DNA of 64,000 bases from an uncultured Gammaproteobacteria bacterium. Lineage in GTDB: Bacteria; Patescibacteriota; Patescibacteriia; UBA11705; DATKZF01. Where the stretch lies: positions 92,439 through 156,438 of the forward strand of contig CAYPKD010000003.1 in assembly GCA_964411255.1 (NCBI GenBank). Reading direction: 5' to 3'. This document shows, piece after piece, positions 1-64,000 of this stretch (within the stretch, counting starts at the first letter, position 1; each line of letters starts with the position of its first letter). The notes below the pieces were generated by a model. It did not search any database. It worked only from the letters and a program-made list of their open reading frames with translations, and was not told the DNA's origin. The position numbers and the translations under genes are program-made.

Positions 1-779
1 AGCATAGTTAATATATCCACCACCCGATAAGCTGCGCCATATAATCCTACATCTGCTTCTGGCCGAACTAAAGACAAAATAATGGTATCTGTTTTTAAAT
101 ATAAGAGATTGCATGATATTGAAATGGCAATTGGCCAGCTTTTTTTCAAAATTTCTTTCCATACATCCCAATTAAATCTAACACGAAATTTAACATATCT
201 GGTTGCAGCCACAAATGATATAATCATATGCGTAAAACTGCCCAAAGTAATCATTAAAAAAATATTATATATGCCCAACTTAAAATACATGGCAATGGCA
301 ATTCCAGATAAAAGAATTATTCGTCCGGCAACCTCAGCCAAAGTGTAAATGAACATTTTTAATTCTTTTTGAAATACACTGGCTAAAATATTATTGACTG
401 AAATAAAGAAAAATGACCAGGTGACAATTAAAACTCCCCACTTTACTTCAATTGCATAAGGGAAAAACCAAACAACCAAAGGGGCAAGCCCCATAAAAAT
501 AAAAGATGACAAAAGCCGAATTGTCATCATATTGCTCATGTATTTATCAGCATCAATCCCAGGTTTGCCAAGTGTTCTGGTCGCAGTTAATGAAAGGCCA
601 AAATCTACAATAATTCCAAAAAAAGCTAAAAAAGCAGTTACTGTAATATATTGGCCAAAACCGTCTTTGCCCAGATACCGAGTCATTAAAGCAACTACCA
701 AAATTCCTAATATAGTAGTAACCACTTTGCCAATGTACTGGATTAATGTGTTGTAAGCAATTTTTTTCGTCAAGGACAT
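1..779 (-). CDS. Polysaccharide biosynthesis/MOP-family flippase (Wzx-like), partial; C-terminus runs off the window start
   Basis: Reverse translation from ATG (complement of 777-779) gives MSLTKKIAYNTLIQYIGKVVTTILGILVVAL..., a typical Wzx/MOP flippase N-terminus, followed by multiple hydrophobic helices. It is absent from the ORF track only because it is 3'-truncated by the window edge. Confidence 0.6.
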   Translation of the reverse strand, partial: MSLTKKIAYNTLIQYIGKVVTTILGILVVALMTRYLGKDGFGQYITVTAFLAFFGIIVDFGLSLTATRTLGKPGIDADKYMSNMMTIRLLSSFIFMGLAPLVVWFFPYAIEVKWGVLIVTWSFFFISVNNILASVFQKELKMFIYTLAEVAGRIILLSGIAIAMYFKLGIYNIFLMITLGSFTHMIISFVAATRYVKFRVRFNWDVWKEILKKSWPIAISISCNLLYLKTDTIILSLVRPEADVGLYGAAYRVVDILTM

Positions 780-897
780 AAGAATTTTCAACCTAGAATA
801 TTTAAATTTTTAAAAAATGATCAATTTACAATATACAAATGTTTGAAAATTTGATCATTGAAAATTATTTAAAAATTGTTAAATTGAAAATTAAAAA

Positions 898-1158
898 TTA
901 TTTTACTGGGTCATCCCCTCCCTTAGACCATGGGTTACATCTCATAATTCTCCAAATTCCTTTAGCGCAGCCTCGAATAAGTCCGTATTTTGCAATCGCC
1001 TGATAAGTATATTCTGAACAAGTTGGATGATAGCGGCAATAACCGCCAGGGAATAAATCTTTAAAGGGTCCGTGATCAAAAGAAAAAGTCCGTTGATAAA
1101 AACGAATCATTTTTAACCCAATTATCTTAGGATATTGAACAAAAGTATTTTTATCCAT
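898..1158 (-). CDS. yidD: Membrane protein insertion efficiency factor YidD
   Basis: 86-aa protein carrying the [19 protein letters not shown] hallmark. It overlaps the rnpA stop by 8 nt, the classic rpmH-rnpA-yidD order. Confidence 0.85.
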
Positions 1159-1519
1159 TTGTTTTGTAAAATTTTATTTTTTTCAATAAAGAATCTACTT
1201 CTTTTTCAAGATCATTAAAAGACAAATCAACTATTCCCTTTTTTGTAATAATTAAAATGTCATAACCTTGTTTAAATTTATTTAAATTCAACCGAAAAAT
1301 TTCTCTTAACCGTCTTTTTACTAAATTTCGCTTGGTGGCGCGTTTATCTATTTTTGTTGAAATTACAAAAGCAAAACGGCTTATATCTAAATCATTTTTT
1401 AAACTTTTTAAAATCAAATGATTGCTAGAGGCTGAATAACCTTTTGCCTTTTTAAATTCTGATCCAAAAAACTTATCAAAATCTGTCTTTTTTGTAATTC
1501 GATGTAATCTTTTTAACAT
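1151..1519 (-). CDS. rnpA: Ribonuclease P protein component
   Basis: 122-aa basic protein with the [25 protein letters not shown] RnpA motif region, located directly downstream of rpmH. Confidence 0.85.
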
Positions 1520-1599
1520 AATTTAAATTATCGTATAAATCCATGCTTATTATAATTATATGCGATTCAGCGTAATAAAAAAAGATCACAGTAGTGATC

Positions 1600-1737
1600 T
1601 TATGCTGATAGTTTTTTTCTTCCTCTTGCCCGTCTTCTCTTTAATATATTTTTTCCATCCGTAGAGCTCATCCTGTTTCTAAACCCATGCTTTTTCTTTC
1701 TCTTTCTTTTCTTTGGTTGGTATGTTCTTTTTGGCAT
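1600..1737 (-). CDS. rpmH: 50S ribosomal protein L34
   Basis: Not in the ORF track because it is under 60 aa. Hand translation gives [45 protein letters not shown], the canonical L34. An inverted repeat agatcac...gtgatct sits just downstream. Confidence 0.85.
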
Positions 1738-1894
1738 ATAATTTGTAATAATGAATCAATAGAAACATTCTATATTATATAACAGTTTTTGTCAATAATT
1801 GAAGGTAATATCCAGGGTACGATTTTATAAATTTGCATTATTCAAAAATTCCTATACAATGAATTTAAGATATGCACATCTCATTCACAGCTTA

Positions 1895-1935
1895 CTAACG
1901 AAATCCACATTTTAAAAATTTTATCCACAAATGTT
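1895..1935. promoter_or_regulatory. oriC-region DnaA boxes upstream of dnaA
   Basis: A perfect TTATCCACA lies at 1921-1929 with a near-box AAATCCACA at 1901-1909, in the AT-rich intergenic between rpmH and dnaA. Confidence 0.5.
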
Positions 1936-2041
1936 TTGTGATATAATAATCAAAGTATAAATCCCCCAAATTTAACTTACTACAATGAACATTAACTTCA
2001 TTTAAATAAAAACAAAAAAAGAATTAACCCCACTTTTCCCT

Positions 2042-3436
2042 ATGACACAAGATAACGAGCAACTCTGGCAAGCTGTGCTCGGTGAATTAGAGCTCAATTT
2101 AAGCAAAGCCAGCTTTACCACTTGGTTCAAAAATACTTTTATTATTGAAAATGAAGAGGGGCGTATTATTATTGGCGTCCCAAATACCTTTTCTCAGGCC
2201 TGGCTGAAACAAAAATACCACAATGACATTTCTAAAACTCTGCAGAATTTGACAGGACTAAGACTTAAAGAAATTTCCTATAAAGTCCAAAACAAAAAAG
2301 ATTTTAAACCAATTGAAAAAGAACCTGAACATAAAATTGAAATAAGTCAAACTGAAATTAAACAAAAAACAGCTGAGTCAAGCTATACGCAGCCGTCAAG
2401 CGAAGAACCACATCAAAACATAAACCCTAATTATGCTTTTGTCACCTTTATCGTTGGCAAAAACAATGAATTAGCTCAGGCTGCTTCTAAGGCAGTGGCT
2501 GAAAATCCAGGATTTACTTATAATCCTCTTTTTATTTATGGCGGAGTTGGTCTAGGAAAAACTCATCTTTTACAAGCAATTGGTAATGATATTGTTGAAA
2601 AAGACTCAAATAAAAAACTTCTCTATGTTACCTGCGAACAATTTACAAATGACTTTATCAATTCGATATCTGCCGGAAATACAGAAAAATTTCAAAAACA
2701 TTATCGTACCCCTGATGTACTGCTAATAGATGACATTCAATTTCTTACTGGAAAAGAAGGAACGCAGGAAGCTTTCTTTCATACCTTTAATGACCTGCAC
2801 CAAAGGAACAAACAAATTGTTATAACTTCAGACCGGCCTCCAAAAGCAATTGCTACATTAGAAGACAGGTTATTATCAAGATTTGAATGGGGAATGATAG
2901 CTGATATCTCACAGCCTGACCTAGAAACACGAGTAGCAATATTAGAAAAAAAATGTCAGGAGAAAAACTGCGAATTAGACAGGGACATAATCAACTACAT
3001 TACTCAAAACATTCAAAATAATGTCAGAGAATTAGAAGGGGCGCTAAATAAGATAATTGCCTATCATCAATTAAACAAAATTCCACCAACAATTGAGAAC
3101 GTAAAAAAAATAATATTTTCATTAAGCAATGCTGGTGGGCAAAAAGCTTCCATTACCCCTAAACATATGATCGAAACGGTCGGAAAGTTTTATGATATAA
3201 GCACAGATGACATAATTGGAAAATGCAGACAAAAAAGATTAGCTTTTCCAAGACAAATCATTATGTTTTTAATGAGAGAAGAAATGAGATCTTCTTATCC
3301 GTCAATTGGCCAAGAACTAGGAGGCAGAGACCATACAACCGCTATGCATGCCCATACAAAAATTTCAGACTTACTTGAAAATGATGAGAAGCTCAGGCAG
3401 GAAATAAACTTAATCAAGCAACTTTTATACCAATAA
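2042..3436 (+). CDS. dnaA: Chromosomal replication initiator protein DnaA
   Basis: 464 aa. N-terminal DnaA domain (WQAVLGELELNLSKASFTTWF), AAA+ Walker A GGVGLGKTHLLQAIGN, and a C-terminal DNA-binding domain. Confidence 0.95.
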   Translation: MTQDNEQLWQAVLGELELNLSKASFTTWFKNTFIIENEEGRIIIGVPNTFSQAWLKQKYHNDISKTLQNLTGLRLKEISYKVQNKKDFKPIEKEPEHKIEISQTEIKQKTAESSYTQPSSEEPHQNINPNYAFVTFIVGKNNELAQAASKAVAENPGFTYNPLFIYGGVGLGKTHLLQAIGNDIVEKDSNKKLLYVTCEQFTNDFINSISAGNTEKFQKHYRTPDVLLIDDIQFLTGKEGTQEAFFHTFNDLHQRNKQIVITSDRPPKAIATLEDRLLSRFEWGMIADISQPDLETRVAILEKKCQEKNCELDRDIINYITQNIQNNVRELEGALNKIIAYHQLNKIPPTIENVKKIIFSLSNAGGQKASITPKHMIETVGKFYDISTDDIIGKCRQKRLAFPRQIIMFLMREEMRSSYPSIGQELGGRDHTTAMHAHTKISDLLENDEKLRQEINLIKQLLYQ

Positions 3437-3559
3437 ACTGTTTATAGTCTTTGGACAAGTCTGTGTAGAAGATGTTCTTTAGTAAAACGATAAAAGTGGA
3501 AAACTTTTATGGCTAAAACTTATTAACTTTTCCTAAAAAAAAGCCACAGCTTAATACTC

Positions 3560-3650
3560 AATTATCCAACCACTTATTCACAACAATGACTTTAAAAATA
3601 ATCAATATAATTAAGATTAAATTAGTTTTACCACTCTATCCACAATATTA
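3560..3650. promoter_or_regulatory. DnaA-box cluster / probable DNA-unwinding part of oriC between dnaA and dnaN
   Basis: TTATCCAAC at 3562-3570 and CTATCCACA at 3636-3644 sit in a highly AT-rich spacer. Confidence 0.4.
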
Positions 3651-3699
3651 TTAATAAACTTATTATATATTTAAATATATTTTAAATTAATAATTAAAT

Positions 3700-4830
3700 A
3701 TGAAATTCATTTGTACGCAAGAAAATCTAAATAGGGGGTTGTTTATTACTGGTCACTTGTCAAACAAGAATGTTAACTTACCAATTTTAAATAATGTCTT
3801 AATGAAAATAAAAGACGGTATTTTAACATTGGCTTCGACAAATTTAGAAATAGGAATAAGTTGTTCTGTTCGTGGAAAATCCGAAAAAGAAGGTGAATTC
3901 ACAGTTGAATCAAAATTAATAGCTGACTTTGTTAATTTATTATCAAATCAAAAAGTTGAAATAGAATTAGATAAAGATGATTATTTAAATATTAGTACTG
4001 CCAATTCAAAAACCAGAATAAAAGGTTTACCATCAACTGACTTTCCAGTAATTCCTCAAATTGAAAAAAAAGATCCGTATATTATAAATATTAAAGATCT
4101 TCAGAAAGCAATATCTCAAACAATTTTTGCAGTATCGACAAATGAATCAAGACCAGAAATAAACGGTATTTTTATGAGCTTTCACAATGAAACTGGTAAA
4201 TTGACATTGGTTGCCACGGACAGTTACAGACTAGCTGAGAAAAAAATAGAAATTGCCGGGAATAGCAAAAAACAAGAATTTATTGTACCAGTAAAAACGC
4301 TGCAAGAGCTTCTTAGAATATTAACAGTTCTAAAAGATGAACCTGAGGCAGTAGAAAATGTAAATGTTTATACTTCTGAGAATCAAGTTTTATTTTCAAT
4401 TGATAACGGAGTAGAAATAATTTCCAGAACAGCAGAAGGGCAATACCCTGATTATAGGCAGATTATTCCAGGTGAAAATAAGACAAAGTGTACTTTAGAG
4501 ACAGCTCATCTTTTAAAAACAATTAAAACAACAAGTTTGTTTTCTAAGACTGGAATTTTTGATATCAATTTGGAATTTTTACCTGAAAAGAATAGTTTGG
4601 TAGTTTCTTCAACTAATAATCAGCTTGGAGAGAGTGTTGCTGAGATAGAGGTTGATTTTCATGGCGATAAAAACCAGTCAGTTATAAATTACAGATATTT
4701 GCTTGATGGTTTGAATAATTTAGACAGTGAAAAAGTATCGCTGGAATTAATCGACGGTAATGTGCCTTTAGTTATTAAACCAGCAGAAGATACCAGTTAT
4801 TTGTATATTGTAATGCCGATTAAACAATGA
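3700..4830 (+). CDS. dnaN: DNA polymerase III beta sliding clamp
   Basis: 376 aa, directly downstream of dnaA, with the three-domain clamp length and a typical N-terminus (MKFICTQENLNRGL). Confidence 0.9.
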   Translation: MKFICTQENLNRGLFITGHLSNKNVNLPILNNVLMKIKDGILTLASTNLEIGISCSVRGKSEKEGEFTVESKLIADFVNLLSNQKVEIELDKDDYLNISTANSKTRIKGLPSTDFPVIPQIEKKDPYIINIKDLQKAISQTIFAVSTNESRPEINGIFMSFHNETGKLTLVATDSYRLAEKKIEIAGNSKKQEFIVPVKTLQELLRILTVLKDEPEAVENVNVYTSENQVLFSIDNGVEIISRTAEGQYPDYRQIIPGENKTKCTLETAHLLKTIKTTSLFSKTGIFDINLEFLPEKNSLVVSSTNNQLGESVAEIEVDFHGDKNQSVINYRYLLDGLNNLDSEKVSLELIDGNVPLVIKPAEDTSYLYIVMPIKQ

Positions 4831-4921
4831 TAATGGAGTACATATCATGGATCAAATCTTAAATTACCAATTACTAATTACAAATTACAATAAATAAAAG
4901 ACACTGGAGTGATCCAGTGTT

Positions 4922-5335
4922 TTATAATGTCGCAGGCCAGGGTCTTGGTTTCTCAAAAGAAATAACACCTCTTACCCAGCAGAATGGCTCTTTCTGTCTA
5001 TCGATTCGCTGCTGAATTTCTTCTTTAGTAAGTATGTGTAATGATTCTTGATCTGGATGTTCAACACTCATATCAAAACCAATCCCTAGTTCCGGATTAA
5101 CCAAAAAACGATTTATCTCAACCACCTTATAATCCCTGTGAGGAAGTGTGTTTCTGACTTTTAATAAAAGATCTTTATCAAGGCAAACAGCAATTTCATC
5201 AGTTCCAGATATAAGAGCAGGATGAGTTCCCATACAACTATGATCAATTTTTAGAAAAAAGCCTGTGACTAGGCTGAATCCAGCTAAATCTTTATCTGTG
5301 AAATCCTTAAGTTTTTTTCTGTCCAGTTTTCCCAT
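4922..5335 (-). CDS. Hypothetical protein
   Basis: 137-aa ORF with no recognisable motif, located between dnaN and the tRNA cluster. Confidence 0.45.
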   Translation of the reverse strand: MGKLDRKKLKDFTDKDLAGFSLVTGFFLKIDHSCMGTHPALISGTDEIAVCLDKDLLLKVRNTLPHRDYKVVEINRFLVNPELGIGFDMSVEHPDQESLHILTKEEIQQRIDRQKEPFCWVRGVISFEKPRPWPATL

Positions 5336-5480
5336 TTTTTTATCTCCATTTTGAGGATTTGGTGATTATGAATAAATAAAGCCAAACCATTGTTTGACCT
5401 CCTATAATTAAATTATCTGAAATAGTATTAAAAATCAAGGTTTTTAAAAAATAAAAAAATACTTTTCTAAATAAGTATTT

Positions 5481-5509
5481 TATGGCCTGCCAGCCGAAGC
5501 TCCGAAGGC
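5481..5509 (-). repeat. Conserved GC-rich tRNA 3'-trailer hairpin element (copy 1)
   Basis: ggcctgccagccgaagctccgaagg lies immediately 3' of the tRNA-Leu CCA end. Near-identical copies occur at 5776-5810, 14879-14929 and 50035-50088 (plus strand). Confidence 0.6.
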
Positions 5510-5596
5510 TGGTGCCGGCGGACGGAGTCGAACCGTCACGGATTTTCATCCACAGGATTTTAAGTCCTGCGTGTCTACCAATTCCACCACGCCGGC
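5510..5596 (-). tRNA. tRNA-Leu(UAA), type II with long variable arm, CCA encoded
   Basis: Hand fold: acceptor GCCGGCG/CGCCGGC, anticodon stem CAGGA/TCCTG with loop CTTAAAA, T-arm GACGG-TTCGACT-CCGTC, discriminator A, CCA. Confidence 0.85.
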
Positions 5597-5609
5597 CTAC
5601 GCTTTCGCC

Positions 5610-5725
5610 TTACTCAAGCTTCGGCCGACAGGCCGGCCAAAGCGTAAACTTTACTCAAGCTTCGGCCGACAGGCCGGCCAAAGCGTAAACTTTACTCAAG
5701 CTTCGGCCGACAGGCCGGCTAAAGC
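5610..5725. repeat. Tandem 41-bp repeat, about 2.8 copies, between tRNA-Leu and tRNA-Gly
   Basis: The unit ttactcaagcttcggccgacaggccggccaaagcgtaaact is repeated head-to-tail and contains a cggcc-gaca-ggccg hairpin. A related motif lies in the tRNA-Gly 5' leader (5886-5945). Confidence 0.8.
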
Positions 5726-5775
5726 TGATTTTCTAAACTCCAACCCTCGATTCTCCGACGTACTGACAGGTGATT

Positions 5776-5810
5776 TGGCCTGCCAGCCGAAGCTCCGAAG
5801 GAGCGAAGGC
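5776..5810 (-). repeat. Conserved GC-rich tRNA 3'-trailer hairpin element (copy 2)
   Basis: tggcctgccagccgaagctccgaaggagcgaagg lies directly 3' of tRNA-Gly. Confidence 0.6.
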
Positions 5811-5885
5811 TGGAGCGGGTAACGGGAATCGAACCCGTATCTCTGCCATGGCAAGGCAATATAATAGCCATTATACTATACCCGC
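5811..5885 (-). tRNA. tRNA-Gly(GCC)
   Basis: Hand fold: acceptor GCGGGTA/TACCCGC, anticodon loop TTGCCAT, T-arm ACGGG-TTCGATT-CCCGT, discriminator T, CCA. Confidence 0.85.
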
Positions 5886-6088
5886 CTACGCTTTTCTTTG
5901 AAAAGCTTCGGCGGGCAGGCCCGCAACCGAAAAGCTTTTCAATATGAAAAGAGTAAGAATTATGTATTATTTATTTTATACTGATCTACCAATCTAATAA
6001 TAACATCAAATATTATAGCAAATCCACATAAAATGTCAATGATTAGTTGATTTATTAAATAAAAAACAGCCCTTTTTAAGTGCTGTTG

Positions 6089-6601
6089 TTAAGTGGATTT
6101 TGCATCTTTTAAACTAACATTATAATCAACAACTACAATTTTATTATCTATCAGTCTGATATAAAAGGCCATATGCGGAACTTTGGGAAATTCCAGCTTT
6201 AATATCTGTTTAACTTCCTCCACTGAAGGATCATCTTCAAACTCGAGCCATGAACCGTTTTCACTCGTATTTACAATATAGTCAGTATTGTGAAATGCTT
6301 TTTCCTCTTTTCTAATAACTGATCCTAATTGTTTAATTAGGAAATTTTTTTTACCAATTTGATTAATTTGGTTTTTTAAAAAAAATGCAAACACAACACA
6401 ACCGAGAGTACATAAGAAAAGCAAAGTAAAGAGCGGCCATACAACTTTAATAAATTTATCAGGAATTTCTTTAAAAGGATAAAGCAGAGTTATCATGAAG
6501 GTAAGGCAAATAATCAGAGTAAAGAAAAGACAATGTATGATATAATTTCTGAATAATTTGTCAATTTTATTTTTTTCAGAGCTGCTCATTTTTTCCTCCA
6601 T
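6089..6601 (-). CDS. Hypothetical membrane protein (2 TM helices)
   Basis: 170-aa ORF with an N-terminal hydrophobic region. Confidence 0.45.
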   Translation of the reverse strand: MEEKMSSSEKNKIDKLFRNYIIHCLFFTLIICLTFMITLLYPFKEIPDKFIKVVWPLFTLLFLCTLGCVVFAFFLKNQINQIGKKNFLIKQLGSVIRKEEKAFHNTDYIVNTSENGSWLEFEDDPSVEEVKQILKLEFPKVPHMAFYIRLIDNKIVVVDYNVSLKDAKST

Positions 6602-6654
6602 TGGTTAAACATTAAATAATAGTGTATTTATAATATTTTGTCAATTAAAGCAAA

Positions 6655-6686
6655 AAACCTTTTGAAAATATTCAAAAGGTTTTTTT
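6655..6686. terminator. Bidirectional intrinsic terminator
   Basis: Perfect hairpin aaaaccttttgaa-aatatt-caaaaggtttt flanked by A/T tracts, directly 3' of the second tRNA-Leu. Confidence 0.6.
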
Positions 6687-6772
6687 TGGTGCTGGGAGAG
6701 GGACTCGAACCCTCACGGCATTGAGCCAGGGGATTTTAAGTCCCCTGTGTCTACCAATTCCACCATCCCAGC
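6687..6772 (-). tRNA. tRNA-Leu(UAA), second divergent copy, type II, CCA encoded
   Basis: Hand fold: acceptor GCTGGGA/TCCCAGC, anticodon stem GGGGA/TCCCC with loop CTTAAAA, T-arm GAGGG-TTCGAGT-CCCTC. Confidence 0.85.
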
Positions 6773-6995
6773 ATTTTTATTTGATTTAGTATTATATCAT
6801 TTATATAAAAAATTGTCAATGTTTAATAATGTAATAAAAATTGCAATTTCCTATGAAAATAGCTTAAATTAGCAAAACCTTTGACAAAATTAATAAAAGA
6901 TGCTAGAATAATATGATACAAATCAGTCCGGAAATACTGGATTTGATCGTTTTTTTACAATAAAAACTATATATCGATAATGAAAGGAGTTAAAA

Positions 6996-8396
6996 ATGAG
7001 TGAGATGGACGTTAGGAAGAATCCTTCGGAGTTTGAAATTAAGATTTTGGGAAATAAGAAAAAAGTCGGTGCTGCTTGTTATGCTTACATTAAGTATCTG
7101 ACAGATGGTACACGCCAAATTATATTAATTGATTTTGGATCTGATCCATCGCGTTTTCTTGATATGGAAAATGGCAATGGTAATATTGACACCAGTGTTT
7201 TGCCTGATCTTGATTGGGTAAAAGAAAACCAAAAAGATATTATTGCTATTTTTTTCACCCATGGTCACATGGATCATATTGGTGGAGTGAGATTTTTGCC
7301 TCAAGAATTGCTTGAAAGAGTTGCTATGTTTGCGACGCCATATACAGCTACATTGTTGCAAGATGGAGATAGGGGTTTTCGTGGAGAAAGAAAGCAGCTG
7401 GTAAATATTACAACTTTTGACGCGCAGCTTCTTGAACCGATTGAAATCGGGGTTTTCAATGTAACTCCATTTCCTGTTCCTCACAGCGTTCCAGATGCTT
7501 GCGGCTATATGATTGAAACCAGAGATCCGATGAAAAAAGTGGTTCATATCACTGATTTCAAATTCAATGGTTTGGATCATACTGATAAGATGCGCCTGAC
7601 CAGAACTTTGGGCGCAATTGGCCGTCATATTATTGATACACTTGTTATTGAAGCTTTGAATGCTCGCTTTGAAGGATATACTCCTCAGGAGAATTTGACT
7701 TTTGAAGCAATTTTCAACCTGGTTGAAACCATTCCTGATGATAAGCGAGTGATTATTACCCATTTTGCTTCAAATGTGTATCGAATGCGGGCAATACTTG
7801 ATATTGCCAGATATACAGGTAAAAAATTTGCTCTGGACGGAACTGCGATGAAAAAACACTTCAAACGTGCTAAAGAGCATGAGTTCATTGATCGCGGCTG
7901 GCAGCAAACATTTCCAAATAATGCAAGAATGATCTTAGTTACAGGTTCTCAGGGAGAACCACAGGCGGTTTTGGCAAAAGCTGTAGATAACTTGATTGAT
8001 TTGGAAATTGATGAGAATGATGTGGTTATTTTCTCATCAAATGTTATTCCTGGGAATGAAGATGATTTTGTGGATTTGGTTCTGGATCTAGAAGATCTGG
8101 GTGCTACAATCTATGTGGATGCAAATTCTGATTTTGAAAATTTTGATGATTTGGATATTCACTTAGTTGAAAATCTTCATGTTTCCGGACATGGCAACTG
8201 GGCAGACAAACAGCGGGCAATTGAATTGATTCGTCCTCAGAAAAATATCCTAATGGTTCATGGTGAAGAATCAGATGAAGATGATTTTCGTAGCCGAATT
8301 GATGAATTGAAAAAAATTGAGGCTGAAAGTAAAACTGGTTCAATTTGGAGTCATCTAAAGGTGATCTCCAGTGAGATCGGATTAGTTTTGGTCTAA
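6996..8396 (+). CDS. RNase J-like metallo-beta-lactamase fold RNA hydrolase
   Basis: 466 aa with the HGHMDHIGG (HxHxDH) MBL motif. The N-terminal region resembles RNase J, but it is shorter than canonical RNase J. SD gaaaggag precedes the ATG. Confidence 0.6.
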   Translation: MSEMDVRKNPSEFEIKILGNKKKVGAACYAYIKYLTDGTRQIILIDFGSDPSRFLDMENGNGNIDTSVLPDLDWVKENQKDIIAIFFTHGHMDHIGGVRFLPQELLERVAMFATPYTATLLQDGDRGFRGERKQLVNITTFDAQLLEPIEIGVFNVTPFPVPHSVPDACGYMIETRDPMKKVVHITDFKFNGLDHTDKMRLTRTLGAIGRHIIDTLVIEALNARFEGYTPQENLTFEAIFNLVETIPDDKRVIITHFASNVYRMRAILDIARYTGKKFALDGTAMKKHFKRAKEHEFIDRGWQQTFPNNARMILVTGSQGEPQAVLAKAVDNLIDLEIDENDVVIFSSNVIPGNEDDFVDLVLDLEDLGATIYVDANSDFENFDDLDIHLVENLHVSGHGNWADKQRAIELIRPQKNILMVHGEESDEDDFRSRIDELKKIEAESKTGSIWSHLKVISSEIGLVLV

Positions 8397-8477
8397 TATA
8401 CTATAAAGACATTGTTAACAAGCAGTGTCTTTTTTAATTTTGGCATTTTTAAAGATTTAAGCTAAAATACATGTACT

Positions 8478-9494
8478 ATGTCAGATAATGAATCAAGAAT
8501 TTCAAATCCAAAAAGTCAGGCCAAGGAAAAAGAGCTTGAGTTATGTTTGCGACCCCAAATAATGGGTGAATACATTGGCCAGGATAAAGTTAAGGAAAAC
8601 ATCATGATTTCAATTGAGGCAGCAAAAAAGAGACAGGATCCGCTTGAACATGTATTGCTTTTTGGCCCTCCAGGACTTGGTAAAACCACTTTAGCTCATA
8701 TTATTGCCAATGAAATGGGCACAAATTTACGAGTAACCTCTGGTCCGGCAATAGAAAAGAGTGGAGATCTGGCAGCGATTTTAACAAACTTACAACCTGG
8801 GGATATACTGTTTATAGATGAGATTCATAGGCTTAACCGCAATATTGAAGAAGTTTTGTATCCTGCTATGGAAGATTTTTGTTTGGATATTGTCATTGGC
8901 AAAGGACCGTCAGCCAGAACTGTTCGATTAGATTTACCAAAATTTACATTAATTGGAGCTACAACAAAGATCAGCAAGCTTTCCTCCCCTCTCAGGGATC
9001 GTTTTGGTAATGTATATCGATTGGATTTTTATTCTGACAATGATATTGAAAAGATAATAATGAGAACTTCAAAAGTTCTTAATTGTAATTTTATAGATAA
9101 TTCTTCAATAGAAATTGCACAAAGAGCAAGAAAGACTCCCAGAGTGGCAAACCGGTTGTTAAAAAGAGTAAGAGATTTTGCTGAAGTGAAAAACGACGGT
9201 TTGATAAATACAAACATAACTAAACAGGCTTTAAAAATGCTTGAAATAGACGATTTAGGTTTGGATGAAATAGACAGAAAGATACTTTTGACCATTATTG
9301 AAAAATTTTCAGGCGGACCTGTAGGTTTAAATACTATATCAGCAGCTACCTCTGAAGAAATGGATGCAATTGAAGATGTATTTGAACCATTTCTCTTGCA
9401 GCTTGGCTTTATAAATCGCACACCGCGTGGTAGAATAGTAACAAGCAAGGCGTATGAACATTTGAATCTGCCGTTTAATAAGCCTGCATCCTGA
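8478..9494 (+). CDS. ruvB: Holliday junction branch migration ATPase RuvB
   Basis: 338 aa with [22 protein letters not shown] Walker A and the RuvB arrangement. Confidence 0.9.
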
Positions 9495-9553
9495 AATCCA
9501 AAATCTGAACTCTGAGGCCTTATCGTTTAACTTTTTTATATTTAACTTTCATT

Positions 9554-9811
9554 ATGTCAGTCGAAATTCCATTATATAGTTTTTTAATAATATATCTGGT
9601 GTATATTGGAATTTTTTTGATTTTTAGTTTGTTTAATATTTATCACCTGGTCAAGCACGGTTTTTCCAGTGTTTTTGTTTATGTCGTAATAATTTTGTAC
9701 ATAGTTATCGCTGCAGTCGTAGTTTTTATAACATATTATTATCTGCAAGATGTAGAGTGGAGCCAGGTTTTATCATTGTTATCTGAAAAATATAAAAGTT
9801 TGGGATTTTAA
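9554..9811 (+). CDS. Small hydrophobic membrane protein
   Basis: 85 aa with two predicted TM helices. Confidence 0.4.
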   Translation: MSVEIPLYSFLIIYLVYIGIFLIFSLFNIYHLVKHGFSSVFVYVVIILYIVIAAVVVFITYYYLQDVEWSQVLSLLSEKYKSLGF

Positions 9812-9814
9812 CAT

Positions 9815-10438
9815 ATGTATACCATGACCCGTTTTCCTAATCAGCAGGAAGATGAAAATATATTAATTTTTTTACGCAGACATTGGATTGTTGTTTTCAA
9901 GTTTTTTATTTTATTTGTATTATTAGTTGTTTTTGTTTTAGTCCTGGATGTGGCAACTTATTATTTTACAAATATTTGGGAAGGCCAAATTAGTTATTCT
10001 CTTATTATTTTAGGAAACAGCGCGTATTTTCTGTTTGTTATGCTGTTTACTTTTGCCAACTTTGTAGATTATTATTTAGATGTCTGGATCGTGACGAATA
10101 AAAGAATTCTAAATATTGAGCAAAAAGGACTTTTTTCCAGGGTGGTCTCTGAAAAAGAAATAGTTCGAATGCAGGACGTCACTTCAGAGGTGCATGGATT
10201 TTTAGCCACATTTTTTAATTATGGAAATATATATATTCAAACTGCAGGAACAAAAGGAAGATTTATTTTTAAACAAGTGCCAGATGCTGCCAGTGTTGCT
10301 CAGGAAATTAGTAATTTGGTTACAAAGACACGAGAATCGCAACCCCAGCAAAAACCTGTATACACAGAGGAAAAAGAATCAGTGGTTTTAGAAAAAGAAA
10401 AAAAGCCCAGCGTTGAACAAATTGGGAAAGAAGAATAA
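9815..10438 (+). CDS. Membrane protein with bacterial PH-like (bPH_2/DUF304-like) domain
   Basis: 207 aa. ENILIFLRRHWIVVFKF plus two TM helices followed by a soluble domain, which is YdbS/YdbT-like architecture. Confidence 0.4.
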   Translation: MYTMTRFPNQQEDENILIFLRRHWIVVFKFFILFVLLVVFVLVLDVATYYFTNIWEGQISYSLIILGNSAYFLFVMLFTFANFVDYYLDVWIVTNKRILNIEQKGLFSRVVSEKEIVRMQDVTSEVHGFLATFFNYGNIYIQTAGTKGRFIFKQVPDAASVAQEISNLVTKTRESQPQQKPVYTEEKESVVLEKEKKPSVEQIGKEE

Positions 10439-10464
10439 ATTTATTTTTTATATTCAATGATAAT

Positions 10465-10489
10465 AAAAAACCGCTACGCGCGGTTTTTT
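10465..10489. terminator. Bidirectional intrinsic terminator between convergent genes
   Basis: aaaaaaccgc-tacgc-gcggtttttt. Confidence 0.6.
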
Positions 10490-10586
10490 GGATTTATTAA
10501 ATTTAATTGTAATTGTTATTTTGATGAAAAATTCTGGTGAAATCAAGGTAAATATGACTTGGAATTTTTAACTCCTTGTTTTGATA

Positions 10587-12260
10587 TTACCAGACTTTTT
10601 CTAAATTAATACCAGTATAATAATACTTTAGTATTTGATCATAAGATGCCCCGCCTTCGTCCTCATTCGCCCTATGATAGGCGTCAGTGGCATCAATACC
10701 CACTCCATGACCCCAGAGCTCTTTTCCTTCGTTGTATGGGCAGGGAACAGAAACTAAATATGGGACGTGATTATACCAAACTTCTTCAAAGCTTCTGGTG
10801 CGGCCATCGCTTCGAGAAAAATATGCGGCTACAATCGGCTTGCCATCATAAGTAGCGATAATACCGTTTGTTTGGTCCACTGCACCCTGCAGATCTCTCA
10901 TTATTTCTTGAGAGGCATAGCCTTTATATACCTGATCATAAGTAGCGTCAACATGAAAATATTCATGAGCATGTTTTGTGCCTTTGGAATAATGATAGTA
11001 AGCATATGTTCTGGCAGCAACTGTCATTGTTTTCAAATATTCAATTGGCGAACCATTGCTGGTTTCAGCAATGCCGCGCAAATAATTTTCCATGTAAATT
11101 TCTTCAATTAACCATGTTCTTTCCCTTGATTCATTATAGCGAACCTCTAAGTTACCTGAAAAATTATTCCAATTAATTGCAGGATTCCAAGTTGGACGAC
11201 GGTCATAATTTACTATTTCCCAGATTCCATTATTTGTATTTTTTAATTTTAAATAATAGGTATGATTTGTCGGCGTTCCTGCTCTTTTATATTGATAAGT
11301 AGATAATTCCTCAATATAGTCAACGGTAATCACTTCATTTGCTGGAACACTGATAAGTAAAGAATTGTTTGCATCTAAAAGTTGCCAGGATTTTGTATTT
11401 TTTATTTGAAAATTATCTTCAGAATGATATAAACCTACGCGAAGAAGTGGCCCGTTTGAATTTCTTTGCGGAATGCAATTAGTAGAACCTGAGACTGAAG
11501 AAGTATTATCAATATATGGACAAGAAGTGACAGTAGGGGGTGGAGTTGGTACAGGAGCTGGATTAGGCCTTGGTGTTGGTGTCGGCGCTGGTGTTGGTGC
11601 TGGTGCCGGAGTTGGTGTAGGTGCAGGCGCTGAAGACTTTTCAGGATCATCAGTTACTTCCATTGAAATTGAAACCTCACCGTTTTGAATCATTATATTG
11701 TCATCAGCTAAAACAAAATTTCCAGAATAAGTACCATAATTTGGCGGAGATTCTACAGCAAATTTAAATGTTGCTTCCTGGCCTGGCCAGACAACGTCTT
11801 GTTCCAGACTTCCAGGATGATATGGATCTGGCCAATAATCATGATGGAATTTTAGGCCAGTGCTTAATGATTTTAAGTATACTTTACCTTTATTCCATGC
11901 TTTTGTACCAGTATTTTTAAATTTAACAATAAAAGTAAAGCCTTTATTTGGAATAATATTGACATGTTTATGAGATTGAACTAAAAAAGCTGCCTGATTA
12001 TTATTTTCAGCAGCTAAAGCAACTGTAGTATGAAAAGGGTTTAATTGATTTTTTGTTTTTATTTGATTAAGAGAATTAATAACATTATCTTCAATAAATC
12101 TCATGCCAAAACTGCAAAGAGCCACAATAACAAAAGAAAGAAGCAGACTCATGGTAAAATGTGTTCCTTTTTTTGTTTTTGGAAGCTTATTTTCACAATT
12201 TTTTTTAGAATTTAAGGCATTATGAAAATAAGACAAATGATTTTTGTTTTGGTCTTGCAT
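10587..12260 (-). CDS. SpoIID/LytB-domain cell-wall protein with N-terminal membrane anchor and Pro/Thr/Ala-rich linker
   Basis: The C-terminal YLRGIAETSNGSPIEYLKTMTVAARTYAYYH matches the SpoIID/LytB amidase-enhancer domain. A PAPTPTPAPAPTPAPTPTP low-complexity linker is encoded around 11530-11640. The start codon is uncertain and may be an internal Met at the MSLLLSF anchor. Confidence 0.7.
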   Translation of the reverse strand: MQDQNKNHLSYFHNALNSKKNCENKLPKTKKGTHFTMSLLLSFVIVALCSFGMRFIEDNVINSLNQIKTKNQLNPFHTTVALAAENNNQAAFLVQSHKHVNIIPNKGFTFIVKFKNTGTKAWNKGKVYLKSLSTGLKFHHDYWPDPYHPGSLEQDVVWPGQEATFKFAVESPPNYGTYSGNFVLADDNIMIQNGEVSISMEVTDDPEKSSAPAPTPTPAPAPTPAPTPTPRPNPAPVPTPPPTVTSCPYIDNTSSVSGSTNCIPQRNSNGPLLRVGLYHSEDNFQIKNTKSWQLLDANNSLLISVPANEVITVDYIEELSTYQYKRAGTPTNHTYYLKLKNTNNGIWEIVNYDRRPTWNPAINWNNFSGNLEVRYNESRERTWLIEEIYMENYLRGIAETSNGSPIEYLKTMTVAARTYAYYHYSKGTKHAHEYFHVDATYDQVYKGYASQEIMRDLQGAVDQTNGIIATYDGKPIVAAYFSRSDGRTRSFEEVWYNHVPYLVSVPCPYNEGKELWGHGVGIDATDAYHRANEDEGGASYDQILKYYYTGINLEKVW

Positions 12261-12398
12261 ATTTGTTTTACTATTACTATTGTATCATTTATTTTTAATT
12301 TTGTCAATAGTTTTTATGCTAAATTTAGCTAAAAAAACAATTTATTCAATTGACTTTTCCGAATAATATTGTAAAATTAATTTTTTTAAAATGAAAAT

Positions 12399-12415
12399 TC
12401 CCGCTCGTGGGCGGA
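12399..12415 (-). terminator. Intrinsic terminator (family A) after the 12421 gene
   Basis: tcccgctcgtgggcgga hairpin preceded by an A tract on the plus strand, which is a T tract for the minus-strand transcript. Confidence 0.5.
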
Positions 12416-12420
12416 AATGT

Positions 12421-12750
12421 TTAACTTGCTATTCGAACCAATGCCACTGCCAGGAAGTAGAATATTATAATTGCTATAATAATGCCTATAATCTGAATTA
12501 TCCTATATATTTTTCTTTTTTCTAAAAGTCTATTTTTAACATCTGTTCTTATTTCATAATATGGATGGTAAAAATCACGAAAAGCCACTGTTCTATGATT
12601 ACATACTGGACAAATAAAAGTAATATCTATATTGGAAGTTCCTTTTTGTTTAGTTGTCTTTAAATTATTTTCATAAATTCTAATTACAGATAAGCAAAAA
12701 TGGCATTGTGAATACATACTCCAAGGTCCTGGGGTGCTTATGACCTCCAT
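12421..12750 (-). CDS. Small zinc-ribbon protein with C-terminal TM helix
   Basis: 109 aa. CHFC...CPVC cysteine pairs and a hydrophobic IIGIIIAIIIFYFLAVALV tail. Confidence 0.45.
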   Translation of the reverse strand: MEVISTPGPWSMYSQCHFCLSVIRIYENNLKTTKQKGTSNIDITFICPVCNHRTVAFRDFYHPYYEIRTDVKNRLLEKRKIYRIIQIIGIIIAIIIFYFLAVALVRIAS

Positions 12751-12828
12751 CAGTACCTCCGTTTGAATAATATAAAGAACAACCTATTTTTAGGTTAACA
12801 AAAAGAGGATTTTTGTCAAATAAAAAAA

Positions 12829-12846
12829 TTCCACGCGTGGGTGGAA
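12829..12846 (-). terminator. Intrinsic terminator (family A)
   Basis: ttccacgcgtgggtggaa hairpin plus A tract (T tract on minus strand), right after the stop of the 12853 gene. Confidence 0.5.
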
Positions 12847-12852
12847 TAACAA

Positions 12853-13176
12853 TTAAATCGATGCTTTAACAGATGCCTCGACTATATCGCTTATGTCCTT
12901 GCCGGTCAATCTATTAAAAAAAGCTTTGATATTTTGATTGTGTTCGGTCAATCTTGAATTATGAATTTCACAGACAGTCTGTACCAGCCCCCCAGTATGC
13001 ATGCATGCAGTACAATTTTTAAGATGTTCCAGAGCATCAGTCATAAGTTGTTCGTTAAAATTTGCTATACCCAAAGCTGCCGCTGCAAGAATCATTGCTT
13101 TTTCAAGGTCAGTGCAGCCTAATTGCTCAACAATTTTTGAATAAACAACCAAATATTGTTTTGATTTTTCATCCAT
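12853..13176 (-). CDS. Hypothetical protein
   Basis: 107 aa with a Cys-containing CTACMHTGG motif and no confident family. Confidence 0.45.
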   Translation of the reverse strand: MDEKSKQYLVVYSKIVEQLGCTDLEKAMILAAAALGIANFNEQLMTDALEHLKNCTACMHTGGLVQTVCEIHNSRLTEHNQNIKAFFNRLTGKDISDIVEASVKASI

Positions 13177-13249
13177 TGTTACCTCCCTTCCTAGTTGATT
13201 TAGGCGATATTTAATATTAACTGACTATAAATCTTTTGTCAAAAAAAAT

Positions 13250-13264
13250 TCCGCAGGATGCGGA
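13250..13264 (-). terminator. Intrinsic terminator (family A)
   Basis: tccgcaggatgcgga hairpin plus a run of 8 A (8 T on the minus strand), directly after the GIY-YIG gene stop. Confidence 0.55.
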
Positions 13265-13284
13265 TTTTATTAATTGAGAAATGG

Positions 13285-13533
13285 TTAATGACTAGATTTA
13301 ACCAGATTTTCTTTTTCAATTTTCGTTAAACGTTTTATTTGCGCTTCTCTTTTCTGTGCTTCTGATCGGCTGTTAAATTTTTCAAAATAAACAATTTTTA
13401 CAGGTCTTCTATATTTTGTATATTTAGCTCCTTCGCCTTTATTATGCTTTTCTTCTCTAGCTTTAATATTTATACAAGATCCTGTGTATAACGAATTGTC
13501 ATTACATCGGGCAATGTATGTGAAGTATTTCAT
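13285..13533 (-). CDS. GIY-YIG nuclease superfamily protein (UPF0213/YhbQ-like)
   Basis: 82 aa. YIARCNDNSLYTGSCINIKAREEKHNKGEGAKYTKYRRPVKIVYFEKFNSRSEAQKRE matches the small GIY-YIG domain pattern. Confidence 0.75.
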   Translation of the reverse strand: MKYFTYIARCNDNSLYTGSCINIKAREEKHNKGEGAKYTKYRRPVKIVYFEKFNSRSEAQKREAQIKRLTKIEKENLVKSSH

Positions 13534-13614
13534 TTTAATATATAAAAGATTTAATTAATTTGTATCACTATTTATGGCTGTGCTATTCGAAGTTCGCCAA
13601 AGGCGAACGAAGAA

Positions 13615-13690
13615 TGGTGGACCTGACTGGACTTGAACCAGCGACCTCCTCCATGCCATGGAGGCGCTCTACCAACTAAGCTACAGGCCC
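13615..13690 (-). tRNA. tRNA-Ala(GGC) with G3:U70 identity pair
   Basis: Hand fold: GGGCCTG acceptor with G3-T70, anticodon loop ATGGCAT, T-arm GTCGC-TGGTTCAAGTCC region, discriminator A, CCA. Confidence 0.8.
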
Positions 13691-13757
13691 GGAAAAAAAT
13701 CAAAAATGAAAAAGTAAAAATTAAAAATTATGGAAACTCATTTCGTGGGCCTTTGAT

Positions 13758-14684
13758 TTATTTATATATATCATTTTCAATATTTTTGCGTGTTTTTTTC
13801 AAACTTTTTATAGCTTTCTTTGACAATATATTATCTGGCATTTCGATTTGCGCACTACAGCTCAAAAGAAATAGATTTTTCATTTCCTCATATTGTTCCT
13901 CACCTTCTGGCAGCTTATTTTTATATTGAAATGCCTTGGCTAAAGTTTGATATGAGCCAACGATATCCTCATCAGCGATTCTTCTTTCAAAAATATCAGG
14001 AATTGATTGGATTTCAGAGGTTTTCATTATTGTAGAAAATCTTTCCTGGTCTTTTTTAGAAATTTCCTTGGATTTCATAATAAGTTCAGGACCAGTAACA
14101 AAATCAAAAGAATCTGATTCTACGTTTGATTTTAATACTTGCAATTCTACCCGGTATTCTAAAGCTATATTCTCTTTTTTCATTAATGTATCAATATAAC
14201 CGATAAATTTAGTTTTCATTGCCTCGTATTCTGGAAGATTTTCAGTATGAGCTCTTTCTAAATGCCCGCTGGCAGCGGCAATCATACCGTGTTTTATTGA
14301 ATTTTCAAATAAATCGTGAGTAACTTCAGTAAGCACTTTTTTAAAATAATCTTCAGTAGTTATTTCTGTTTTTATTGGTTCTTTTTCAGCTGTAGTTTTT
14401 TTCTTTTCTGCAATTTTTTCAGGACGGGCAGCAACAGTTTTTTCTACACCGGTTATTTTTCCAGAAGCTTGGGTTTGGGCTGTACCTAATTTTTCAGTTT
14501 CCATTTCATCATACGCTTCTTTTGCAGCCTCAACCTGTGCAGGAGTGACCTGAGTTTCAAGGCCAGATACTTTCCAGCCTTTTTCTTTTTTGGGTTTTGC
14601 CTGTCTCTTTTTGAGTTTTTCTGGAGAGTCAGGAACGGATATTTGCGTTTTTTCAGGTTTTTGTTGCTCCGGTCTAAATACCAT
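13758..14684 (-). CDS. Hypothetical Lys/Glu-rich protein; the track ORF 13758..14933 is trimmed to the first ATG not overlapping tRNA-Lys
   Basis: The longest ORF runs through tRNA-Lys. The internal ATG at 14684 (MVFRPEQQKPEK...) gives a 308-aa product clear of the tRNA. No motif recognised. Confidence 0.45.
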   Translation of the reverse strand: MVFRPEQQKPEKTQISVPDSPEKLKKRQAKPKKEKGWKVSGLETQVTPAQVEAAKEAYDEMETEKLGTAQTQASGKITGVEKTVAARPEKIAEKKKTTAEKEPIKTEITTEDYFKKVLTEVTHDLFENSIKHGMIAAASGHLERAHTENLPEYEAMKTKFIGYIDTLMKKENIALEYRVELQVLKSNVESDSFDFVTGPELIMKSKEISKKDQERFSTIMKTSEIQSIPDIFERRIADEDIVGSYQTLAKAFQYKNKLPEGEEQYEEMKNLFLLSCSAQIEMPDNILSKKAIKSLKKTRKNIENDIYK

Positions 14685-14761
14685 ATTTTTTAAAATTAAA
14701 TGTAATAAAGGTCTGCCATCCGAAGCCCGACCTTGAATTTGTCGAGAGGGAGAGCGAAGGA

Positions 14762-14836
14762 TGGTGGGTCGTGAAGGACTCGAACCTTCAACCAATGGCT
14801 TAAGAGGCCACTGCTCTACCATTGAGCTAACGACCC
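14762..14836 (-). tRNA. tRNA-Lys(CUU)
   Basis: Hand fold: GGGTCGT acceptor, anticodon stem GTGGC/GCCAT with loop CTCTTAA, T-arm GAAGG-TTCGAGT-CCTTC, discriminator A, CCA. Confidence 0.85.
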
Positions 14837-14878
14837 TTGGTATGAAATAATAAATAACAAAATCCAAAAGAATATTTA

Positions 14879-14929
14879 TGGCCTGCCATTTGAAGCTCCG
14901 AATATTGTGAGGAGCGAAGAATGGCGCAG
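14879..14929 (-). repeat. Conserved tRNA 3'-trailer element (copy 3)
   Basis: tggcctgccatttgaagctccgaatattgtgaggagcgaagaatggcgcag shares gagcgaag and ccgaagctccgaa modules with the other copies. Confidence 0.55.
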
Positions 14930-14958
14930 TCATGAACCATTCACTTTATTTGGATTCA

Positions 14959-15035
14959 TGGCGCAGCCGGAGGGACTCGAACCCCCAACCCTCTGGTCCG
15001 AAGCCAGATGCTCTATCCAATTGAGCTACGGCTGC
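14959..15035 (-). tRNA. tRNA-Arg(UCG)
   Basis: Hand fold: GCAGCCG acceptor, anticodon stem TCTGG/CCAGA with loop CTTCGGA, T-arm GGGGG-TTCGAGT-CCCTC, discriminator G, CCA. Confidence 0.85.
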
Positions 15036-15068
15036 ATGTTGCATATTAAACGAATTGTAAATTTTTTT

Positions 15069-15230
15069 CCCAACCCTCTGGTTCGAAGCCAGATGTCCCG
15101 ATTTTTAGAGCCGCTAATCAGCTTAATAATCGAGGATTCTCGAAATTGTAACAAAATCATAAATTTTGACAATTTCGGGACTCTATCCAATTGAGCCCTA
15201 CCCTGAGCGAAGTCGAAGGGTGCGGCTGCA
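15069..15230 (-). pseudogene. Fragmented tRNA-Arg(UCG)-like copy with two hairpin insertions and truncated T-arm/acceptor
   Basis: The reverse strand reads GCAGCCG, then a 26-nt insert, then GCTCAATTGGATAGAG, then an insert of roughly 85 nt bounded by TCCCGA...TCGGGA, then CATCTGGCTTCGAACCAGAGGGTTGGG, then an A tract. It matches the 5' two-thirds of the adjacent intact tRNA-Arg but lacks its 3' part. Confidence 0.5.
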
Positions 15231-15340
15231 TAAGAAAGTTATTGGTGTCACTTTAGGATAATCTTGTATAGATAATTGTTGCAAAAAAATCCTGTAAATA
15301 AAACTTAAGCAAAGCTGCCTAAGTTTTATTTATTTTTATA

Positions 15341-16033
15341 TTAGCTCCACTTTTTCTTTTTTATAGCCTTCTCAGCGGCTATTTCCTGAGCTTCCTGCTT
15401 ACTTAATCCTGATCCTTTAGTTACCAATTCTTTTCCCAAATAAACACCTACTTCAAATATTTTAGCATGGTCTGGACCGCTTTCTTTTGATACTTTGTAT
15501 GTTGGTGTAATACCCACTTTTTCCTGGGCAGCTTCCTGGAATTTACTTTTTGGATCCAGATATAGTTGATGTTTCAGAATATATGGCAATTCTGGCAAAA
15601 GTTTTTTTTCTAAAAATTCTTTTGAGGCCTGCCATCCCTGATCCAAATATATTGAGCCAATTAATGATTCAAAGGCATTAGCCAAAATGTACTGGCGCGC
15701 TTTTCCAATATCCTTTGATTCACCTTTGCTTAAATATAAATAAGTTTCAAGGCCAATTCGCTGCGCCAGTTTAGCTAACATTTTACTATTGACTAAACTT
15801 GCCCGCCAATTAGTTAATTCGCCTTCTGGGTTTTCATAATTAAGATAAAGATGTTCAGTCACAACTAATTCAAGGACTGCATCTCCCAAAAATTCCAGCC
15901 TTTCATTATGTCCCAGATGGAAATCAGGATGTTCATTTAAGTAAGAACGATGGACTAGTGCTTGTTCCAGTAAGTCCATGTTTTCAAATTTAACCCCTAT
16001 TTTCTTTTCTAATTTTGAAAAATCTTTTTTCAT
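15341..16033 (-). CDS. rnc: Ribonuclease III
   Basis: 230 aa with the ERLEFLGDAVLELVVTEHLY RNase III signature and a C-terminal dsRBD. Confidence 0.9.
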   Translation of the reverse strand: MKKDFSKLEKKIGVKFENMDLLEQALVHRSYLNEHPDFHLGHNERLEFLGDAVLELVVTEHLYLNYENPEGELTNWRASLVNSKMLAKLAQRIGLETYLYLSKGESKDIGKARQYILANAFESLIGSIYLDQGWQASKEFLEKKLLPELPYILKHQLYLDPKSKFQEAAQEKVGITPTYKVSKESGPDHAKIFEVGVYLGKELVTKGSGLSKQEAQEIAAEKAIKKKKWS

Positions 16034-16040
16034 ACTGACA

Positions 16041-16080
16041 AAAACAGATCAACAGATCTGCAACAGATGAAACAGATAAT
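16041..16080 (-). promoter_or_regulatory. Conserved 40-nt ATCTGTT-heptamer element in the rnc 5' region (copy A)
   Basis: aaaaacagatcaacagatctgcaacagatgaaacagataat ends 7 nt upstream of the rnc ATG. A roughly 90% identical copy lies upstream of tig (60054-60096). Confidence 0.55.
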
Positions 16081-16121
16081 GCATTATCTGGAATATCTGT
16101 AGTAGGTCAATAGATCCGTAG

Positions 16122-16616
16122 TTACTTTTTCTTAGAGTCTTCGTTTTTTTTAGTTTCTTCCGCTTTTACTTTAATTTGTTCTTTATCTTCTGTTTTTATT
16201 ACTTCACCCATGTCTTTATAAATTGAACCTAAAACACCGTTAATAAATTTTCCAGATGATTCGCCACCAAAAGTTTTACCAATTTCTATGGCTTCATTAA
16301 TTGCTACTTTAGCAGGAACATCCTTGTCAAAAACTAATTCATATATGCCGATTCTAAGAATGTTTCGATCAATAGTCGTTATTTGTTCGATTGGCCATTC
16401 TGGGGCATATTTTACAATATGCTCATCAATTTTTTTTATTTTTTTGATTACGCCGTCAATAATTTTTTCAGTAAAGGATTTATCTTTAACCGTTGGAGCA
16501 AATTCTTTAAAATTGTAATCAATAAATTTAGGCAAATCTTTTGTGTTTTTGCCAAGAAAATCCCACTGAAATAATGTTTGCATTGCAATGGTCCTGGCAA
16601 GGTGTCTATTAGCCAT
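16122..16616 (-). CDS. nusB: Transcription antitermination factor NusB
   Basis: 164 aa with the [20 protein letters not shown] NusB N-terminus. Confidence 0.85.
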
Positions 16617-16746
16617 AAATTGTTCATTTTTAGGTTCAAATATAAAATGGACTTATCAATATTTTACTATATTTTATTGGTTTTGGCAAGCCCTGAGTTT
16701 AAAAATAAAAAATCCCTTTATTTTTAGGGATTTTTTATAAACGTGA

Positions 16747-17409
16747 TTATTGAGTCATTAAACTTAAGGTAAATCTAATTTGATCATCCTGACTAAAGAT
16801 AATAATGGTAGCATTTTTATTGTCTTTAGAATAGCTTAATGAAGTGGTTTCATCTGTTTCATATTCTGAAATCTTTTTCCAGCCAGAGTCTTCCATTTCA
16901 TTAAGATAAAAGCCTTTAACATCATCTTTTGACTTGTTCGTAGTAAAAGTACCGCCAATGCCAAGTTCTGCCATTTCATTTAAAGTAACCATTTTTGCTG
17001 AATCCATAATAGGTATTGCGTTTTTTAATTCTTTTGGTACATCAATACCTGATTCATCTGTTTTGACTTTAAATTCTCCTTCCTGCCCTTCTTCATCTGT
17101 AAATTTCATTTTGAATGTTCCTTCTTCATCACCATCAATATCAAATTCTATTTCACCTTCCCCATCTTCGCCTTTTATCTTTATGGTGTCTCCGCTTTTA
17201 TCAATATCAATATTTGTTCCGGTTTGAGATTCAATCATTCTTTCTAAAGCAGTTTCTGTTACATTATTGACTACAGCCCGATAAATAAAATAGCCGATCA
17301 AGGCAACAATAATAATAGCCACAATTACAACCACAATAATAATGGTTGAATTTGATTTTTTAGGAGAGCTTGGGCTTGGGGGTGGTGTTGGTTGTGTTTG
17401 ATTTTCCAT
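16747..17409 (-). CDS. Hypothetical membrane-anchored acidic protein
   Basis: 220 aa with a Pro-rich N-terminus, one TM helix and a D/E-rich ectodomain. Confidence 0.45.
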   Translation of the reverse strand: MENQTQPTPPPSPSSPKKSNSTIIIVVVIVAIIIVALIGYFIYRAVVNNVTETALERMIESQTGTNIDIDKSGDTIKIKGEDGEGEIEFDIDGDEEGTFKMKFTDEEGQEGEFKVKTDESGIDVPKELKNAIPIMDSAKMVTLNEMAELGIGGTFTTNKSKDDVKGFYLNEMEDSGWKKISEYETDETTSLSYSKDNKNATIIIFSQDDQIRFTLSLMTQ

Positions 17410-17474
17410 AAATAAATTCTTTATGAGTAAGTTGTGTTTAGTATAGTCAATTTTAATAGTTTGTAAATATTATA

Positions 17475-18185
17475 CTATTTTGCCATTGCTTTTTTCTTCA
17501 ATGATACGGGCATTTTTTCAATTGCATAACGTAAAGCTGTTCTGGGCATTTTGTGTTTTCGTAGCATTACAAAATTAAAAATATCTTTTTGGTAATGGTT
17601 GGCAGCTTCCTTTAACATCCAGCCATACCCTTTTTGAACTAAGTCATCCTTGTCAAGCAAAAGAATGTCAGCAATTTGAAAAACATCTTTTAAATATTTT
17701 TTGTTTTGTTTTATCAGCGGAATCATTATCACTGCTGATGCCCGACGAACCCAGCGATTTTTTGACTTGGTCCATTGCTTTATGATTTTTAAATATTCCG
17801 GATATTTTATGATTAAATGCCCAAAGGCATTGGTACAAAAAATATCACACATTGCCCAATTGGTAACATATTTTTTCAGCCATTGCTCAAAAATTTTATA
17901 ATCTTTTTTTTGATATTGCTTTGTAAGTCTTTTTGCCCAATCAAAAGCAATCATTGCTTCTTCATTATAATTTGATTGTAAAAGCTTTTCGCACAGGGTA
18001 AAGACTCGATGTTTTGGAAGTAATTTGATGGCCGCAAAATTGCCTGCGGCAATTTTGCGGACGATCGGAGCCCTCACTCCGTAAAGTTTTATTGGTTCAT
18101 TAAAAAAATTTTGTGAGCCTTTTTTATATTTAGGGTCAATGTTGGTTTTAAGCTCTTTTCTGATTTTAATAATTGTATTGTTCAT
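17475..18185 (-). CDS. DNA alkylation repair enzyme (AlkD-like HEAT-repeat glycosylase family)
   Basis: 236 aa. The overall pattern (WVRRASAVIMIPLIK, GYGWMLKEAANHY) matches the DNA_alkylation family. Confidence 0.65.
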   Translation of the reverse strand: MNNTIIKIRKELKTNIDPKYKKGSQNFFNEPIKLYGVRAPIVRKIAAGNFAAIKLLPKHRVFTLCEKLLQSNYNEEAMIAFDWAKRLTKQYQKKDYKIFEQWLKKYVTNWAMCDIFCTNAFGHLIIKYPEYLKIIKQWTKSKNRWVRRASAVIMIPLIKQNKKYLKDVFQIADILLLDKDDLVQKGYGWMLKEAANHYQKDIFNFVMLRKHKMPRTALRYAIEKMPVSLKKKAMAK

Positions 18186-18739
18186 AGCTTTTGATTTTCT
18201 AAAATCATATTTGGATAACCGCTTGATTTATATTCTGATTGATTAAGCTGTATCCCCAGTTCTTTTGCGAAGTCAAAGCAGGCTTGTCTGGTTTTTTTTG
18301 CGTTTCCAAAGTCTTTTTTTGCCTCTATTTCAATAAAGTTTCCGAGTTCTTTAATATTATCTAATACAATTTCAAAGTTTTCTACTTGGAAATATTTTCT
18401 GGTCTTGGTTACAGTTACTTTTAATTCATGCCCGAGCTGTTTTAGGAATTCCTCTGCGGTTTTGGGATCCTCAATATTAAATTCATATTCATCGGATGTT
18501 AACAGAACAGTTTTATTATCGTATTTTGCATCAGTGTAATTTAAGTGATGTTTATCATCTTCATACCTGATTCGTAAATATTTTGATACAGGTTTTATTT
18601 CAAACCAGTCTTGATTTTGTGGAACAAAATATTTATCAGTTTGTTTTCGTTCTTTAATAAATCGACCTTTTTCAAGAATTTTTTTCTCAATCTCATCTGG
18701 ATTGGAAATTTTAATTTTAATCTCTATTTCTTGATTCAT
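18182..18739 (-). CDS. CYTH-domain protein (CyaB/thiamine-triphosphatase-like)
   Basis: 185 aa with an N-terminal EIEIKIKI (ExExK) motif and a C-terminal IEIEAK motif. Confidence 0.7.
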   Translation of the reverse strand: MNQEIEIKIKISNPDEIEKKILEKGRFIKERKQTDKYFVPQNQDWFEIKPVSKYLRIRYEDDKHHLNYTDAKYDNKTVLLTSDEYEFNIEDPKTAEEFLKQLGHELKVTVTKTRKYFQVENFEIVLDNIKELGNFIEIEAKKDFGNAKKTRQACFDFAKELGIQLNQSEYKSSGYPNMILENQKL

Positions 18740-18782
18740 ATGTTTATATTGTAAAAGAGAGTTAAGATTTACTCAAGTCTTT

Positions 18783-20231
18783 TTGTTTTTAATGTTATTT
18801 ATGACTTTGACAAACATTGGATATTATGATAAATTTGAAATCACAATCAAAGGAAAAAACCATATAGCAACATTAACCATAAAAAAATACTTAGTTAAGC
18901 TGTTTTTAGGGATTTGCGATAAATTAGCTGTTTTTGGTAAATATATGAAAAAAGGCTTGATATATATTTCAAGACCTTTTGTGCGCGCAGGCAAATTCAT
19001 ATTCAAGTTTGTAATATTATCATTTTACAAGCTTTATTTATTTTTAAAGAAAAGGCTTCAGGTTTTTTATTTACCAGCTAAAAGCCGGGTGTTTTCATTT
19101 TTTTCAAAAAAATATTTAATCCATTTTGCAATAATAATCATTTCTTTTTTGGTTGTGGTGAACAGTATTAGTGCCAAAGAAATACGGGATGAGGATTTTG
19201 GCGAGCAGACCATAATTTATGCCATGTATAATGAAAAAACTCTGGGCGCTATCGAGGAAGTGGTTGTTAAAGACAGCCAGACAAAGATCTTAAGCTATCT
19301 GGACAAATCAGCGGTTTCCAGCAAGCCAACAATAGTTCCTGACAATAAAACTGAAGATGTGACAGAAGATCAAATCGCTGATAGCCTGGCAGCTGTTACT
19401 CAAGGGGGCGCTACTTTGGTAAAGCCAAATATTACTGAAACCAAAATTGCCAAAAGACCAAGAGAAGAAATTATTTCTTACGCAGTTAAAGAAGGCGATA
19501 CTTTAAGCATGATTGCTGAACAATTTGGCGTTTCGACCACTACTATTTTGTGGGAGAATAATTTATCAGAGAACAGCACTATTAAACCTGGTGATACTTT
19601 AAGCATTTTGCCAATAACCGGTCTGACTCATACTGTAAAATCAGGCGATGCTCTTAGCAAGATTGCTACTCGTTATGATGTTGAGACAGATAAAATTATT
19701 GAATTTAATAAATTAGCTAATGCAGAAGATATTCAGGAAGATCAGATTTTAGTCGTTCCTGGAGGTACAATGCCGATTGCCATTGCAAAAAAGACGACTT
19801 ATACCCGAAGTAATGTTAGTATTGCTCCAATTAAAAATTTAGTTGCTCCGCCAGGTGCGCCAACCATCCCAAGCGGTAAAATGGTTTGGCCAACTAATGG
19901 TCACAGAATAACGCAATATTATAGTTGGCGGCATAAAGGTTTAGACATCGACGGTGATTATAGCTCTCCGCTTTATGCAGCAGAAGCTGGAACTGTGGTT
20001 AAGGCTGGCTGGGGTACTGGTTATGGTAATGTAATTTATATTAATCATGGAAACGGCGTACAGACGCGTTATGCTCACATGAGTAAGTTTTTTGTATCAA
20101 ACGGGCAGCGAGTCTCTAAGGGACAGACTTTGGGCATGATGGGATCAACTGGCTGGTCAACTGGTACTCATATTCACTTTGAGGTCAGAATTAATGGTAC
20201 GCCAATGAATCCGTTGAGTTATATTAGATAA
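18783..20231 (+). CDS. LysM-domain M23 family peptidoglycan endopeptidase
   Basis: Two LysM repeats (GDTLSMIAEQFGVS.., GDALSKIATRYDVE..) and C-terminal M23 motifs HKGLDIDG and GTHIHFEV. The start is uncertain and may be the internal MKKGLIYI near 18946 ahead of a signal/TM segment. Confidence 0.8.
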   Translation: MFLMLFMTLTNIGYYDKFEITIKGKNHIATLTIKKYLVKLFLGICDKLAVFGKYMKKGLIYISRPFVRAGKFIFKFVILSFYKLYLFLKKRLQVFYLPAKSRVFSFFSKKYLIHFAIIIISFLVVVNSISAKEIRDEDFGEQTIIYAMYNEKTLGAIEEVVVKDSQTKILSYLDKSAVSSKPTIVPDNKTEDVTEDQIADSLAAVTQGGATLVKPNITETKIAKRPREEIISYAVKEGDTLSMIAEQFGVSTTTILWENNLSENSTIKPGDTLSILPITGLTHTVKSGDALSKIATRYDVETDKIIEFNKLANAEDIQEDQILVVPGGTMPIAIAKKTTYTRSNVSIAPIKNLVAPPGAPTIPSGKMVWPTNGHRITQYYSWRHKGLDIDGDYSSPLYAAEAGTVVKAGWGTGYGNVIYINHGNGVQTRYAHMSKFFVSNGQRVSKGQTLGMMGSTGWSTGTHIHFEVRINGTPMNPLSYIR

Positions 20232-20302
20232 AAAAAGTAAAAATTAAAAAGCTGGCAAAGTGCTGGTTTTTTTGATTCAATGAATTAAGGTTTATTGCTT
20301 AT

Positions 20303-20330
20303 TGACTTTTTGGATATTATATGATATAAT
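20303..20330 (+). promoter_or_regulatory. Sigma-70-like promoter for the GC-rich island ORF
   Basis: -35 TTGACT (20303-20308), 16-nt spacer, -10 TATAAT (20325-20330). Confidence 0.5.
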
Positions 20331-20334
20331 AAAA

Positions 20335-20426
20335 TACTAGTGAAAGTCGCTAGTATTTAATTAATTGCGTTGCGTCTAGACAGCTTAGTCCTGTCGCATG
20401 GACGCACAGACACAAGGAGGTTCGTC
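20335..20426 (+). promoter_or_regulatory. Structured GC-rich 5' UTR with two hairpins, ending in SD AAGGAGG
   Basis: Hairpin 1 is atactag-tgaaagtcg-ctagtat. The second structure is nested: tgcgtc..gacag-cttagtc-ctgtc..gacgca. SD AAGGAGG sits 6 nt before the ATG at 20427. Confidence 0.5.
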
Positions 20427-21146
20427 ATGACACGCCAAAAAGGAATGTGTCGCCCTGACGAATGGGAGCTCAAGCTCCGAAGGCAGTGTGACGAGTTGAT
20501 TCGTCGTTCAATGCGAGGCAGTGCAACATTTGGCTGGGAGGAAACTTCCGAGCGATTGCAGCGGTTGATTGCCCCACCTAGGAGGCCAACAGCTGAGGAA
20601 TTGTCCAAACTGGCTTCTCTGCGGCTTGCTCAGATGGATCGGTTCTTCAGTGAAATTCTGAAACTGGATATTGAAATTCCTGATCCGTCTGCTTCTGGTC
20701 GTCAGATCCGGCGGTACCAGCGTGAAGGCTGGGAACTTTTTTGCCGGCCAATTGACCATCTCAGTTTCATGAAGGCTCTTTGGGCTCGCTTCGAGAGCAT
20801 TAAACCCGGTTATGAGATGGAAGAACCGTTTTGTCATCGGATCAAGTGGGCTGATTTTACCAAACCATATTGGTTTTGGTATCGGACATTTGATCCGCAT
20901 GGGGATGCTGGACCAAAGCAGCTTCGCGAGATAGGCGGAAAGGAACGTGACCCACACTTGGAAGAGTACAAGATCGCCTATCATTACCAAGCCCTGAAAG
21001 GCAAGGAGATGCATTTGGCAAGCACAAACCTTTTGACATTTATTGCCATTGAGGGCGGATTCAATCGCATGGAAGCAACTGGCCACAGGATTTGTCAGCA
21101 TCCGCAGTCGATTGATTCTGAAAGAATTACCCAGCTGACTTCTTAG
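20427..21146 (+). CDS. Hypothetical protein encoded in a GC-rich, codon-atypical island (239 aa)
   Basis: About 52-55% GC versus about 30% in the flanks. Uses CTG/CGG/CAG codons where the host prefers TTA/AGA/CAA. Strong SD and ATG. No family recognised (Trp/Arg-rich). Confidence 0.55.
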   Translation: MTRQKGMCRPDEWELKLRRQCDELIRRSMRGSATFGWEETSERLQRLIAPPRRPTAEELSKLASLRLAQMDRFFSEILKLDIEIPDPSASGRQIRRYQREGWELFCRPIDHLSFMKALWARFESIKPGYEMEEPFCHRIKWADFTKPYWFWYRTFDPHGDAGPKQLREIGGKERDPHLEEYKIAYHYQALKGKEMHLASTNLLTFIAIEGGFNRMEATGHRICQHPQSIDSERITQLTS

Positions 21147-21157
21147 ACTAATCTTTG

Positions 21158-21190
21158 CCCCGCATTGCATTACAATGCGGGTATTTTATT
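21158..21190 (+). terminator. Strong intrinsic terminator after the island ORF
   Basis: ccccgcattg-cat-tacaatgcgggg followed by tattttattttt. Confidence 0.7.
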
Positions 21191-21309
21191 TTTAAAATTT
21201 AAAAACCACGGCCCTTATTTTACTAGATTCCCGATCGAGGTCAGGAATGACGTAATGGGCAGCGGTCTTATAATAGTCGTTATAATCAATAGATTACATG
21301 ATCTATGAT

Positions 21310-22824
21310 TCAGGATTTAGGACGATACTGTAAAGCCTCAGCCACATGTTGAACATCAAGGTTGTATTTATGATCTAGGTCAGCAATGGTTCTGGCCAGT
21401 TTTAGAATTCTATGGTAGGAGCGGGGAGAAAGATGCATTTGTTTCACTGCTGATTTCATTATATCTAAACATTTATCATCCAGTTTACAAAATTCTTTAA
21501 TTTCCTGAGTACGCATTTCAGCATTAAAATTAATTGGCAAGTCTGAAAATCTTTTTCGTTGAATGTTTGCCGACTCAATTACCCGAGTTCTAATATTATT
21601 TGACAATTCTCCCCCATCTTCAGATTGAAGCTTTTCAAATTTAACTCTGGGAACTTCTAAATGAATATCAATGCGGTCAAGGATTGGGCCGGAAATCTTT
21701 TTTTGATATTGAATAATCTGTGCTGCTGAACAGGTGCATGGTTTTTCCGGATCATTATGATAGCCGCAGGGGCAGGGATTTTGGCTGGCAATCATCATAA
21801 ATCTTGCTGGATAGGCAATTGTGCCTTGCGCTCTGGAAATAGAGATTACCCCGTCTTCTAGGGGCTGCCGTAGGTTTTCCAAAACGCTTCTGGGAAACTC
21901 TGGCAGTTCATCTAAAAATAAGACACCGCGGTGGGCTAAAGAAATCTCTCCTGGCTTTGGAAACTTGCCACCGCCGACCAGGGCCACGCCTGAAGAAGTA
22001 TGATGGGGAGAGCGAAAAGGCCTTTTTGAAATTAATGGATTTTTTTCAGGTAAGATACCGGCAATTGAATACATTTTAGTTACTTCTAAAATTTCTTCAT
22101 TGGTCATTTGAGGCAAAATTGATGGCAATGTCTTTGCTAATAATGTTTTGCCAGAACCTGGTGGGCCGCTCATCAAGACATTATGCGCGCCTGAGGCAGC
22201 GATTTCCAATGCGCGTTTAGCATGTTCCTGACCTTTAACATAAGCCATATCAACATCAAAAGTTTCCTTTTCATCTAAATCATCCAATAAATTTTTGTCT
22301 AAAGGGTTGATTTGTTCAAGGCCAGTTAAATGCCTGAACAGTTGATCTAGATTTTGTACTGGATAAATTTCAATTTCAGTGATTAAGCTGGCTTCCTGGG
22401 CATTAATGGCTGGGATAAAAAGTTTTTTAAAATTATTTTCTTTGGCAAAAATAGCCACTGGCAAAATGCCGTTTGTATGGCGAAGTTGGCCGTCCAGAGC
22501 TAATTCTCCAACAAATAGACTGTCAGAGATGTCATCTGTGATTTGTTCTGATGCTTTTAAAATACTGACAGCCATTGGCATGTCATAGGACGGACCTTCT
22601 TTTTTAATATCAGCTGGCGCCAGATTAACAGTTACTTTATGTTTTGGGAATTCTATATCACTGTTTCGAAATGCTAAAAAAACTCTTTCGCGAGCTTCTT
22701 GGACAGCCATGTCTGGTAGGCCGACAATTTTAAATTTTCTCACCTGACTGGAAATGGCAGTTTCCACTTCTACCAGCTGGCAATCAAGGCCGAGCACAGC
22801 ACAGGAGTTTATTTTACTGTACAT
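21310..22824 (-). CDS. comM: YifB/ComM family Mg-chelatase-like AAA+ ATPase
   Basis: Walker A GPPGSGKT, sensor and Mg-chelatase C-terminal regions. The start was moved to the internal MYSKINSCAVLGL typical of the family. Confidence 0.85.
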   Translation of the reverse strand: MYSKINSCAVLGLDCQLVEVETAISSQVRKFKIVGLPDMAVQEARERVFLAFRNSDIEFPKHKVTVNLAPADIKKEGPSYDMPMAVSILKASEQITDDISDSLFVGELALDGQLRHTNGILPVAIFAKENNFKKLFIPAINAQEASLITEIEIYPVQNLDQLFRHLTGLEQINPLDKNLLDDLDEKETFDVDMAYVKGQEHAKRALEIAASGAHNVLMSGPPGSGKTLLAKTLPSILPQMTNEEILEVTKMYSIAGILPEKNPLISKRPFRSPHHTSSGVALVGGGKFPKPGEISLAHRGVLFLDELPEFPRSVLENLRQPLEDGVISISRAQGTIAYPARFMMIASQNPCPCGYHNDPEKPCTCSAAQIIQYQKKISGPILDRIDIHLEVPRVKFEKLQSEDGGELSNNIRTRVIESANIQRKRFSDLPINFNAEMRTQEIKEFCKLDDKCLDIMKSAVKQMHLSPRSYHRILKLARTIADLDHKYNLDVQHVAEALQYRPKS

Positions 22825-22962
22825 ATTTTGATAGTGCGACGAGCAAGACAAGTTTTCGGATGCTTGTGGCACTTGTCGCATCAGTCTTGCTGGTCGTACT
22901 GGTTATATCAATTTATCATTTACCAGTGAAATTAGCAAATAAAAAAAATCCTGATTATTGAA

Positions 22963-23508
22963 TCAGGAAGTCTCAGATTGTTCTATTTGTGCAAGCTCTG
23001 CTTGGACTGATAAATCGAGCTTAGTGAGGCAAATTGACTCCAGGCCTTGAGAAAGATTTTTGTAACCTGGCAGCTGAAGCTGTCCGTGTACAACTTCGCT
23101 GGCAAACAGATTTGCCAAAATTAAGGCTGATTGTCCGTAAATACAGCTGATGGGTTTTAAGGAGAATAAAAATGATTTTTCAATGTCAATTTCTTCTGAA
23201 AGAGCTTGTTTATTTTCATGCCAAACCCCAATAATCTTTTCATCAACTGTGCGGATGCAAATGCGAGCTGTTTTTCTTCTGTCAGGTTCTATTTTATAAT
23301 ACAGTTCACCTAAAATATCAAGAAACCCTGCTAGGGCTTTGAGAATTCCTACAATAAATAAACCCACATCCAATTCTTCATTTTCATCTACTCCTTCAAG
23401 AGGAATATCTTTATTATCGAGAATTTCCATCCATTTTCCAAACAGAATAGCGCCTTTTTTTCTGTATCGCTTTAAAAATCGCCAATAAAGGATAGTTTTG
23501 TTTGTCAT
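22963..23508 (-). CDS. Hypothetical protein
   Basis: 181-aa ORF with no motif. Confidence 0.4.
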   Translation of the reverse strand: MTNKTILYWRFLKRYRKKGAILFGKWMEILDNKDIPLEGVDENEELDVGLFIVGILKALAGFLDILGELYYKIEPDRRKTARICIRTVDEKIIGVWHENKQALSEEIDIEKSFLFSLKPISCIYGQSALILANLFASEVVHGQLQLPGYKNLSQGLESICLTKLDLSVQAELAQIEQSETS

Positions 23509-23611
23509 GTTAGCCTCCTTTGGGGTTCAAGACATTTTACCTTAGCAAAAAAAATGCGTTTTGTCAATATTAAAAAATCTCCGAAATGATCGGAGAATAT
23601 TATGAATTTAT

Positions 23612-23842
23612 TCATACAAATGAATCAGGATCTTGCCCGTTATCAATTAATTCCTGGCGGCTAACAAATATTGGATATAGACCAGTAGATGAAATATCTT
23701 TTCCATGTGAATCATATGCAATTTCTCCTTTTCTTTTTGTCTTCCACTTACTTTGGTTGAACCCAGATGGAGTAATATTGCACAAAAAGATTTCGCCTTC
23801 ACGTGTTTCAGGATGTTTTTTACGCTTGTCTGGCGATGACAT
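23612..23842 (-). CDS. Small hypothetical protein (76 aa) with strong SD
   Basis: ATG at 23842 is preceded by AAGGAGGT with a 6-nt spacer. The track ORF began at an upstream TTG. Confidence 0.4.
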   Translation of the reverse strand: MSSPDKRKKHPETREGEIFLCNITPSGFNQSKWKTKRKGEIAYDSHGKDISSTGLYPIFVSRQELIDNGQDPDSFV

Positions 23843-23903
23843 AGCCAACCTCCTTTGGTATGGGGATTGATTATTATATCATCAATAAATTTATTTGTCA
23901 ACA

Positions 23904-24587
23904 TTAAATGACTCCAGCTAAAATTAATATACCAAATACAAGCATTAGTAAACCAATTATTAAGCGCAGCCATGAACGGCTTTGTTTTCTCATCTCTTCT
24001 ATCTTTTTTGAAGAATAGCCATAGTAAACAACCAATAAAATTACAATTAAAGGCAGTACAAAGATTAAATTATATAAAAGAAGATATAAAATTCCAGTGG
24101 TATATGAAGTTTTAACTGCTAAAAGGCTTAAGATTGCAATATATACTCCACCAGTGCATGGCAGTTCAAAAGCTGAAACCAATAATCCTAGTATTATTGC
24201 AGCTGGAATGCTTGCCTTTTTTACATATTTTTCAATTGTTGGTTTTTTACTTTCAGGAATGCTTAAGCTCAGGCCCTGGCCATACCAGAAAAAGTCTTTT
24301 ATATTTAATAATCCTAAAATTATTAACAAAACGGCTGACAGTTTAAAAATTGTAAGCGTAATTGTTGAAGAAGCAACGCCTAAAGCAGCTAATATTCCAA
24401 GACCGGCTAAAAAGTAAGTTATATATACAATAGCAATATAGATCAGACCAATGATGAGCATTTTTTTAGGGCTTTTTAAGACACTTAAAAAGGTAATTAG
24501 AAAAACTAAAACAGCAATTGCGCATGGATTAATTGAATCAATTGCAGCAGCACTGATTACAGTTGTGATTGTTACTGAATCAAACAT
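23904..24587 (-). CDS. ccdA: Cytochrome c-type biogenesis / thiol-disulfide transporter CcdA (DsbD transmembrane domain)
   Basis: 227 aa, about 6 TM helices, conserved Cys in INPCAIAVLVFL and FELPCTGGVY. Confidence 0.7.
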   Translation of the reverse strand: MFDSVTITTVISAAAIDSINPCAIAVLVFLITFLSVLKSPKKMLIIGLIYIAIVYITYFLAGLGILAALGVASSTITLTIFKLSAVLLIILGLLNIKDFFWYGQGLSLSIPESKKPTIEKYVKKASIPAAIILGLLVSAFELPCTGGVYIAILSLLAVKTSYTTGILYLLLYNLIFVLPLIVILLVVYYGYSSKKIEEMRKQSRSWLRLIIGLLMLVFGILILAGVI

Positions 24588-24589
24588 TT

Positions 24590-25132
24590 TTATTTCTTTT
24601 TAATAAATTGAGTATAAATAAAGATAAGTATTGCAGCCACTATTATTCCTAAAATGATCAGCACTTTGGTATTTTTTTCTTTTTGTTCCTGTTTATCAAT
24701 AATCACCTGCTCTGCTGATGCGGCTTCAGCCTGCCGGTCAGCATAATTTTGAATTATTTCACTTGGCTTTGGACAAAAATTATCTCTGCAATTTAGAATT
24801 GCATTTTCAATTTGTTCCAGATCTGCACCAACAATATGTTCTTCACCGATAAAAGTTAAGGGCACGCCTTCTGCCTGAAAATTATAAGCACCCAGAGCGT
24901 TTATTAATAATTCAACATTTTTATCTTCAACAATATCAAATTTATGCACTTCTATTTCAGGATATTTTTCAGCCTTCCATTCCTCAAGTTGCTTTTCTAC
25001 CTTTGAGCAATGAGGACAGCCCTGCTGAACAAAGAAATAAATTTCAACTGAATCATTTTCTTCTGCTAAGACAGAAGTTGTTGGCATTATAAAAATAGCC
25101 AATAAGAGTAAAATAATAAATTTATATTTCAT
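24590..25132 (-). CDS. Secreted/membrane-anchored thioredoxin-like thiol-disulfide oxidoreductase
   Basis: Signal peptide, CPHC active site, C-terminal TM anchor. Adjacent to ccdA. Confidence 0.7.
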   Translation of the reverse strand: MKYKFIILLLLAIFIMPTTSVLAEENDSVEIYFFVQQGCPHCSKVEKQLEEWKAEKYPEIEVHKFDIVEDKNVELLINALGAYNFQAEGVPLTFIGEEHIVGADLEQIENAILNCRDNFCPKPSEIIQNYADRQAEAASAEQVIIDKQEQKEKNTKVLIILGIIVAAILIFIYTQFIKKK

Positions 25133-25133
25133 A

Positions 25134-26267
25134 TTATTTAAATTTTAATTGTTTAGATTTTTTAGACCTGGTTTCAAACCAGGCAGCAAACATAGCAGTC
25201 AGCGGTATCGCTCCGATTAAGCCGATGCTACCGGCAATTGACCGAATAATTTCTTCAGCCATAAATTCAAAATTGAATATTTTCAGATAGCTTTCTCCAA
25301 AACTGGAAAATAATAACAGCAAGCCAAGTGAAGCGCCAACATAGGCATATATAAGCGTATTGCTCATTGTGCCAATAATATCTTTTCCAATTCGCACGCC
25401 AGATTTAAATAATTCCTTTGAATTTAGTTTTGGATTAGCCTTTTTTATTTCATTGATCGAAGATGAAATGGACATAGCAACATCCATTACTGCGCCGATT
25501 GCGCCAATCATAATTGCTGAATAAAATAAGCCGTTAAAATTGAGATTTGGAAATTTTGCAAAGAGCGTTCTGGTTTCTTCATGGCCAAATCCGGTTAAAA
25601 TGGTCATTTTTCCGAAAATTAATGCCAAAATAACTGAGACAATAAGGCCGAAAATCGTTCCTAATATTGAGGATGCAGCCTTTTTATTCCAGCCACTGAT
25701 TAACAGAAATGTTATTACAGTAATAACACTGCAAAATATAATTGTCAAAAAAATCGGACTTGTTCCTTTTAATATTCCAGGAAGTAGGAATTTTAATATA
25801 AATAATATTCCTAAAAGTAAACTGATAACAGTTTTTAAACCCTGAAAGCCTCCAAAAATTATTAACAAGGCAAAAAATATTAAAATTATTACAATGATTT
25901 TTCCCAGTCGATAATAATCATGCACATAATGATTGATCGTTCCATCTGACATTTGTTCAACGTAAAGTACGATCTTGTCTCCTTGTTCTAAATCCATCGC
26001 ATATGGATTGTTTTCAATTGTGTTTGTTAAAGAAACGGTTTGATTTTTAAATTCACCGCTTAATATTTTTACTTTTAATTCCTGTAATACACTTTCATCT
26101 TCAAGTTGAACTTGATGAATAGCTAAAATTTCAGCTTTTTCATAATGAGATTCAGAAATTGTTTTTGGCTCAATATTTTCAGCTTCAGCAGTGATTTCCA
26201 TATCCTGTGCAAAAGCTGGCTGTGATGCAAGCAAAAATAAAAAAAATATAAATAAAAGTTTTTTCAT
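25134..26267 (-). CDS. YibE/F-like polytopic membrane protein
   Basis: 377 aa with a signal peptide, an extracytoplasmic N-domain and multiple TM helices. Family assignment is from overall architecture only. Confidence 0.45.
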   Translation of the reverse strand: MKKLLFIFFLFLLASQPAFAQDMEITAEAENIEPKTISESHYEKAEILAIHQVQLEDESVLQELKVKILSGEFKNQTVSLTNTIENNPYAMDLEQGDKIVLYVEQMSDGTINHYVHDYYRLGKIIVIILIFFALLIIFGGFQGLKTVISLLLGILFILKFLLPGILKGTSPIFLTIIFCSVITVITFLLISGWNKKAASSILGTIFGLIVSVILALIFGKMTILTGFGHEETRTLFAKFPNLNFNGLFYSAIMIGAIGAVMDVAMSISSSINEIKKANPKLNSKELFKSGVRIGKDIIGTMSNTLIYAYVGASLGLLLLFSSFGESYLKIFNFEFMAEEIIRSIAGSIGLIGAIPLTAMFAAWFETRSKKSKQLKFK

Positions 26268-26734
26268 ATTTTACCTTTGAAAGGTTCTTTTAAAAGTAAA
26301 ATAGCCACTCCGATTACAATCCAGACATCAGCTAGATTAAAAACTGCAAGTTGATAATCAAATATGTTAAGTGAAATAAAATCAATAACACCGTCATGAA
26401 TAATCCTGTCAAAAAGATTTGAAATGGCACCAACAATAATTATAAAATACGCTATAATCTGGATGCTATTATCTTTCTTTATTGCCCTATATAAAAGATA
26501 TATTAATATTATAATGATCAAAGCAACAATGGCAAAAATAATATATTGCGGCATAGATATGCTAAACGCCAGGTTTTGGTTTTTTATTAATTGCAAGGAA
26601 AAAACAAAATTATTTTGTTCAATTAAAAAAACACCTTCTTGCGGAATTTTTGTTAGTACTAGAAATTTTATTGTTTGATCAATGGCAAGTAATAAAATTG
26701 GAATTATATATGCCAAGATTTTTTTGCCAGGCAT
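26264..26734 (-). CDS. lspA: Lipoprotein signal peptidase II
   Basis: AISNLFDRIIHDGVIDFISL and AVFNLADVWIVIG motifs. The start was moved to the internal MPGKK, 4 nt after the upstream gene's stop. Confidence 0.8.
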   Translation of the reverse strand: MPGKKILAYIIPILLLAIDQTIKFLVLTKIPQEGVFLIEQNNFVFSLQLIKNQNLAFSISMPQYIIFAIVALIIIILIYLLYRAIKKDNSIQIIAYFIIIVGAISNLFDRIIHDGVIDFISLNIFDYQLAVFNLADVWIVIGVAILLLKEPFKGKI

Positions 26735-26738
26735 TTTA

Positions 26739-27107
26739 TTAAAGAGATTTAAGTTTTGTTTTACAGGTGATGCAGGCACTTGATGTTGGGCGAGCTAACA
26801 ATCTGTCCCCATTTATTGGCTGCTTGCAATATTTACACGTGCCATAAATTCCTTTTTTTATTCTATCTAGAGCCTTATTAACATCACGTAATTCCTTTTC
26901 TAAAGTAGCTTCTAAAGTCAAATTCACATCAAAAGTAGCCACCTCATTCGTATTTTCCGTTTCATCATCACCATAATTTGGAAAATCAGACTTGTAATCA
27001 GATGGATCTTTTTTGCTTGGATGTGCAAATTTAGCTAATTCTTTTTCTAAATTAGCTTTTTCCTCGAGTAATTTTTCCTTTATTTGATTTTGTATGTCTT
27101 TTTTCAT
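26739..27107 (-). CDS. DksA/TraR-family C4 zinc-finger protein
   Basis: 122 aa with a coiled-coil N-terminus and C-terminal CKYCKQPI...CITCK. Confidence 0.7.
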   Translation of the reverse strand: MKKDIQNQIKEKLLEEKANLEKELAKFAHPSKKDPSDYKSDFPNYGDDETENTNEVATFDVNLTLEATLEKELRDVNKALDRIKKGIYGTCKYCKQPINGDRLLARPTSSACITCKTKLKSL

Positions 27108-27171
27108 AAAGCCTTATTATATATAGTTTACCTATTAATGGTGTTTTTTGCAATATAGCACATTTTTTTTA

Positions 27172-27475
27172 AAAATACAAAGGGGCACTACTACGACCCA
27201 ATTGTTTAAAAGTGGCCTGTGTGCCCCTAGAAGTAAAGGAGATTACGCTACTTCCATTTCGATTTGGAGAATCGAGCTGGAAGACAAAGCGATTTCCTGA
27301 TTTTGCGCTCGACTCGCGATCCAGTCCCCGTTTCCTAGGTGTTGCCTTAGGCGCAAGGTCACCGTTCATTTTGTTTTTGTTTTTGTTTCATTACAGGAGT
27401 CCTGTCGAGGCGGGGCTCGCTGTATAAGAAAACAGGATGACTGGAGTTTTCCTAGGTTAGAAAAACTCAGTGAGG
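27172..27475 (-). ncRNA. Candidate structured non-coding RNA or long leader of the dksA-like/lspA operon (class unknown), ending in an intrinsic terminator
   Basis: About 48% GC over roughly 300 nt in an AT-rich genome. No convincing ORF: frames lack SD and read through the terminator hairpin ggggcac..gtgcccc (27183-27227), which is followed by tttgtattttt on the minus strand. Class-specific motifs for tmRNA, RNase P, SRP RNA and T-box were not found by eye. Confidence 0.3.
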
Positions 27476-27689
27476 AAATATAGTTGTTTACTATAAAGAA
27501 CTGTAAAGAACAACAAATTTATTCAATGGTTTTCCTTTTGATAGATAGAATGTGATCTACCTACTTATATTATATCAAGACCATTTTTTTGCGTCAATGT
27601 CCAATTTTTATTTATTAAAAAAAATGGCTCATTTTAGCCAAATATATGCGCGATAATTACAAATTTAAATATAAAAATAATGAATTTTC

Positions 27690-27726
27690 TGTGGATAACC
27701 TATATAAAAGTGGGTACTTATCCACA
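27690..27726. promoter_or_regulatory. Inverted pair of perfect DnaA boxes (TGTGGATAA ... TTATCCACA) flanking a TATATAAAA element
   Basis: 27690-27698 is the reverse complement of TTATCCACA. 27718-27726 is TTATCCACA. A 19-bp spacer contains tatataaaa. An 18-bp near-palindrome gtacacactagtgtatac follows at 27733-27750. Confidence 0.5.
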
Positions 27727-27739
27727 GCGAAAGTACACA

Positions 27740-28948
27740 CTAGTGTATACAAATCGCTATTCTGTCTGTTGATCTATTGATTAGAATATTTTCGAAAATG
27801 AATCGTGATGGGTCATTAATGTAAATGATATTATTTTGGCCATTTTTGTTTAGTGTTGTCAAGCCACATTTTTCATATTTGATTTGATCTGAAAAAGATA
27901 GTGTATGATCAATATTTGATAATTGGATAAAATTTTGATCATAAAGCCTTAAATAATATTTTTCATTTTGGTGGGAAATTGAAAGGCTACCATTTTCATT
28001 TTCTTGCCAATTATATACTGTCCTGTCAGCAATTATTTGAGTTGAGATTGAACCATCTACCAGCCGTTTTGTCTGCTTTTTGGGGTATTTGTAAGCTAAA
28101 TGATCAATTATGCTATTTTTTATTGTATTTTCTGCTGTTTTTGGCGCTAAAACCAGCCAATTATCTTCATCATTTATCAATAAATCAATACAGGTATTAG
28201 TATTTGCTAGAAAGGGAATTTTTGTGAGATTATTGTTGCTTGTTGATAAATTGTTAATATAATACTGATAATTTGAAAAATCAGGAATTTGTATATTATT
28301 TTTACAATTATTTGGGTTTTTTAGCTGTTTTGCGCTTAATTTCGTAAAATCATTTTCAATTTGTATTTTCCAAAAGGTCTCTTCATCAAGAATCAGCATA
28401 TTTTCATTAAAATATGGCAGATCAGAATAATCTTTAATATAAATGTTTGCCTTTGAAAAATCAAAGCGTTTTTTTGTTCTATATGTATGATTGTTTGATA
28501 ATGGCTGATTTTCATCAATTACTGTCTTTACTATACTCACATTTTCTGTTGATTCAATTGCATAGCTATTATATTTCAATGATTTTGAGAAAATATTAAA
28601 ATCTGTTGGTTTGAAAATAAAAATCCATTGCTTTTCCGCCTGAATAATTGCGAATTCTGAAGAATTCATCAATTTTTCCTTAAAATTATCAGGAAAATTT
28701 TTATTTTCTGATGCAGATTCAATTATTTTGTCTAGGTTAGCACTTTCTTGTTGAAAAATTTTCTTTATTTTCCAATGGCTATATACATTTACATCTTCAT
28801 TAACAAAATCATCAATTGAATCAAAATGATAATTGAATAAAAAGAGGATAAAAAGAAAAATTCCTCCTAAAATCATAAGTAAAAATATAAGCAGAGGAAT
28901 TTTTCTTCTTTGGTGAGTTGCGTTATCTTTTATATTTAGCTCGATCAT
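27740..28948 (-). CDS. Hypothetical membrane-anchored protein (Asn-rich)
   Basis: 402 aa with an N-terminal TM helix. Its start overlaps the pnp stop by 26 nt. Confidence 0.45.
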   Translation of the reverse strand: MIELNIKDNATHQRRKIPLLIFLLMILGGIFLFILFLFNYHFDSIDDFVNEDVNVYSHWKIKKIFQQESANLDKIIESASENKNFPDNFKEKLMNSSEFAIIQAEKQWIFIFKPTDFNIFSKSLKYNSYAIESTENVSIVKTVIDENQPLSNNHTYRTKKRFDFSKANIYIKDYSDLPYFNENMLILDEETFWKIQIENDFTKLSAKQLKNPNNCKNNIQIPDFSNYQYYINNLSTSNNNLTKIPFLANTNTCIDLLINDEDNWLVLAPKTAENTIKNSIIDHLAYKYPKKQTKRLVDGSISTQIIADRTVYNWQENENGSLSISHQNEKYYLRLYDQNFIQLSNIDHTLSFSDQIKYEKCGLTTLNKNGQNNIIYINDPSRFIFENILINRSTDRIAICIH

Positions 28949-31130
28949 CCTTTTTGGAATCTTTATTAATTGCTTTAATAGATAAATTCACTCTTCCCTG
29001 GTCATCAATACTGATTACTTTCACCTTTACTGGCTTACCAACGCTAAGCACGTCAGATACTTTATTTACCCGGTATGGAGCAATTTCAGATATGTGAACT
29101 AGGCCTTCTTGGTTAGGTAGAATTTCAACCATTGCTCCAAAATCAAATAGTCTAGATACTTTACCTTCAAAGATTTCACCAACTTTTGCTTCTCTGGTTA
29201 AACTTTCAACCCATTCTGTCGCTTCTTTTGCCCCAGCCTGATCGGTTGAGGTTATTAGTACTAATCCATCAGGCTCGATATCAATACTGACACCGGTTTT
29301 ATCAATAATTTCATTAATCATTTTTCCTCCAGGACCGATAACATCCCTTATTTTATCTGGATTAATATTCATTGAAATAATTCTTGGCGCATGTGGTGAA
29401 AGTTCTGACCGCGGTTCTTTTATAATATTAGTTATTGAATCAAGAATTTCCAGGCGGGCGGTTTTTGCTTGATTTAAAGTATCTTTTACAATATCCAAAC
29501 TTAACCCACTGGTTTTTGTGTCCATTTGAATACAGGTGATCCCCTCTTTCGTGCCTGTAATTTTGAAATCCATTCCACCATCACTGTCTTCTAAGTCCTG
29601 CAGATCTGTTAAAATTTTGTAATTGCCTGAATTATCTGATGCAAGGCCCATGGCAATTCCAGCTACTGGTTTTGAAATAGGAATACCCGCGTCCATCATT
29701 GCTAAAGTTGAACCGCAGGTAGCTGCCATTGAGCTTGATCCGTTTGATCCTAAAACTTCAGATACCACTCTTATTGTATATGGAAATTTTTCTTTATCTG
29801 GTAAAAGAGACTTGATTGCTTTTTCAGCAATTGAGCCATGCCCAATATCTCTTCGGCCAGGGCCTCTTAATGGACCGGTTTCACCCACTGAATATGGAGG
29901 AAAATTGTAATGATGCATGAATCTTTTTTTGCCACTCTCTTCCATTCCCTCAAGTGTTTGCTCATCACCAGGAGAACCAAGGGTGACAACGGACAATACC
30001 TGCGTTTCTCCGCGTTGAAATAGCCCGCTGCCGTGCGTTCTAGGCAATAAACCAACTTCTACATCAAGTTTCCTGATTTCATCGATTTTTCGGCCATCAA
30101 CTCTAATACCAGTCTCTATGATCGTTTTGGTTATTTCATCTTCAATAAACTTTATAAAGAATTGTTTAATTAATTTATTTCTTTTTTCTTTGCCAATTTG
30201 TTTTTCAACTAAAAATTCTTCCAGTACATCTTGCAGTTTGCTAATCATTTCTTTCCTTGCCTTTTTGCTGTCTTTTGGTACGTTAAAAACATATTCATCC
30301 AGTTTTGGACGAAGAAATTCTTTACTTTCCTCAATTAATTTCTCAAACTCTTCCTGAGTGATTTTTTCTTCTTTTGTTAATTCATCCTCTTCGCTCATTA
30401 TTCGCGTTGATTGTTTTTCTTTACCTACTTTTTCTCTGATTTGATCAAGGAATTCCAGCTGCTTTTTCGTTTGCTTAATTGCAAATTCAAATGCTTTATA
30501 TACAGTTTCTTCATCTGCTTCTTTTGCTTCAGCGTCAATCATAATCACTTTATCTTTAGTAGTTCCTACAACCAGGTCAAGTATTGATTTTTCCCGAGCT
30601 TCATGTGATCCGTTAATTACCCACTCGCCATTGATTTGGCCGATTCTTATTCCGGCAACTGGACCAGCCCAAGGAATATCTGAAATATGAAGAGCGCATG
30701 AAGCTGCTATTAATGCGATTACATCAGGATCATTCTCTCCGTCAGCTGACAGAACTGTTAAAATGACCTGTACATCATTTCTTGTTGAATGATCAAAAAG
30801 CGGCCGCAAGGCGCGATCAATCATTCGAGAATTCAAAATTGCTTCATCAGAGGGGCGGCCTTCTCTTTTTATAAATCTAGAGCCTTTAATTTTTCCTGCC
30901 GCATACAATTTTTCTTCATAGTCTACCATAAGTGGGAAAAAATCTATGCCTTCACGGGGTTCTTTTCCCATAGTGGCTGTAGCTAAAATAACAATCCCTC
31001 CATAATGCACTACACAGCTGGCATTTGCTTGATGTGCTAATTTTCCAGTCTCTACAATCAATTGTTCTCCATTTAGCTGCATTTCAAATCTTTGAACTTT
31101 GTCTTTTTGTTCTTTTTTCTTAAAAAACAT
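28923..31130 (-). CDS. pnp: Polynucleotide phosphorylase
   Basis: 735 aa with two RNase PH domains plus KH and S1 (ETGKLAHQANASCVV..., GEIFEGKVSRLFDFGAMVEI). An alternative start at MQLNG (31082) is possible. Confidence 0.9.
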   Translation of the reverse strand: MFFKKKEQKDKVQRFEMQLNGEQLIVETGKLAHQANASCVVHYGGIVILATATMGKEPREGIDFFPLMVDYEEKLYAAGKIKGSRFIKREGRPSDEAILNSRMIDRALRPLFDHSTRNDVQVILTVLSADGENDPDVIALIAASCALHISDIPWAGPVAGIRIGQINGEWVINGSHEAREKSILDLVVGTTKDKVIMIDAEAKEADEETVYKAFEFAIKQTKKQLEFLDQIREKVGKEKQSTRIMSEEDELTKEEKITQEEFEKLIEESKEFLRPKLDEYVFNVPKDSKKARKEMISKLQDVLEEFLVEKQIGKEKRNKLIKQFFIKFIEDEITKTIIETGIRVDGRKIDEIRKLDVEVGLLPRTHGSGLFQRGETQVLSVVTLGSPGDEQTLEGMEESGKKRFMHHYNFPPYSVGETGPLRGPGRRDIGHGSIAEKAIKSLLPDKEKFPYTIRVVSEVLGSNGSSSMAATCGSTLAMMDAGIPISKPVAGIAMGLASDNSGNYKILTDLQDLEDSDGGMDFKITGTKEGITCIQMDTKTSGLSLDIVKDTLNQAKTARLEILDSITNIIKEPRSELSPHAPRIISMNINPDKIRDVIGPGGKMINEIIDKTGVSIDIEPDGLVLITSTDQAGAKEATEWVESLTREAKVGEIFEGKVSRLFDFGAMVEILPNQEGLVHISEIAPYRVNKVSDVLSVGKPVKVKVISIDDQGRVNLSIKAINKDSKKDDRAKYKR

Positions 31131-31144
31131 ACATGTTTTTTTGA

Positions 31145-31204
31145 CCGTCAGACTTTAGATTTCAAGAATGTTATAATTCTTCATAAAATCTACTTGTCTG
31201 ACGG
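31145..31204 (-). promoter_or_regulatory. Long imperfect hairpin in the pnp 5' leader (candidate RNase III autoregulatory stem)
   Basis: ccgtcagac (31145-31153) pairs with gtctgacgg (31196-31204), enclosing the inner stems agattt/aaatct and caagaat/attcttc. Confidence 0.4.
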
Positions 31205-31230
31205 ACAAAGTTTATTTATAAATTTAATAA

Positions 31231-31734
31231 TTATTTTTTTAATAAATATTTTGCTTTGCTTTTACTCAAATCAATAAAATCATCAGCAATTTCTAATAAT
31301 TTTCCAGAAGCAGTTTCACCAAAAGCCATTACTTCAACTAAACAGCCTTTATTTTCTTGCAGATAAGTAACTAAAGGCTGAAAGTCACCATCACCTGTTA
31401 CTAAAACGATAACATCAAGCTTATCAGCTGATTTAACAGTATCCATTGCTATGCCTACATCCCAGTCTCCTTTTTTCATACCTCCTGGAAAAATTTGCAG
31501 ATCTTTCATTTTAACCTCAAATCCCTGTTTGGTCAAAGCATCAAAAAAGGATTGCTCTTCTTTTGTCTGAGCTTTAATTACATAAGCAATTGATCTGATT
31601 AATTTTCGTTCTGCTATGGCATTTTTTAATATTTCCTGGAAATTCACTTTTTTGCCATATAAATTCTTTGCTGAATAATACATGTTTTGTACATCAACAA
31701 AGACACCGATTCTTTGGTTTTTGTGTTTTATCAT
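31231..31734 (-). CDS. NYN-domain (LabA-like PIN-fold) putative RNase
   Basis: GVFVDVQNMYY...VLVTGDGDF motifs. Start placed at the internal ATG (MIKHK) because the track start is a TTG. Confidence 0.65.
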   Translation of the reverse strand: MIKHKNQRIGVFVDVQNMYYSAKNLYGKKVNFQEILKNAIAERKLIRSIAYVIKAQTKEEQSFFDALTKQGFEVKMKDLQIFPGGMKKGDWDVGIAMDTVKSADKLDVIVLVTGDGDFQPLVTYLQENKGCLVEVMAFGETASGKLLEIADDFIDLSKSKAKYLLKK

Positions 31735-31770
31735 ATATTTAAAAAAGGCAGCCAAAAGGATGCCTGATAG

Positions 31771-32124
31771 TTAAGAATCTTTTTTCTTTTCTTCTGCTTT
31801 TCTTTCAGTTTCCATTTCTTTTAATAATTCTTCAGGTTCTTCAGTTTTAATTTTTCTTGAAATTTTTATGTTTAATTCATTCACTACTTTTTCAAAACCT
31901 TTTGGATTATCACTTTCTAAGTAGCGTAATAATCGTCTTCTTTCTCCAAGTTTTTTTAATAAACCTCTTCTTGACGAATGATCGTGTTTATGTGTTCGTA
32001 AATGTTTGGTTAGTTCTTTGATTTCTTCAGTTAAAATAGCAATTTGTACCTCTGCTGAACCTGTATCCTTTTCATGAGTTTTAAATTTGTTAATGATTCT
32101 TTGCTTTTTTTGTTGTGATAACAT
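31771..32124 (-). CDS. rpsO: 30S ribosomal protein S15 with charged C-terminal extension
   Basis: The N-terminal 90 aa match S15 (LTEEIKELTKHLRTHKHDHSSRRGLLKKLGERRRLLRYL). An extra 27-aa KE-rich tail follows. Confidence 0.85.
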   Translation of the reverse strand: MLSQQKKQRIINKFKTHEKDTGSAEVQIAILTEEIKELTKHLRTHKHDHSSRRGLLKKLGERRRLLRYLESDNPKGFEKVVNELNIKISRKIKTEEPEELLKEMETERKAEEKKKDS

Positions 32125-32419
32125 ACTTTTTGCAAATACCAGAGTGTAGACGCTTCCTTTTTAAGACTGTCTAAAACCCAAGTACCGCACTAATAATTAA
32201 ATCTCTTAACAAAAAGTCTAGCACGATATGAAAAATAAGTCAAAGATTTGTGTTATCTTACCTTAATTGTACAGGGCCAGGTAAAATACTCTTTTCAAAA
32301 TTTATTTTGTGTCGTAAAATATAGATAGTTAAGAGTTGAAGAAGTTAGAAAAGTTAAAATAGTTAAGGATTAAAGTTTACAGCATATTACTGCTCTTACA
32401 TTATTTCCCTTATAACTTT

Positions 32420-33379
32420 ATGCCAACAAAAACAGAAATAGAAAAATTAATTCAGGATTTTTTAGAAGATCTTGAAATAGCTTATAATCGCTCTCTTCGG
32501 ACAGTGACTAATTATAATTTTTATTTATCTCGTTTTGCTGATTGGTTAAAGGAAAATAAAATTACAAAACCGCAAAATATAACCCAAAATCATATCAGGC
32601 AGTATCGGTTATGGCTTAATCGATTAAAAAGCAATAAAAAAGAAGGATTAAAGACTAATACGCAGAATTATCATTTGATTGCTGTTCGTGCCTGGCTAAA
32701 ATATTTGGCAAAAAGAGATATGAATACTTTAGCGCCGGAAAAAATTGATCTGGCAAAAGTGCCGATTCGCACTGTGGATTTTTTAGATGGCTCAGATTTA
32801 GAAAGATTGCTTGAAGCCCCTCTAAAAACAAATAATATTGGCATTATTAAAAAACGAGATAAAGCAATATTAGAAACTCTTTTTTGCACCGGTCTACGTG
32901 TTTCTGAACTGGCAAATTTAAAAGTCGATTCAATAAATTTAAAAAAGGATGAATTTACTGTCAGAGGCAAAGGTGATAAGCCAAGAATTGTGTTTTTATC
33001 AAATCAGTCAAAGTTTTGGATTGCAGAATATCTTAATATGCGAAAAGATTCAAACCCTTTTCTTTTTATTTCACATGACCGGGCATCAAAAGGAAGAAAA
33101 ACAATTGAGCAAACCGGCCTCACCCCTAGAAGCATTCAAAGATTGGTAGAAAAATATGCAAAGGCCGCAGGGATTACAAAAAAAGTAACACCTCATACGA
33201 TGAGACACAGTTATGCCACTGATCTTTTAATGAATGGAGCAGATATTAGAAGCGTACAATCAATGCTTGGTCATGCCTCAATTACTACCACGCAAATTTA
33301 TACCCATATTACAAATCAGCAGCTTCGGGATATACATAAGGCTTTTCATGGACGAAATAGAAGAAAAAAGAAATCCTAA
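32420..33379 (+). CDS. xerD: Tyrosine site-specific recombinase (XerC/XerD family)
   Basis: 319 aa with the C-terminal catalytic HTMRHSYATDLLMNGADIRSVQSMLGHASITTTQIYTHI (R..H..R..Y). Confidence 0.8.
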   Translation: MPTKTEIEKLIQDFLEDLEIAYNRSLRTVTNYNFYLSRFADWLKENKITKPQNITQNHIRQYRLWLNRLKSNKKEGLKTNTQNYHLIAVRAWLKYLAKRDMNTLAPEKIDLAKVPIRTVDFLDGSDLERLLEAPLKTNNIGIIKKRDKAILETLFCTGLRVSELANLKVDSINLKKDEFTVRGKGDKPRIVFLSNQSKFWIAEYLNMRKDSNPFLFISHDRASKGRKTIEQTGLTPRSIQRLVEKYAKAAGITKKVTPHTMRHSYATDLLMNGADIRSVQSMLGHASITTTQIYTHITNQQLRDIHKAFHGRNRRKKKS

Positions 33380-33382
33380 TTT

Positions 33383-34510
33383 ATGAAAATACTATATTTA
33401 GTCACGCAATCTAGCTGGGGTGGGGCGCAAAAATATGTTTTTGAATTAGCTCAGGCATTACAAAATGAACATGAAGTTTGCGTTGCCTGTGGAGGAACTG
33501 GAGAGTTATATCAAAAATTACGGGATTATAATATTAGAGTAATTCCACTTTCATATCTCAAGAGAGATATTTCTTTTTTTTATGAAATTAAAGGATATTT
33601 TGAACTTAAGAATTTATTGAAAAATGAAAATCCAGATATATTTCATGTTAATAGCAGCAAGGCTGGTGTATTGGGAAGTTTCGCTGCTAGAAAAATGTCT
33701 GTTAAGGTTATATACACAGTTCACGGAGCGGTTTTTACAGCAGCTTTTAGTAAAGCAAAAAAAATATTTTTTAAATGGATAGAAAAAATGACAGTCAAAT
33801 ATAAAGACATAGTTATTGCAGTTTCTGAAAAAGATCGACAGTTATGGCTGAAAAATAAAATTTGTAGTTCAGGAAAAATCATAACGGTCAGAAATGGCAT
33901 TAATCCTTCAGCTGAATCGATGTTTTTTTCCAAGGATGAAGCTAGGCAGAAACTCAACCTGGGCTTAAATGAAAAAAAAATAATTGGAATAGTGGCAAAT
34001 TTTTATCCAGAGAAAAATTATTTTTTTTTAATTAAAGCATATGCGGAATTATTAAAAGATAAACCTGGTACAAGACTTGTAATTATTGGCGATGGTACAG
34101 AAAGAAATAAAATTGAAAATGAAATTGCAGCATTACAGCTAAGAGAAAAATTTTTTTTACTTGGTTTTGTAAAAGATGCTTCTAGATACATTAAGGCGTT
34201 TGATATATTTGTTTTACCGTCAATAAAAGAAGGATTGCCATGCACGTTGCTTGAAGCGCAGCTGGCTAAAGTTCCGATTGTGGCCAGTAAAGTAGGAGGT
34301 ATACCTGAAATTATATCTGATGAAAAATCAGGCTTGTTATTTGATTCAAATGATCAGAATCAGTTTTTAGAAAAAATAAAAAGATTACTTGAAGACGATG
34401 CATTAAGTAATCTTTTAATAGAAAACGGGTATAAATCAGTTAAGGAAAAATTTAATTTCAATAAACAAATTTTAAAAACAACAAAAATTTATTCGGATTT
34501 AACGTCTTGA
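33383..34510 (+). CDS. Glycosyltransferase family 4 (GT-B, group 1)
   Basis: 375 aa with the EGLPCTLLEAQLAKVPIVASKVGGIPEII E-x7-E motif region. Confidence 0.8.
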   Translation: MKILYLVTQSSWGGAQKYVFELAQALQNEHEVCVACGGTGELYQKLRDYNIRVIPLSYLKRDISFFYEIKGYFELKNLLKNENPDIFHVNSSKAGVLGSFAARKMSVKVIYTVHGAVFTAAFSKAKKIFFKWIEKMTVKYKDIVIAVSEKDRQLWLKNKICSSGKIITVRNGINPSAESMFFSKDEARQKLNLGLNEKKIIGIVANFYPEKNYFFLIKAYAELLKDKPGTRLVIIGDGTERNKIENEIAALQLREKFFLLGFVKDASRYIKAFDIFVLPSIKEGLPCTLLEAQLAKVPIVASKVGGIPEIISDEKSGLLFDSNDQNQFLEKIKRLLEDDALSNLLIENGYKSVKEKFNFNKQILKTTKIYSDLTS

Positions 34511-36525
34511 GAGGAAAGTACTGCATCATCAGTGCTTGAAATTTGTTTTTTTGGAGCTTTTTGTGTTTTTATAAATCTTGGTAAAAGATCTTTGTCTTTT
34601 GCGATTTGCAGATATTCATCTGCTTTTTGTTTTTCTCCAATTCTTAAATAATATTCTGAAAGTTTATAATAAGGCAACGCAACCTCAGAATCGATTTTTA
34701 TTGCTTTTAAGAAAATACCAATTGTTTTTTCTATTTCCCGGCGAACGTGCATATTTTCTGCCCAGGTCCAGTAGACATCATGCCTGGTTGGAGTCAGATT
34801 TACAGCTTTTATAAAATATTTATCTGAGGTTTCAAAATCCCCGTAAACATTATAAATACTGGCAAGATTCATTTGGCTGATGTAATTATCTGGGAATAGT
34901 TCTGTATCTATTAAAAAAAGATTTTTTGCTTTTTTAAAATACTCTTCTGCTTTTTGATCCTCTTTTTGGCCTGCAGAAAATGCCTGGGAAAGATAATGAG
35001 AACTGAGTCTGGCCCGCAGATGAGGTGATGGCCATTTTTTATAAGCAGTGTTTAGAAAGTATTCAGCATTTTGAGGTTGTTTCATTGATTGAGTAAATGA
35101 ATAATTAGCTGAGATTCTAGGAAGAGTTCCCCAAATCAATATTAATAAGAAAATAATAGCTGCAGGTGAAGCGCAAATATATTGAATAATAGATGACATT
35201 TTTTTTGGCTCTTTTTTAGCCAAGTCTTCTTTAGAAATAAAATTCATTGAAACAACCTGACTAAAGACGAAAAATATTATGATATAAGAGGAAATAACCG
35301 GATACATGAAAAAATATTGCAGACCATAGCCGATCACAAAGAAAATTCCCAAAGCTCCAATCCAGTTTTTTTCCTTATCTTCTTTATCAAAAAATAATTT
35401 AAATGAAAGATAAAGTATATAAGCGAAAAAAGCCATAAAGGCAAAAAATGCAAAAATACCTTCTTCTACCAGCACATCTAAAAAGATATTATGTGCTCTA
35501 TCAATTCTCGTTTCTGGCAGGTCAGTCAGTTTTGGCGGATAATTTCTGTCAAAACCAATATTTAAATTTTCTTCACCCCAGCCAAACCATGGTTTGGCTG
35601 CAAATGCTCTCCAGGATCCCTGCCAAAAATATATTCTTTGCTTGTTTGACAAATCTTCTTTGTCAAAAATACTAAAGGCTCTTTGAATATATTTATTTTG
35701 TATTAAATCTGGCTTTGCATTGCCAATATAAATAAAACTGGTGATAAAGATTATGGATATGATTGAAAAGATAATAAGCCATTTTTTGTTTTTTGAATTT
35801 TTTAGAAAATATAAAAATAAAACAATAAGTACGCCAATAGTAAAGGCTGCCCAAGAACTTCTTGATTTTGTAAACATCAGATTTAATATTTGGCAGAAAA
35901 AGACAAAGGCGGCAAAGCCTTTGGCTGCATAACTTTTAAAATTAAAAAAACCGTAAATTGACAAAGGGATAGTAAATATCATCAATGCACCCAAATGAAT
36001 TGGATTTCCTAAAGTGCCAATCGGCCTGATATCAACATTTCCGCTCCATTTTTCACCAATATATCCATAGTGCTGTAAAAATCCAAATAAAGTGATGATA
36101 AAACTTGTAATTAATATGAGAACAAGATAAATATTTCTCTTTTTTTTATTAATAAAATTAAAAGCCAGGATTAAAAAGAAAATTATATAAAACGACCAGG
36201 TAAGAATGCCTTCAAGTTTTGAATATCCTCCCCAAAAACTTTTATGATGATTAACGCTAAAAATGAAAGATGTAATTTTAAAAATAAAAAAACCTCCCAA
36301 AATTATTAGCAGCGTTTTATACTTTTTCCAAAAGGAAATATTTTTTTTAATGTAAACCAAGATGGCAAAAATCAAAGCCAAAGAAACTAAAGAGATAAAT
36401 ATGGTGGTTTTTAGCAGTCTAAAACTGTTATAAAAATTTGCAGTAAAAATTAAAGGAACCATTACTAAAATACTGATTAAAATAATATCTAAAATAGTTT
36501 GATTTATTTTTTCAGGTTTTATCAT
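34489..36525 (-). CDS. O-antigen ligase/Wzy_C-like polytopic membrane protein with C-terminal TPR repeats (paralog 1)
   Basis: About 10 TM helices, DRAHNIFLDVLVEEG (Wzy_C hallmark), and C-terminal TPR-like repeats (YYKLSEYYLRIGEKQKADEYLQIA). Confidence 0.6.
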   Translation of the reverse strand: MIKPEKINQTILDIILISILVMVPLIFTANFYNSFRLLKTTIFISLVSLALIFAILVYIKKNISFWKKYKTLLIILGGFFIFKITSFIFSVNHHKSFWGGYSKLEGILTWSFYIIFFLILAFNFINKKKRNIYLVLILITSFIITLFGFLQHYGYIGEKWSGNVDIRPIGTLGNPIHLGALMIFTIPLSIYGFFNFKSYAAKGFAAFVFFCQILNLMFTKSRSSWAAFTIGVLIVLFLYFLKNSKNKKWLIIFSIISIIFITSFIYIGNAKPDLIQNKYIQRAFSIFDKEDLSNKQRIYFWQGSWRAFAAKPWFGWGEENLNIGFDRNYPPKLTDLPETRIDRAHNIFLDVLVEEGIFAFFAFMAFFAYILYLSFKLFFDKEDKEKNWIGALGIFFVIGYGLQYFFMYPVISSYIIIFFVFSQVVSMNFISKEDLAKKEPKKMSSIIQYICASPAAIIFLLILIWGTLPRISANYSFTQSMKQPQNAEYFLNTAYKKWPSPHLRARLSSHYLSQAFSAGQKEDQKAEEYFKKAKNLFLIDTELFPDNYISQMNLASIYNVYGDFETSDKYFIKAVNLTPTRHDVYWTWAENMHVRREIEKTIGIFLKAIKIDSEVALPYYKLSEYYLRIGEKQKADEYLQIAKDKDLLPRFIKTQKAPKKQISSTDDAVLSSQDVKSE

Positions 36526-36528
36526 AAA

Positions 36529-38571
36529 TTAATTTTCTTTCACCTCATCATTGGTCGCCTTTGTTTCCTCACTGGCTAAATTTTTTAAGTATTTTTTGTC
36601 ATTTAATGATAAATTTCTATATAATAATCCTTTATCCAAAGCCAAATCCCGGTATTTATCTGCATTTTCCACATCTTCAAGCGCTCTGTAATAAATTGAT
36701 AATTTGTAGTATGGCAAAGCAACCTCTGGATCGATTTCAATTGCTTTGTTAAATATTTCAATTGCTTTTTCTGTTTCATCACGTAGGCCTAAAAATCCAG
36801 CCCATTTCCAATATATATCATGCCTGGTTGGGAAATTATCAACTGCTTTTTGAAAAGTCTCATCAGTTAATTCATATTTTTCATACAAATCATATGATTC
36901 AGCTAAAAAGATATAATTAGAATAAATAGAAGGATATTGTTCAACTAATTCCTTAAAAATTATTGAAGCCTTTCCCCCGTGACTTACCTTCAGAGCGGTA
37001 TTATCTGATACTCGGGCTTCATTCGCATATTTTAAATGTAATGAAGCATGCTGTTGTTTGTAAAAATGAGAAGGAAAGGTGTTTTTTGATTTTTCCATGC
37101 GTTCCTGCACTTCTTCCTGTAAAAGAACTGCTTTTGTAAATTCTTTATTGGCCAGAACTGGTTTCATTAAAATAGCGGCTACAAATACTGCCATGCCAAT
37201 ACCAATAACTAAATATAAATTTGAATTTTTTTTCAATTTTTCTAAAAGGTTTGATCGAATTATGCTTGTAGTATTTTCATTTTCAGTGTAGCTTTGAGAA
37301 TAAATAACAGCCAGAGCAAAAATTATTATCAAATGCGGAGAGATCAGAGCAAACATAAAGAAAAACTGTAATAGACAGGCTGCCATTAAATAAATAAAAA
37401 TTAATCCTACAGACGCCTTTTCTTTATCTTTTCTTTTTAATAGTTTTATTGATTTCCAGGTTGCAAAAAGCAATATTGCCATGGTCAATACCCAGACAAG
37501 CCCGCCTTCCATTACCAAAACATCCAAATGCCAATTATGAGCACGGTCAATATTGGTTTCAGGCAGATCTGATAATTTGGGTGGAAAATTCTTATCAAAA
37601 GCATAGCCTAAAAAGTCCTGTCCCCATCCAAAGACAGGCCTGTCTTTAAATGCATCAAAAGAGCCCTGCCAGAATAAAAGCCTTTGCTTATTTGAATTAT
37701 CCTCAGTGTTGAAAATACTAAAAAGTCTTTTTAGCGCAGGATTTGAAAATTCCTCATATTTATTAATTCCAATATATGTAAAGGATGAAGCTAAAATAAC
37801 ACCTAATATTAGTAATGCTAAAAATGCCTTTTTATTGCGCTTAAAAAAGTAAAAAGTAAATATTACAAAGTTTGCAAATAAAAATGCAATCCAAGAACTT
37901 CTAGAACCAGAAAAGTATAAAGCGACGACAGTTATAATATATCCAGCACCGGTTATGATTTTAATAAAAATATTTTTATAAAAAAATATGCAGTAATAAA
38001 AAAATGGAATGGTTAAAATTATAAAAGCACTAAAATTTAATGGATTACCCATGGTGGAGATAATACGACTGGCTACATTTCCTGACCAAATATTCTGAAT
38101 AAGGCCGAATTTTTGTAAATATCCATAAAGTGACATTAAGGTGGCAGACATTACAATAGCAAAAGCATAGTATCTGATTTTTTGCTTTGTCCAGTCATTA
38201 AGCAGCAATAAAACAAAAAACAAAATAAAAAATATCCAGAGCAAAAAGCCTTCTGTACGGGTATAATCCCCCCAGAAACTAATATCGCGGTTCTCACTAA
38301 AGAACCAAGATAAAAATTTTAATATTAATAGCACTGCTGTTACGCCTAAAATAAATTTGTATCGTTTTAGGTTAATGGATTTTTTTTCCAAAAAATACAT
38401 TATGGAAAAAAATAAAGCCAGCAAGGTAAAAATTATAAATAATGTAGTTTTTGGCAGACGGAAACTGTTATAAAGCCTAGTAGAAAAAGTTAAAGGGATT
38501 AAAAACAGAATAATTAAAAAAAAGGCATTTCTGGAAATGTTGGCTAAAATGATTTTGCTTTGGGTCTTCAT
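36529..38571 (-). CDS. O-antigen ligase/Wzy_C-like membrane protein with C-terminal TPR repeats (paralog 2)
   Basis: DRAHNWHLDVLVMEG. Same architecture, tandem to paralog 1. Confidence 0.6.
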   Translation of the reverse strand: MKTQSKIILANISRNAFFLIILFLIPLTFSTRLYNSFRLPKTTLFIIFTLLALFFSIMYFLEKKSINLKRYKFILGVTAVLLILKFLSWFFSENRDISFWGDYTRTEGFLLWIFFILFFVLLLLNDWTKQKIRYYAFAIVMSATLMSLYGYLQKFGLIQNIWSGNVASRIISTMGNPLNFSAFIILTIPFFYYCIFFYKNIFIKIITGAGYIITVVALYFSGSRSSWIAFLFANFVIFTFYFFKRNKKAFLALLILGVILASSFTYIGINKYEEFSNPALKRLFSIFNTEDNSNKQRLLFWQGSFDAFKDRPVFGWGQDFLGYAFDKNFPPKLSDLPETNIDRAHNWHLDVLVMEGGLVWVLTMAILLFATWKSIKLLKRKDKEKASVGLIFIYLMAACLLQFFFMFALISPHLIIIFALAVIYSQSYTENENTTSIIRSNLLEKLKKNSNLYLVIGIGMAVFVAAILMKPVLANKEFTKAVLLQEEVQERMEKSKNTFPSHFYKQQHASLHLKYANEARVSDNTALKVSHGGKASIIFKELVEQYPSIYSNYIFLAESYDLYEKYELTDETFQKAVDNFPTRHDIYWKWAGFLGLRDETEKAIEIFNKAIEIDPEVALPYYKLSIYYRALEDVENADKYRDLALDKGLLYRNLSLNDKKYLKNLASEETKATNDEVKEN

Positions 38572-38573
38572 AT

Positions 38574-39926
38574 TTAACTAAATAATTTACTAATGGTTTT
38601 AAGTACAATTTTTAAATCTAATATAAATGATTTGTGTTTTAGATAATAAAGGTCATAGCGTAATTTGTTTTTATGCTCTTCTAAGCTGGTGCAGTATGGA
38701 TAATTAATTTGTGCCCAGCCAGTTACGCCAGGCCGGATTAAATGTCGTTGATTATAGAAAGTAATTTGCGAATTTAGCTGTTCAACAATTTTTGGTTGTT
38801 CTGGCCGCGGGCCTACCACACTCAGATCGCCTTTTAATACATTTATTATTTGAGGCATTTCATCAAGATGGGATTTCCTCAGCAGTTTCCCCATTTTAGT
38901 CACTCTCTTGTCATTTGGTGTTGCGCAGATCTGAACATCATCAGCTGAGTGAGTCATTGTTCGGAATTTGTAAATGTAAAACACTCTTTTATTTTGCCCT
39001 ATTCGTTTCTGTTTGTAAATGACTGGTCCGTTCGAATCAAGTTTTATCAATATTCCAATAATTGGATAAAAGCAGATTAAAAAACCTGTACCAATAGTAG
39101 AAAGAAGAATATCAATTGCTTTTTTACCAATCAAATAAATGTTTTGGCCAGGCCGAAGATTATAAATAAACCAGCGCTTATCCAAATTTTCTAAAGTAAT
39201 TTTTGAATGAAGTTTTTCATAAAAATCTTGCAATTCATAAAATTCGCTTTTCATTTTTGGAATTTCAGAAAAGAAAAGATTAATTATTTCAGTGGCATAA
39301 GTAAAATTTTTATCAAGTATAATTTTATCAAAGCGATTGTTTTCCATTGTTTTTAATAGGTTTTTGATTGGGGGCTTGATAACTTGAGTGGCCTGATTAT
39401 CAAAATTTATTAAAAAAGCATCAGAATAGATTATAATTTTTTTCTTTTGCGGGCCATATGATGATAGATCTTCAAATAACTGATGCGCTCGCTGGCTATT
39501 TCCAATGATTAAGTAGCTTTCCTGTTTTTTTGAAAGAATATAAAAAATTAAAAGCCGGGAACTTATCCAAAGAATTAAAAAAATGGCTGAAAAGATAATT
39601 AGAAGAGTCTTTGGAGTAATATTTGTGTCTTTTGGATACCAGTAAAAAAATAAAGTGCTGAGAACTGTTAAAACAACAATTGCGACTAATTGTTTTTTAA
39701 AATAATCAATTCTGCCATGAAATTTATTTAAATGATAAAGATTTAAAATATAAAAAACAAAAAGCCAAATAATCAGCAATATACTAAATTTAATCAGATT
39801 TTGATTAAAATATTGGTAGGAAAAAATTTCTCTATGCCTGATAAAAAGGCTAATGAAAAAAGAGAGGAAAAATATTACAATATCTCCTCCTAGTAAAAAG
39901 TATTTTGATTTTAGTATTTGAGCCAT
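38574..39926 (-). CDS. Polyprenyl-phosphate sugar phosphotransferase (WbaP/exopolysaccharide priming transferase family)
   Basis: C-terminal DEMPQIINVLKGDLSVVGPRPEQP bacterial sugar transferase motif with N-terminal TM helices. Confidence 0.8.
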   Translation of the reverse strand: MAQILKSKYFLLGGDIVIFFLSFFISLFIRHREIFSYQYFNQNLIKFSILLIIWLFVFYILNLYHLNKFHGRIDYFKKQLVAIVVLTVLSTLFFYWYPKDTNITPKTLLIIFSAIFLILWISSRLLIFYILSKKQESYLIIGNSQRAHQLFEDLSSYGPQKKKIIIYSDAFLINFDNQATQVIKPPIKNLLKTMENNRFDKIILDKNFTYATEIINLFFSEIPKMKSEFYELQDFYEKLHSKITLENLDKRWFIYNLRPGQNIYLIGKKAIDILLSTIGTGFLICFYPIIGILIKLDSNGPVIYKQKRIGQNKRVFYIYKFRTMTHSADDVQICATPNDKRVTKMGKLLRKSHLDEMPQIINVLKGDLSVVGPRPEQPKIVEQLNSQITFYNQRHLIRPGVTGWAQINYPYCTSLEEHKNKLRYDLYYLKHKSFILDLKIVLKTISKLFS

Positions 39927-40006
39927 AACTTGGTTAAATTATAGCAAAATAAGTCAAAAAACAAAAACCAACTTTTTCAGTTGATTTTTGTGATATTCAC
40001 GTTTGT

Positions 40007-40579
40007 TTATTTCAATTTAAATGAGGCAAGCATGGCTTCAGCCGCATCAATATGATTATTATAGTTGGCCAAGGTAGTTGAATATGACCAGTGGTATAGG
40101 AATTTACCATTTGGACCTGGGATTACTACTTGTTTTTGATGAATTCCAAGGTCTTTCATACTGACCACAATTTGTCTACCCATTAATTTTGTACCATCCG
40201 CAGTAGTATATTCATAATCTTTTTCAGCAAAATACTCATTATTTGAACCTATGTCTGCAGAAGTGGTTTTAAAACCATCGATTACTTCAGCTGCTGTAGA
40301 AAAAGTTCCGCCATTTGATTTGGTTGGATAAGTTTGGATGTTAATAATGGCCACATTTGCAGGATTAGGCGGAGCGTTTTGAATAACTAAAGCATTGTTC
40401 TCTGCAACTTTATATGACCAGTCAGCTGGATAGCCAATTGTATAATTTAAACTGGCTTCGTTAACTGTATTATTAAGTGAAATTTGCTTGGTTTGTTTTG
40501 TGGTTTTTTGTCCACTGCCGCAGGCAGCTAAGGTGAAAATTAATGCAATAGACATTAAAATAATTGGAAGTTTTTTCAT
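40007..40579 (-). CDS. Lipoprotein of unknown function
   Basis: Signal peptide with lipobox LAACGSG. Confidence 0.5.
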   Translation of the reverse strand: MKKLPIILMSIALIFTLAACGSGQKTTKQTKQISLNNTVNEASLNYTIGYPADWSYKVAENNALVIQNAPPNPANVAIINIQTYPTKSNGGTFSTAAEVIDGFKTTSADIGSNNEYFAEKDYEYTTADGTKLMGRQIVVSMKDLGIHQKQVVIPGPNGKFLYHWSYSTTLANYNNHIDAAEAMLASFKLK

Positions 40580-40668
40580 AAAGTTAATGCTTATTTATTA
40601 GAAGTATTTAAGCATATAAAGTATATCATTATTGAGAAAATAAAAAAACTTCAAATATTATTGAAGTT

Positions 40669-41196
40669 TTATCTCCTTAAACTGTTTGCTTCTTTAGCTC
40701 CAGCCATAACTTCCTGGAGTTGATGGACCAATGAGCTTGGTTTAATCTTTGTTAAAAGAATTGACATTGCCTGTTCTTGGGTGAACCCAGCTTCTGTAAG
40801 ATTTTTGAAATCTCGGAAATGAGATTGCGCTGCCAATTTTGAATGTTTAGCCAGCTCTGGCTCAAGTTTTTCCTTAAGTTCTGCAAAGGCAGTGATAAGA
40901 AATGTAATAACTTCTGATACAGTTTCTTTGGTTCCGTCTTTTTTCCAAGAAGATCGCAAGGTATAGAAATAATCTAATATATTATTCCTTAGAAACTCTT
41001 GTATCTCTTCTCTAGCTCTGAGTAAATGTAATTCTTTACCCAATTGATCAATAGAAGCTGTAAGTCTTTGCCTCTTAATTATATTTTCTTCAGTTTCTGC
41101 ACCATCCCAGCGCGGAAGCGAGTCTCGCTCGTCTCTTTTTTGGTCTAATTCTTCTCCTAGTGTTCTAATATGTCTTTGCAATCTGGTTTCAGGCAT
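40669..41196 (-). CDS. Hypothetical protein
   Basis: 175 aa. SD GGGGGGA precedes the ATG. Probably co-transcribed with the upstream gene. Confidence 0.45.
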   Translation of the reverse strand: MPETRLQRHIRTLGEELDQKRDERDSLPRWDGAETEENIIKRQRLTASIDQLGKELHLLRAREEIQEFLRNNILDYFYTLRSSWKKDGTKETVSEVITFLITAFAELKEKLEPELAKHSKLAAQSHFRDFKNLTEAGFTQEQAMSILLTKIKPSSLVHQLQEVMAGAKEANSLRR

Positions 41197-41208
41197 ATTG
41201 TCCCCCCG

Positions 41209-42102
41209 TTACCTGCGCAGAAACATTCTTTCAATTAAATGATCAGCCATTTTATCAAATGCAGCTTTCATCAGCCTTTCACCAAGTCGTGGATCAGTGG
41301 TCAAACGCTCAGTAAGCATTTCTTGAATTTTTTCAGCAAAATCTCGATCTCTGAACAGAACATCTACTGCCCGATCAACCAGATTAGCAAATTCTTGATT
41401 TTCTGCCATTCGTTCAGTAGGATCAAATCGATTTTGAATGTATTTTTGCATTTCATCTTTGGCTACTTCTTTAATCATATCTTCAACCTGCTGCTTAAAA
41501 GTAAAGTCAGAAAGCAATTGAGAAATTTGTTTATCCAGATTTCTCCAAAAATCATCTGGCATATTTTCATCCCAATCACATTCTTGATTATAATAATTTC
41601 TGACTACGGTTTTGATTTTTTCAAATATAGTTTTTTCAATTTCCGGCTCTTGAATAATTTTTTTCACCAGATTTTCTATATCGATTTGCTCAATAAGATT
41701 TTCATCATCAGGCAAATCATTTCCATCAATTGCAGCAATTGCATCAAACAATGTATTTTTAACTTTTTGAGTTACTTTATCTCTTATTTCTCTGTCCCTT
41801 TCAAATAATTGGGTAAGAATAGTTTCAATGTTGAAATTGTCTGGCATATAATCAATAATATCTCGTGATTCTATATCAGATTCAATTTCATTGGATCCAT
41901 CTTCACGTATTTTTTTGAGAAGAAGTGATTTTACTTTTTTTCGTAAAGCATCTTGAACTTCATCATCGCTTTCAAATAGATCAATAGCGATTTGTGAAAT
42001 ATCAGCATATTCTCTAATAGCCTCGTCGATGTCATCACTATTAGAATCAACTGATGCCAGTATTTGATCAATGATTTTTTGTACTACTTCTTGAGCTGAC
42101 AT
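41209..42102 (-). CDS. Hypothetical acidic protein (298 aa)
   Basis: Start moved from the track's TTG to the ATG at 42102, which has SD AGGGAGGG. D/E-rich, no family. Confidence 0.45.
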   Translation of the reverse strand: MSAQEVVQKIIDQILASVDSNSDDIDEAIREYADISQIAIDLFESDDEVQDALRKKVKSLLLKKIREDGSNEIESDIESRDIIDYMPDNFNIETILTQLFERDREIRDKVTQKVKNTLFDAIAAIDGNDLPDDENLIEQIDIENLVKKIIQEPEIEKTIFEKIKTVVRNYYNQECDWDENMPDDFWRNLDKQISQLLSDFTFKQQVEDMIKEVAKDEMQKYIQNRFDPTERMAENQEFANLVDRAVDVLFRDRDFAEKIQEMLTERLTTDPRLGERLMKAAFDKMADHLIERMFLRR

Positions 42103-42297
42103 TTGTCCCTCCCTTTTTTCAAAGGACAAAACCTGTTTTTAGGCACTTTGCCTAAATCAGCTTATTTTAACAAAAATTATAATTTTGTCAAATAAAAAAT
42201 AATGCGGTTTTTTAGCGTTATTTGCTTAATTGGTATTTTACAGTATAATAAAATCTGGTACATTTAAAATAACTCATAATAAATGAAAGGGGGCTTA

Positions 42298-43971
42298 ATG
42301 TTAAAAGTTGAGAAAATATGCAAATCATATAAGGGAGATCTTATTTTACAAGATATTTCTTTTGGAATTGGGAAAAATCAGAAAATCGCATTTATTGGGC
42401 CAAATGGTGCTGGAAAAACAACATTATTGAAAATTCTAGCTGATAAGGAAAAAGCTGATAGTGGAACAGTAAAAATTGATGATAATGTAGTAATAGGATA
42501 TTTGCCTCAGGAAATTGATACTGTTGGAGATGAGACAATTGATCAATATTTAAAAAGAGTTACTGGAATTGATATGTTAGAAGAAAAGATGCACAGATTA
42601 GAACAAGATTTAGAAGATGCAGAAAAATTAGAGCAATATTCAGAAATTCAACAGCAATTTTTACGTTTGGATGGATATAATTTTATTCAGAAAAGAGATA
42701 TAATATTAGCCGGATTTGGATTAGTTGAAATTTCTTCAGATAGATTAATAGCTTCATTGAGCGGTGGTCAAAAAGCCAAAGTGGCTTTGGCCGGGCTTTT
42801 ACTTCAAAGTCCAGATTTATTACTACTTGATGAGCCAACAAATAATTTGGATCTGGCTTCAATTATTTGGTTAGAAACTTTTTTGCAAAATATTAAGGTT
42901 TCTTGCATGATAATATCTCATGATCGTCATTTTTTAGATAAAATTGTATCAAAAGTATTTGAATTAGATTGGTTTGAAAGAAATATAAATGAATTTAATG
43001 GAACATATAGTGAATATAGAGATTATAAGGAGAAAAAAAGAAATAGAGAATTGGAAGAGGAGAAACAAATAAAAAGGGAGAAGAAGAGATTAAAAGAGAG
43101 TGTTACAAGGAAAAAAAGCTGGGCCAGTAAAGCATCAAAGCAGACAACCTCAGATAAAGATAAATATTTACGAGGATATAGACGAGACCAATCATCCAAA
43201 ATTACCAAAAGCGCAAAAGCAATCGAAAGTTATGTTGATAAAATAAAGGAAGTTCAAGTAACTCCAGAGCGGGGAAAACTGGAAATTCCAATAGTCGCCA
43301 AAGCGAGCAGAGCAAAGCATTCGATTTCATTACGAGATGTTCGGTATCAGTATGGAAATGTTTTTAGCTTAGGTCCGATTAGCCTACATATTGAATATGG
43401 ATCAAGAATTGCAATTCTTGGGCCAAATGGGTCGGGCAAATCTACTCTACTTCAAATAATCTCTCGGAAAATCATTATAGAAGATGGTGAAATAATGATT
43501 GGAAAATCATTAAAGTTCGGTAATTTAATGCAGGAGAATGAAAACATCGCCAAGGAAAAAACAATTTTTGAATTTTTTACTGAAAAAGAGATTGATAAGC
43601 AGAAAATATATTTTATATTGGATAAGTTTCAGTTTTTAGCCAAAGATGCAGATAAAAAAATAAATGATTTGAGTCCAGGCGAGAAAATGAGGATTTTATT
43701 AGCGTTATTTACCGTTCAAAATGTGAATGTTTTGATTTTAGATGAACCAACCAATCATTTGGATATCGAAGCGCTTGAAGCTTTAGAAAAATCATTGATA
43801 GATTATAGTGGGACAATAATTCTTGTATCTCACGATAGACTTTTTTTAGAAAATATATCTCCTTCTCATTTATTTATGATGAGTAATGGCAGTATTAAAG
43901 CCATTTCAAATCAAGATGATTATCAGAAATCATTAGAACGAGAAGCGAAGAAGCTAATAAAACAGCTTTAA
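42298..43971 (+). CDS. ABC-F family ATPase (two tandem ABC domains, no TMD) with long charged interdomain linker
   Basis: Two Walker A motifs (GPNGAGKTT, GPNGSGKST) and two signatures (LSGGQKAKV, LSPGEKMRI). K/R/E-rich linker of about 90 aa. SD aagggggc precedes the ATG at 42298. Confidence 0.85.
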   Translation: MLKVEKICKSYKGDLILQDISFGIGKNQKIAFIGPNGAGKTTLLKILADKEKADSGTVKIDDNVVIGYLPQEIDTVGDETIDQYLKRVTGIDMLEEKMHRLEQDLEDAEKLEQYSEIQQQFLRLDGYNFIQKRDIILAGFGLVEISSDRLIASLSGGQKAKVALAGLLLQSPDLLLLDEPTNNLDLASIIWLETFLQNIKVSCMIISHDRHFLDKIVSKVFELDWFERNINEFNGTYSEYRDYKEKKRNRELEEEKQIKREKKRLKESVTRKKSWASKASKQTTSDKDKYLRGYRRDQSSKITKSAKAIESYVDKIKEVQVTPERGKLEIPIVAKASRAKHSISLRDVRYQYGNVFSLGPISLHIEYGSRIAILGPNGSGKSTLLQIISRKIIIEDGEIMIGKSLKFGNLMQENENIAKEKTIFEFFTEKEIDKQKIYFILDKFQFLAKDADKKINDLSPGEKMRILLALFTVQNVNVLILDEPTNHLDIEALEALEKSLIDYSGTIILVSHDRLFLENISPSHLFMMSNGSIKAISNQDDYQKSLEREAKKLIKQL

Positions 43972-44011
43972 AAAAATTGAAAAAGGACACATATTACACA
44001 TGGTCCTTTTA

Positions 44012-45241
44012 TTATTGTAATTTTTTTTTCTCCAAATATTTAGTAAAAGATGTTATTCCGTATGGATCTTTGGCTTGAACATCTTTATGAAAGATATAAG
44101 CCCTTGCTTGGCATTCTCGAAGTCCATTATTTCTGAATTGGTTAAAAATTTTATGGTTTTGCCATTTTTGTAAAAAATGATCATCAAAGGCTGGTAATTC
44201 CCTGTCTTGATAATAGCCTGCAGCAACCAAAGATGGACAAGTTATCATTTTTCCATTCACATCTATCACCAGCCCTGATCTAGTGGCTCGGCATTCATTT
44301 CTTGGCGGAAGCCCAAGAAGTTTTGAAACGATTGCAGCATTGGAAATTCCAATTTTTTCACCTTTATTTTTTCTTAAATTAAATAAGGTGATAATTAAAT
44401 CAAAAAAGCTTTGCGGTTCTGGTATCAGATTTCTATGTTCAGGCTGAAAGGGTTTGAATAAATTGAAATTGCATGGGATTCCAAGTTGTCTGCAATAATC
44501 AATTATTTGTTGATAAAACAAGATATTAATTGAATTGATAGTAAAAGTAGTTTCCACAGCTAAGCCCTTGCTTGTCAATATCCGTAGAGTTTTGTCTACT
44601 TTTCTAAATACTCCTTTACCTCTGATTTTATCATGAATTTTTTTTGTTCCATCAAGGCTAACTAAAAAAGTTAATCTTTTGATTTTGGCTAATTGTTCGA
44701 GCATCTCATTATCAATTAAAGTTAGATTGGTAACAAGATTAATCGCCATTTGATTTTGCTGGCAAGCTTTAATTATTTTCAACAAGCCTTTATGCCTTAG
44801 GGGCTCCCCGCCTATTAGGCTGACTTCAAATATGCCATTTTTAGCCAAAAGATTTACGGTATCAATTGCTTTTTGTGTGGGAACAAATATTTCTTGGTGT
44901 TCAGCCTGAAAACAATGTTTACATCGGAGATTGCACGAAGTTGTAATTTCAAATTCTACGCCCAAAGGCATGTCAAGTTGCCTTTGTTCTAGGACATTAA
45001 AGCCAGACGGCTTTATTTCTTCCTGAATTTGTTGTAAAAATTCAATTACGTCATTGAGAGCCTGAAAAAGTGAAATGTGAAATTTTTTAGATATAGACTG
45101 AGCAATAGAGTCAATATCTTTTTCATGGTTAAAAAATAAATCTAAAATATTTTTTCCAATTTTATTAATTTCAATCACTCGTCTGGTATCTAAAAAGTAG
45201 GCTATATATTGTTCTTTTTCTTGCCTAAATCGCACTAACAT
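44012..45241 (-). CDS. Radical SAM / SPASM(twitch)-domain enzyme with N-terminal PqqD-like RRE region; putative RiPP maturase
   Basis: CNLRCKHC (CxxxCxxC) at about residue 100. The C-terminal Cys cluster (NECRAT.., ITCPSL, RECQAR) is consistent with SPASM/twitch. The N-terminal 90 aa (IEINKIGKNILDLFFNHEKDIDSIAQSISKKFHISLFQALNDVIEFL) resembles PqqD/RRE. SD AAAGGAG precedes the ATG. Confidence 0.8.
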   Translation of the reverse strand: MLVRFRQEKEQYIAYFLDTRRVIEINKIGKNILDLFFNHEKDIDSIAQSISKKFHISLFQALNDVIEFLQQIQEEIKPSGFNVLEQRQLDMPLGVEFEITTSCNLRCKHCFQAEHQEIFVPTQKAIDTVNLLAKNGIFEVSLIGGEPLRHKGLLKIIKACQQNQMAINLVTNLTLIDNEMLEQLAKIKRLTFLVSLDGTKKIHDKIRGKGVFRKVDKTLRILTSKGLAVETTFTINSINILFYQQIIDYCRQLGIPCNFNLFKPFQPEHRNLIPEPQSFFDLIITLFNLRKNKGEKIGISNAAIVSKLLGLPPRNECRATRSGLVIDVNGKMITCPSLVAAGYYQDRELPAFDDHFLQKWQNHKIFNQFRNNGLRECQARAYIFHKDVQAKDPYGITSFTKYLEKKKLQ

Positions 45242-45266
45242 TGGCCGCTCCTTTTTGGGTTATAAA

Positions 45267-45290
45267 AGAGGTAATGATGAAATTACCTCT
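45267..45290 (-). terminator. Intergenic hairpin between precursor-like gene and radical SAM gene (attenuator/partial terminator)
   Basis: agaggtaat-gatgaa-attacctct followed by ttttat on the transcribed strand. Confidence 0.45.
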
Positions 45291-45302
45291 GCCAGTCTGT
45301 TG

Positions 45303-45515
45303 TCATGGCAATTTGATAACACATGACGCCCCCTTTTTTTTGAGATTGAGGGTTGTTTCGAGTCTGATCAGGGCAGACGCGAATGCTTTCCCAGCGTGTT
45401 CTCCTGATTGTAATCCCCCAGGAGAACCACCGCAGCTTGTTAGGCAGCAACCTGATTCTACGGGTTCTGGAAAGTAGCCGCGTCTAAGTACCTTTGGTTT
45501 TTGGTACTTCCTCAT
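45303..45515 (-). CDS. Candidate RiPP precursor peptide (70 aa; Cys/Gly/Pro/Ser-rich core)
   Basis: Strong SD AAGGAGGA lies 7 nt before the ATG. Sequence: MRKYQKPKVLRRGYFPEPVESGCCLTSCGGSPGGLQSGEHAGKAFASALIRLETTLNLKKKGASCVIKLP. GC-rich codons. Stop is 60 nt upstream of the maturase start. Confidence 0.5.
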   Translation of the reverse strand: MRKYQKPKVLRRGYFPEPVESGCCLTSCGGSPGGLQSGEHAGKAFASALIRLETTLNLKKKGASCVIKLP

Positions 45516-45643
45516 TGTGAGGTCCTCCTTTTTGTGAAGGTTCTAGAAATGGGGTAAAATTTTTACCAAGGACTGCTTTAAGCTTATGAAATATATTTAT
45601 TTTTGTCAAATAAAAAAATGCGGTTTTTTCGCATTATTTTTTA

Positions 45644-46462
45644 TTATTTAATATTATTAATAAGTTGTTTAACTTTATTTTCATCAATTCTCTGGTTATA
45701 AGGCTTTATATTTATTTCTTTTTTATCTTTTACGCCTTTTTTAAGTGAAGTACTTACAATTGCTCCGTTTGCGTATTGAAAAAATTCTTGAACATTATTC
45801 TTGTTTAATCCACTGCCAATTAAAATTGGAAAATCATTAACAGAATGTTTAATCATTTGAAGTTCTTGCATATCCGGAGCATTGCCAGTCCAGCTGCCAG
45901 TGATTATTAAAGCATCAGATCCATTTTCTATTGCCAATTGAGCTGACGTTTTTAAATCATGGATTGATAAAAGTTCAGCATGTTTAACTTGAATATCTGT
46001 AAATAAAGCTATATCTTCAGCATTGATTGATTTTTGATAATTAATAATTTGTCTAGCATTTCCATGTATAATTCCATAATCAGTTTTGACTGAATCAATG
46101 AAAACAGGAATTCTAATAAATTTCAGATTTAATATTTTCGCAATTGATAAAGCAGTTTTATAATCATTCCATAAAACACTAATACCAATTGGCAGCTTGG
46201 TTGCTTTTTTAATTTGTTCACCCAAATATGTCATTGAAGCTATTTGTGCTGGATCAATAAATTCTTTATGTGGAAAATCATAATTATTTTCAAAAATAAT
46301 AGCCTTTGCTCCTCCATTTTCAAAGGCTATTTGATCTTTTAAAGCATTTTGTATGGCAATTTCAAATCCTGGAAAATTTTCATAACCTAAAAGAGGTGGA
46401 AAATGAATAGCACCGATTATTACATTTTTATTTTTTTCAAATATTTTTTGAAATTTATACAT
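45644..46462 (-). CDS. BtpA/SgcQ-family TIM-barrel protein
   Basis: 272 aa. GAIHFPPLLGY and overall similarity to BtpA family proteins. Confidence 0.6.
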   Translation of the reverse strand: MYKFQKIFEKNKNVIIGAIHFPPLLGYENFPGFEIAIQNALKDQIAFENGGAKAIIFENNYDFPHKEFIDPAQIASMTYLGEQIKKATKLPIGISVLWNDYKTALSIAKILNLKFIRIPVFIDSVKTDYGIIHGNARQIINYQKSINAEDIALFTDIQVKHAELLSIHDLKTSAQLAIENGSDALIITGSWTGNAPDMQELQMIKHSVNDFPILIGSGLNKNNVQEFFQYANGAIVSTSLKKGVKDKKEINIKPYNQRIDENKVKQLINNIK

Positions 46463-46661
46463 AATAAAAAAATAACGCTGCTTAGCGCTATTTTCTTAAT
46501 CTTCGAGTATGTTTAGCTAATTGCTTGCCTTTTTTAGTTTTTTTCTTTGCATGCTTAGTTCTGGCTCTTGCTGCGCTATTGTGTCCCATATGATTGAAAT
46601 TGTTATTTGTAATACACTTTATTCTATCGTATTTTTTAAATCTGTGCAAGTGCAAATTGTT

Positions 46662-46931
46662 TTATTGGGACAAAGCATTTAAATCGTCAACCTCAATATT
46701 TTGAATATCAGTTTTTAATTTTTGTAGATCTTTTTCTGTTATATCCATTTCAGTATCAGATGTGGCTATTTTTGAATTAGTTGGCTGCGTCTGTTCAATG
46801 TTTGGCTGGCCTAAATCAATTTTAATACCATCCAGTTGTTGTGTTGAAGAAGATTGTTCAGTTTTTTTGCCACAAGCAGATAAAGATAATGCAAAAATTA
46901 AAATTAAGACTATAGAAAGTATTTTTTTCAT
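46662..46931 (-). CDS. Small lipoprotein
   Basis: Signal peptide with LSACG lipobox. Confidence 0.45.
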   Translation of the reverse strand: MKKILSIVLILIFALSLSACGKKTEQSSSTQQLDGIKIDLGQPNIEQTQPTNSKIATSDTEMDITEKDLQKLKTDIQNIEVDDLNALSQ

Positions 46932-46932
46932 A

Positions 46933-47703
46933 TTATTTTGTTATTAAATTAAATGCATGTTCTAATTGCTGCTGTGCGTTTAGCAGGTTTGTTTTTGCCT
47001 GACGCAGATAATTGTTTCCTTCACTGAATTTAATTAAGGGCGTACCAGGTAATTTTACTTGTTTATATGAACTTTCTGCAAAATCAACCTTATCCTGCGC
47101 TGTTTGCAATTCTGTTTTGGCTACATTTAATTTATTTATTATTTCATCACTGTCTGGAAGTTTTTCAGCAGCCGCCCGAATCTTTTGTTCATACGTTTTT
47201 GCTGTTTCAATTAAATCATTTCCAATACTCACCCACATTGATCCAGAATTTCTGGCAACATCAGTTAATAGCTCCAAATAAGACTTTATCATTTTTAGAA
47301 AAGTTGTTCCTAAATTCAGTTGCGAATCAATATTTTTAACATCTGTTCGTAAAGTATCTATTTTTGCTAGATTTGTTTTTACATCAGTTTCAATATTGGT
47401 TTGAATGGTATCTGGCACATTTGGATTTTCCTGAGCTTCAAGTTTTTTCCAGCCAAGCCAGGCCTCAGCTTCATCCAGCGCAGCTTCTAATACTTCTTTT
47501 CCTGTGTCAATCACTGCTTGCTCATTTTCATCAGATTTGTCAGTTGCATAATCAAGCTTTGCTTCCTTATGATCAGCCTCAGCTGCCATTCGAATTTTTA
47601 TAGCATTAAGCCAATCTTGTTTAAGCTGATTTGAAGTTGCAGCTTGTGAAATTCCAGGTAATAACAACATCGTAATTAATAATACTAAAAGTATTTTTTT
47701 CAT
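46933..47703 (-). CDS. Secreted coiled-coil protein of unknown function
   Basis: Signal peptide followed by helical repeats. Confidence 0.45.
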   Translation of the reverse strand: MKKILLVLLITMLLLPGISQAATSNQLKQDWLNAIKIRMAAEADHKEAKLDYATDKSDENEQAVIDTGKEVLEAALDEAEAWLGWKKLEAQENPNVPDTIQTNIETDVKTNLAKIDTLRTDVKNIDSQLNLGTTFLKMIKSYLELLTDVARNSGSMWVSIGNDLIETAKTYEQKIRAAAEKLPDSDEIINKLNVAKTELQTAQDKVDFAESSYKQVKLPGTPLIKFSEGNNYLRQAKTNLLNAQQQLEHAFNLITK

Positions 47704-47831
47704 ATAAAGACGTTATGAATAGTTGAATTAATATTAACAGAGTATTGTTATTTTTTCAATAAAATTGACAAAGAATGTAAATTTTAGTAAGAATAATAGA
47801 ACCCTGGTTTTTTACAATCAAGGAGGTGAAA

Positions 47832-48917
47832 ATGCCATATTATACAGATGAATATTTAGCTTTTGATCATGATCGAGCGAAGGGACCTGGCCTTATATTG
47901 TTTATTTTGTTTTTGTTTGCTTTTGGTATTATGCCAGTGGCTGCATATAATTGGGCAGTCAGGCTTTATTTGTTTACCGGGTTGATTACTTTTATTTTGC
48001 GGCTGAGAAGAAATAGAGCTGAGTTTTTTAAGGAATTAGGCTGTGCGTTTAAATCACATACTACAAATTTTTGGTCTACATTAATATTATGGCCAATTGA
48101 TGTGATTGCCCTTGCCTTAGGCTGTAAATGTTCATTTATAAGTCGATATAGCATACATGAGTTTGATAGGATTTTTAGGAATAATAGAGGCATCCATCGT
48201 GATACGGTCAGAGAACTCGTTGAGCAACAAATTGATATTGGAGAAAAAGAAATAGAACAATTATTTGAAGATATGGTCTACAAGGCCAGAAAAACAACTG
48301 CTGTAGTTGGTTCTGGCGCAATGATTACCTTGGCAAATTATGCTTTTGCAAAGGGAACACCACCAAGAGCAAATGAAGAAGTTGAACTTCAGATGATTAT
48401 TTGGGGAGACTTTATGCATGATCGTCAGTTATGGCTTAAATTAAAGATATGGTATTTTGAGTTTTGGCAGCAAAATCGCTGGCCAGCTGGAAAAGCAGCT
48501 CCAGCTTCATATATTGGAGGTGGATTTAAAGTTCCATTATTCTCAAAATCTGCCATTGTAGTTAATTGTGGCCCACAGGGTTCAGATGAAGGCGTAGATA
48601 GTTTTGCCTTTTTTGTAAATTTGATCCTTGGAGACAAAGATTGGCAAATCGTTCTGGCTAATAGGGCACAAAAAAACTTTTTCAATAAAAAAGTACCATG
48701 GGTAATTATGCATATTCAGTCAATAAAAACTCCATTACTTGAATGGTTGAGACTAAAGGTTGATCAGGCATATTTACTGAATAAGTTAACTAGACTGAGA
48801 GTTGGGCCTGAATTTTCATTTCCAACTGACAGCCTAAAATATTTCAGACTTTGGCCAAGCTATGATTTTATTCAAGAAATCCCGGATGTTAGATTGCAAT
48901 TTCAATATTCATTTTAA
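47832..48917 (+). CDS. Hypothetical membrane protein
   Basis: SD AGGAGGTG precedes the ATG at 47832. Two N-terminal TM helices. Confidence 0.5.
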   Translation: MPYYTDEYLAFDHDRAKGPGLILFILFLFAFGIMPVAAYNWAVRLYLFTGLITFILRLRRNRAEFFKELGCAFKSHTTNFWSTLILWPIDVIALALGCKCSFISRYSIHEFDRIFRNNRGIHRDTVRELVEQQIDIGEKEIEQLFEDMVYKARKTTAVVGSGAMITLANYAFAKGTPPRANEEVELQMIIWGDFMHDRQLWLKLKIWYFEFWQQNRWPAGKAAPASYIGGGFKVPLFSKSAIVVNCGPQGSDEGVDSFAFFVNLILGDKDWQIVLANRAQKNFFNKKVPWVIMHIQSIKTPLLEWLRLKVDQAYLLNKLTRLRVGPEFSFPTDSLKYFRLWPSYDFIQEIPDVRLQFQYSF

Positions 48918-48992
48918 GCAGCAGATAATACTCGCTGCTTTTTTGTAAAAAAAACACCCGCGTAAAAGCGGGATGTTTTTATAAGTTGACTT

Positions 48993-49193
48993 TTAGGCTT
49001 TTTGTACATTGATAGCACGTGGGCCTTTTTCAGACTCTTCAACATCAAAGGTGACAGCATCTCCTTCATTTAAATCATTGTATTCAACACCCTGAAGCGC
49101 TGAAGAATGAAAGAAAATGTCTTTGTCAGGAGATTCATCTGAAGCGATAAATCCAAAACCTTTGTCTGTAAGTCTTTTGATTGATCCGTTCAT
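48993..49193 (-). CDS. cspA: Cold-shock protein (CspA family)
   Basis: MNGSIKRLTDKGFGFIASDE...DIFFHSS RNP1/RNP2 motifs. Start at the internal Met typical for Csp (66 aa). Confidence 0.85.
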   Translation of the reverse strand: MNGSIKRLTDKGFGFIASDESPDKDIFFHSSALQGVEYNDLNEGDAVTFDVEESEKGPRAINVQKA

Positions 49194-49358
49194 AAAAAAA
49201 TAAGATGAATTAATCTGCAAAATTTAGCCTCTTGCAGAAATTCGACTTATTTCTACTAACGGGGCAAACTTTTTGCAGTTTTATAATAGCATAAAATAAA
49301 AATAATGCAAATAGCAAAGCAATAAACAAAAACACCTCCATATTTGGAGATGTATTTG

Positions 49359-49434
49359 TGGGGCGAGTAGAGGGAATCGAACCCTCATCACCGGTACCAC
49401 AAACCGATGCTCTAACCGTTGAGCTATACCCGCC
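49359..49434 (-). tRNA. tRNA-His(GUG) with genomically encoded G-1
   Basis: Hand fold: G-1 + GCGGGTA acceptor, anticodon loop TTGTGGT, T-arm GAGGG-TTCGATT-CCCTC, discriminator C pairing with G-1, CCA. Confidence 0.8.
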
Positions 49435-49580
49435 ATGGTGTAGGATTATGGTGCAAATTGAAAATGTCAAAAACAGAGTAAGTCTAATAAATCGAGGAAA
49501 TATCTATACATTATTCGTATTCTAAAGAACCCTCTTTTATTATTGGCTGAAGGCCATGAGCCTGTTAAGCAGGGATTGGA

Positions 49581-49657
49581 TGGCGTCCGCGGATGGACTC
49601 GAACCATCAACCTACAGCTTAGAAGGCTGTTGCTCTATCCGGTTGAGCTACGCGGAC
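49581..49657 (-). tRNA. tRNA-Arg(UCU)
   Basis: Hand fold: GTCCGCG acceptor, anticodon stem ACAGC/GCTGT with loop CTTCTAA, T-arm GATGG-TTCGAGT-CCATC, discriminator G, CCA. Confidence 0.8.
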
Positions 49658-49895
49658 CGAAAACTAAAATCACCTCACTATTATATCAAATTTCCAGAAT
49701 TGAGTCAATAAAGCAAGGTATATGGATATAATGTGTAAATTCCAAGTAAAATGTTTGATATTTGAATTAAAATATGTTATATTTGAGTATATTTTAGGTA
49801 AAATAGATAAAAATTGGATGAAAATTGCCTTTTGCGACACATATCCATGTATAAAATTAGGCAAATATTTGAAAAAATAGTATATAATGACGGAG

Positions 49896-49915
49896 AATGT
49901 TTCACGTGAAACATT
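49896..49915. promoter_or_regulatory. Perfect 20-bp palindrome AATGTTTCACGTGAAACATT (CACGTG core), copy 1, just downstream of a TATAAT box
   Basis: TATAAT at 49883-49888, with the palindrome starting 8 nt later. About 40 nt upstream of tRNA-Arg(CCU). Confidence 0.5.
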
Positions 49916-49957
49916 TTGGATGCGAATTTCAAATTTCAATTTTTTAATTCCCAAAAT

Positions 49958-50034
49958 GCACCCGTAGCTCAGTTGGATAGAGCGAGACACTCCTAACGTC
50001 TAGGTCGCAGGTTCGATCCCTGCCGGGTGCGCCA
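49958..50034 (+). tRNA. tRNA-Arg(CCU)
   Basis: Hand fold: GCACCCG acceptor, anticodon stem AGACA/CGTCT (A31-C39 mismatch) with loop CTCCTAA, T-arm GCAGG-TTCGATC-CCTGC, discriminator G, CCA. Confidence 0.75.
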
Positions 50035-50088
50035 TCCTTCGCTCTCGCCTCGCGAAGCTCGACTTGAGCTTCGGATGGCGCAGTCACT
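50035..50088 (+). repeat. Conserved tRNA 3'-trailer element (copy 4, plus strand)
   Basis: tccttcgctctcgcctcgcgaagctcgacttgagcttcggatggcgcag shares TTCGCTC and GAGCTTCGGATGGC modules with the minus-strand copies. Confidence 0.55.
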
Positions 50089-50343
50089 GAAAGTCTACAT
50101 TAATTGATCCACAAAGGCATTTACCTGAGATGATTTGTAATTAAGGTCAGTAAGTAACTGACAATTGTATACACTGGTCTATACTTTTAGATGTCAAATC
50201 CCCTATTTGGGGACTTTTTGTTGACAAATAATAAATAGATATTTTGGAAAAATAAGGATTTAATTAACAATGCTATAGGAATATGTTTTATAGTATTTGC
50301 ATAATTGAATACATTGTAAAAATAGAATTCATGGACAAAAAAA

Positions 50344-50361
50344 ATGTTTCACGTGAAACAT
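50344..50361. promoter_or_regulatory. Perfect 18-bp palindrome ATGTTTCACGTGAAACAT, copy 2
   Basis: About 150 nt upstream of the 50509 gene. The adjacent ccttttgcgacaca motif is also repeated at 49833-49846. Confidence 0.5.
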
Positions 50362-50508
50362 AATATTACCTTTTGCGACACAACACTATGTTATTTATGT
50401 AAATTTAGCTAAAATATTAAAAATCTGTTAAATATTTCGAATTTTTGACAATTTTTTGGAAATGTAATAAAAAAGAGACAGTAGATCTTTCACAAAAAGG
50501 GGGAAAAA

Positions 50509-50937
50509 GTGGAACGAAAAATAGCTGAATACGAGTTTGTTGACTGTAAATGCTGTAAAGGCAGTGGAAAATGCAGCTGCTGCAAGGGAAACAGAAGGGT
50601 AAAAACAGAACTCAGAGTTGTTCATTTAATTCCAGAGGATAAAGTAATTGTTGAAAAAAGCTCTAGAAAATATGATAAAATGAAAGAAAAATACGACAAA
50701 ATTGGATTTGATTTTCTTATTGTATCAATGATAACAGTGGTGGCCTTAATGATTCTAGGAATCGTAACGAAAAGTTTTATTGTTTTAATAGGGATTGTCA
50801 TTCCTGTATTTTTCCTATATTTAACACTTATCATTTATGGAAAATCAGATGAGTGGTGGAAAAAATATTTAGAGGTTCGGTACGAAATCGCAAATAAATA
50901 TGGTATAGAGAAAGAAGAGATCTTTGTCATAAAATAA
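50509..50937 (+). CDS. Small membrane protein with N-terminal DnaJ-type double CxxCxGxG zinc-finger motif
   Basis: GTG start with SD AAGGGGG. CKCCKGSGKCSCCKGN followed by two TM helices. Confidence 0.5.
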   Translation: MERKIAEYEFVDCKCCKGSGKCSCCKGNRRVKTELRVVHLIPEDKVIVEKSSRKYDKMKEKYDKIGFDFLIVSMITVVALMILGIVTKSFIVLIGIVIPVFFLYLTLIIYGKSDEWWKKYLEVRYEIANKYGIEKEEIFVIK

Positions 50938-50984
50938 AACCGTCGATCATATTCGACGGTCTTTTTAATTTCAAATTATACAAA

Positions 50985-51206
50985 TTATAATTTTATTTCA
51001 ATTAATTTTAACGGAGAGCTTTTACCAACTTTTATTGAGATATTAGACTTTGGAATATTAAAATGTTTTGAAATTAATTCAATCAATTGTTTATTTGCTG
51101 CGCCATCAACTGGCGCTGCAGTTAGCTTCACCTTAAATTCAGTGTCAGATAGGGGAATGAGCTCTGTTTTTTTTGATTTAGTTAATACCTTTACAGTAAT
51201 GATCAT
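50985..51206 (-). CDS. DUF167/YggU-family (UPF0235) protein
   Basis: 73 aa. VKLTAAPVDGAANKQLIELISKHFNIPKSNISI pattern. Overlaps the tsaC stop by 4 nt. Confidence 0.65.
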   Translation of the reverse strand: MIITVKVLTKSKKTELIPLSDTEFKVKLTAAPVDGAANKQLIELISKHFNIPKSNISIKVGKSSPLKLIEIKL

Positions 51207-51811
51207 ACAATTTTTGAAACATCACCTTTTCCTTGTCTTAAAACAATTGGCTGTTCTTGAGTTAAATCTAAAACTGTTGATGGCTCAGCTTTCAAAATTC
51301 CAGCATCTAAAATAAGGCCTATATTTCCATCTAGATTTTTTTCAATTTCAATTGGATCTGTAAAATGTGGTTGGCCTTTAATATTTGCACTTGTAGATAC
51401 TATTGGATTTCCTAGCATTTTTGTCAATTCTAAACATATTGGACTATCAGGAATTCTAATTCCTACAGTCAATCTTTTTGGCAGAATCTGTTTTGGAATA
51501 AGTTTTGTTGCTTTAAGTACAAAAGTATATGGCCCAGGACTTAGCATTTTTATTATTCTAAAAGCCGCATCACTTAATATTGCATATTTACTAATATCTT
51601 TTAAATCTGGCACAATGAAACTCAGTCCTTCAGAAGTCGGTTTTTGTTTAATTTTATAAATTTTTTGAATTGCATCAGGATTTAATGCATCACATCCAAG
51701 TCCATAAATTGTATCTGTTGGATAGGCAATAACGCCTCCTTGCTTCATTATTTCAACAGCTTTTTTTAGTTTTGGATACTCTGGAGTCTCCTTGTTGATT
51801 TCAATAAGCAT
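51203..51811 (-). CDS. tsaC: L-threonylcarbamoyladenylate synthase (YrdC/TsaC)
   Basis: AYPTDTIYGLGCDALN and VSTSANIKGQP motifs of the YrdC/Sua5 domain. Confidence 0.8.
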   Translation of the reverse strand: MLIEINKETPEYPKLKKAVEIMKQGGVIAYPTDTIYGLGCDALNPDAIQKIYKIKQKPTSEGLSFIVPDLKDISKYAILSDAAFRIIKMLSPGPYTFVLKATKLIPKQILPKRLTVGIRIPDSPICLELTKMLGNPIVSTSANIKGQPHFTDPIEIEKNLDGNIGLILDAGILKAEPSTVLDLTQEQPIVLRQGKGDVSKIV

Positions 51812-51872
51812 AAAATTTTTGTTATTTATCTAATTTCATTTTATAATGCTTGTAGGTATTAGGCAACAAGAT

Positions 51873-52295
51873 ATGAAAAAAATTGTTTTATTATTTCTTT
51901 GTATCATAATTTTATCTGCGTGTGCTAAATCTGAAATTTCAAAGGTTTGTACTGATGAAATTTGTTTTGATGTTGAAATTGCTGATAGTTTATCAGAAAG
52001 AAAGCAAGGCTTAATGTATCGAGAGCATTTAGAAGAAAATAAAGGAATGCTTTTTATTTTTGATGAACAAAAAATTCATCCTTTTTGGATGAAAAATACT
52101 TTAATACCATTAGATATAATTTGGATTGATGAACAAATGGAAATTGTTTCTATTTTCCCAAATGCACAACCTTGCAAAACTGAACAATGCGATTCAATCC
52201 GGCCATTAAAAAAAGCAAAATATGTTCTGGAGATAAATGGGGGAATGGCTGCTGAAAAGGGGATTGATGTTCATGATTTTATTGAATTTAAATAA
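51873..52295 (+). CDS. DUF192-domain secreted protein
   Basis: Signal peptide, RKQGLMYREHLEENKGMLFIFD...FWMKNTLIPLDIIWID DUF192 pattern. Start at the internal MKKIVL. Confidence 0.7.
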   Translation: MKKIVLLFLCIIILSACAKSEISKVCTDEICFDVEIADSLSERKQGLMYREHLEENKGMLFIFDEQKIHPFWMKNTLIPLDIIWIDEQMEIVSIFPNAQPCKTEQCDSIRPLKKAKYVLEINGGMAAEKGIDVHDFIEFK

Positions 52296-52365
52296 TGGAA
52301 ATTGGTTATTTTAAAATTTGAAATTGGTATTCGAAATTAGAAAATGGAAATTGAAATAAAAAAAT

Positions 52366-52384
52366 CCGCTCAAGTGTTGAGCGG
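52366..52384 (-). terminator. Intrinsic terminator (family B, ccgctcaNgtgttgagcgg)
   Basis: aaaaatccgctcaagtgttgagcggtt directly after the stop of the 52385 gene. Two more copies lie at 53291-53309 and 53588-53602. Confidence 0.55.
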
Positions 52385-53218
52385 TTATTTGGTTTTGCCA
52401 TGTTTACGTAGAATTTTATTTATTCTGGCAATATGCTTTTCGTCCTTTATATATTTTAGTTTTTCTTCAAGGTCAATCAAAATTTTTCCATATTCACTTT
52501 CAAAAATATAATTACATAATGTAAGAAATGGATATTTCCCTGGCAATTCTAATGAACCAAGATGTCTTCTGGGAAATAGCTTATATACATGCACATCCAT
52601 AGGAGGGTGATGGATACCACTTCCCAGCGGGGGGAAAACTTTGAGTCTTTTCATGTGCTTTTTCAGGGCCCTTAGCCTTGGAAAAAGAGAAGCTTTTATA
52701 TGGAATATTAGATTAGAAACAACCCAGGCAGCTGATTGAATTTCAAGTTTGTGTTCAGTTGTCCAGACAGGCATGGGGAATCCATAGGATTTATGCGGAA
52801 TCTCACTTGCTTGTGTTAAAGAATGAATTGCTTGCGCAGGTATTGACAAGTTATTCATACGTTCCTCAAAGTCTTTACACTGGATTATTTCAGCAGGATT
52901 AAAACATACGGCATCGAAGTATATTTCCAATAAAGATAATTCCTCGAATTGACATACTACAATTCCATTATCAAATCCCGGTGTAAGCGAGGGATGATAA
53001 AAATGAGCGTCAGCAAGTTTATAAGTCCCAAAAGGCTGTAAGTTTTTTACCGTTTCCCATGCTTTCATACTTCGCTCTTGGCAATAGCTGGCAGCAACAG
53101 CCTTTATCCCCTTGACTGCTTTTTGTGCTTGTCTTTTGGTTATTTGTATGTCAGGCCACGATGAAAGCAAGGCAACTGCTTTTCGTCTTATTCTTTCTCT
53201 TTTTTCTCTATCGAGCAT
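52385..53218 (-). CDS. Hypothetical protein (277 aa), moderately GC-elevated
   Basis: Start moved from TTG to the ATG at 53218, which has SD AAGGGGGA. His/Pro/Trp-rich, no family. Confidence 0.45.
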   Translation of the reverse strand: MLDREKRERIRRKAVALLSSWPDIQITKRQAQKAVKGIKAVAASYCQERSMKAWETVKNLQPFGTYKLADAHFYHPSLTPGFDNGIVVCQFEELSLLEIYFDAVCFNPAEIIQCKDFEERMNNLSIPAQAIHSLTQASEIPHKSYGFPMPVWTTEHKLEIQSAAWVVSNLIFHIKASLFPRLRALKKHMKRLKVFPPLGSGIHHPPMDVHVYKLFPRRHLGSLELPGKYPFLTLCNYIFESEYGKILIDLEEKLKYIKDEKHIARINKILRKHGKTK

Positions 53219-53309
53219 ATTTCCCCCTTGGTTTGAAAAGAACTGTTTCAAATTAGTTTAATTCAGAATTATTGATCTGTCAATAAAAATCCGCTCAGGT
53301 GTTGAGCGG

Positions 53310-53513
53310 TTAGATGCTGGGGTTTATGTAATCATCATCATAGGTGACAGAATATCCAGACTTGAAAAAGTTTCTGGCGCAATTGTAGGCTTTTGTGAAA
53401 GAAAAAGTAAAGAGCAATGTGAAAATGAAAATGATCGTTGCAAATACAAATTGAATTGATAAGACAATGACGAAAAGGAACAAACCTATCGTTAGAAAAG
53501 CTGCAAGATCCAT
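53310..53513 (-). CDS. Small two-TM membrane protein
   Basis: 67 aa. SD AGGGAGGT lies 5 nt before the ATG. Preferred over the overlapping 53338..53595 frame. Confidence 0.45.
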   Translation of the reverse strand: MDLAAFLTIGLFLFVIVLSIQFVFATIIFIFTLLFTFSFTKAYNCARNFFKSGYSVTYDDDYINPSI

Positions 53514-53603
53514 CCTTTACCTCCCTTTGCGATTTGTTTGGGTTCGTTATACTTAATTTATCAATTTGACTTATTTTGTCAATAAAACCGCTCAATGAGC
53601 GGC

Positions 53604-54374
53604 TTATTTATTTTGAATTGTTTTTATTAATGCTTGGTGGACTTTTTTGTTTGAAGCGAGCATGTCTTTGCTCGTTAATGTCCATTCATTATCCTTAAAG
53701 TCTGTCACTTTGCCCCCAGCTTCTCTGACTAATAATATCCCAGCTGCCACATCCCAGGAATGTGCATTTGGAATTATCATAGAGTCAGTTCTGCCAGCTG
53801 CAACATAACCCAGTTCAAGTGAGGCAGAACCAAGCTGGCGCATAAAAGCGGCTCTTAGCTTGTAATAACTATAAAGCTTTATTGCTCTTTTCCATGAAGA
53901 AATGCCAGTGCCATGGCAATATGTTAAAAGTGCTTTGTCCAGTTGATTTCGATTTGATACTTTTAGTTTTTTATTATTAAGCTTTGCGCCCTTGCCAAGC
54001 TCTGCTACATAAAGTTCATCTAATGCTGGTGCATAGATAATACCAAGCTGGATTTCTCCTTTATAAACTAAAGCAGCTGAAACTGCAAAAAGGGGATTGT
54101 GCATGAAAAAATTGGTAGTACCATCTAATGGATCTATTACCCAGAGATAATCAGACTTATTTTTTGAGCGGCCGCTTTCTTCTGATAAAATGGTATGGTC
54201 TGGGAAGTTTTTTTTAATTGATTTTGTAATAATTTTATCTGCGACCATGTCTGCAGAAGTGACTAATTGATGTTTTGATTTATATTGAGCAGTGAATTTA
54301 CCTGAATTATAAATTTTAAGCAATTCTGACCCTGCTTTTTTTACTGCTTGTAAGGCAATTGTTTTTGGATTCAT
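53604..54374 (-). CDS. suhB: Inositol monophosphatase family protein (SuhB-like)
   Basis: WVIDPLDGTTNF metal-binding motif and overall IMPase fold length. Confidence 0.8.
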   Translation of the reverse strand: MNPKTIALQAVKKAGSELLKIYNSGKFTAQYKSKHQLVTSADMVADKIITKSIKKNFPDHTILSEESGRSKNKSDYLWVIDPLDGTTNFFMHNPLFAVSAALVYKGEIQLGIIYAPALDELYVAELGKGAKLNNKKLKVSNRNQLDKALLTYCHGTGISSWKRAIKLYSYYKLRAAFMRQLGSASLELGYVAAGRTDSMIIPNAHSWDVAAGILLVREAGGKVTDFKDNEWTLTSKDMLASNKKVHQALIKTIQNK

Positions 54375-54378
54375 ATTT

Positions 54379-54840
54379 TTATAGATCTTCTAATAATTGT
54401 AGCTCTAATTTTTTTGTCTTTGTATCTAATGTTGCAAACACAGCCTTATAACCCATTCCAGCTAAGGATCCTGGATTAGCTAAATACGTATTATTAAATT
54501 TTTCAATCCATGGCTTATGCGAGTGGCCGTAAAATGCAAAATCTAAATTGTTTTCTTTAGTCATTAGACTGGCTACTATTTCTTTGTGGTGCGCTAATGC
54601 TATTTTTAAAGAATCAATTTCAATTATTTTCTTTTTATCCAAAGTGAACATGTCAGCATTGCCCCTCACGGCGTGAATATCTCCGTTAAAGCTGTCTTGG
54701 ATATAGTTAAATGTTTCTAAAGACGTGACATCACCACAGTGAAGTAGCGTTTTTATTTTATTTTTTTTGCAATAATTTGAAAATTTTTCCAAATTAGGAA
54801 TATTGTCATGGGAATCTGAGATAATCGCAATTTTTGACAT
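54379..54840 (-). CDS. Metallophosphoesterase (YfcE/MJ0936 family)
   Basis: IAIISDSHDN, LLHCGDV and GHSHKP motifs. Confidence 0.75.
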   Translation of the reverse strand: MSKIAIISDSHDNIPNLEKFSNYCKKNKIKTLLHCGDVTSLETFNYIQDSFNGDIHAVRGNADMFTLDKKKIIEIDSLKIALAHHKEIVASLMTKENNLDFAFYGHSHKPWIEKFNNTYLANPGSLAGMGYKAVFATLDTKTKKLELQLLEDL

Positions 54841-54917
54841 ATTTATGACAAAAGAACATAAGAACTCAAGAACTAAAGAACAAAATCATGTTCATAAGTT
54901 CATGCGTTTATTAGTTC

Positions 54918-55757
54918 TTAAGTTTTTCTTAACTTATTTAATATTTCAAGATTTTTTTTATCTGATTTATCATTTTCTTTTGGTGTTTCAATGATAAAAT
55001 TAATTTCCTGCAGTTTTGGATGTGTGATCAAGGTTTTGAATCCGTTTATTCCAATAAATCCTTTTCCAATATGTTCATGTCGATCTTTGTGAGAGCCCAG
55101 TTCAACTCTGCTATCATTAATATGCAGTAGTTTTAGCTTATCAAGGCCAATTGTTTTATTAAATTCTATTAAAGTTTTATTAACTGAGGTTTTTGTTCGC
55201 AAATCATAGCCAGACGCAAAAGCATGAGCAGTATCAAAGCATATGCCAACATCTTTATTTTGTATTTTATTTAGGATAAACGCAATTTCCTCAAATGTAT
55301 CACCCATAATTTTGCCAGCACCTGCTGACATTTCAATTAAAAATTTGGTTGTGCCAGTATATCCATCAAAAATTCGGTCAATACTGCGAACTGTTTCCTT
55401 GAGCGCATCTTTTTCAGTTCTTTCACCAGCACTTCCTAAATGAGTCATGATATATTTTACACCAAGCTGTGTACCTCTTTCTAATTCTTCCCGGCAGGCA
55501 TTGATTGACCCATGCTTTATGCGATTATTTGTTGAAGCTAGGTTAATATAATACGGAGTATGAATGTAATAATCAGTTAACTTATGCTTTTTGCAATTAG
55601 CTTTAAATTCTGTAATCTCTTTTTCAGTTAAAGCTTTTAGTCCTCCGCCCCGTGGTGATCTTGAAAAGAATTGAAAACATTCACAGCCTTGTTTTGCTGC
55701 GTTAAGCGGGGCGTTTTGGATGCCGCCAGCGATTGAGACATGGGCGCCTAGTTTCAT
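54918..55757 (-). CDS. nfo: Endonuclease IV (AP endonuclease family 2)
   Basis: MKLGAHVSIAGG N-terminus and conserved metal-binding His/Asp/Glu positions along a TIM barrel of about 280 aa. Confidence 0.9.
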   Translation of the reverse strand: MKLGAHVSIAGGIQNAPLNAAKQGCECFQFFSRSPRGGGLKALTEKEITEFKANCKKHKLTDYYIHTPYYINLASTNNRIKHGSINACREELERGTQLGVKYIMTHLGSAGERTEKDALKETVRSIDRIFDGYTGTTKFLIEMSAGAGKIMGDTFEEIAFILNKIQNKDVGICFDTAHAFASGYDLRTKTSVNKTLIEFNKTIGLDKLKLLHINDSRVELGSHKDRHEHIGKGFIGINGFKTLITHPKLQEINFIIETPKENDKSDKKNLEILNKLRKT

Positions 55758-55811
55758 AAATTACAAATATTGAATCATTAAATTCGTTAAATGCATTAAA
55801 GTCGTTAAATA

Positions 55812-56240
55812 TTACAAATGATTACAGATATTCTGTACATCGCCTTGCAAAACAATTGGCTTCATTAAATTTATTTCAATAGCATATCTGATATCTTCTT
55901 CAGTCGGTGGGTCAAATAGCAAAAAGATTTTTTTATTAAAATGATGAGCAATGCCCATTTCCATTAAAGTTGAGCCGCCAACATAACCAGCTATTTCATT
56001 TTTTGGATAATTCAGTACCAGTATTGCATCTCTGGGTACTATTAAATCAAAATGAGCTTTTATAATATCATCATAGGTTTTAAAATGTTCAGGATCACTG
56101 GCAAAATCACGTTCTGGATTTTCAGCACACATTTTTGTATCATAAGGTACAACAACTTCATGTCCTAGGTCTTGAAGAATTTTTTGAGCCCCCAGCATTT
56201 GTTGGGCAAATTTCATTGAGCCGATTATGACGATTTTCAT
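55812..56240 (-). CDS. Rossmann-like small protein, possibly nucleoside 2-deoxyribosyltransferase-like
   Basis: 142 aa. MKIVIIGSMKF...GYVGGSTLMEMGIAHHFNKKIFLL. Weak family assignment. Confidence 0.35.
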   Translation of the reverse strand: MKIVIIGSMKFAQQMLGAQKILQDLGHEVVVPYDTKMCAENPERDFASDPEHFKTYDDIIKAHFDLIVPRDAILVLNYPKNEIAGYVGGSTLMEMGIAHHFNKKIFLLFDPPTEEDIRYAIEINLMKPIVLQGDVQNICNHL

Positions 56241-56383
56241 ATGGTTACGAATGTTAAATCATTAAATACATTAAATTCGTTAAAGACATTAAAATTATTA
56301 CAAATGATTGCGAATTAGATTATCTTTGGATTCAGGATAATTACATTATAACAAAAGCAGCTCAACAGAGCCTGTTTAATAAT

Positions 56384-57106
56384 TTATTTTTTTTGTATTC
56401 CAATTTGCTCCAGGAATTTAATTCTGGCAGGTTCAATTTTAATAGCTCCTTTTATATCACCAGGAATTGAATATATTAAAGAATCTTTTGAAATATATAG
56501 CTCAAGTTCAGAAGGATATTTTCGATCGTTATTTATTACAATATCCATATTCACTAATAAAGGCTCTGCTTCAAATTTTTGTACTGTGCTTATAAACTCT
56601 GGTGTAAGTTTAGTATCTGTTAATTTACGTAAAAATTCTTTTTTATCACGAAGAAGACGAGCCGCAAATCTTTTATCAATAGGTACTGTGATATATGTTC
56701 GTATATCTGATTTTTGACCGACAACCTTCTCCTCAATTGTTTGAACACCTTCAACTAAAATGACCTTTGCAGGGGTAAGATTATCAACAGATTTACCTTG
56801 CTGCAATTTGTTAATGGTCATATGCAATTTTTTTAAATCTAGTTCATTGCTGTTAGGAAAATAAAAATTATCAGTACTCACAACTGTTATATCTATTTTA
56901 TCTTCTGCTATTTTCTTACGTAGTTCGTTTGCCAGTGTTGTTTTCCCTGATCCTGTTTTGCCAGACAAGGTGACAAGAATACTTTTCTTTTCATTAAGGC
57001 AGGTCTTTATCTTGTCCTTAAGTAAAGCAATCCCTTCATCAAAATTCTCAGCGCGTTTGTAGGATTGCACATTAGCGTCCTCTTGTTTTGGTCGTTCTAA
57101 ATCCAT
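56384..57106 (-). CDS. P-loop kinase of the uridine kinase/phosphoribulokinase family
   Basis: LSGKTGSGKTTLANEL Walker A followed by VVSTDNFYFP. Confidence 0.55.
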   Translation of the reverse strand: MDLERPKQEDANVQSYKRAENFDEGIALLKDKIKTCLNEKKSILVTLSGKTGSGKTTLANELRKKIAEDKIDITVVSTDNFYFPNSNELDLKKLHMTINKLQQGKSVDNLTPAKVILVEGVQTIEEKVVGQKSDIRTYITVPIDKRFAARLLRDKKEFLRKLTDTKLTPEFISTVQKFEAEPLLVNMDIVINNDRKYPSELELYISKDSLIYSIPGDIKGAIKIEPARIKFLEQIGIQKK

Positions 57107-57244
57107 ATTTATACAATGAAAAATAAATTATCCTGATTCTATTATAACAAAAGCAGCTTTTGAGAGCTAATTTTTAAATTTGACTTTTTATATATCTGCC
57201 ATTAAGCTTATTTAACACAAGGAACCTGGAAAAGGAGGTGTTCG

Positions 57245-57556
57245 ATGTCAGAACAAGAACTTTTACACAAAAAAAGACAAGCCTTTGCGGCAGCTTATAT
57301 GCATATTTTAGAAATTTTAAAAAAAGAGATGGAAAAGGACTCTGATTTATGTCATCCAGGCATATTTGATTTAGATTTTATGGTATTTAGTGGATCTGTT
57401 GAATATGAAAGAATGAGATTGGGTATGAATACTCATATTGGATTGACTATTGTGTGTCAATTAATCAGGCATTGTGATGATATTCATTTTCATAAATGCC
57501 CTACTGATTTAGAATGTTGCTGTAAAAAAGAACAGCGTGACCAAACAAAGATATAA
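57245..57556 (+). CDS. Small Cys/His-rich hypothetical protein (103 aa)
   Basis: SD AAAGGAGGTG. C-terminal HCDDIHFHKCPTDLECCCKK. Confidence 0.45.
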   Translation: MSEQELLHKKRQAFAAAYMHILEILKKEMEKDSDLCHPGIFDLDFMVFSGSVEYERMRLGMNTHIGLTIVCQLIRHCDDIHFHKCPTDLECCCKKEQRDQTKI

Positions 57557-57589
57557 ATTGGTTTTAACTTAGGCAAGGAGGGAATAGTC

Positions 57590-57928
57590 ATGTGTTTGCC
57601 AATGACCTGCTGCGAAAGAGAAACAATGATAATTTTTGGTGAATGGTTATATTTTGCAAAATGGAATATTCGAGGCACTGGTAGAATTTTGTGTCAGGAA
57701 GTGATTGATAGAATTCCAACAGAAAAAAGGAGTAATCAATCACAAAGAGATAGTGGAGGAATTGATGTTCATTTAGCAATAGGTGAGAGGGGCAATTTTA
57801 GAGGATGTTATGATCATCCGATTGATGTTGATGAATTTCTTTTTTCAATTTCAGAGCAAACAGCAATGAAATATTTGCCAAAACTTTTTCAGGACATGAT
57901 TGAAAGCAGGGAAAAGCATGCAGCTTAA
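57590..57928 (+). CDS. Small Cys-containing hypothetical protein (112 aa)
   Basis: SD AAGGAGGG. N-terminal MCLPMTCCE. Terminator hairpin aaacgact-taaaat-agtcgtttttt after the stop. Confidence 0.45.
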   Translation: MCLPMTCCERETMIIFGEWLYFAKWNIRGTGRILCQEVIDRIPTEKRSNQSQRDSGGIDVHLAIGERGNFRGCYDHPIDVDEFLFSISEQTAMKYLPKLFQDMIESREKHAA

Positions 57929-58045
57929 ATAAACGACTTAAAATAGTCGTTTTTTGAATTATAAAACAGCTAGGATTGACAATTTTATAAACATTTGATA
58001 TAATTAAATGTTCGTTTGTGATTGTTTTATTCAATAGGAGGAATC

Positions 58046-58393
58046 ATGTCTGAGAAAAAAAAGAAGAGCCATTGGCCTCTGCTAATTGCCATTATTGCAA
58101 CACTATTTACTTTTGTTGGGATAGCGCTGTTTTTCATATCAAAATCAAATCAACCTGATTATTCTGCAAATCCGATTGAATGCATAAGTACAGTGTCTGT
58201 TCAGACAGGCATAAAAAATATGGACGAACTTTATATCAATAATAATAGCATAGGAGACATTCATTATATTAAAGGTTCAAATGGTTGCTTTGCCTTGTTG
58301 GTTTACAGCTATAATAGAAATAGAATTGATTTCACTTCAATCCCATGCGACCAAGTGCAGACATTTGCCAATACATGTGAGAAAGCCCAGTGA
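58046..58393 (+). CDS. Membrane-anchored hypothetical protein
   Basis: SD AGGAGGAATC precedes ATG 58046. N-terminal TM helix. Terminator cccag..ctggg plus T tract after the stop. Confidence 0.45.
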   Translation: MSEKKKKSHWPLLIAIIATLFTFVGIALFFISKSNQPDYSANPIECISTVSVQTGIKNMDELYINNNSIGDIHYIKGSNGCFALLVYSYNRNRIDFTSIPCDQVQTFANTCEKAQ

Positions 58394-58732
58394 GTAATAA
58401 CTTGCTGGGTTTTTAATTTTAAAAAGCTCAGATGAGCTTCTTTTGTGAAAATTTTACTGCCCTTTGCGTCATTCCCGCGCAGGCGGGAATCTATGAATTG
58501 TATTGTATGAAGCAAAGCAGTAAAATTTTATGCCACTGCAATAAATTGATGAGATCCCCGATCAGGTCGGGGATGACGACCGGGCTGCGGTATCTATTAA
58601 TTATTCGTTTATTTATCAGATTCAATTTTTTTATTATCAGTCTTTTCTGGCTGATGCGGTCTGGAACCCAAAACAGAAGCCATCACCATTGCCCAGGCAA
58701 TAATAATGCTTTTGAAGAATTTAAGTATTTTT

Positions 58733-60040
58733 TTAAGAAATCGTGACATTATTTTTTAGAAACTCAATTACTTTTTTATTAGCAATTAAATTTTCAAAAT
58801 ATCTGCGCGCGTTTTCAGTCTTAATATTTTTTTCAAGCTGATCAAGTTGATTTTGATATTGAGGCTGAAGTTTATATGATGCTAAGGTTTTTTCCTGTTC
58901 TTCATCAATTTCTTTTTTTGTTGCCTTTAGTTCTTCTTTTTTAGCGATCGCCCTGATAGAAAGAGCTGTTTTTACGCGCTTTAGGGCATCAGCTGAAAAT
59001 TCCAAACGCATTTCTGCTTCTGATTTTTTTAGGTGATTTAAGTATTGCTGAAAATCCAATCCTTGTCTGGTTACATTATCTTCTAATTCATGAAGCATTT
59101 TGTGAGTTTCCTCATCAACCAGAATATCAGGAATTTCTTCAAACGTAGCTTTTTCAATAAGTTGTTCAATGATTTCAAATTCTTGCTTTTGAACTGCCTT
59201 TGCCTTTTTTTCATCCTCTAAATTTTTCTTAATTTGATTTTTTAAAGCTTCAACGGTCGGTACGCCCATGCCTTTGGCAAATTCTTCTGTTATTTCTGGC
59301 AAATCAATTTGATAAACAGCTAAAAGTTTGACTTTAAATTTTGCTAATTTGCCAGCAATTGTTTTTTGATGATAGTCTTTTGGGAATTCCAGATCAAATT
59401 CTTTTTCTTCATCTTTTTTCATGCCAATAATTTGTTCCTCAAAACCTGGAATCATTTTTTTATCCCCAATTACTAATGGATATTTTTTTGCCTCTCCGCC
59501 TTCAATCGGTACTTTATCTACACAAGTATTAAAATCAACCTCAACCCGATCGCGCTCTTTTACTTCTCGATCTACTAAGGTTTCTTTGGCTCGCATTTTT
59601 TTCAAGTCAGCTAAAACTTTTTCAATTTCAGAGTCTTCAATTTTAATTTCCTCAAGTTTTTTTGCCTTGATTTTTTTATACTCTGGCAATTCTACGCTAG
59701 GTAAAAGTGATACAGTTGCTTTGAATATAAAAGGATTTTTTGGAGCCATTTTTACAATATCAATTTTAGGCTGTTCAACTGTTTCAAAATTTTCCTGTTC
59801 AATTGCTTTATAATAATTTTCTGCAATCATGTCTTGTGACGCATTTTGATAAAGAGCCATTTCTCCAAATTGCCTCACTACAGTATCAAAAGGAGCTTTG
59901 CCTGGGCGAAAGCCTTTGATTGGTTTATCTTCAGATAGTCTTTCTGCAGCTTTTTCCAAATATGGCTTTACTTCCTTCTCAGACAGCTCAATAATTAATT
60001 CAATTTGTTTTTTAGGTAGTTCTTTTTTTGTAATATTCAT
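58733..60040 (-). CDS. tig: Trigger factor
   Basis: Ribosome-binding N-domain with GFRPGKAPFD (the FRxGxxP motif), a PPIase-like middle and a C-terminal domain. Start placed at the internal MNITKK. Confidence 0.85.
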   Translation of the reverse strand: MNITKKELPKKQIELIIELSEKEVKPYLEKAAERLSEDKPIKGFRPGKAPFDTVVRQFGEMALYQNASQDMIAENYYKAIEQENFETVEQPKIDIVKMAPKNPFIFKATVSLLPSVELPEYKKIKAKKLEEIKIEDSEIEKVLADLKKMRAKETLVDREVKERDRVEVDFNTCVDKVPIEGGEAKKYPLVIGDKKMIPGFEEQIIGMKKDEEKEFDLEFPKDYHQKTIAGKLAKFKVKLLAVYQIDLPEITEEFAKGMGVPTVEALKNQIKKNLEDEKKAKAVQKQEFEIIEQLIEKATFEEIPDILVDEETHKMLHELEDNVTRQGLDFQQYLNHLKKSEAEMRLEFSADALKRVKTALSIRAIAKKEELKATKKEIDEEQEKTLASYKLQPQYQNQLDQLEKNIKTENARRYFENLIANKKVIEFLKNNVTIS

Positions 60041-60053
60041 ATTAATGTTTGGG

Positions 60054-60096
60054 AAAAACAGATCAACGGATGGCAATAGATGAAACAGATATTAGA
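60054..60096 (-). promoter_or_regulatory. Conserved 40-nt ATCTGTT-heptamer element in the tig 5' region (copy B)
   Basis: aaaaacagatcaacggatggcaatagatgaaacagatattag. A partial inverted copy lies at 60117-60140. Confidence 0.55.
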
Positions 60097-60246
60097 TATT
60101 CTGATTTTCCATTGTATCCGTTTCAGATCTGTTGATCCGTGTATTAAAAAAATAATCATTTATCCAGATTATCATATATTAAGAAAGTAGTCAAGTAGAC
60201 TGGTAGAATAGTAGAACAATAAATCTTTATTTGAAATTAGCCATGA

Positions 60247-61236
60247 TCAAGCCTGCGCTGTTAGTACCAATGTTACAATGTAGGCAATGTAAAGCCCGAT
60301 AAAAATTCCCCCCTGCCATTTTTCTAATACATGCCTCTTGCCTATAAACATGAATAGGAATAAGAGAAAGGTGGCGATGATGCAAACAATAACGTCTCTG
60401 TTTAATACTGGTGAAAATTCTAAAGGCCGGATAGTTGCAGTTATTCCTAAAATCCAGAATAAGTTGAAAATATTTGATCCAACCACATTACCAACTGCAA
60501 TATCAGCCCTGCCTTTAAAAGCTGCGATTGCTGATGTTGCCAATTCAGGCAAAGAAGTGCCAATCGCCACAATGGTTAAACCAATGATCGCTTCGCTCAC
60601 ACCAAATGATTGGGCAATGACGATTGCGCCATCAACAATCCATTTTCCTCCAAAGGTCAAGCCGGCAAGCCCAACTAAAATCATTATTATCGACAGCCAA
60701 GTAGCGCGTTTTTTTATTGACGAGTCTTTTTCTTCACCTTGTACTTTAGCAATGCCAAAAGTGTAATAAATAAAAATTATAAAAAATGCCAGGAGTATTA
60801 ATCCGTCAATTCTGGTTAAAGCTGAAAATCCAAGTCTATCAATTAATCCGTCGTTTACCAATATAAATACAACTAAGATGGCTAAGAGACTAAGAGGTAC
60901 TTCCTTCCAGACAGTTCCTTTATGTACGCACAGGGCGCAGATTATTGCTGATACTCCTAATATTAATAAAATATTGGAAATATTACTTCCAATAATGTTA
61001 CCAATTGCCAGGTCTCCCTGACCCTTTATTGCAGAAATTATATTAACAACCAATTCAGGAGCAGAAGTACCAAAAGAAACAACTGTTAACCCAATTACTA
61101 AATTTGAAATTTTTAACTTTTTAGCAATTGAAGAAGCTCCATCAACTAAAAAGTCAGCGCCTTTAATCAATAAAACAAAACCAAGCACAAACAGAATATA
61201 GGTAAGCATATGAATTTTTATTTTAATTCTTTTCAA
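60247..61236 (-). CDS. Na+/Ca2+ exchanger (CaCA/YrbG family)
   Basis: Two alpha-repeat motifs GTSAPELVVN and GTSLPELATS, 10 TM helices. Confidence 0.8.
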   Translation of the reverse strand: MKRIKIKIHMLTYILFVLGFVLLIKGADFLVDGASSIAKKLKISNLVIGLTVVSFGTSAPELVVNIISAIKGQGDLAIGNIIGSNISNILLILGVSAIICALCVHKGTVWKEVPLSLLAILVVFILVNDGLIDRLGFSALTRIDGLILLAFFIIFIYYTFGIAKVQGEEKDSSIKKRATWLSIIMILVGLAGLTFGGKWIVDGAIVIAQSFGVSEAIIGLTIVAIGTSLPELATSAIAAFKGRADIAVGNVVGSNIFNLFWILGITATIRPLEFSPVLNRDVIVCIIATFLLFLFMFIGKRHVLEKWQGGIFIGLYIAYIVTLVLTAQA

Positions 61237-61393
61237 TTATACCATAAATATCACAGTGTGTTTATTATTTTGTGGATTATAATTTTTGAGTTTTGTAATT
61301 TTTTTGCTAAACTAACAGATATAGGAATTGGCTGGTGGCTGGTAGCTTGTAGCTTTTGTAAATCTACAAGCTAGCTTCTGCAAGTTACAAATT

Positions 61394-62188
61394 ATGTTTA
61401 AATGTATATTTATCGGCGACATTATGGGTAAAATCGGCCGTCAGGCAGTGACAAAGATTTTACCTAAATGGAAAAAACAATATAAACCGGATTTAATAAT
61501 TGCCAATGCAGAAAATTTGGCTCACGGAAAAGGAATAACTGAAAAGACAGTACAGGAAATGCTAAATTCTGGTATTGATTTTTTTACTTCAGGCAATCAT
61601 GTTTGGGATAAGAAAGAAGCGTATAAGATATTTGAAGATCCCAAAGCGCCTATTATCAGACCGGCCAACTATCCTCCTGGAGTACCTGGTGATGGTTATC
61701 GGATAATTGAGAGTGGAAAAAATAAAATTTTAATTGCCAATTTAATGGGCAGAGTTTTTTTTCGGGAAGATTTTGAATGTCCGTTTAGGACAATTGACCG
61801 GATTCTTGATTCAAAACCAAAAGATGTAAAGATTGTAATCCTAGATTTTCATGCTGAGGCCAGCTCAGAGAATAAGAGCATAGGATTTTATTTAAAAAAG
61901 AGAGCAAGTGCAGTTTTGGGAACTCATACTCATGTTGGCACCTGCGATTATGAAATTTTGGATAAACATACGGCATATGTTACGCAGGTTGGCATGGCTG
62001 GGGCAAAAAACTCCAGCTTAGGTATAAAATTTGAGCCGGTAATTGAAAATTATCTCACTCAGCTGCCAACAGGACATGAATTGGTAGAAAAAGGACTGAC
62101 TGAGATAAATGCGATTTATTTAGAAATTACGGACGATGGCAAAGCAAAAAAAATAAAAAAGCTTTACGAAGAAGTGCAAATTCGGTAA
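61394..62188 (+). CDS. ymdB: YmdB-family 2',3'-cyclic-nucleotide phosphodiesterase (metallophosphoesterase)
   Basis: FIGDIMGKIGR...IIANAENLAHGKGIT...GNHVWDKKE pattern. Confidence 0.8.
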   Translation: MFKCIFIGDIMGKIGRQAVTKILPKWKKQYKPDLIIANAENLAHGKGITEKTVQEMLNSGIDFFTSGNHVWDKKEAYKIFEDPKAPIIRPANYPPGVPGDGYRIIESGKNKILIANLMGRVFFREDFECPFRTIDRILDSKPKDVKIVILDFHAEASSENKSIGFYLKKRASAVLGTHTHVGTCDYEILDKHTAYVTQVGMAGAKNSSLGIKFEPVIENYLTQLPTGHELVEKGLTEINAIYLEITDDGKAKKIKKLYEEVQIR

Positions 62189-62194
62189 AATGAA

Positions 62195-62294
62195 GTTACG
62201 AGATTTACAAGATCCACATACAAGATATTACGAGATTACAGGATAATTAAATATCTTGTACTATCTCGTATGCAAATCTCGTACATCTTGTAAC
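62195..62294. repeat. Roughly 100-bp imperfect palindrome built from tacRagat octamers upstream of hup
   Basis: Left arm gttacgagatttacaagatccacatacaagatattacgagat. Right arm is its imperfect reverse complement. Centre near 62245. Confidence 0.6.
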
Positions 62295-62312
62295 AATTAA
62301 ATATAAAAAAAT

Positions 62313-62603
62313 ATGAACAAAGCTGAATTAGCCGGTGTCATCGCAGAAAAATGCGGTGTTACAAAAAAACAAGCAGAAGACATGATTGAATGTTTTGTAA
62401 GTACAACAATTTCAACATTAACAGCAGGCGGCGAGGTTGTGTTGACTGGGTTTGGTACTTTTTCTGCCAGAGTTCGAAAGGGCAGAATCGGAGTTAATCC
62501 TCAAAATCCGTCAGAAAAGATTGACATTCCGCCGACCACAGTTGCCAAGTTTAAGGCTGGCAAGGCACTAAAAGATTCACTTAAAGCTTCCACTTCCCAA
62601 TAA
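62313..62603 (+). CDS. hup: Nucleoid protein HU (HU/IHF family)
   Basis: MNKAELAGVIAEK...GFGTFSARVRKGRIGVNPQNPSEKIDIP. Terminator hairpin at 62615-62642. Confidence 0.9.
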   Translation: MNKAELAGVIAEKCGVTKKQAEDMIECFVSTTISTLTAGGEVVLTGFGTFSARVRKGRIGVNPQNPSEKIDIPPTTVAKFKAGKALKDSLKASTSQ

Positions 62604-62755
62604 ATTAGTGAAACAAAGGCCTCTGACAAGAGGCTTTTTTGATAGATAACAGTTTACAATTGAAAGTTGAAAGATGATTATTATCTGCGATTTGTATTAA
62701 ACTTAGCTAATATTCCTTGCTACTATTAGTGATTTATTTTATAATATAGTTAAAT

Positions 62756-63253
62756 ATGGAAAAAGAAAAAAAGCAATTTGATTTTTTAGAAGATTTTTTG
62801 CATGACAATCAAGATGTCTTTTTAAAGAATTTTAAAAAAAATTCTGAGGATGAAAGATGGGCTGAAAATGTTTACAAACCATTAATCGATAAAAATTCTG
62901 AGGTTTTTCAGGATGAGGATGAAGGCCAACTCGCTATTGATGTTTATCAGGATAAAAATAATATAATTGTTTTATCTGCCATAGCTGGAATAGATCCAGA
63001 TAAGCTTGACATTTCCCTGCACAATGATATATTGACTATTCGCGGAGAAAGAGCGATGGATAATGAGATTGACAATGAAAATTACTTTTACAAGGAATGC
63101 TATTGGGGTAAGTTTTCAAGATCAGTAATTTTACCAGTTGAGGTACGAGGTGATAAAATAAACGCCACCATAAAAGGTGGTATTCTAAAGGTTGTTTTAC
63201 CAAAGGTCAATCCAACCAAAAAGATTAAAGTTAAAGTGCTTGATGAAGATTAA
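62756..63253 (+). CDS. Hsp20/alpha-crystallin small heat-shock protein
   Basis: Alpha-crystallin domain ILTIRGER...GKFSRSVILP...GILKVVLPK. Confidence 0.85.
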   Translation: MEKEKKQFDFLEDFLHDNQDVFLKNFKKNSEDERWAENVYKPLIDKNSEVFQDEDEGQLAIDVYQDKNNIIVLSAIAGIDPDKLDISLHNDILTIRGERAMDNEIDNENYFYKECYWGKFSRSVILPVEVRGDKINATIKGGILKVVLPKVNPTKKIKVKVLDED

Positions 63254-63262
63254 GATAAAAAT

Positions 63263-63484
63263 ATGAAAATTGAAGTTGTTTTAGATCGATTTGAGGAGGA
63301 CAAGGCTGTCTTGATTACAAAAGAAGGCAAGGAAATTATTATGCCAAGGCAATTAATAGAGGTAGATATAAAGCCAAAGGAGAGTTTGTGGCTCCAGCTG
63401 TCAGTAGATGCTGAAACTACTGAAAGAAACGCTGATCTGGCAAAAAAAATGTTAAATGAAATTATCTCAAAGGATGAGGAATAA
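63263..63484 (+). CDS. DUF3006-like small protein
   Basis: 73 aa. MKIEVVLDRFEEDKAVLITKEGKEIIMP pattern. Confidence 0.5.
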   Translation: MKIEVVLDRFEEDKAVLITKEGKEIIMPRQLIEVDIKPKESLWLQLSVDAETTERNADLAKKMLNEIISKDEE

Positions 63485-63487
63485 AAA

Positions 63488-64000
63488 AATGACAGCAGAA
63501 GATAAAAAAAGTGTAAAAAAATTTAAAGGCGTACTGTTTACAGTGGCGATTGTTTTTTTATTATTGGCTTTTGTTATTGGAGCTGTTTCAATTTATCAGA
63601 ATGTTCATCAGGAAAAAATTTATACTACAGTTTCAGTTGGAGATGTGAAGTTGGCAAAGATGTCTATTGAAGAGGCGAGTGAAGTTTTACAAACATCATT
63701 TAGGCAGACTTATAAAGACGGTTTTACTTTTTATTATGGAGATCAGGAAGTTACTATTTTAAATAATTACGAAGTAATTCAAGGAGTGGAAAGATCCATT
63801 TTAGAAGTGGATTTTGAAAAAACAGCTCAAAATGCATTTTGGGTGGGACGCTCTGGTAAAATATTTGTTGATTTAAAAGATCAATTGCTAACATTTTTAG
63901 GAGCAAAGAAAATTAAACCGGAAATTAAATTTGATAAGGAATATTTAAAGCAGCAATTAATAGAAAATTTTCAGCAATTCGAGGATCGGGCAGAATCAGC
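63488..64000 (+). CDS. Membrane-anchored protein, partial (runs off window end); possibly VanW/YoaR-like
   Basis: N-terminal TM helix then a soluble domain. 3' truncated. Weak family guess. Confidence 0.35.

What the first reader, a model, noticed from the sequence alone, without database searches (positions are those of the whole stretch)
20300..21200. Roughly 0.85 kb GC-rich island with host-atypical codon usage carrying a single promoter-to-terminator ORF of unknown function
Seen in sequence: between the M23 peptidase gene and comM the composition jumps to about 52-55% GC over about 850 bp. Flanks revert to about 30% GC immediately. The island contains a consensus-like promoter (TTGACT-16-TATAAT), a roughly 90-nt 5' UTR with two GC-rich hairpins (one nested), an AAGGAGG SD, and a 239-aa ORF (20427-21146). 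The ORF uses CTG/CGG/CAG/GAG-type codons where surrounding genes use TTA/AGA/CAA/GAA. A 10-bp-stem terminator (ccccgcattg..caatgcgggg plus T tract) follows. The protein is Trp/Arg/Glu-rich with no motif I can assign. The opposite-strand 220-aa ORF is low-complexity and is judged an artefact of GC-richness. Inference: a recently acquired foreign gene (phage, plasmid or another phylum) retaining its own expression signals. The structured UTR suggests post-transcriptional control.
Basis: partly seen in the sequence, partly recalled or inferred. Interest (0 to 1): 0.7.

Follow-up and report, generated by a model that had tools for sequence, protein, structure and literature searches.

The report
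Orphan Patescibacteria gene with conserved RNA leader
The GC-rich island is a real, self-contained gene of an uncharacterised protein family found only in Patescibacteria. It was inserted long ago between two neighbouring housekeeping genes, and it carries a previously undescribed, evolutionarily conserved RNA hairpin just in front of its ribosome-binding site.

Summary
The island is real. ORF 20427-21146 has 49.6% GC against 33.2% for the window, the highest value in the 64 kb. Its GC3 is 0.50 against 0.25±0.05 for 59 other genes.

It codes for a protein. dN/dS is 0.15 against a 59%-identical homologue, and the AlphaFold model is confident (pLDDT 83). It is not an assembly chimera.

The family has about 55 clusters, and every named one is from Patescibacteria. 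It has no match in Pfam, NCBIfam, PHROGs, PADLOC, the PDB, BFVD, phages or plasmids.

In at least five relatives the M23 and comM genes are directly adjacent, so the cassette is an insertion. It is not a recent one. Two other genomes carry it next to comM, and synonymous sites are saturated in both genes. All 12 family loci examined are GC-richer than their hosts, so the excess GC is a maintained family trait.

Every locus examined upstream has a strong promoter, a leader of about 90-150 nt and a conserved hairpin B next to the ribosome-binding site; all with downstream sequence also have a terminator. In hairpin B, 97% of pair cells are paired and 8 of 11 pairs show compensatory changes. It is absent from Rfam.

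My best reading is an accessory gene under translational control through hairpin B, possibly by its own arginine-rich protein. What the protein does is unknown.

The parts
18783..20231 (+). LysM/M23 peptidase gene. Ancestral left neighbour, shown for context.
   Evidence: Pfam Peptidase_M23 at 5.6e-35 and LysM at 2.9e-24. It is directly convergent with comM in L008, L009, L012, L013 and L015.
20249..20277 (+). Terminator-like hairpin plus T7 run ending the M23 transcript. Marks the left edge of the inserted segment.
   Evidence: Read from the sequence: agctggcaaagtgctggttttttt. It was not called by the consensus scan, because the stem has G-U pairs.
20302..20330 (+). Sigma-70-type promoter, TTGACT-17 nt-TATAAT, with a TG extended -10.
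   Evidence: 11 of 12 matches, TG present. An equivalent TTGAC(A/T)-16/17-TAnnnT promoter (a TG extended -10 in most) is found by pattern upstream of 11 of the 12 family members examined; in L023 one was only placed by eye.
20332..20358 (+). Hairpin A, a stem-loop at or next to the transcript 5' end (12 bp; 7 bp if transcription starts near 20337).
   Evidence: RNAfold. L018 keeps it through A-to-G changes on both arms that give G·U pairs. L001 has an unrelated sequence that folds at the same place. RNAalifold recovers a hairpin A core in 8 main-group leaders.
20371..20406 (+). Hairpin B, a conserved two-tier hairpin. Outer stem UGCGUC/GACGCA, 5' bulge UA, inner stem GACAG/CUGUC, 3' bulge GCAUG. 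It ends 20 nt before the AUG.
   Evidence: Covariation on MAFFT alignment A7: 97% of cells paired, 8 of 11 pairs changed on both sides, slid controls 17-48% paired. Model R1 scores 36.2 bits and E = 3.9e-7 here, with no other copy in the window with filters off. One copy per family locus. No Rfam match.
20414..20420 (+). Shine-Dalgarno AAGGAGG, 6 nt before the ATG.
   Evidence: Sequence. A GGAGG-like SD followed by ...GTCATG is shared by 10 of 12 family loci.
20427..21146 (+). Protein-coding gene 'X', 239 aa. It is Arg/Glu/Trp-rich, contains no Val, and has no signal peptide.
   Evidence: dN/dS 0.146; differences by codon position 0.32/0.24/0.50 against L001. Family of 5 representatives in 1.84e9 proteins and about 55 clusters by profile search. 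AlphaFold2 pLDDT 82.9, pTM 0.75. No fold or sequence match anywhere.
21159..21192 (+). Intrinsic terminator: 9-bp stem CCCGCATTG/CAATGCGGG, loop CATTA, then a T-rich tract.
   Evidence: A nearly identical terminator follows the L018 homologue. Terminator-like hairpins follow all other family members that have downstream sequence.
21218..21290 (+). Small repeated hairpin-containing element between the cassette terminator and the comM stop. It is not part of the cassette in L018 or L001.
   Evidence: A second copy lies at 58540-58610, with a core of about 60 nt at about 80% identity. An inverted partial copy lies at 58468-58491.
21310..22881 (-). comM (Mg-chelatase-like AAA+ competence helicase). 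Ancestral right neighbour, shown for context.
   Evidence: Pfam Mg_chelatase 1.1e-94, plus ChlI and Mg_chelatase_C. 77% identical to comM in L001 and 84% to comM in L018.

Best explanation
SHOWN.
- The island is a compact expression cassette of about 0.9 kb. It runs: extended -10 promoter, leader of about 90 nt, strong SD, 239-aa ORF, intrinsic terminator.
- It encodes a genuine, selectively constrained cytoplasmic protein. The family of about 250-aa proteins is uncharacterised, known only from Patescibacteria, and its predicted fold has no recognisable relative.
- The cassette was inserted between the ancestrally adjacent, convergent M23-peptidase and comM genes. This happened in the ancestor of a small clade (the window genome, L001, L018), and it has stayed there long enough for synonymous sites to saturate.
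- Its high GC and GC3 are a property of the whole family, relative to whatever host carries it. They are not the scar of a recent transfer.
- All 12 leaders examined share hairpin B, a two-tier hairpin supported by covariation. It ends 14-24 nt before the start codon in 10 loci. In the other two an extra inserted hairpin lengthens the spacing.

INFERRED.
- Hairpin B is a translational operator. A factor bound there would overlap the 30S footprint and repress initiation.
- The most economical candidate for that factor is protein X itself. X has two arginine-rich helices (LRRQCDELIRR and GRQIRRYQRE), and the RNA is found only with the gene. That would give a host-independent autoregulatory loop.
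- Hairpin A at the 5' end, the strong terminator and the GC-rich, over-structured coding region would together make a stable mRNA.
- The biochemical activity of X is not known. Its rarity, fast evolution (dN 2-4 times that of comM) and lack of a conserved partner gene suggest an accessory or conflict-type function, not a core one.
For: - Coding: dN/dS 0.146, 67 synonymous codon changes, third-position excess. Family alignment down to about 20% identity. AlphaFold2 pLDDT 82.9.
- Not a chimera: the ENA and Logan assemblies are 100% identical across both junctions.
- Insertion: M23 and comM are adjacent in 5 relatives, with no X within ±8 kb.
- Old: X lies next to comM in L018 and L001. dS is saturated for both X and comM. 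Promoter plus leader is 79% identical between the window and L018, whereas 42% of identical-amino-acid codons differ.
- Family-wide GC excess: 12 of 12 loci. It is not highly-expressed-gene codon bias, since rpsO has GC3 0.136.
- Leader: covariation; an independent RNAalifold prediction; model R1 finds exactly one copy per family locus and none elsewhere in 258 kb or in the window with filters off; spacing to the AUG.
- mRNA structure: the whole transcript has z = -4.35. X ORFs against synonymous-codon shuffles give mean z -1.93, against -0.47 for 16 neighbouring genes, p = 0.015.
- No known family.
Against: - There is no direct evidence that X binds RNA, or that hairpin B regulates anything.
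- In the window's own minimum-free-energy fold the SD is unpaired, and no alternative SD-sequestering structure is evident.
- The unpaired nucleotides of hairpin B are only moderately conserved (3' bulge RCAUR in 8 of 12 loci).
- The mRNA-folding signal is modest. Three X ORFs have z near 0 and two control genes reach z below -2.6.
- 'Old insertion' assumes one event. Three independent insertions next to comM, or transfer among the three lineages by homologous recombination, are not excluded.
- Only ±8 kb of each relative was inspected, so X may exist elsewhere in those genomes.
- AFDB fold libraries could not be searched.
Confidence: 0.55

Rival explanations
1. One reading: a recently acquired foreign gene from a phage, a plasmid or another phylum. 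Its GC and codon usage still reflect the donor.
For: It is an insertion relative to 5 relatives. Its composition is strongly atypical, z about 5. It has its own promoter and terminator. Family members sit in different genomic contexts.
Against: Two other genomes carry it at the same comM-proximal position, with saturated synonymous divergence. No phage, plasmid or viral-contig homologue exists, and no PHROG family matches. All named homologues are Patescibacteria. GC excess over the host is seen in all 12 loci, including hosts of 56-59% GC. No integrase, tRNA attachment site or flanking repeats are present.
Confidence: 0.1
2. Hairpin B is recognised by something other than X. Candidates are a small-molecule ligand (a riboswitch-like element), a host RNA-binding protein, an RNase such as RNase III, or a trans-acting sRNA. 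Under this view X is simply the regulated cargo.
For: The conserved structure lies adjacent to the RBS. The stems are conserved in sequence beyond what pairing needs, and the 3' bulge is RCAUR. An RNase III gene is present in the window at 15341-16033.
Against: At 31-37 nt with a variable loop (UNCG tetraloops in several members), it is small for an aptamer. The motif occurs nowhere else in the window or in 258 kb of related loci, so it does not define a regulon. A cassette found in hosts of 33-59% GC would have to depend on a factor conserved across all those hosts.
Confidence: 0.22
3. The leader hairpins have no regulatory role. They only protect the mRNA from 5'-end-dependent decay, and the cassette is expressed constitutively.
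For: Hairpin A sits at the predicted 5' end, and its sequence is free to vary as long as it folds. The SD is unpaired in the minimum-free-energy fold. The whole mRNA is over-structured.
Against: A purely protective role does not explain the conserved two-tier geometry, the conserved stem sequences or the fixed spacing of hairpin B to the AUG across proteins only 20-25% identical.
Confidence: 0.15
4. The inverted repeats of hairpin B act at the DNA level, as an operator for a dimeric DNA-binding repressor (possibly X) sitting downstream of the promoter.
For: The element is a palindrome within a palindrome, GGTGTC..GACGC..GCGTC..GACACC, at +35 to +70.
Against: Seven of the non-Watson-Crick cells are G·U, which is tolerated only in RNA of the + strand. 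Only four are other mismatches. The asymmetric bulges are conserved. The reverse strand scores 13 bits against 36.
Confidence: 0.06
5. The GC-rich segment is a structured non-coding RNA, or an assembly artefact, and the ORF is a by-product of GC richness.
For: GC-rich islands in AT-rich genomes are often RNA genes (my own knowledge). Both strands carry long ORFs. The transcript folds with z = -4.35.
Against: dN/dS is 0.15 with codon-position periodicity. A protein family is detectable at 20-30% identity. The AlphaFold2 model is confident. There is no Rfam hit. The antisense ORF is not conserved. Independent assemblies are identical.
Confidence: 0.02

Closest known systems
Autoregulatory mRNA leaders and translational operators: ribosomal-protein leaders (S15, L20, L1), the thrS operator, the MS2/Qβ coat-protein operator hairpin
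   Same: A conserved hairpin with an internal loop or bulge lies immediately upstream of the RBS of the gene it travels with. It shows covariation across distant homologues and occurs once per gene.
   Different: No sequence or structure match to any Rfam leader. The protein is not a ribosomal protein, a synthetase or a coat protein. Binding has not been shown.
Phage 'morons': autonomous promoter-gene-terminator units inserted between two genes, often with deviating GC (Juhala/Hendrix, from my own knowledge)
   Same: A single gene flanked by its own sigma-70 promoter and intrinsic terminator, inserted between two otherwise adjacent genes, with GC content unlike its surroundings.
   Different: The flanks are chromosomal housekeeping genes, not a prophage. 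No phage homologues exist. The GC deviation persists after long residence.
Arginine-rich-motif peptide-RNA hairpin systems (λ/P22 N-boxB, HIV Rev-RRE)
   Same: Arginine-rich helices in the protein (LRRQCDELIRR, GRQIRRYQRE), and a small hairpin with an asymmetric internal loop in the RNA.
   Different: This is a resemblance of kind only. There is no homology, no antitermination context, and nothing has been tested.
Type III toxin-antitoxin systems (ToxIN, CptIN)
   Same: A structured RNA of about 36 nt is encoded directly upstream of a stand-alone, sporadically distributed protein gene under one promoter.
   Different: There is a single hairpin, not a tandem repeat array. No terminator separates the RNA from the gene. 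There is no similarity to ToxN/AbiQ and no PADLOC hit.
Classical genomic islands and integrative elements
   Same: Atypical composition, and a presence/absence polymorphism among relatives.
   Different: It is only 0.9 kb and one gene. It has no integrase, no tRNA target (the nearest tRNA is 5 kb away) and no flanking direct repeats.

Membership tests
Any Rfam 15 RNA family (leader or island) | A covariance-model score at or above the family's gathering threshold | tested here: not met
   No hit in 20150-21350 at gathering. The best sub-threshold hits are Hrs10 (28.6 bits against 108) and DUF2693 RNA (24.3 against 81.3). There were 0 hits at E ≤ 0.1 in 10 homologous loci.
Any Pfam, NCBIfam, PHROG or PADLOC protein family | A profile HMM match | tested here: not met
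   0 families for the window protein. Only scattered hits at E > 0.01 appear among 14 members.
Any solved or viral predicted fold | A significant structural match to a confident model | tested here: not met
Phage moron | Own promoter and terminator around a single gene | tested here: met
   The same layout is seen in all family loci with sequence on both sides.
Phage moron | Located within a prophage, between phage genes | tested here: not met
   The neighbours are M23 peptidase, comM, a CYTH protein, a DNA-alkylation repair enzyme, NusB and RNase III. There are no phage hits.
Type III toxin-antitoxin | A tandem array of antitoxin RNA repeats upstream of the toxin gene | tested here: not met
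   No tandem or direct repeats in 20150-21400 beyond chance 10-21-mers. Hairpin B is present once.
Autoregulatory translational operator | A conserved RNA structure next to or overlapping the RBS, co-inherited with the gene | tested here: met
Autoregulatory translational operator | The encoded protein binds its own leader and represses translation | not testable with these tools
   Needs EMSA or a filter-binding assay, plus reporter fusions.
Riboswitch | An aptamer with highly conserved unpaired nucleotides, plus an expression platform with alternative pairing | tested here: inconclusive
   The loop is variable and the bulges are only partly conserved. In several main-group leaders the minimum-free-energy fold pairs a pyrimidine-rich 5' segment with the SD. 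This is not seen in the window.
Genomic island / integrative element | An integrase or recombinase, a tRNA or attachment site, and flanking direct repeats | tested here: not met

The most novel reading that the evidence does not exclude
Protein X and hairpin B together form a self-contained RNA-protein module of a new kind. X would be a novel-fold, arginine-rich RNA-binding protein whose activity (toxic or defensive) is held in check by, or directed at, its own leader hairpin. The cassette would spread among Patescibacteria as a minimal autonomous unit. Its unusually GC-rich, highly structured mRNA would be kept that way by selection, because the RNA itself is part of the mechanism.
Probability: 0.12. 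Interest if true: 0.75.

Novelty: new member of a known kind. Interest (0 to 1): 0.48.

Why it matters
- It removes a false lead. Atypical GC plus an insertion does not mean recent horizontal transfer here. A gene can stay 15-20 GC points above an AT-rich host after synonymous saturation, which is a caution for composition-based island finders in Patescibacteria (candidate phyla radiation) genomes.
- It defines an uncharacterised protein family restricted to Patescibacteria. The structure prediction is confident but unmatched.
- It defines a new cis-regulatory RNA motif supported by covariation and absent from Rfam. Both can be tested directly in vitro.
- If the RNA-protein pairing is real, it would be one of very few regulatory circuits described for this uncultured, host-dependent phylum.

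Tried and rejected
- ncRNA reading: Rfam at gathering and at E-value thresholds on the window and on 10 homologous loci. Rejected on the substitution pattern.
- Antisense 220-aa ORF: not conserved.
- Assembly chimera: rejected, because independent assemblies are identical.
- Phage or plasmid origin: tblastn; IMG/VR scans with two protein alignments and a hairpin B DNA pattern. The 60 pattern matches were all rejected by model R1 and by tblastn.
- Defence-system membership: PADLOC gave nothing.
- Codon bias of highly expressed genes as the cause of the GC3 excess: rejected. rpsO has GC3 0.136 and no other gene exceeds 0.33, apart from a doubtful ORF at 58432.
- Amino-acid composition alone: explains only about half of the excess.
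- Terminal inverted or direct repeats, or target-site duplications, around the cassette: none convincing.
- Conserved partner gene: none. Neighbours differ in every independent locus. A loose tendency to lie near recombination or competence genes (comM, ruvB, ruvA, a PilB-like ATPase) was judged too weak to use.
- K-turn reading of the hairpin B internal loop: it does not fit the consensus (checked by hand only).
- Literature search for a described Patescibacteria leader motif: nothing relevant.
Full report
OBSERVATION

The region between an M23/LysM peptidase gene (18783-20231, +) and comM (21310-22881, -) (Pfam) is the compositional maximum of the 64-kb window.
- ORF 20427-21146 is 49.6% GC, against 33.2% for the window. 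The best 720-bp window starts at 20380.
- Against 59 other ORFs, GC is at z = 5.0 and GC3 at z = 4.7 (0.496 against 0.249±0.052).
Only a single 200-nt window reaches 55%. The flanking genes are 36-40% GC, not 30%.
- About half of the excess is due to the Arg/Glu/Trp/Pro-rich, Lys/Asn/Ile-poor protein. Expected GC with host codons is 40.7%. The other half is synonymous.

The expression signals are present:
- Promoter TTGACT-17-TATAAT with a TG extended -10 (20302-20330), and a terminator at 21159-21181 followed by a T tract.
- SD AAGGAGG at 20414-20420, 6 nt before the ATG.
- Two leader hairpins, with z = -3.2 for the leader.
- Two details differ from the finding. The terminator stem is 9 bp, and the first hairpin is AT-rich.

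IS IT A GENE?

Yes.
- A 59%-identical homologue (P0002, locus L001) gives dN/dS 0.146, differences of 0.32/0.24/0.50 by codon position, and 67 synonymous codon changes.
- An exhaustive phmmer search of 1.84 billion representatives finds 5 relatives. Profile searches find 12 and then about 55 clusters. All are about 230-290 aa, none has a Pfam domain, and the named ones are Candidatus Uhrbacteria or 'Patescibacteria group'.
- AlphaFold2 on a 14-sequence alignment gives pLDDT 82.9 and pTM 0.75. The model has an N-terminal helical part (helices 11-30, 37-48, 56-77, 91-99) and a C-terminal alpha/beta part.
- The antisense 220-aa ORF is broken in both close homologues.
- The ATG at 20427 is the start. 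The 258-aa TTG-start model used by gene callers begins inside the leader hairpin, and that extension is not conserved in L001.
- Two independent assemblies (an ENA contig of 388,698 bp and a Logan assembly of SRR6963311) are 100% identical across both junctions. Misassembly is therefore excluded.

WHAT IS THE PROTEIN?

Unknown.
- No match in Pfam, NCBIfam, PHROGs or PADLOC for any of 14 members.
- No PDB sequence match with single-sequence or profile queries.
- Conserved motifs in the 14-member alignment are L-x2-RRQ-x-DE-x2-RR, IP-x-P-x2-S-x-RE-x-RR, LF-x-RP, YWFW and LEEY-x-I. In the 59-member alignment only W149 stays invariant, with P85, P87 and E179-E180-Y181 (the LEEY core) among the columns at least 90% conserved.
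- The window protein belongs to a divergent three-member branch. That branch lacks the main group's C-terminal GGRAxEVV motif.

HISTORY OF THE LOCUS

A comM-based scan of GTDB species representatives returned 10 Patescibacteria loci.
- In L008, L009, L012, L013 and L015, M23 and comM are directly convergent (gaps about 30-200 bp). L010 and L011 have other, unrelated inserts. None has a homologue of X within ±8 kb. The cassette is therefore an insertion into an ancestral M23-comM junction, and this junction is evidently a permissive site.
- The two closest homologues also lie at the comM 3' end. In L018 the gene is directly adjacent. In L001 an mscS gene lies between.
- Among these three genomes, synonymous sites are saturated in comM and in X alike. 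Between 42% and 52% of identical-amino-acid codons differ, and NG86 dS is 1.4-3.1 or undefined.
- X nevertheless keeps GC3 at 0.50-0.54, next to neighbours at 0.31-0.44.
- Promoter plus leader is 79% identical between the window and L018, and the terminators are nearly identical. Both are better conserved than synonymous sites.
- The simplest reading is one old insertion followed by vertical descent.

The GC excess is family-wide. All 12 loci examined have a higher gene GC than the rest of the contig, for example 58% against 42%, 62% against 41% and 64% against 59%. GC3 exceeds that of the neighbouring genes in the 8 loci where neighbours were scored, apart from one L019 neighbour; for L023-L026 only gene GC3 was measured. 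It is not the codon bias of highly expressed host genes. rpsO in the window has GC3 0.136.

There is no sign of a phage or plasmid source. There is also no integrase, tRNA target or flanking repeats.

Elsewhere in the family the gene sits beside different housekeeping genes: ileS, NUDIX, transketolase/DUF4349, ruvB, FBP aldolase, pfkB and holB. In L019 it splits a transketolase-DUF4349 pair that is intact in L004, where the gene lies elsewhere. Over long times the cassette therefore does relocate.

THE LEADER

Eleven of the 12 upstream regions have a pattern-matched TTGAC(A/T)-16/17-TAnnnT promoter, most with a TG extended -10 (in L023 one was only placed by eye). All 12 have a leader of about 90-150 nt and a GGAGG-type SD, and 10 of them have GTC immediately before the ATG.

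Each leader folds into a 5'-proximal hairpin A and a two-tier hairpin B. Evidence for hairpin B:
- On a purely sequence-based MAFFT alignment of the 12 copies, 97% of the 132 pair cells are standard pairs, against 17-48% when the partner column is slid.
- Eight of the 11 pairs show changes on both sides. Examples are GACGC/GCGUC to GACAG/CUGUC, GACUC/GAGUC and GACAUC/GAUGU, and GGUGUC/GACACC to GGCGUU/AACGCC and UGCGUC/GACGCA.
- No shuffle out of 500 reaches the observed covariation score.
- RNAalifold on eight main-group leaders independently recovers hairpin B and the core of hairpin A.
- A covariance model finds exactly one copy per family locus (35-48 bits). It finds nothing else in 258 kb of related loci, in the window with filters off, or in 60 viral loci.
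- The reverse strand scores 13 bits, and the non-Watson-Crick cells are mostly G·U. This favours RNA over a DNA operator.
- Hairpin B ends 14-24 nt before the AUG in 10 of 12 loci. The two exceptions (32 and 37 nt) carry an extra stable hairpin in the spacer.
- Nothing in Rfam 15 matches.

Hairpin A begins right after the -10. In the window/L018 pair it is maintained through G·U-forming changes. In L001 it is replaced by an unrelated folding sequence. This fits a 5'-terminal stabiliser.

mRNA STRUCTURE

- The whole predicted transcript folds 4.35 sd better than 20 dinucleotide shuffles.
- Against shuffles that permute synonymous codons, X ORFs from 12 loci have a mean z of -1.93. Sixteen neighbouring genes have a mean z of -0.47 (Mann-Whitney p = 0.015).
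- This is suggestive, not decisive. It points to selection on RNA structure or stability as one reason the GC3 is maintained.

MECHANISM (INFERENCE)

A structure conserved this precisely, placed at the 5' edge of the 30S footprint, and found only with this gene is most simply a translational operator. The cassette works in hosts of 33-59% GC. The protein also carries two arginine-rich helices. I therefore favour binding by X itself, as a negative autoregulatory loop of the kind used by ribosomal-protein leaders, thrS and the MS2 coat protein.

Rivals for the leader:
- A ligand or a host factor binds hairpin B.
- The hairpins only stabilise the mRNA.
- The element is a DNA-level operator.

What X does beyond this is not known. 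It is rare, evolves fast (dN 2-4 times that of comM) and has no conserved partner gene. These features suggest an accessory or conflict-type role.

VERDICT

'Foreign and recent' is not supported. 'Own expression signals' and 'post-transcriptional control' are supported.

The result is a new, uncharacterised protein family specific to Patescibacteria, with a new candidate cis-regulatory RNA. It also shows unusual long-term maintenance of high GC in AT-rich hosts. Interest is moderate.

Noticed in passing
window 21218-21290, 58540-58610 and 58468-58491: A small dispersed element containing the hairpin ATYCCCGATC(G)AGGTCRGGRATGAC, followed by about 40 nt of similar sequence. One copy lies between the cassette terminator and comM. 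A second lies at 58.5 kb, where a related hairpin (GTCATTCCCGCGCAGGCGGGAAT) sits in inverted orientation about 60 nt upstream. It could be a MITE-like or REP-like repeat, or a small RNA. It is absent from the homologous positions in L018 and L001.
   Followed up: partly
window 5588-5725: Three tandem copies of a GC-rich 41-bp unit (…CAGGCCGGCCAAAGCGTAAACTTTACTCAAGCTTCGGCCGA…) directly abut tRNA-Leu(TAA) at 5510-5596. This accounts for the second GC peak of the window. tRNA-Leu(TAA) is itself duplicated at 6687-6772.
   Followed up: no
window 20427-21146 and L001 291-1013: The 239-aa protein and its 59%-identical homologue both contain no valine at all, against a host average of 5.2%. The third close homologue (P0003) and the main group do contain Val.
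   Followed up: no
window 20370-20426: Public gene calls (P0001, 258 aa) start this gene at a TTG inside leader hairpin B. The SD-preceded ATG at 20427 is the start shared with L001 and L018.
   Followed up: yes
window 13524-13653 (+): An Rfam hit to HPnc0260 (a Helicobacter antisense RNA) scores 60.5 bits, just above the gathering score of 59. It overlaps, in antisense, the tRNA-Ala at 13615-13690. It is probably a tRNA-driven false positive.
   Followed up: no
L011 9540-10838 and L010 9510-9918: The comM/M23 convergent junction is a variable spot in relatives too. L011 carries a 316-aa low-GC acidic protein plus a 97-aa ORF there, and L010 has a 415-bp spacer.
   Followed up: partly
L018 566-640: The L018 homologue has an internal N-terminal duplication (CRPE-TCRPDEWE…WELTLRRQ; the repeats TGTCGCCCTGA and AATGGGAGC each occur twice) relative to the window protein.
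   Followed up: no
proteins P0030 and P0039: Two different family members are both reported with a longest contig of 44,834 bp from the same sources. This may mean two paralogous copies on one contig.
   Followed up: no
window 58432-58746 (+): This 104-aa ORF has the second-highest GC3 in the window (0.47). It has no Pfam hit, overlaps the repeat element above and overlaps the end of the gene at 58733-60076. It is probably not a gene.
   Followed up: partly

Follow-up and report, generated by a model that had tools for sequence, protein, structure and literature searches.

What is encoded in the spacer in front of the dksA-like/lspA operon, at 27172-27475 of the window (the whole 64,000-nt stretch of DNA analysed here)? 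A sequence-only reading had described this spacer as G+C-rich (about 48%), terminator-ended and non-coding, and had proposed either an independent sRNA, such as a 6S-like RNA, or a long cis-regulatory leader. Here, we report that the flagged spacer is a non-coding structured RNA gene, and that it probably gives rise to an independently transcribed RNA of ~390 nt, for which the start, the stability and an action in trans are predicted, and whose family has no entry in Rfam 15.

The spacer is a non-coding structured RNA gene

The minus strand of 27172-27475 contains 46.1% G+C, compared with 33.2% for the window, and only 1.9% of all 304-nt segments of the window are equally G+C-rich. Just two open reading frames (ORFs) occur in the region, one of 66 aa that crosses the terminator and, on the opposite strand, one of 71 aa; no conservation of either was found in the relatives. 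The 66-aa frame breaks down when followed through these sequences: its start codon is gone in six of the eight relatives, and stops and indels of lengths that are not multiples of three interrupt it. Moreover, the longest ORFs in six frames differ in frame and strand from one sequence to another. A Pfam search with both ORFs gave no match, and no record of the 66-aa product was found among called genes. A small protein gene was thus rejected, as there is no conserved reading frame with a start, a ribosome-binding site and synonymous variation. The G+C-rich, non-coding character proposed earlier was borne out.

The minimum free energy fold of 27165-27562 on the minus strand (-108.5 kcal/mol) was more stable than the folds of shuffled sequences (-85.1 +/- 5.3 kcal/mol; z = -4.4). 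The opposite strand folds with z = -4.2, so that the strand is not settled by folding energy alone; many G•U pairs are compatible with the minus strand only. The coordinates of the elements discussed below are given in Table 1.

Table 1. Features of the RNA gene and its surroundings, in window coordinates
Feature	Coordinates	Strand	Remarks
Imperfect palindrome TGTATACACTAGTGTGTAC	27733..27751	.	Family consensus TTGTATAsACTAGTsTATACAA
Inverted pair of perfect DnaA boxes, TGTGGATAA ... TTATCCACA	27690..27726	.	28 bp centre to centre
Hairpin TGGCTAAAATGAGCCA + T-run	27617..27640	-	Terminator-like; between DnaA boxes and promoter
Sigma-70-type promoter, TTGACG - 17 nt - TGaTATAAT (extended -10)	27569..27597	-	11/12 matches + TG; kept in relatives
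Whole predicted RNA, ~392 nt (~390)	27171..27562	-	Predicted transcription start to end of U-tract
5' hairpin UAGA-UCACAU-UCUA	27546..27559	-	Loop invariant; RNAalifold pairs 47-50/57-60; GC-to-AU and AU-to-UA changes
P1 hairpin GAAUAA / UUGUUC	27508..27524	-	With conserved GUUCUUU motif; read from alignment A3
P2 hairpin GAGUUUUUC / GGAAAACUC	27444..27468	-	90.5% of cells paired
P3, 5' strand, CCAG + CCUGUUUUCU	27427..27444	-	Pairs with 27321-27336
P4 hairpin	27393..27423	-	Loop CUCGAC (27404-27409), 5' half of pseudoknot
A-rich, C-punctuated single strand AAACAAAAACAAAAACAAAA, 20 nt	27369..27388	-	Invariant or near-invariant
P5 hairpin, outer GGUG...CACC, inner CCUU/AAGG	27338..27363	-	Double changes in all 8 pairs
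P3, 3' strand, AGGAAACGGGG + CUGG	27321..27336	-	Pairs with 27427-27444
P6 hairpin GCG-aGUCGAG-CGC	27305..27317	-	Loop GUCGAG (27308-27313), 3' half of pseudoknot
P7 three-part long hairpin CGCU / CUUCCA / UCGAUU ... AAUCGA / UGGAAG / AGCG	27246..27291	-	Covariation
Single-stranded motif (U/A)AAUCUCCUUUAC	27233..27245	-	Near-invariant in the close subfamily only; unpaired in consensus folds
P8 two-tier terminator hairpin	27171..27227	-	Outer GGGGCAC/GUGCCCC, inner GGCC/GGUC, then U-tract
Promoter-like site of DksA-like operon, TTGTAT - 17 nt - TGcTATATT	27152..27180	-	Overlaps U-tract; consensus match only
DksA/TraR-type zinc-finger protein, 122 aa	26739..27107	-	Pfam PF01258, E = 7e-7
lspA, signal peptidase II	26264..26734	-	Pfam PF01252, E = 4e-28

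A promoter-to-terminator unit is shared among Patescibacteria

Transcription of the RNA is predicted to run from a sigma-70 promoter close to consensus as far as a strong two-tier intrinsic terminator. The position of the promoter predicts a 5' end near 27562; of the limits first given for the unit, 27172-27475, the 3' end therefore holds and the 5' end does not. The RNA of 27171-27562 is homologous along its full length in eight distinct relatives, in which its A+T-rich first 90 nt are also kept, and the promoter-to-terminator unit is common to these close relatives and ~25 more distant Patescibacteria loci, all of which carry an equivalent promoter (score 11-13 of 13). The hosts are Falkowbacteria-, Magasanikbacteria- and Uhrbacteria-like members of the ultra-small Patescibacteria (CPR). 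A covariance model built from the close set only matched dksA-upstream regions of L009 (9e-6), L006 (2e-5) and L058 (2e-4), with weaker matches in L008 (6e-4) and L007 (6e-3). The distant loci were all collected via the DksA-like gene, so that the breadth of the family applies to the dksA context and the dksA linkage is partly an effect of ascertainment. A metagenomic DNA-pattern scan with two conserved motifs of the RNA recovered the known syntenic relatives and L067, probably a chance match, and no synteny-independent members.

At the 3' end, GGGGCAC (27227-27221) pairs with GTGCCCC (27188-27182) and is followed by TTTGTATTTTT (27181-27171), confirming the strong hairpin and T tract noted earlier; the distance to the ATG of the DksA-like gene (27107) is 64 nt, instead of the 65 nt first counted. 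The stability of P8 is -18.1 kcal/mol in the window and -17 to -23.5 kcal/mol in all nine relatives. Its inner stem covaries, its internal sequence (ACA..GCCA and UUGGG) is conserved, and the distant loci share its design. The DksA-like gene is the conserved downstream neighbour of the RNA.

This arrangement raises the question of whether the RNA is a 5' leader of the dksA-like/lspA transcript, a riboswitch-like or protein-dependent attenuator in which a ligand or factor switches the terminator. The RNA is co-oriented with and upstream of the DksA-like operon in ~30 lineages, even where genes for Fur and rubrerythrin, possibly part of that operon, are inserted between them; in the window the terminator lies close to the ORF; and the U-tract is broken in the close subfamily (UUUGUAUUUUU), which makes some read-through plausible there. 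However, dksA has a separate promoter-like site in the window, with TGnTATATTG kept in L049, L004 and L055, and also in most of the distant loci; these are consensus matches only, and suggest that the operon may have its own promoter. Furthermore, the spacer between terminator and ORF varies from 64 to ~250 nt, Magasanik-type terminators carry 6-9 uninterrupted U, and other genes lie between the RNA and dksA in L008, L015, L058 and L061. A conserved antiterminator was sought against either arm of the terminator, and none was found in this weak test: the best competing pairings, in a non-rigorous comparison, are worth only -9 to -13 kcal/mol, whereas the hairpin is worth -17 to -23.5 kcal/mol, and they show no obvious conservation. 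The internal sequence of the hairpin is itself kept, as would suit a functional domain, and both the size of the RNA and its near-consensus promoter are atypical of a leader.

T-box, cobalamin and other riboswitch leaders are likewise structured, G+C-rich relative to the genome, located upstream of and co-oriented with an operon, and ended by an intrinsic terminator. The homologous ylyA-lspA genes of Bacillus come after ileS, a gene with a T-box leader. In contrast to such leaders, the RNA described here matches no T-box or riboswitch model, is followed by a second promoter-like site after the terminator, and has a terminator hairpin of conserved sequence. We therefore favour an independent, trans-acting RNA over a leader, because dksA has its own promoter-like site and, in some lineages, intervening genes; the leader reading is unlikely. 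Should the RNA turn out to be a cis leader, an envelope/redox operon would have a regulatory RNA that is both new and unusually large.

Covariation supports a pseudoknotted fold with an invariant A-rich strand

The fold comprises at least eight helices, and the comparison of homologous regions that had been suggested as a check backs eight with covariation, including the long-range P3. Compensatory changes occurred in 26 of 70 pairs of the RNAalifold consensus. Across 19 sequences, 90.7% of cells were paired and 35 of 37 pairs showed double changes. The covariation score was 0.448; shuffles gave 0.153, and slid partners 0.05-0.11. Pair counts are somewhat inflated by alignment A5, which was fitted to the model. 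The helix registers differ between subtypes.

P3 is a long-range pyrimidine/purine helix that closes a junction. It showed double changes at 12 of 13 pairs across the 19 sequences, with a conserved U•G wobble, and a direct stem search recovered it across types of differing sequence. Within P2, AGGAAAAC is invariant, and double changes are absent from the close set and present in the 19-sequence set. P1, which reads GUGAACAC/GUGUUCAC in L055, is less well supported than the other helices. The loops of P4 and P6 form a pseudoknot of six pairs, 100% paired in nine sequences with double changes at two of the six (CUCGCU/AGCGAG in L057), which ties the P3-closed junction to the 3' domain. This domain is 98% paired with double changes at 12 of 23 pairs; in P7, 8 of the 16 pairs carry double changes, pairing is 96-100%, and a UUGU internal loop is conserved. 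A CCUAAG element in P5 resembling an 11-nt tetraloop receptor was not conserved. At the other end of the molecule, the 5' loop GGAUCACAUUCC resembles the 3' end of 16S rRNA.

The A-rich strand AAACAAAAACAAAAACAAAA is enclosed by P3, lies between two hairpins, and is unpaired in every consensus fold. It can be read as six or seven A-R-N triplets. The exact pattern was found in 23 loci and is unique in the window at 0 mismatches, and it is absent from two putative members, L022 and L036. We suggest as a best guess that this strand may serve as a docking platform for a protein, and that the RNA would be a trans-acting scaffold or sponge to which protein binds.

The second single-stranded motif, (U/A)AAUCUCCUUUAC, is complementary to the Shine-Dalgarno-like AAAGGAGA. 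It is conceivable, with a low probability, that the RNA is instead a base-pairing sRNA that blocks the translation of target mRNAs by pairing their AAAGGAGA sequences with AAAUCUCCUUUAC, which lies immediately 5' of the terminator. The motif is nearly invariant in nine sequences, is left unpaired by the consensus folds, and adjoins the terminator hairpin, as many sRNA seeds do. Nevertheless, it is limited to the close subfamily, the similar CU-rich sequence of the distant types being the 5' strand of P3, and a pseudoknotted scaffold of 390 nt exceeds what the carrier of a seed needs. RNAduplex over long windows returned sprawling duplexes only.

The RNA matches no catalogued family

Rfam 15 was scanned at the gathering score with the window and 12 distant loci, and at E <= 10 with the region and L014. 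No family was found for the RNA: besides tRNAs and a match to HPnc0260 that runs antisense to a tRNA, the scans returned nothing but chance-level hits, which fell in the region. ARAGORN detected nine tRNAs and no tmRNA in the window. The models of RNase P RNA (RF00010 and RF00011), SRP RNA (helix 8/domain IV with its GNAR loop) and tmRNA had no match at E <= 10, nor had the T-box leader (RF00230) in either the region or L014; the by-eye exclusion of these four classes was upheld by ARAGORN, for tmRNA, and by Rfam. Models of OLE, ROOL, GOLLD, raiA and HEARO RNAs also gave no match, at the gathering score or at E <= 10. A prior description of the RNA was sought in the literature and none was found, the single relevant publication being one on divergent RNase P RNA of CPR bacteria (PMC8172020). 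The RNA appears to be a new RNA class.

A highly divergent housekeeping RNA, either RNase P RNA or tmRNA, missed by the standard models would fit the size of ~390 nt and the strong promoter, and AGGAAAACUCC faintly resembles the CR-I element GGAAAGUCC. RNase P RNAs of CPR bacteria are divergent and at times fall below Rfam cut-offs, yet those described remain recognisably class A (PMC8172020). We regard this explanation as very improbable. The RNase P look-alike AGGAAAACUCC makes up the 3' strand of a local hairpin, P2, in which AGGAAAAC pairs; its CR-V/P4 partner (ACAGAA..GGCUUA) was not present in the RNA; and there is no P1 stem joining the 5' and 3' ends, both of which lie in local hairpins. 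As for tmRNA, the RNA has no tRNA-like domain, a non-systematic comparison of the relatives showed no conserved tag frame (in one possible short frame, read by eye in two sequences, the terminating stop of the window is absent in L004), and it ends in a terminator hairpin rather than in a P1 or acceptor stem. The tmRNA look-alike GGGGACUGG...GUCGAG was rejected along with that of RNase P, because the segments pair locally or in the pseudoknot.

We further considered a functional analogue of 6S RNA or of mycobacterial Ms1, an abundant RNA-polymerase-binding RNA linked to a DksA-like secondary-channel factor. Like ssrS, the 6S gene that is genetically linked to ygfA, and like Ms1, it would be an independent, probably abundant RNA gene lying directly in front of a protein gene of the same orientation, and the DksA-like neighbour offers a possible link to RNA polymerase. 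The conserved linkage to a DksA/TraR-type gene and the strong promoter agree with such a role, the single strand of ~20 nt, kept open between helices, could stand in for melted DNA, and no 6S RNA was found in the window or the other scanned loci. However, the search covered 64 kb of the genome, so that a normal 6S gene may exist elsewhere; Rfam 6S models gave no match even at E <= 10; and in place of the 6S rod with its 5'-3' closing stem and two-stranded central bubble, the RNA has a pseudoknotted junction, a self-contained 3' hairpin and twice the length of 6S RNA. An analogue of this kind is unlikely. Of the earlier proposal of an independent sRNA such as a 6S-like RNA, the first part is favoured by the promoter, the terminator, the separate dksA site and the intervening genes, while the likeness to 6S RNA does not hold.

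Like OLE, ROOL, GOLLD and the raiA motif RNA, the molecule has several hundred nucleotides, many covarying helices and a pseudoknot, is lineage-restricted with a conserved gene neighbourhood, and is a function-orphan, as these were at discovery; it differs from them in having no Rfam 15 match, in its Patescibacteria hosts, and in its invariant A-rich strand and DnaA-box promoter context. CrcZ and CrcY of Pseudomonas, which are ~400 nt long and have a promoter and a terminator of their own, bind Hfq/Crc through A-rich (A-R-N)-type single-stranded motifs. The length, the independent promoter and terminator and an A-R-N-type single strand are shared here, but one long tract takes the place of the six short CA motifs of CrcZ and the fold is complex and pseudoknotted. 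The Rfam CrcZ model gave scores of 8.7-9.5 bits, which is at chance level, as the gathering score is 95.

To our knowledge, few large bacterial RNAs have a complex fold backed by covariation and yet lack an assigned function, and such RNAs have earlier led to new biochemistry in the form of ribozymes, riboswitches and RNA-protein machines. Patescibacteria account for a large share of bacterial diversity and have tiny genomes with few known regulators; in the literature we came across no clade-specific structured RNA described for this group. The RNA is a concrete starting point for metatranscriptomic and structural studies, and for pull-downs in those few relatives that can be cultivated.

Perfect DnaA boxes precede the promoter

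The true 5' boundary, the breadth of the family, the pseudoknot and the DnaA boxes were points absent from the sequence-only reading. The inverted box pair of the window lies ~100-130 nt upstream of the -35 element, and each of the 34 loci examined has perfect DnaA boxes at a distance of 90-160 nt from the RNA promoter on its upstream side. DnaA boxes reach a density of 9.4 per kb upstream of the promoter compared with 0.73 per kb across the loci. The window contains one other perfect box, in front of dnaA, and its canonical rpmH<>dnaA-dnaN box cluster lies at 1.8-3.7 kb. A replication origin was rejected as the meaning of the boxes beside the RNA: there is no switch in GC skew or gene orientation at the site (the mean skew is 0.002 to the left and -0.011 to the right, and the right-hand value is the higher one in 8 of 17 loci), and neither dnaA nor dnaN was found within 6 kb in any locus.

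The boxes resemble clusters known outside oriC, namely the DBCs of B. subtilis, datA and DARS of E. coli, and the nrdAB and mioC promoters, in being intergenic, promoter-adjacent and away from oriC and dnaA, with 2-7 consensus boxes spaced by ~3 helical turns. They differ in that the gene beside these putative DnaA-binding sites is a structured RNA; we know of no other DnaA-box cluster paired with a structured RNA gene. As perfect boxes precede the promoter in every lineage, synthesis of the RNA may be tied to replication or growth status via DnaA. The length of ~400 nt, the retention in deep lineages, the near-consensus promoter, the invariant platform and the constant DnaA boxes together suggest that the function is important, and possibly replication-linked. 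A bolder possibility, which we put forward tentatively and consider doubtful, is a new class of large, pseudoknotted, Patescibacteria-specific RNA under direct control of DnaA, a catalytic RNA or RNP machine, as opposed to a simple regulator, that would for instance link transcription or translation to the state of chromosome replication, either by capturing a factor with the A-rich strand or by using the P3 U•G as an active or recognition site.

Two further elements lie in the same upstream region. The hairpin at 27617-27640, which shows a compensatory change in L004 and has similar sequence in distant loci, could be either the terminator of the upstream gene or a GCTAAwwTwAGC protein site. 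Palindromes of the TGTATACACTAGTGTGTAC type occur in 1-4 copies upstream of the RNA in most loci, and the copy at 27733-27751 is a candidate regulator site.

A promoter-to-terminator unit upstream of the DksA-like gene

The spacer at 27172-27475, flagged in the sequence-only reading as G+C-rich, has a G+C content of 46.1% compared with 33.2% for the window, a level matched by only 1.9% of 304-nt windows. The terminator proposed there was also recovered, as a GGGGCAC...GUGCCCC hairpin with a U-tract ending 64 nt 5′ of the DksA-like ATG, but the proposed 5′ boundary did not hold. The strongest promoter match nearby, TTGACG-17-TGaTATAAT (11/12 plus TG), predicts a start near 27562 and thus an RNA of about 392 nt, roughly 90 nt longer than flagged. 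This promoter was conserved across the close set (the window and its eight nearest relatives). A second promoter-like site, TTGTAT-17-TGcTATATT, lies 3′ of the terminator, and its -10 part is kept in several relatives.

The window is Patescibacteria (CPR) DNA, the closest named relatives being MAGs of Patescibacteria and Falkowbacteria. The 402-aa protein encoded upstream carries its membrane anchor at the N-terminus, had no Pfam match, and is kept in the close subfamily only, where it always lies between pnp and the RNA. Some lineages have Fur and rubrerythrin genes inserted after the RNA and ahead of the DksA-like gene (L061:1226-2263, L008 about 5350-5950, L062), and thioredoxin/glutaredoxin-like and DsbD-like proteins are among the downstream genes of other loci. 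These neighbours suggest an envelope/redox theme for the operon.

Features of the RNA locus and related sites (window positions unless a locus is named)
Feature	Position	Strand	Remark
pnp	28923-31130	minus	first gene in minus-strand order
Hypothetical protein, 402 aa	27740-28948	minus	membrane-anchored; between pnp and the RNA
Palindrome by DnaA boxes	27733-27751		one to four copies by the boxes
Palindromes by DnaA boxes, other loci	L013:5282-5402, L019:5156-5412, L021:5103-5351, L031:5137-5384
DnaA boxes	27690-27698, 27718-27726		inverted pair, 28 bp apart
Small hairpin and T-run	27640-27625		precedes RNA promoter
RNA promoter	27597-27569	minus
Predicted RNA	27171-27562	minus
5′ hairpin	27546-27559	minus	loop UCACAU invariant
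R1 copy	27303-27470	minus	one found in the window
P1			helix retained after the 5′ hairpin
P2			GAGUUUUUC/GGAAAACUC
P3			long-range; CCAG+CCUGUUUUCU with AGGAAACGGGG+CUGG
P4, P5, P6, P7			also retained
P8			terminator
Second promoter-like site	27180-27152
DksA/TraR zinc-finger protein, 122 aa	26739-27107	minus	downstream of the flagged spacer
lspA, YibE/F, thioredoxin-like, DsbD-like		minus	3′ of the DksA-like gene
dnaA	2042-3436	plus
dnaN	3700-4830	plus
DnaA boxes upstream of dnaA	1790-1930		six, up to 2 mismatches; perfect one at 1921
DnaA boxes, dnaA-dnaN spacer	3450-3640		seven
A-rich tract, dnaA 5′ leader	2004-2023	plus	AAATAAAAACAAAAAAAGAA
HPnc0260 match	13524-13653	plus	antisense to tRNA-Ala (13615-13690)

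The RNA folds with compensatory changes

The fold was more stable than shuffled sequences (z = -4.4), and comparative analysis of nine distinct close-set sequences (64-70% mean column identity) bore out the structure suspected earlier: RNAalifold predicted 70 pairs, with compensatory changes in 26 of them. Covariation scores were above those of shuffles. In the central domain (19 sequences), 90.7% of cells were paired and 35 of 37 pairs showed double changes, with a covariation score of 0.448 versus 0.153 for shuffled and 0.05-0.11 for slid partners. For the same domain, an unfitted MAFFT alignment of nine sequences gave 90.2%, 16/43 and 0.286 (0.178 shuffled), and the 3′ domain of nine sequences gave 98.1%, 12/23 and 0.473 (0.284 shuffled).

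The junction closed by P3 contains P4, an invariant single strand (AAACAAAAACAAAAACAAAA) and P5. The loops of P4 (CUCGAC) and P6 (GUCGAG) are complementary and make up a pseudoknot in which all six pairs form in 9/9 close sequences and the loops covary (CUCGCU/AGCGAG in L057, CUCGCU/GGCGAG in L069, CUCGGC/GUCGAG in L004 and CUCGAC/GUCGGG in L054). A direct stem search recovered P3 in other subtypes with quite different sequences (CUUCUCUACUG/UGGUAGAGAAG, CCUUUUUACUACC/GGCGGUAGAAAGG and GCUUUUUACUAGUCAA/UUGACCGGUAAAAAGC), and most members retain a U•G in it. Frequent G•U pairs, which on the opposite strand would turn into A•C mismatches, place the RNA on the dksA strand. In the 5′ hairpin, the invariant sequence GGAUCACAUUCC is similar to the 16S rRNA 3′ end (GGAUCACCUCC).

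The unit recurs across Patescibacteria

Scanning a genome collection with the DksA-like protein yielded 45 loci, among which nucleotide similarity to the spacer was confined to the closest, L004; further same-synteny contigs were reached through protein homologues (77-87% identity). We then inspected 650 nt upstream of dksA in the distant loci and found a promoter TTGACA-17-TGnTATAAT (11-13/13), followed by a non-coding, G+C-enriched stretch of 320-470 nt. Located 100-200 nt after the start is an A-rich tract of the AAACAAAAACAAAA type; the unit also has a CGGUGA hairpin, a purine-rich GGUAGARRGG strand and a terminator built in two tiers (GGCGG..GCCA...YAGGGCG..CCGCC-U(4-9)).

R1, a covariance model of the central 166 positions built from the nine close sequences only, matched dksA-upstream regions outside its seed in L009 (9e-6), L006 (2e-5), L058 (2e-4), L008 (6e-4), L007 (6e-3) and L011 (0.016), and also in L061, L017, L015 and L013, on the dksA strand in every case. 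Four loci (L008, L015, L058 and L061) have intervening genes, Fur, rubrerythrin or others, that separate the RNA from dksA. About 34 loci carry the unit, with titles including Falkowbacteria, Magasanikbacteria, Uhrbacteria and 'Patescibacteria group'.

Many TPA MAG records with this Patescibacteria-type locus are titled 'uncultured Gammaproteobacteria bacterium' (L008, L009, L010, L011, L014, L018-L020, L022, L024, L030, L032, L036, L043-L047), and L029, with a masked N run within its RNA, is titled Firestonebacteria. These titles probably reflect taxonomic mislabelling or mis-binning.

Known classes and coding potential

The unassigned class stood: for this region, Rfam 15 gave no match at gathering score or at E <= 10, either here in the window or among other subtypes. 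ARAGORN found no tmRNA and there is no tRNA-like domain; of the RNase P elements, the P4 partner and P1 are missing. CPR RNase P RNAs are divergent, yet reported ones are recognisably class A (PMC8172020). The RNase P-like string AGGAAAACUCC was rejected, being the 3′ strand of P2. The suggested 6S-like RNA did not hold up structurally: 6S RNA is a rod and this fold is not. A coding origin also failed: the start of a 66-aa ORF is lost in six of eight relatives, with stops and indels not multiples of three, and a comparison of the longest ORFs in all six frames, across the window and relatives, found no conserved reading frame. Literature searches found no prior description of this RNA. These results give good support to a real structured RNA gene that is shared by a large CPR clade and had not been catalogued before.

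Elsewhere in the window, an HPnc0260 'antisense RNA' match (score 60.5, gathering score 59) is very likely a tRNA-driven false positive.

Independent gene or leader

Between the two options raised earlier, an independent sRNA and a cis-regulatory leader, our analysis favours an independent trans-acting RNA, which we consider rather probable. Independence is favoured by the near-consensus promoter together with U-tailed terminator hairpins (-17 to -23.5 kcal/mol), by sequence conservation within the terminator hairpin (ACA.GCCA/UUGGGC..GAUCG), by the promoter-like site that dksA has of its own in the window and most distant loci, by a spacer varying from 64 to about 250 nt, and by gene insertions separating the RNA from dksA in four lineages. 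That the RNA is instead a leader of the dksA operon seems unlikely, even though co-orientation and order with dksA are unbroken over about 30 lineages and the U-tract is interrupted in the close subfamily; an antiterminator search, a weak test, gave no convincing candidate.

DnaA boxes precede the promoter

Perfect DnaA boxes (TTATCCACA) at a fixed spacing of 28-32 bp were found 90-160 nt upstream of the -35 in 34/34 loci (27690-27726 in the window; the 300 nt ahead of the RNA promoter in L004-L038 and L049-L069). Upstream of the promoter, the density of boxes with at most one mismatch was 9.4 per kb, compared with 0.73 per kb locus-wide. The inverted pair is the arrangement of the close subfamily, while Uhr-type loci have two direct boxes 31 bp apart. 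Magasanik-type loci combine a direct pair at a distance of 32 bp with a third, inverted box, and up to seven boxes fall within 250 bp when one mismatch is allowed. Apart from its inverted pair, the 64-kb window contains a single perfect box, located ahead of dnaA.

A replication origin at this site was rejected: the canonical rpmH<>dnaA-dnaN box cluster lies at 1.8-3.7 kb of the window, no locus has dnaA/dnaN within 6 kb of the RNA, and no GC-skew or gene-orientation switch was seen at the cluster in 17 loci. In the window's origin-type context, (yidD/rnpA/)rpmH is on the minus strand; the cumulative GC skew reaches minima at about 5-6 kb and at about 31 kb. The simplest reading of these sequences is that DnaA may regulate the RNA promoter, or that this may be a box cluster of the datA/DBC kind with an RNA gene attached.

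The boxes are accompanied by a 20 bp palindrome, TTGTATAsACTAGTsTATACAA, and a GCTAAwwTwAGC hairpin. The palindrome, a possible regulator site or small repeat element, also occurs as a P4-like hairpin within the RNA in L013 (5595-5614) and L019 (5602-5621), and near tRNA genes in L014 (1503-1522).

A possible mode of action

We propose that the RNA would be strongly expressed from its own promoter under the influence of DnaA, fold into a compact scaffold, and act in trans, with the invariant 20-nt A-rich strand as its binding site for a protein or complex. P3, P4, P5 and the pseudoknot would keep this strand open. It can be read as six or seven A-R-N triplets, the kind of site that Hfq-like proteins and other binders of A-rich single strands recognise. 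Other candidate recognition sites are the conserved U•G wobble in P3 and the conserved internal loops of P7 and P8. Given the DksA-like neighbour, RNA polymerase or the DksA-like protein itself is a possible partner. The regulatory context of the RNA is unusual.

The tract in the dnaA 5′ leader resembles the invariant A-rich tract of the RNA (2 mismatches; weak R1 match, E = 2.1). This could simply be an A-rich leader, but it would suit a decoy model with a single factor binding the leader as well as the RNA.

Follow-up and report, generated by a model that had tools for sequence, protein, structure and literature searches.

Only in a few model bacteria, all of them cultivated, have DnaA boxes away from the replication origin been recognised as operators of promoters and as loci that buffer DnaA. 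The cores of the Escherichia coli sites DARS1 and DARS2 consist of a few closely adjacent boxes that include an oppositely oriented pair. The stable DnaA-binding clusters of Bacillus subtilis contain four to eight boxes and have an A value above 0.3 (Ishikawa et al. 2007, PMC2533591); they are formed by TTATCCACA boxes outside the origin, generally close to oriC and conserved across species, and several are located at regulated promoters. The DnaA-regulated promoters of B. subtilis (sda, ywlC, yydA and dnaA) and E. coli (dnaA and nrdAB) have perfect or near-perfect 9-mers clustered in the intergenic promoter region and conserved among relatives, including an autoregulatory box at dnaA itself (PMC2533591). 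The E. coli locus for hydrolysis of DnaA-ATP, datA, is downstream of the glyVXY tRNA operon (PMC10950094). In Caulobacter, the non-coding RNA gene ccnA, which is linked to cell-cycle control, is located inside the origin and contains weak DnaA boxes; its activator is reported to be CtrA (PMC8959179).

The 64-kb stretch of DNA analysed here (the window) belongs to an uncultivated Patescibacteria clade and contains an inverted pair of DnaA boxes upstream of a predicted RNA gene:

27690 to 27698, minus strand: partner DnaA box, a perfect 9-mer (TGTGGATAA on the plus strand, TTATCCACA on the minus strand), promoter-proximal and inverted relative to the anchor box
27699 to 27717, no strand: 19-bp spacer, cctatataaaagtgggtac
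27718 to 27726, minus strand: anchor DnaA box, a perfect 9-mer (TTATCCACA on the plus strand, TGTGGATAA on the RNA-sense minus strand), promoter-distal
27617 to 27640, minus strand: intrinsic terminator (TGGCT-aaaatg-AGCCA and then T8) that ends the upstream operon, found by terminator scan between the boxes and the RNA promoter
27569 to 27597, minus strand: predicted promoter of the RNA gene, of the sigma-70 type (TTGACG and TG-n-TATAAT, 17 bp apart), matching the consensus at 11 of 12 positions and in the TG
27171 to 27563, minus strand: predicted non-coding RNA, conserved and structured, about 390 nt long and equipped with a terminator

A sequence-only reading of the window had reported two perfect inverted boxes with a 19-bp spacer (TGTGGATAA at 27690-27698 and TTATCCACA at 27718-27726), which the sequence confirms; the inverted repeat extends to 10 bp (CTGTGGATAA/TTATCCACAG). 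With the DARS cores the site shares its small size and its oppositely oriented boxes, but these are 19 bp apart and there is no third core box in this genome. Its resemblance to the B. subtilis clusters does not extend to box number or density: there are two boxes here and the A value is 0.02, whereas a stable cluster is defined by an A value above 0.3 with four or more boxes (PMC2533591). The A values of the related sites range from approximately 0.01 to 0.46, and L001 alone (0.46) exceeds 0.3. Compared with the DnaA-regulated promoters, the boxes are likewise perfect or near-perfect, intergenic and conserved among relatives, and dnaA has a box of its own, but the target is a non-coding RNA gene rather than a protein operon, and the anchor box is approximately 110-140 bp upstream of the -35 element in conserved phase rather than beside or over the promoter. 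As at datA (PMC10950094), an origin-proximal box site adjoins a stable-RNA unit and is exposed to read-through and a terminator; in contrast, datA is downstream of its RNA genes and needs an IHF site and more boxes, whereas the site described here is upstream of an RNA promoter and downstream of a protein operon. The association of a non-coding RNA gene with DnaA boxes recalls ccnA, except that the boxes here are perfect, precede the promoter and are separated from the origin by about 24 kb. A literature search found no paper on non-origin DnaA boxes in bacteria of the Candidate Phyla Radiation; nor did it find one on a non-coding RNA gene under DnaA control.

DnaA boxes were defined by the 9-bp consensus TTATCCACA and its relaxed form TTATNCACA. 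Both boxes of the pair are perfect by this definition, and the homologous sites of relatives are perfect, variant at the N position or mismatched at one position. The window contains three perfect boxes, compared to 0.74 expected from shuffled sequences; two of them are the pair, 28 bp apart, and the third, at 1921, is just upstream of dnaA. When the window and 13 related loci (215 kb) were surveyed together, 14 of 15 perfect boxes were found within 120 bp upstream of the -35 element of the RNA gene, in zones that make up 0.78% of the bases (binomial P of about 5e-29, a value inflated by shared ancestry), and the fifteenth was the box of the dnaA promoter. The DnaA protein of this genome, aligned to 1J1V, retains the equivalents of R399, P423, D433, H434, T435 and H439 from the published list of base-contacting residues of domain IV (PMC2533591).

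The closer relatives were obtained by a search with the DksA protein, scans of genome and metagenome contigs with PNPase having reached only 53-62% identity; the wider clade compared is the Patescibacteria, with MAGs resembling Falkowbacteria and Buchananbacteria. In six related lineages, whose DksA proteins are 58-87% identical, both 9-mers are intact apart from a single change at the N position in L169, and the spacer is 19 bp long in all six but essentially unconstrained in sequence (for example, GTGCCTGTTTATTTACTGG, CATGGGCTTTAGACACCAC and GGTGGGTTATTGCCACCAC). A perfect partner box is found at exactly N19 in L161/L162, L163/L164, L165, L167 and L169, and as TTATTCACA at N20 in L001. The anchor box has the same orientation in L001-L008, L081, L083, L085, L161-L165 and L167; variants are TGTGCATAA in L169, TGGGGATAA in L084 and a two-mismatch version in L100. 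The bases that flank the anchor box diverge, including the tenth base beside the 9-mer. In the wider clade the anchor box persists and the partner is replaced by secondary boxes that turn over around it, often as a direct repeat 2 bp away, an arrangement also known from oriC arrays; examples are L003 (TGTGGATAA-ta-TGTGGATTA), L004 (-gt-TGTTGATAT) and L081 (-gt-TGTTAATAA). Altogether, the RNA promoter is preceded by boxes in about 18 related lineages, irrespective of which genes flank it. The arms of the inverted repeat never covary and a single arm persists in the wider clade, indicating that selection acts on the 9-mer sequence and not on a hairpin; judging from these alignments, the box pair is under strong selection. 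Both the rarity of the 9-mer (3 in 64 kb, 15 in 215 kb) and its conservation therefore favour the initial observation. The element TATATAAAA (tatataaaa) that had been singled out between the boxes fared otherwise: it lies in a spacer of conserved length and unconserved sequence, is not conserved among relatives, and was rejected as a promoter element.

The RNA, which corresponds to the GC-rich RNA candidate of the sequence-only reading, is predicted to fold with a minimum free energy z-score of -4.3, and compensatory changes are seen in its helices: they affect 8 of the 15 pairs of the 5′ hairpin and, in a subfamily alignment, 11 of 31. The single-stranded sequence CAAAAACAAAAAC at 27373-27385 is invariant. 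No complementarity of CAAAAACAAAAAC to the dnaA leader was seen. Reverse matches to CAAAAACAAAAAC with one mismatch are located at 9671 and 9929. Searches of the window and of the GC-richer homologues in L006 and L085 against Rfam 15 gave no family for the RNA, whether the cutoff was the gathering threshold or E<=10; ARAGORN found no tRNA or tmRNA at the locus; and inspection by eye found no signatures of RNase P, tmRNA (including permuted forms), SRP RNA or 6S RNA. An orf of 66 aa within the RNA (27369-27169) was rejected, as it lacks conservation. Matches to the RNA by nhmmer are confined to loci with boxes; L100 retains the RNA with degenerate boxes only, so the link between RNA and boxes is not absolute. 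The promoter region from approximately -45 to +20 is almost invariant in close relatives, and TTGAC-N17-TAnnnT was found in nearly all related loci. In this genome no box with one mismatch or fewer overlaps the RNA promoter; in L005, L006 and L008 an extra TTATNCACA box lies shortly downstream of the -10 element, over the predicted start, and in L002, L083 and L085 boxes are found at -46 to -16.

The genes on either side of this unit are as follows:

27740 to 28948, minus strand: ORF402, a membrane-anchored orf of 402 aa, the upstream neighbour and last gene of the pnp operon
27733 to 27750, minus strand: near-palindrome, GTACACACTAGTGTATAC on the plus strand and GTATACACTAGTGTGTAC on the minus strand, symmetrical at 16 of 18 positions and covering the TAG stop codon of ORF402 (27740-27742)
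26739 to 27107, minus strand: dksA, a DksA/TraR-type zinc-finger gene, the downstream neighbour, outside the unit
26264 to 26779: lspA, which follows dksA (Pfam matches of the dksA-lspA pair: PF01258 and PF01252)

ORF402 has no Pfam or NCBIfam match; homologues of 398-403 aa are found in L161-L165, L167 and L169, and elsewhere the gene upstream of the RNA is cmk-like or a different orf. The near-palindrome is present as the sequence-only reading described it, beside the stop codon of the upstream gene. Its left half is coding (C-I-H-stop), and it is kept in relatives with an ORF402 homologue and absent where another gene stands upstream; a change on both sides preserves the symmetry in L165 (GTATAGACTAGTCTAGAC), while L167 and L169 break it, so that the palindrome is only partly conserved. 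The stem of the terminator covaries in relatives (GGCTAATTTTAGCC, TTGCTAATTTTAGCAA), and analogous terminators occupy the same place in L004, L006, L081 and L100. Because the terminator is between the boxes and the promoter, the boxes are formally in the 3′ untranslated region of the upstream operon. Downstream of the RNA the gene may be dksA, fur with rubrerythrin (L167), rnhB (L005, L006) or another (L008). Control of dksA-lspA by the boxes, as first proposed, did not hold up: the boxes stay with the RNA when other genes follow, dksA has a conserved extended -10 element of its own (TGTGCTATATT, approximately 27162-27152), and where dksA occurs in another context (L166, L168) it is without boxes.

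In the window, the anchor box starts 129 bp upstream of the -35 element of the RNA gene, and the predicted transcription start (approximately 27563) and the GC-rich part of the RNA follow the pair at distances of 128-164 nt and roughly 210-250 nt, respectively, the latter close to the 220 nt given by the sequence-only reading. The distance from the anchor box to the -35 element is 109-112 bp in six lineages, in which the intervening DNA is 29% identical, no better than random; in other lineages it is 61, 80, 102, 102, 122, 130, 131 and 141 bp, with differences of approximately whole helical turns. A scan of periods for these distances peaks at 10.0-10.1 bp (R = 0.88, p = 3.5e-4, n = 8), and when the modal phase is taken as reference in a V-test, p is 5.6e-4 for a period of 10.0 and 0.011 for 10.5; the phasing statistics cover 14 lineages, the promoters of L008, L084 and L100 were placed by eye, and the period was scanned. 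By these measures, the position of the putative operator relative to the promoter is constrained.

The explanation that fits best, with about an even chance of being correct, is that the pair is a high-affinity DnaA operator in the upstream control region of the gene for the 390-nt RNA. DnaA would bind the anchor and partner boxes as a unit of fixed geometry, and the resulting complex, positioned approximately 110-140 bp upstream and on one particular helical face, would modulate the strong TTGACG-17-TATAAT promoter by bending or looping of DNA or by oligomerisation of DnaA in the direction of weaker boxes close to the promoter. Output of the RNA would thereby track how much DnaA is present or which nucleotide state it is in, i.e. 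the replication cycle, and the arrangement suggests that RNA synthesis is tied to the replication state of the cell. Binding of DnaA to the pair and an effect of DnaA on the promoter are inferred; as to the direction of that effect, repression or modulation is favoured, because the promoter is near-consensus and some relatives have extra boxes over the start site. Several points speak against an operator: with its centre approximately 130-160 bp upstream of the start, the site is more remote than is usual for classical activation or repression, a terminator intervenes between boxes and promoter, and boxes with at most one mismatch are absent from the promoter itself in this genome. Of the original proposal of a DnaA site, what stands is that selected boxes exist outside oriC, with control of the RNA as the best fit; the TATATAAAA element, dksA-lspA and titration do not.

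The main alternative, though an unlikely one, is that the site controls DnaA itself and thereby the timing of initiation, as do datA, the DARS sites and the B. subtilis clusters, and is not a promoter operator. A high-affinity site near the origin would act by titration of DnaA or by stimulating the hydrolysis or exchange of the nucleotide bound to it, and the strong RNA promoter nearby and read-through from the pnp operon would modulate its occupancy by supercoiling or displacement. The location of the site relative to the following features bears on this alternative:

1921 to 1929, plus strand: DnaA box of the dnaA promoter region, a perfect box upstream of a TG-n-TATAAT and the only other perfect box in the window
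2042 to 3436: dnaA
3700 to 4830: dnaN

An equivalent of the box at 1921 (TTATCCACA or TTATACACA) is found 110-140 nt before the dnaA start codon ATG in four relatives, which shows the canonical box to be in use in the clade. Before dnaN there are weaker boxes, at 3574 and 3636, and four relatives share this pattern; the spacer between dnaA and dnaN, in which weak boxes are followed by an AT-only stretch of 55 bp as in typical origins, is conserved. A breakpoint fit of GC and GC3 skew places the strand switch between dnaA and dnaN (3-4 kb), and finds none near 27-28 kb, where GC3 skew is positive on both sides; a window of 64 kb makes this a weak test. The pair is thus about 24 kb from the likely origin at dnaA/dnaN, in agreement with the description of the boxes as far from oriC. 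Control of DnaA itself would be consistent with the site being the best DnaA site in every genome region sampled, since the dnaA/dnaN regions of this genome and four relatives have zero or one perfect box plus weak boxes, and with its proximity to dnaA within a record. The two are 24 kb apart in this genome and 22.7 and 29.3 kb apart in two relatives; in a complete chromosome of 1.0 Mb the site is on the opposite side of dnaA, at 15-17 kb, but the distance is 126 kb in the genome of L004. Boxes in a transcribed 3′ untranslated region ahead of a terminator resemble datA downstream of glyVXY, at which DnaA binding interacts with read-through (PMC10950094), and L001 attains the B. subtilis cluster density, but the two boxes here (one to four elsewhere) with an A value of 0.02 do not, and a titration cluster by that definition (PMC2533591) was rejected. 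A pure sink would have no need of constant spacing and phasing relative to a particular promoter, or of being linked to one RNA gene exclusively. The 19-bp separation of the inverted pair also differs from the close adjacency of DARS core boxes.

A more elaborate form of the operator hypothesis, and a doubtful one, is that the pair and the RNA constitute a clade-specific cell-cycle module in which DnaA directly gates transcription of a structured regulatory RNA, the invariant single-stranded CAAAAACAAAAAC of which acts on another component; the RNA could then feed back on replication initiation or couple initiation to growth.

It is improbable that DnaA, by binding directly behind the stop codon with which the upstream operon ends, serves as a roadblock or insulator that helps a weak terminator (5-bp stem) to halt transcription of the pnp operon before it reaches the RNA promoter. 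The boxes do begin 6-26 nt after the stop codon of whatever gene is upstream, several loci have a terminator between boxes and promoter, and DnaA binding within datA helps to attenuate read-through there (PMC10950094). Such a function would leave unexplained the helical phasing to the -35 element and the need for a replication initiator; moreover, box orientation and number vary, and no clear terminator was seen in the interval in L001, L003, L007 or L085.

Still less probable is a site that does not involve DnaA, either an RNA hairpin for stability or processing in the 3′ untranslated region of ORF402 or the operator of another dimeric regulator. The transcript can form a stem of 9-10 bp with a 19-nt loop beside the small hairpin of the near-palindrome (fold z = -2.1), and a constant loop length suits a structured element, but the arms are invariant without compensatory change while the loop is free to vary, and the wider clade keeps one arm with direct-repeat partners instead; the hairpin was rejected on these grounds. 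An inverted repeat with N19 is atypical of the operators of dimeric helix-turn-helix proteins. The conserved unit is exactly the 9-bp DnaA consensus, with a variable tenth base, and the promoter of dnaA bears the same 9-mer.

Finally, a true or second replication origin at the pair is hardly credible and was rejected on GC3 skew within the 64-kb window and on box orientation, for although these two strongest boxes of the window adjoin AT-rich DNA (27600-27690) and oriC is tens of kb from dnaA in some bacteria such as E. coli, the skew fit and the conserved weak boxes and AT-only stretch point to the dnaA-dnaN spacer, the anchor box points away from the AT-rich interval, no DnaA-trio-like repeats follow the partner box, and the interval contains a terminator and a promoter.

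The case presented here, which rests purely on comparative genomics, concerns uncultivated Patescibacteria with genomes of about 1 Mb and few regulators. The site is unusual in that its partner is an unannotated, conserved, structured RNA, in that it is the strongest DnaA site in each genome region sampled, above the origin region, and in that the predicted operator stays at a set distance from the promoter and on the same helical face although the intervening DNA mutates freely. If the pair and the RNA did form a cell-cycle module, no earlier case of a non-coding RNA under DnaA control would be known, and this one would come from bacteria whose regulatory repertoires are minimal. The predicted DnaA operator offers a testable link between replication initiation and an RNA without an assigned function, and the approximately 18 homologues of the RNA are available for structural and functional work.

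The two perfect DnaA boxes claimed by the sequence-only reading are present on the plus strand as TGTGGATAA (27690-27698) and TTATCCACA (27718-27726), 19 bp apart, and their inverted repeat is 10 bp in full. Perfect TTATCCACA occurs three times in the 64 kb (both strands counted) against 0.74 expected, the third copy being at 1921, just upstream of the TG-n-TATAAT that precedes dnaA. A near-palindrome noticed at 27733-27750 was likewise confirmed; it covers the TAG stop of a minus-strand 402-aa orf. The genes around the site are all on the minus strand.

Features of the DnaA-box locus in order of transcription
31130-28923, minus strand: pnp
28948-27740, minus strand: ORF402, a membrane-anchored, family-less protein of 402 aa
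Over the stop codon of ORF402: palindrome
27726-27718, minus strand: box 1 (anchor), reading TGTGGATAA, then the 19-bp spacer
27698-27690, minus strand: box 2 (partner), reading TTATCCACA, then ~50 bp of AT-rich DNA
27640-27625 and then T8, minus strand: intrinsic terminator, between the boxes and the RNA promoter
27597-27569, minus strand: near-consensus RNA promoter TTGACG-17-TG-n-TATAAT
~27563-27171, minus strand: GC-richer transcript of ~390 nt, terminating in its own stem and U-run
27107-26739, minus strand: dksA/TraR-type gene, followed by lspA and a YibE/F gene

By PNPase (53-62% identity), the closest relatives are metagenome-assembled genomes that carry the label Patescibacteria or Buchananbacteria, in some cases wrongly. 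By DksA and DnaA, the closest are Falkowbacteria- and Kuenenbacteria-like, and Falkowbacteria belong in the NCBI taxonomy to the Patescibacteria/Parcubacteria group. Among related loci (numbered L001 onward, slash pairs being one lineage each), the conserved unit of the site is exactly the 9-bp consensus, and the neighbouring tenth base varies. The DnaA of this genome, aligned to 1J1V, keeps the equivalents of all six E. coli domain IV base-contacting residues (as listed in PMC2533591). A hairpin reading of the inverted repeat is disfavoured because its arms never covary.

An origin of replication at the 27.7-kb site is unlikely. The window begins with a canonical origin neighbourhood, in which a tentative yidC, yidD, rnpA and rpmH adjoin dnaA-dnaN, and the likely control regions are two.

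1745-2041: likely oriC/dnaA control region
3437-3699: likely oriC/dnaA control region

The 9-mer of the boxes recurs in the promoter region of dnaA, both in this genome and in relatives, and weak boxes at 3574 (TTATTCACA) and 3636 (CTATCCACA) precede an AT-only stretch of 55 bp, after which comes dnaN. The origin-region boxes are weaker than the 27.7-kb site, a pattern repeated in four relatives (L170, L173, L174, L177). When per-gene GC and GC3 skew were regressed on transcription direction and a step function, the preferred breakpoint fell at 3-4 kb, between dnaA and dnaN, and no switch was seen near 27.7 kb, the test being weak with one gene left of the breakpoint. At the site itself, the anchor points away from the AT-rich side, and the AT-rich interval holds the terminator and promoter. 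From 10587 to 31755 (~21 kb), to the right of plus-strand dnaA/dnaN, nearly all genes are on the minus strand; if the origin is at dnaA/dnaN, replication meets the transcription of pnp, the RNA and dksA head-on. The relation to dnaA is the same in two close relatives and, mirrored, in L001; in L004 the genes are co-directional with replication.

In the closer tier of relatives (DksA 58-87% identical), both boxes are perfect as TGTGGATAA-N19-TTATCCACA in L161/L162, L163/L164, L165 and L167, and the pair in L169 is TGTGCATAA-N19-TTATCCACA. The spacer is constant at 19 bp in length and free in sequence, so the tatataaaa element to which attention had been drawn is not conserved; the flanks have also diverged. 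The RNA promoter hardly varies between about -45 and +20, the terminator stem covaries, and among the closest relatives the RNA aligns well, with 78% mean column identity over the whole aligned interval. The palindrome is kept only in relatives with ORF402; a paired C-to-G and G-to-C change preserves its symmetry in L165 (3341-3358), and two lineages (L167, L169) break it. In the mRNA the palindrome may form a small 3' stem, or it may be a protein-binding site.

In the wider tier (PNPase 52-62% identical), L001-L008, L081, L083 and L085 each carry, downstream of pnp, exactly one perfect TGTGGATAA whose orientation is conserved and beside which are one to three further boxes that differ between lineages. 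Several of these are direct repeats 2 bp from the anchor, as in L003 (TGTGGATAA-ta-TGTGGATTA), L004 (-gt-TGTTGATAT) and L081 (-gt-TGTTAATAA); L001 has an inverted partner, TTATTCACA, at N20. The anchor of L084 has one mismatch and is accompanied by two boxes in opposite orientation, and L100 has degenerate boxes only. In 215 kb (the window and 13 loci), 14 of the 15 perfect boxes lie within 120 bp upstream of an RNA promoter, zones that make up 0.78% of the bases (binomial P ~5e-29; shared ancestry inflates this enrichment, which is very large all the same); the fifteenth is at the dnaA promoter.

The genes on either side of this unit change. Upstream of the boxes, close relatives have a homologue of ORF402, L005 and L006 have a cmk-like gene, and the remaining loci have other orfs. 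Downstream of the RNA, most loci have dksA, L005 and L006 have rnhB, L008 has a different gene, and L167 has fur and rubrerythrin placed ahead of dksA. Where dksA is found in another context (L166, L168), neither boxes nor RNA adjoin it. It has its own conserved extended -10, TGTGCTATATT (~27162-27152), and separate dksA promoters are predicted in L001, L003, L004, L081 and L083. An nhmmer profile finds RNA homologues only in box-bearing loci (L008 is marginal, and the boxes of L100 have decayed). By these comparisons, the constant partner of the boxes is the predicted non-coding transcript. In the Falkowbacteria contig L168, where the RNA is missing next to dksA, a perfect TGTGGATAA (3303-3311) within the 3' part of the 607-aa orf immediately preceding dksA could be a remnant or have arisen by chance.

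This RNA family of ~320-460 nt, with a conserved structure and its own strong promoter and terminator, may be a more important object of the locus than the boxes. Three homologues had no match in Rfam 15 at E<=10, and there was no tRNA or tmRNA call. The fold z is -4.3; the 5' hairpin has compensatory changes in 8 of its 15 pairs, and a subfamily alignment has them in 11 of 31. Homologues, at the following loci among others, share the covarying 5' hairpin, TTCTCTACT, an invariant single-stranded CAAAAACAAAAAC and CCAA..GGTAGAG.

L001:10619-10986: RNA homologue
L004:10807-11161: RNA homologue
L007:4857-5271: RNA homologue
L085:4782-5206: RNA homologue
L163:3549-3933: RNA homologue
L167:2211-2674: RNA homologue

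Matches to CAAAAACAAAAAC number five in the window against 1.2 expected. Two plus-strand reverse complements with one mismatch, GTTTTTGTTTATG (9671-9683) and GTTTTTGTTTTAG (9929-9941), fall just before and inside a family-less orf (9815-10438), which may reflect chance or a pairing target. Long, orf-free GC-rich stretches, in L006 after the RNA (10290-10760) and in L169 directly after pnp (470-1130), are possible further RNAs that lack annotation. Throughout L006, every Rfam family stayed below its gathering score, and for the L006 stretch nothing significant matched at E<=5. An Rfam HPnc0260 match in the window (13524-13653, plus strand; 60.5 bits, gathering score 59) overlaps an opposite-strand tRNA-Ala (13615-13690) and is probably an artefact of antisense-to-tRNA similarity.

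Anchor and -35 are 109-112 bp apart, start to start, in L002, L003, L004/L081, L007/L085, L083 and L167, and the intervening sequence is 29% identical in an ungapped comparison, the random level. In the remaining lineages the distances (61, 80, 102, 102, 122, 130, 131 and 141 bp) differ from ~110 by near-whole helical turns. For these eight, a period scan of 5-25 bp peaked at 10.0-10.1 bp (R = 0.88, p = 3.5e-4) and a V-test for the modal-class phase gave p = 5.6e-4 (period 10.0) or 0.011 (10.5), statistics from a small sample with three promoters placed by eye and the period scanned.

The best-supported reading is that the site may serve as a DnaA operator for the RNA promoter. Such an operator would be defined by a high-affinity anchor whose partner keeps a fixed spacing, and by its conserved distance from the promoter and conserved helical face towards it. 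We lean towards repression or modulation as the predicted effect, because the RNA promoter is near-consensus and the boxes of some relatives lie over the start site or adjoin the -35. Equally possible would be an in-phase upstream activator, by analogy with Fis sites at rRNA promoters.

As the main rival, the site would be a DnaA-homeostasis site like datA or DARS that exploits neighbouring transcription (PMC10950094). Measured where dnaA and the site share a record, its position is origin-proximal: 24 kb from dnaA in this genome, and 22.7 kb and 29.3 kb away in two relatives. In the complete 1.0-Mb chromosome OZ246408.1 it lies 15-17 kb from dnaA on the opposite side, and in the genome of L004 the distance is 126 kb. 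In B. subtilis, the eight regions that stably bind DnaA are separated from others by four successive boxes with affinity/mean spacing >0.3 (Ishikawa et al. 2007, PMC2533591). The site in the window falls short at 0.02 because it has two boxes only; scores in relatives range from ~0.01 to 0.46, L001 alone exceeding the threshold. A homeostasis site and an operator of the RNA promoter are not mutually exclusive.

The literature searched contained no report of non-origin DnaA boxes in the Candidate Phyla Radiation, nor of a non-coding RNA gene under DnaA control. The nearest case is Caulobacter ccnA, a non-coding RNA gene that lies within the origin, contains weak DnaA boxes and is controlled by CtrA (PMC8959179). 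DnaA operators outside oriC are known; what would be new in the predicted operator of this RNA is the type of target, the geometry and the clade.
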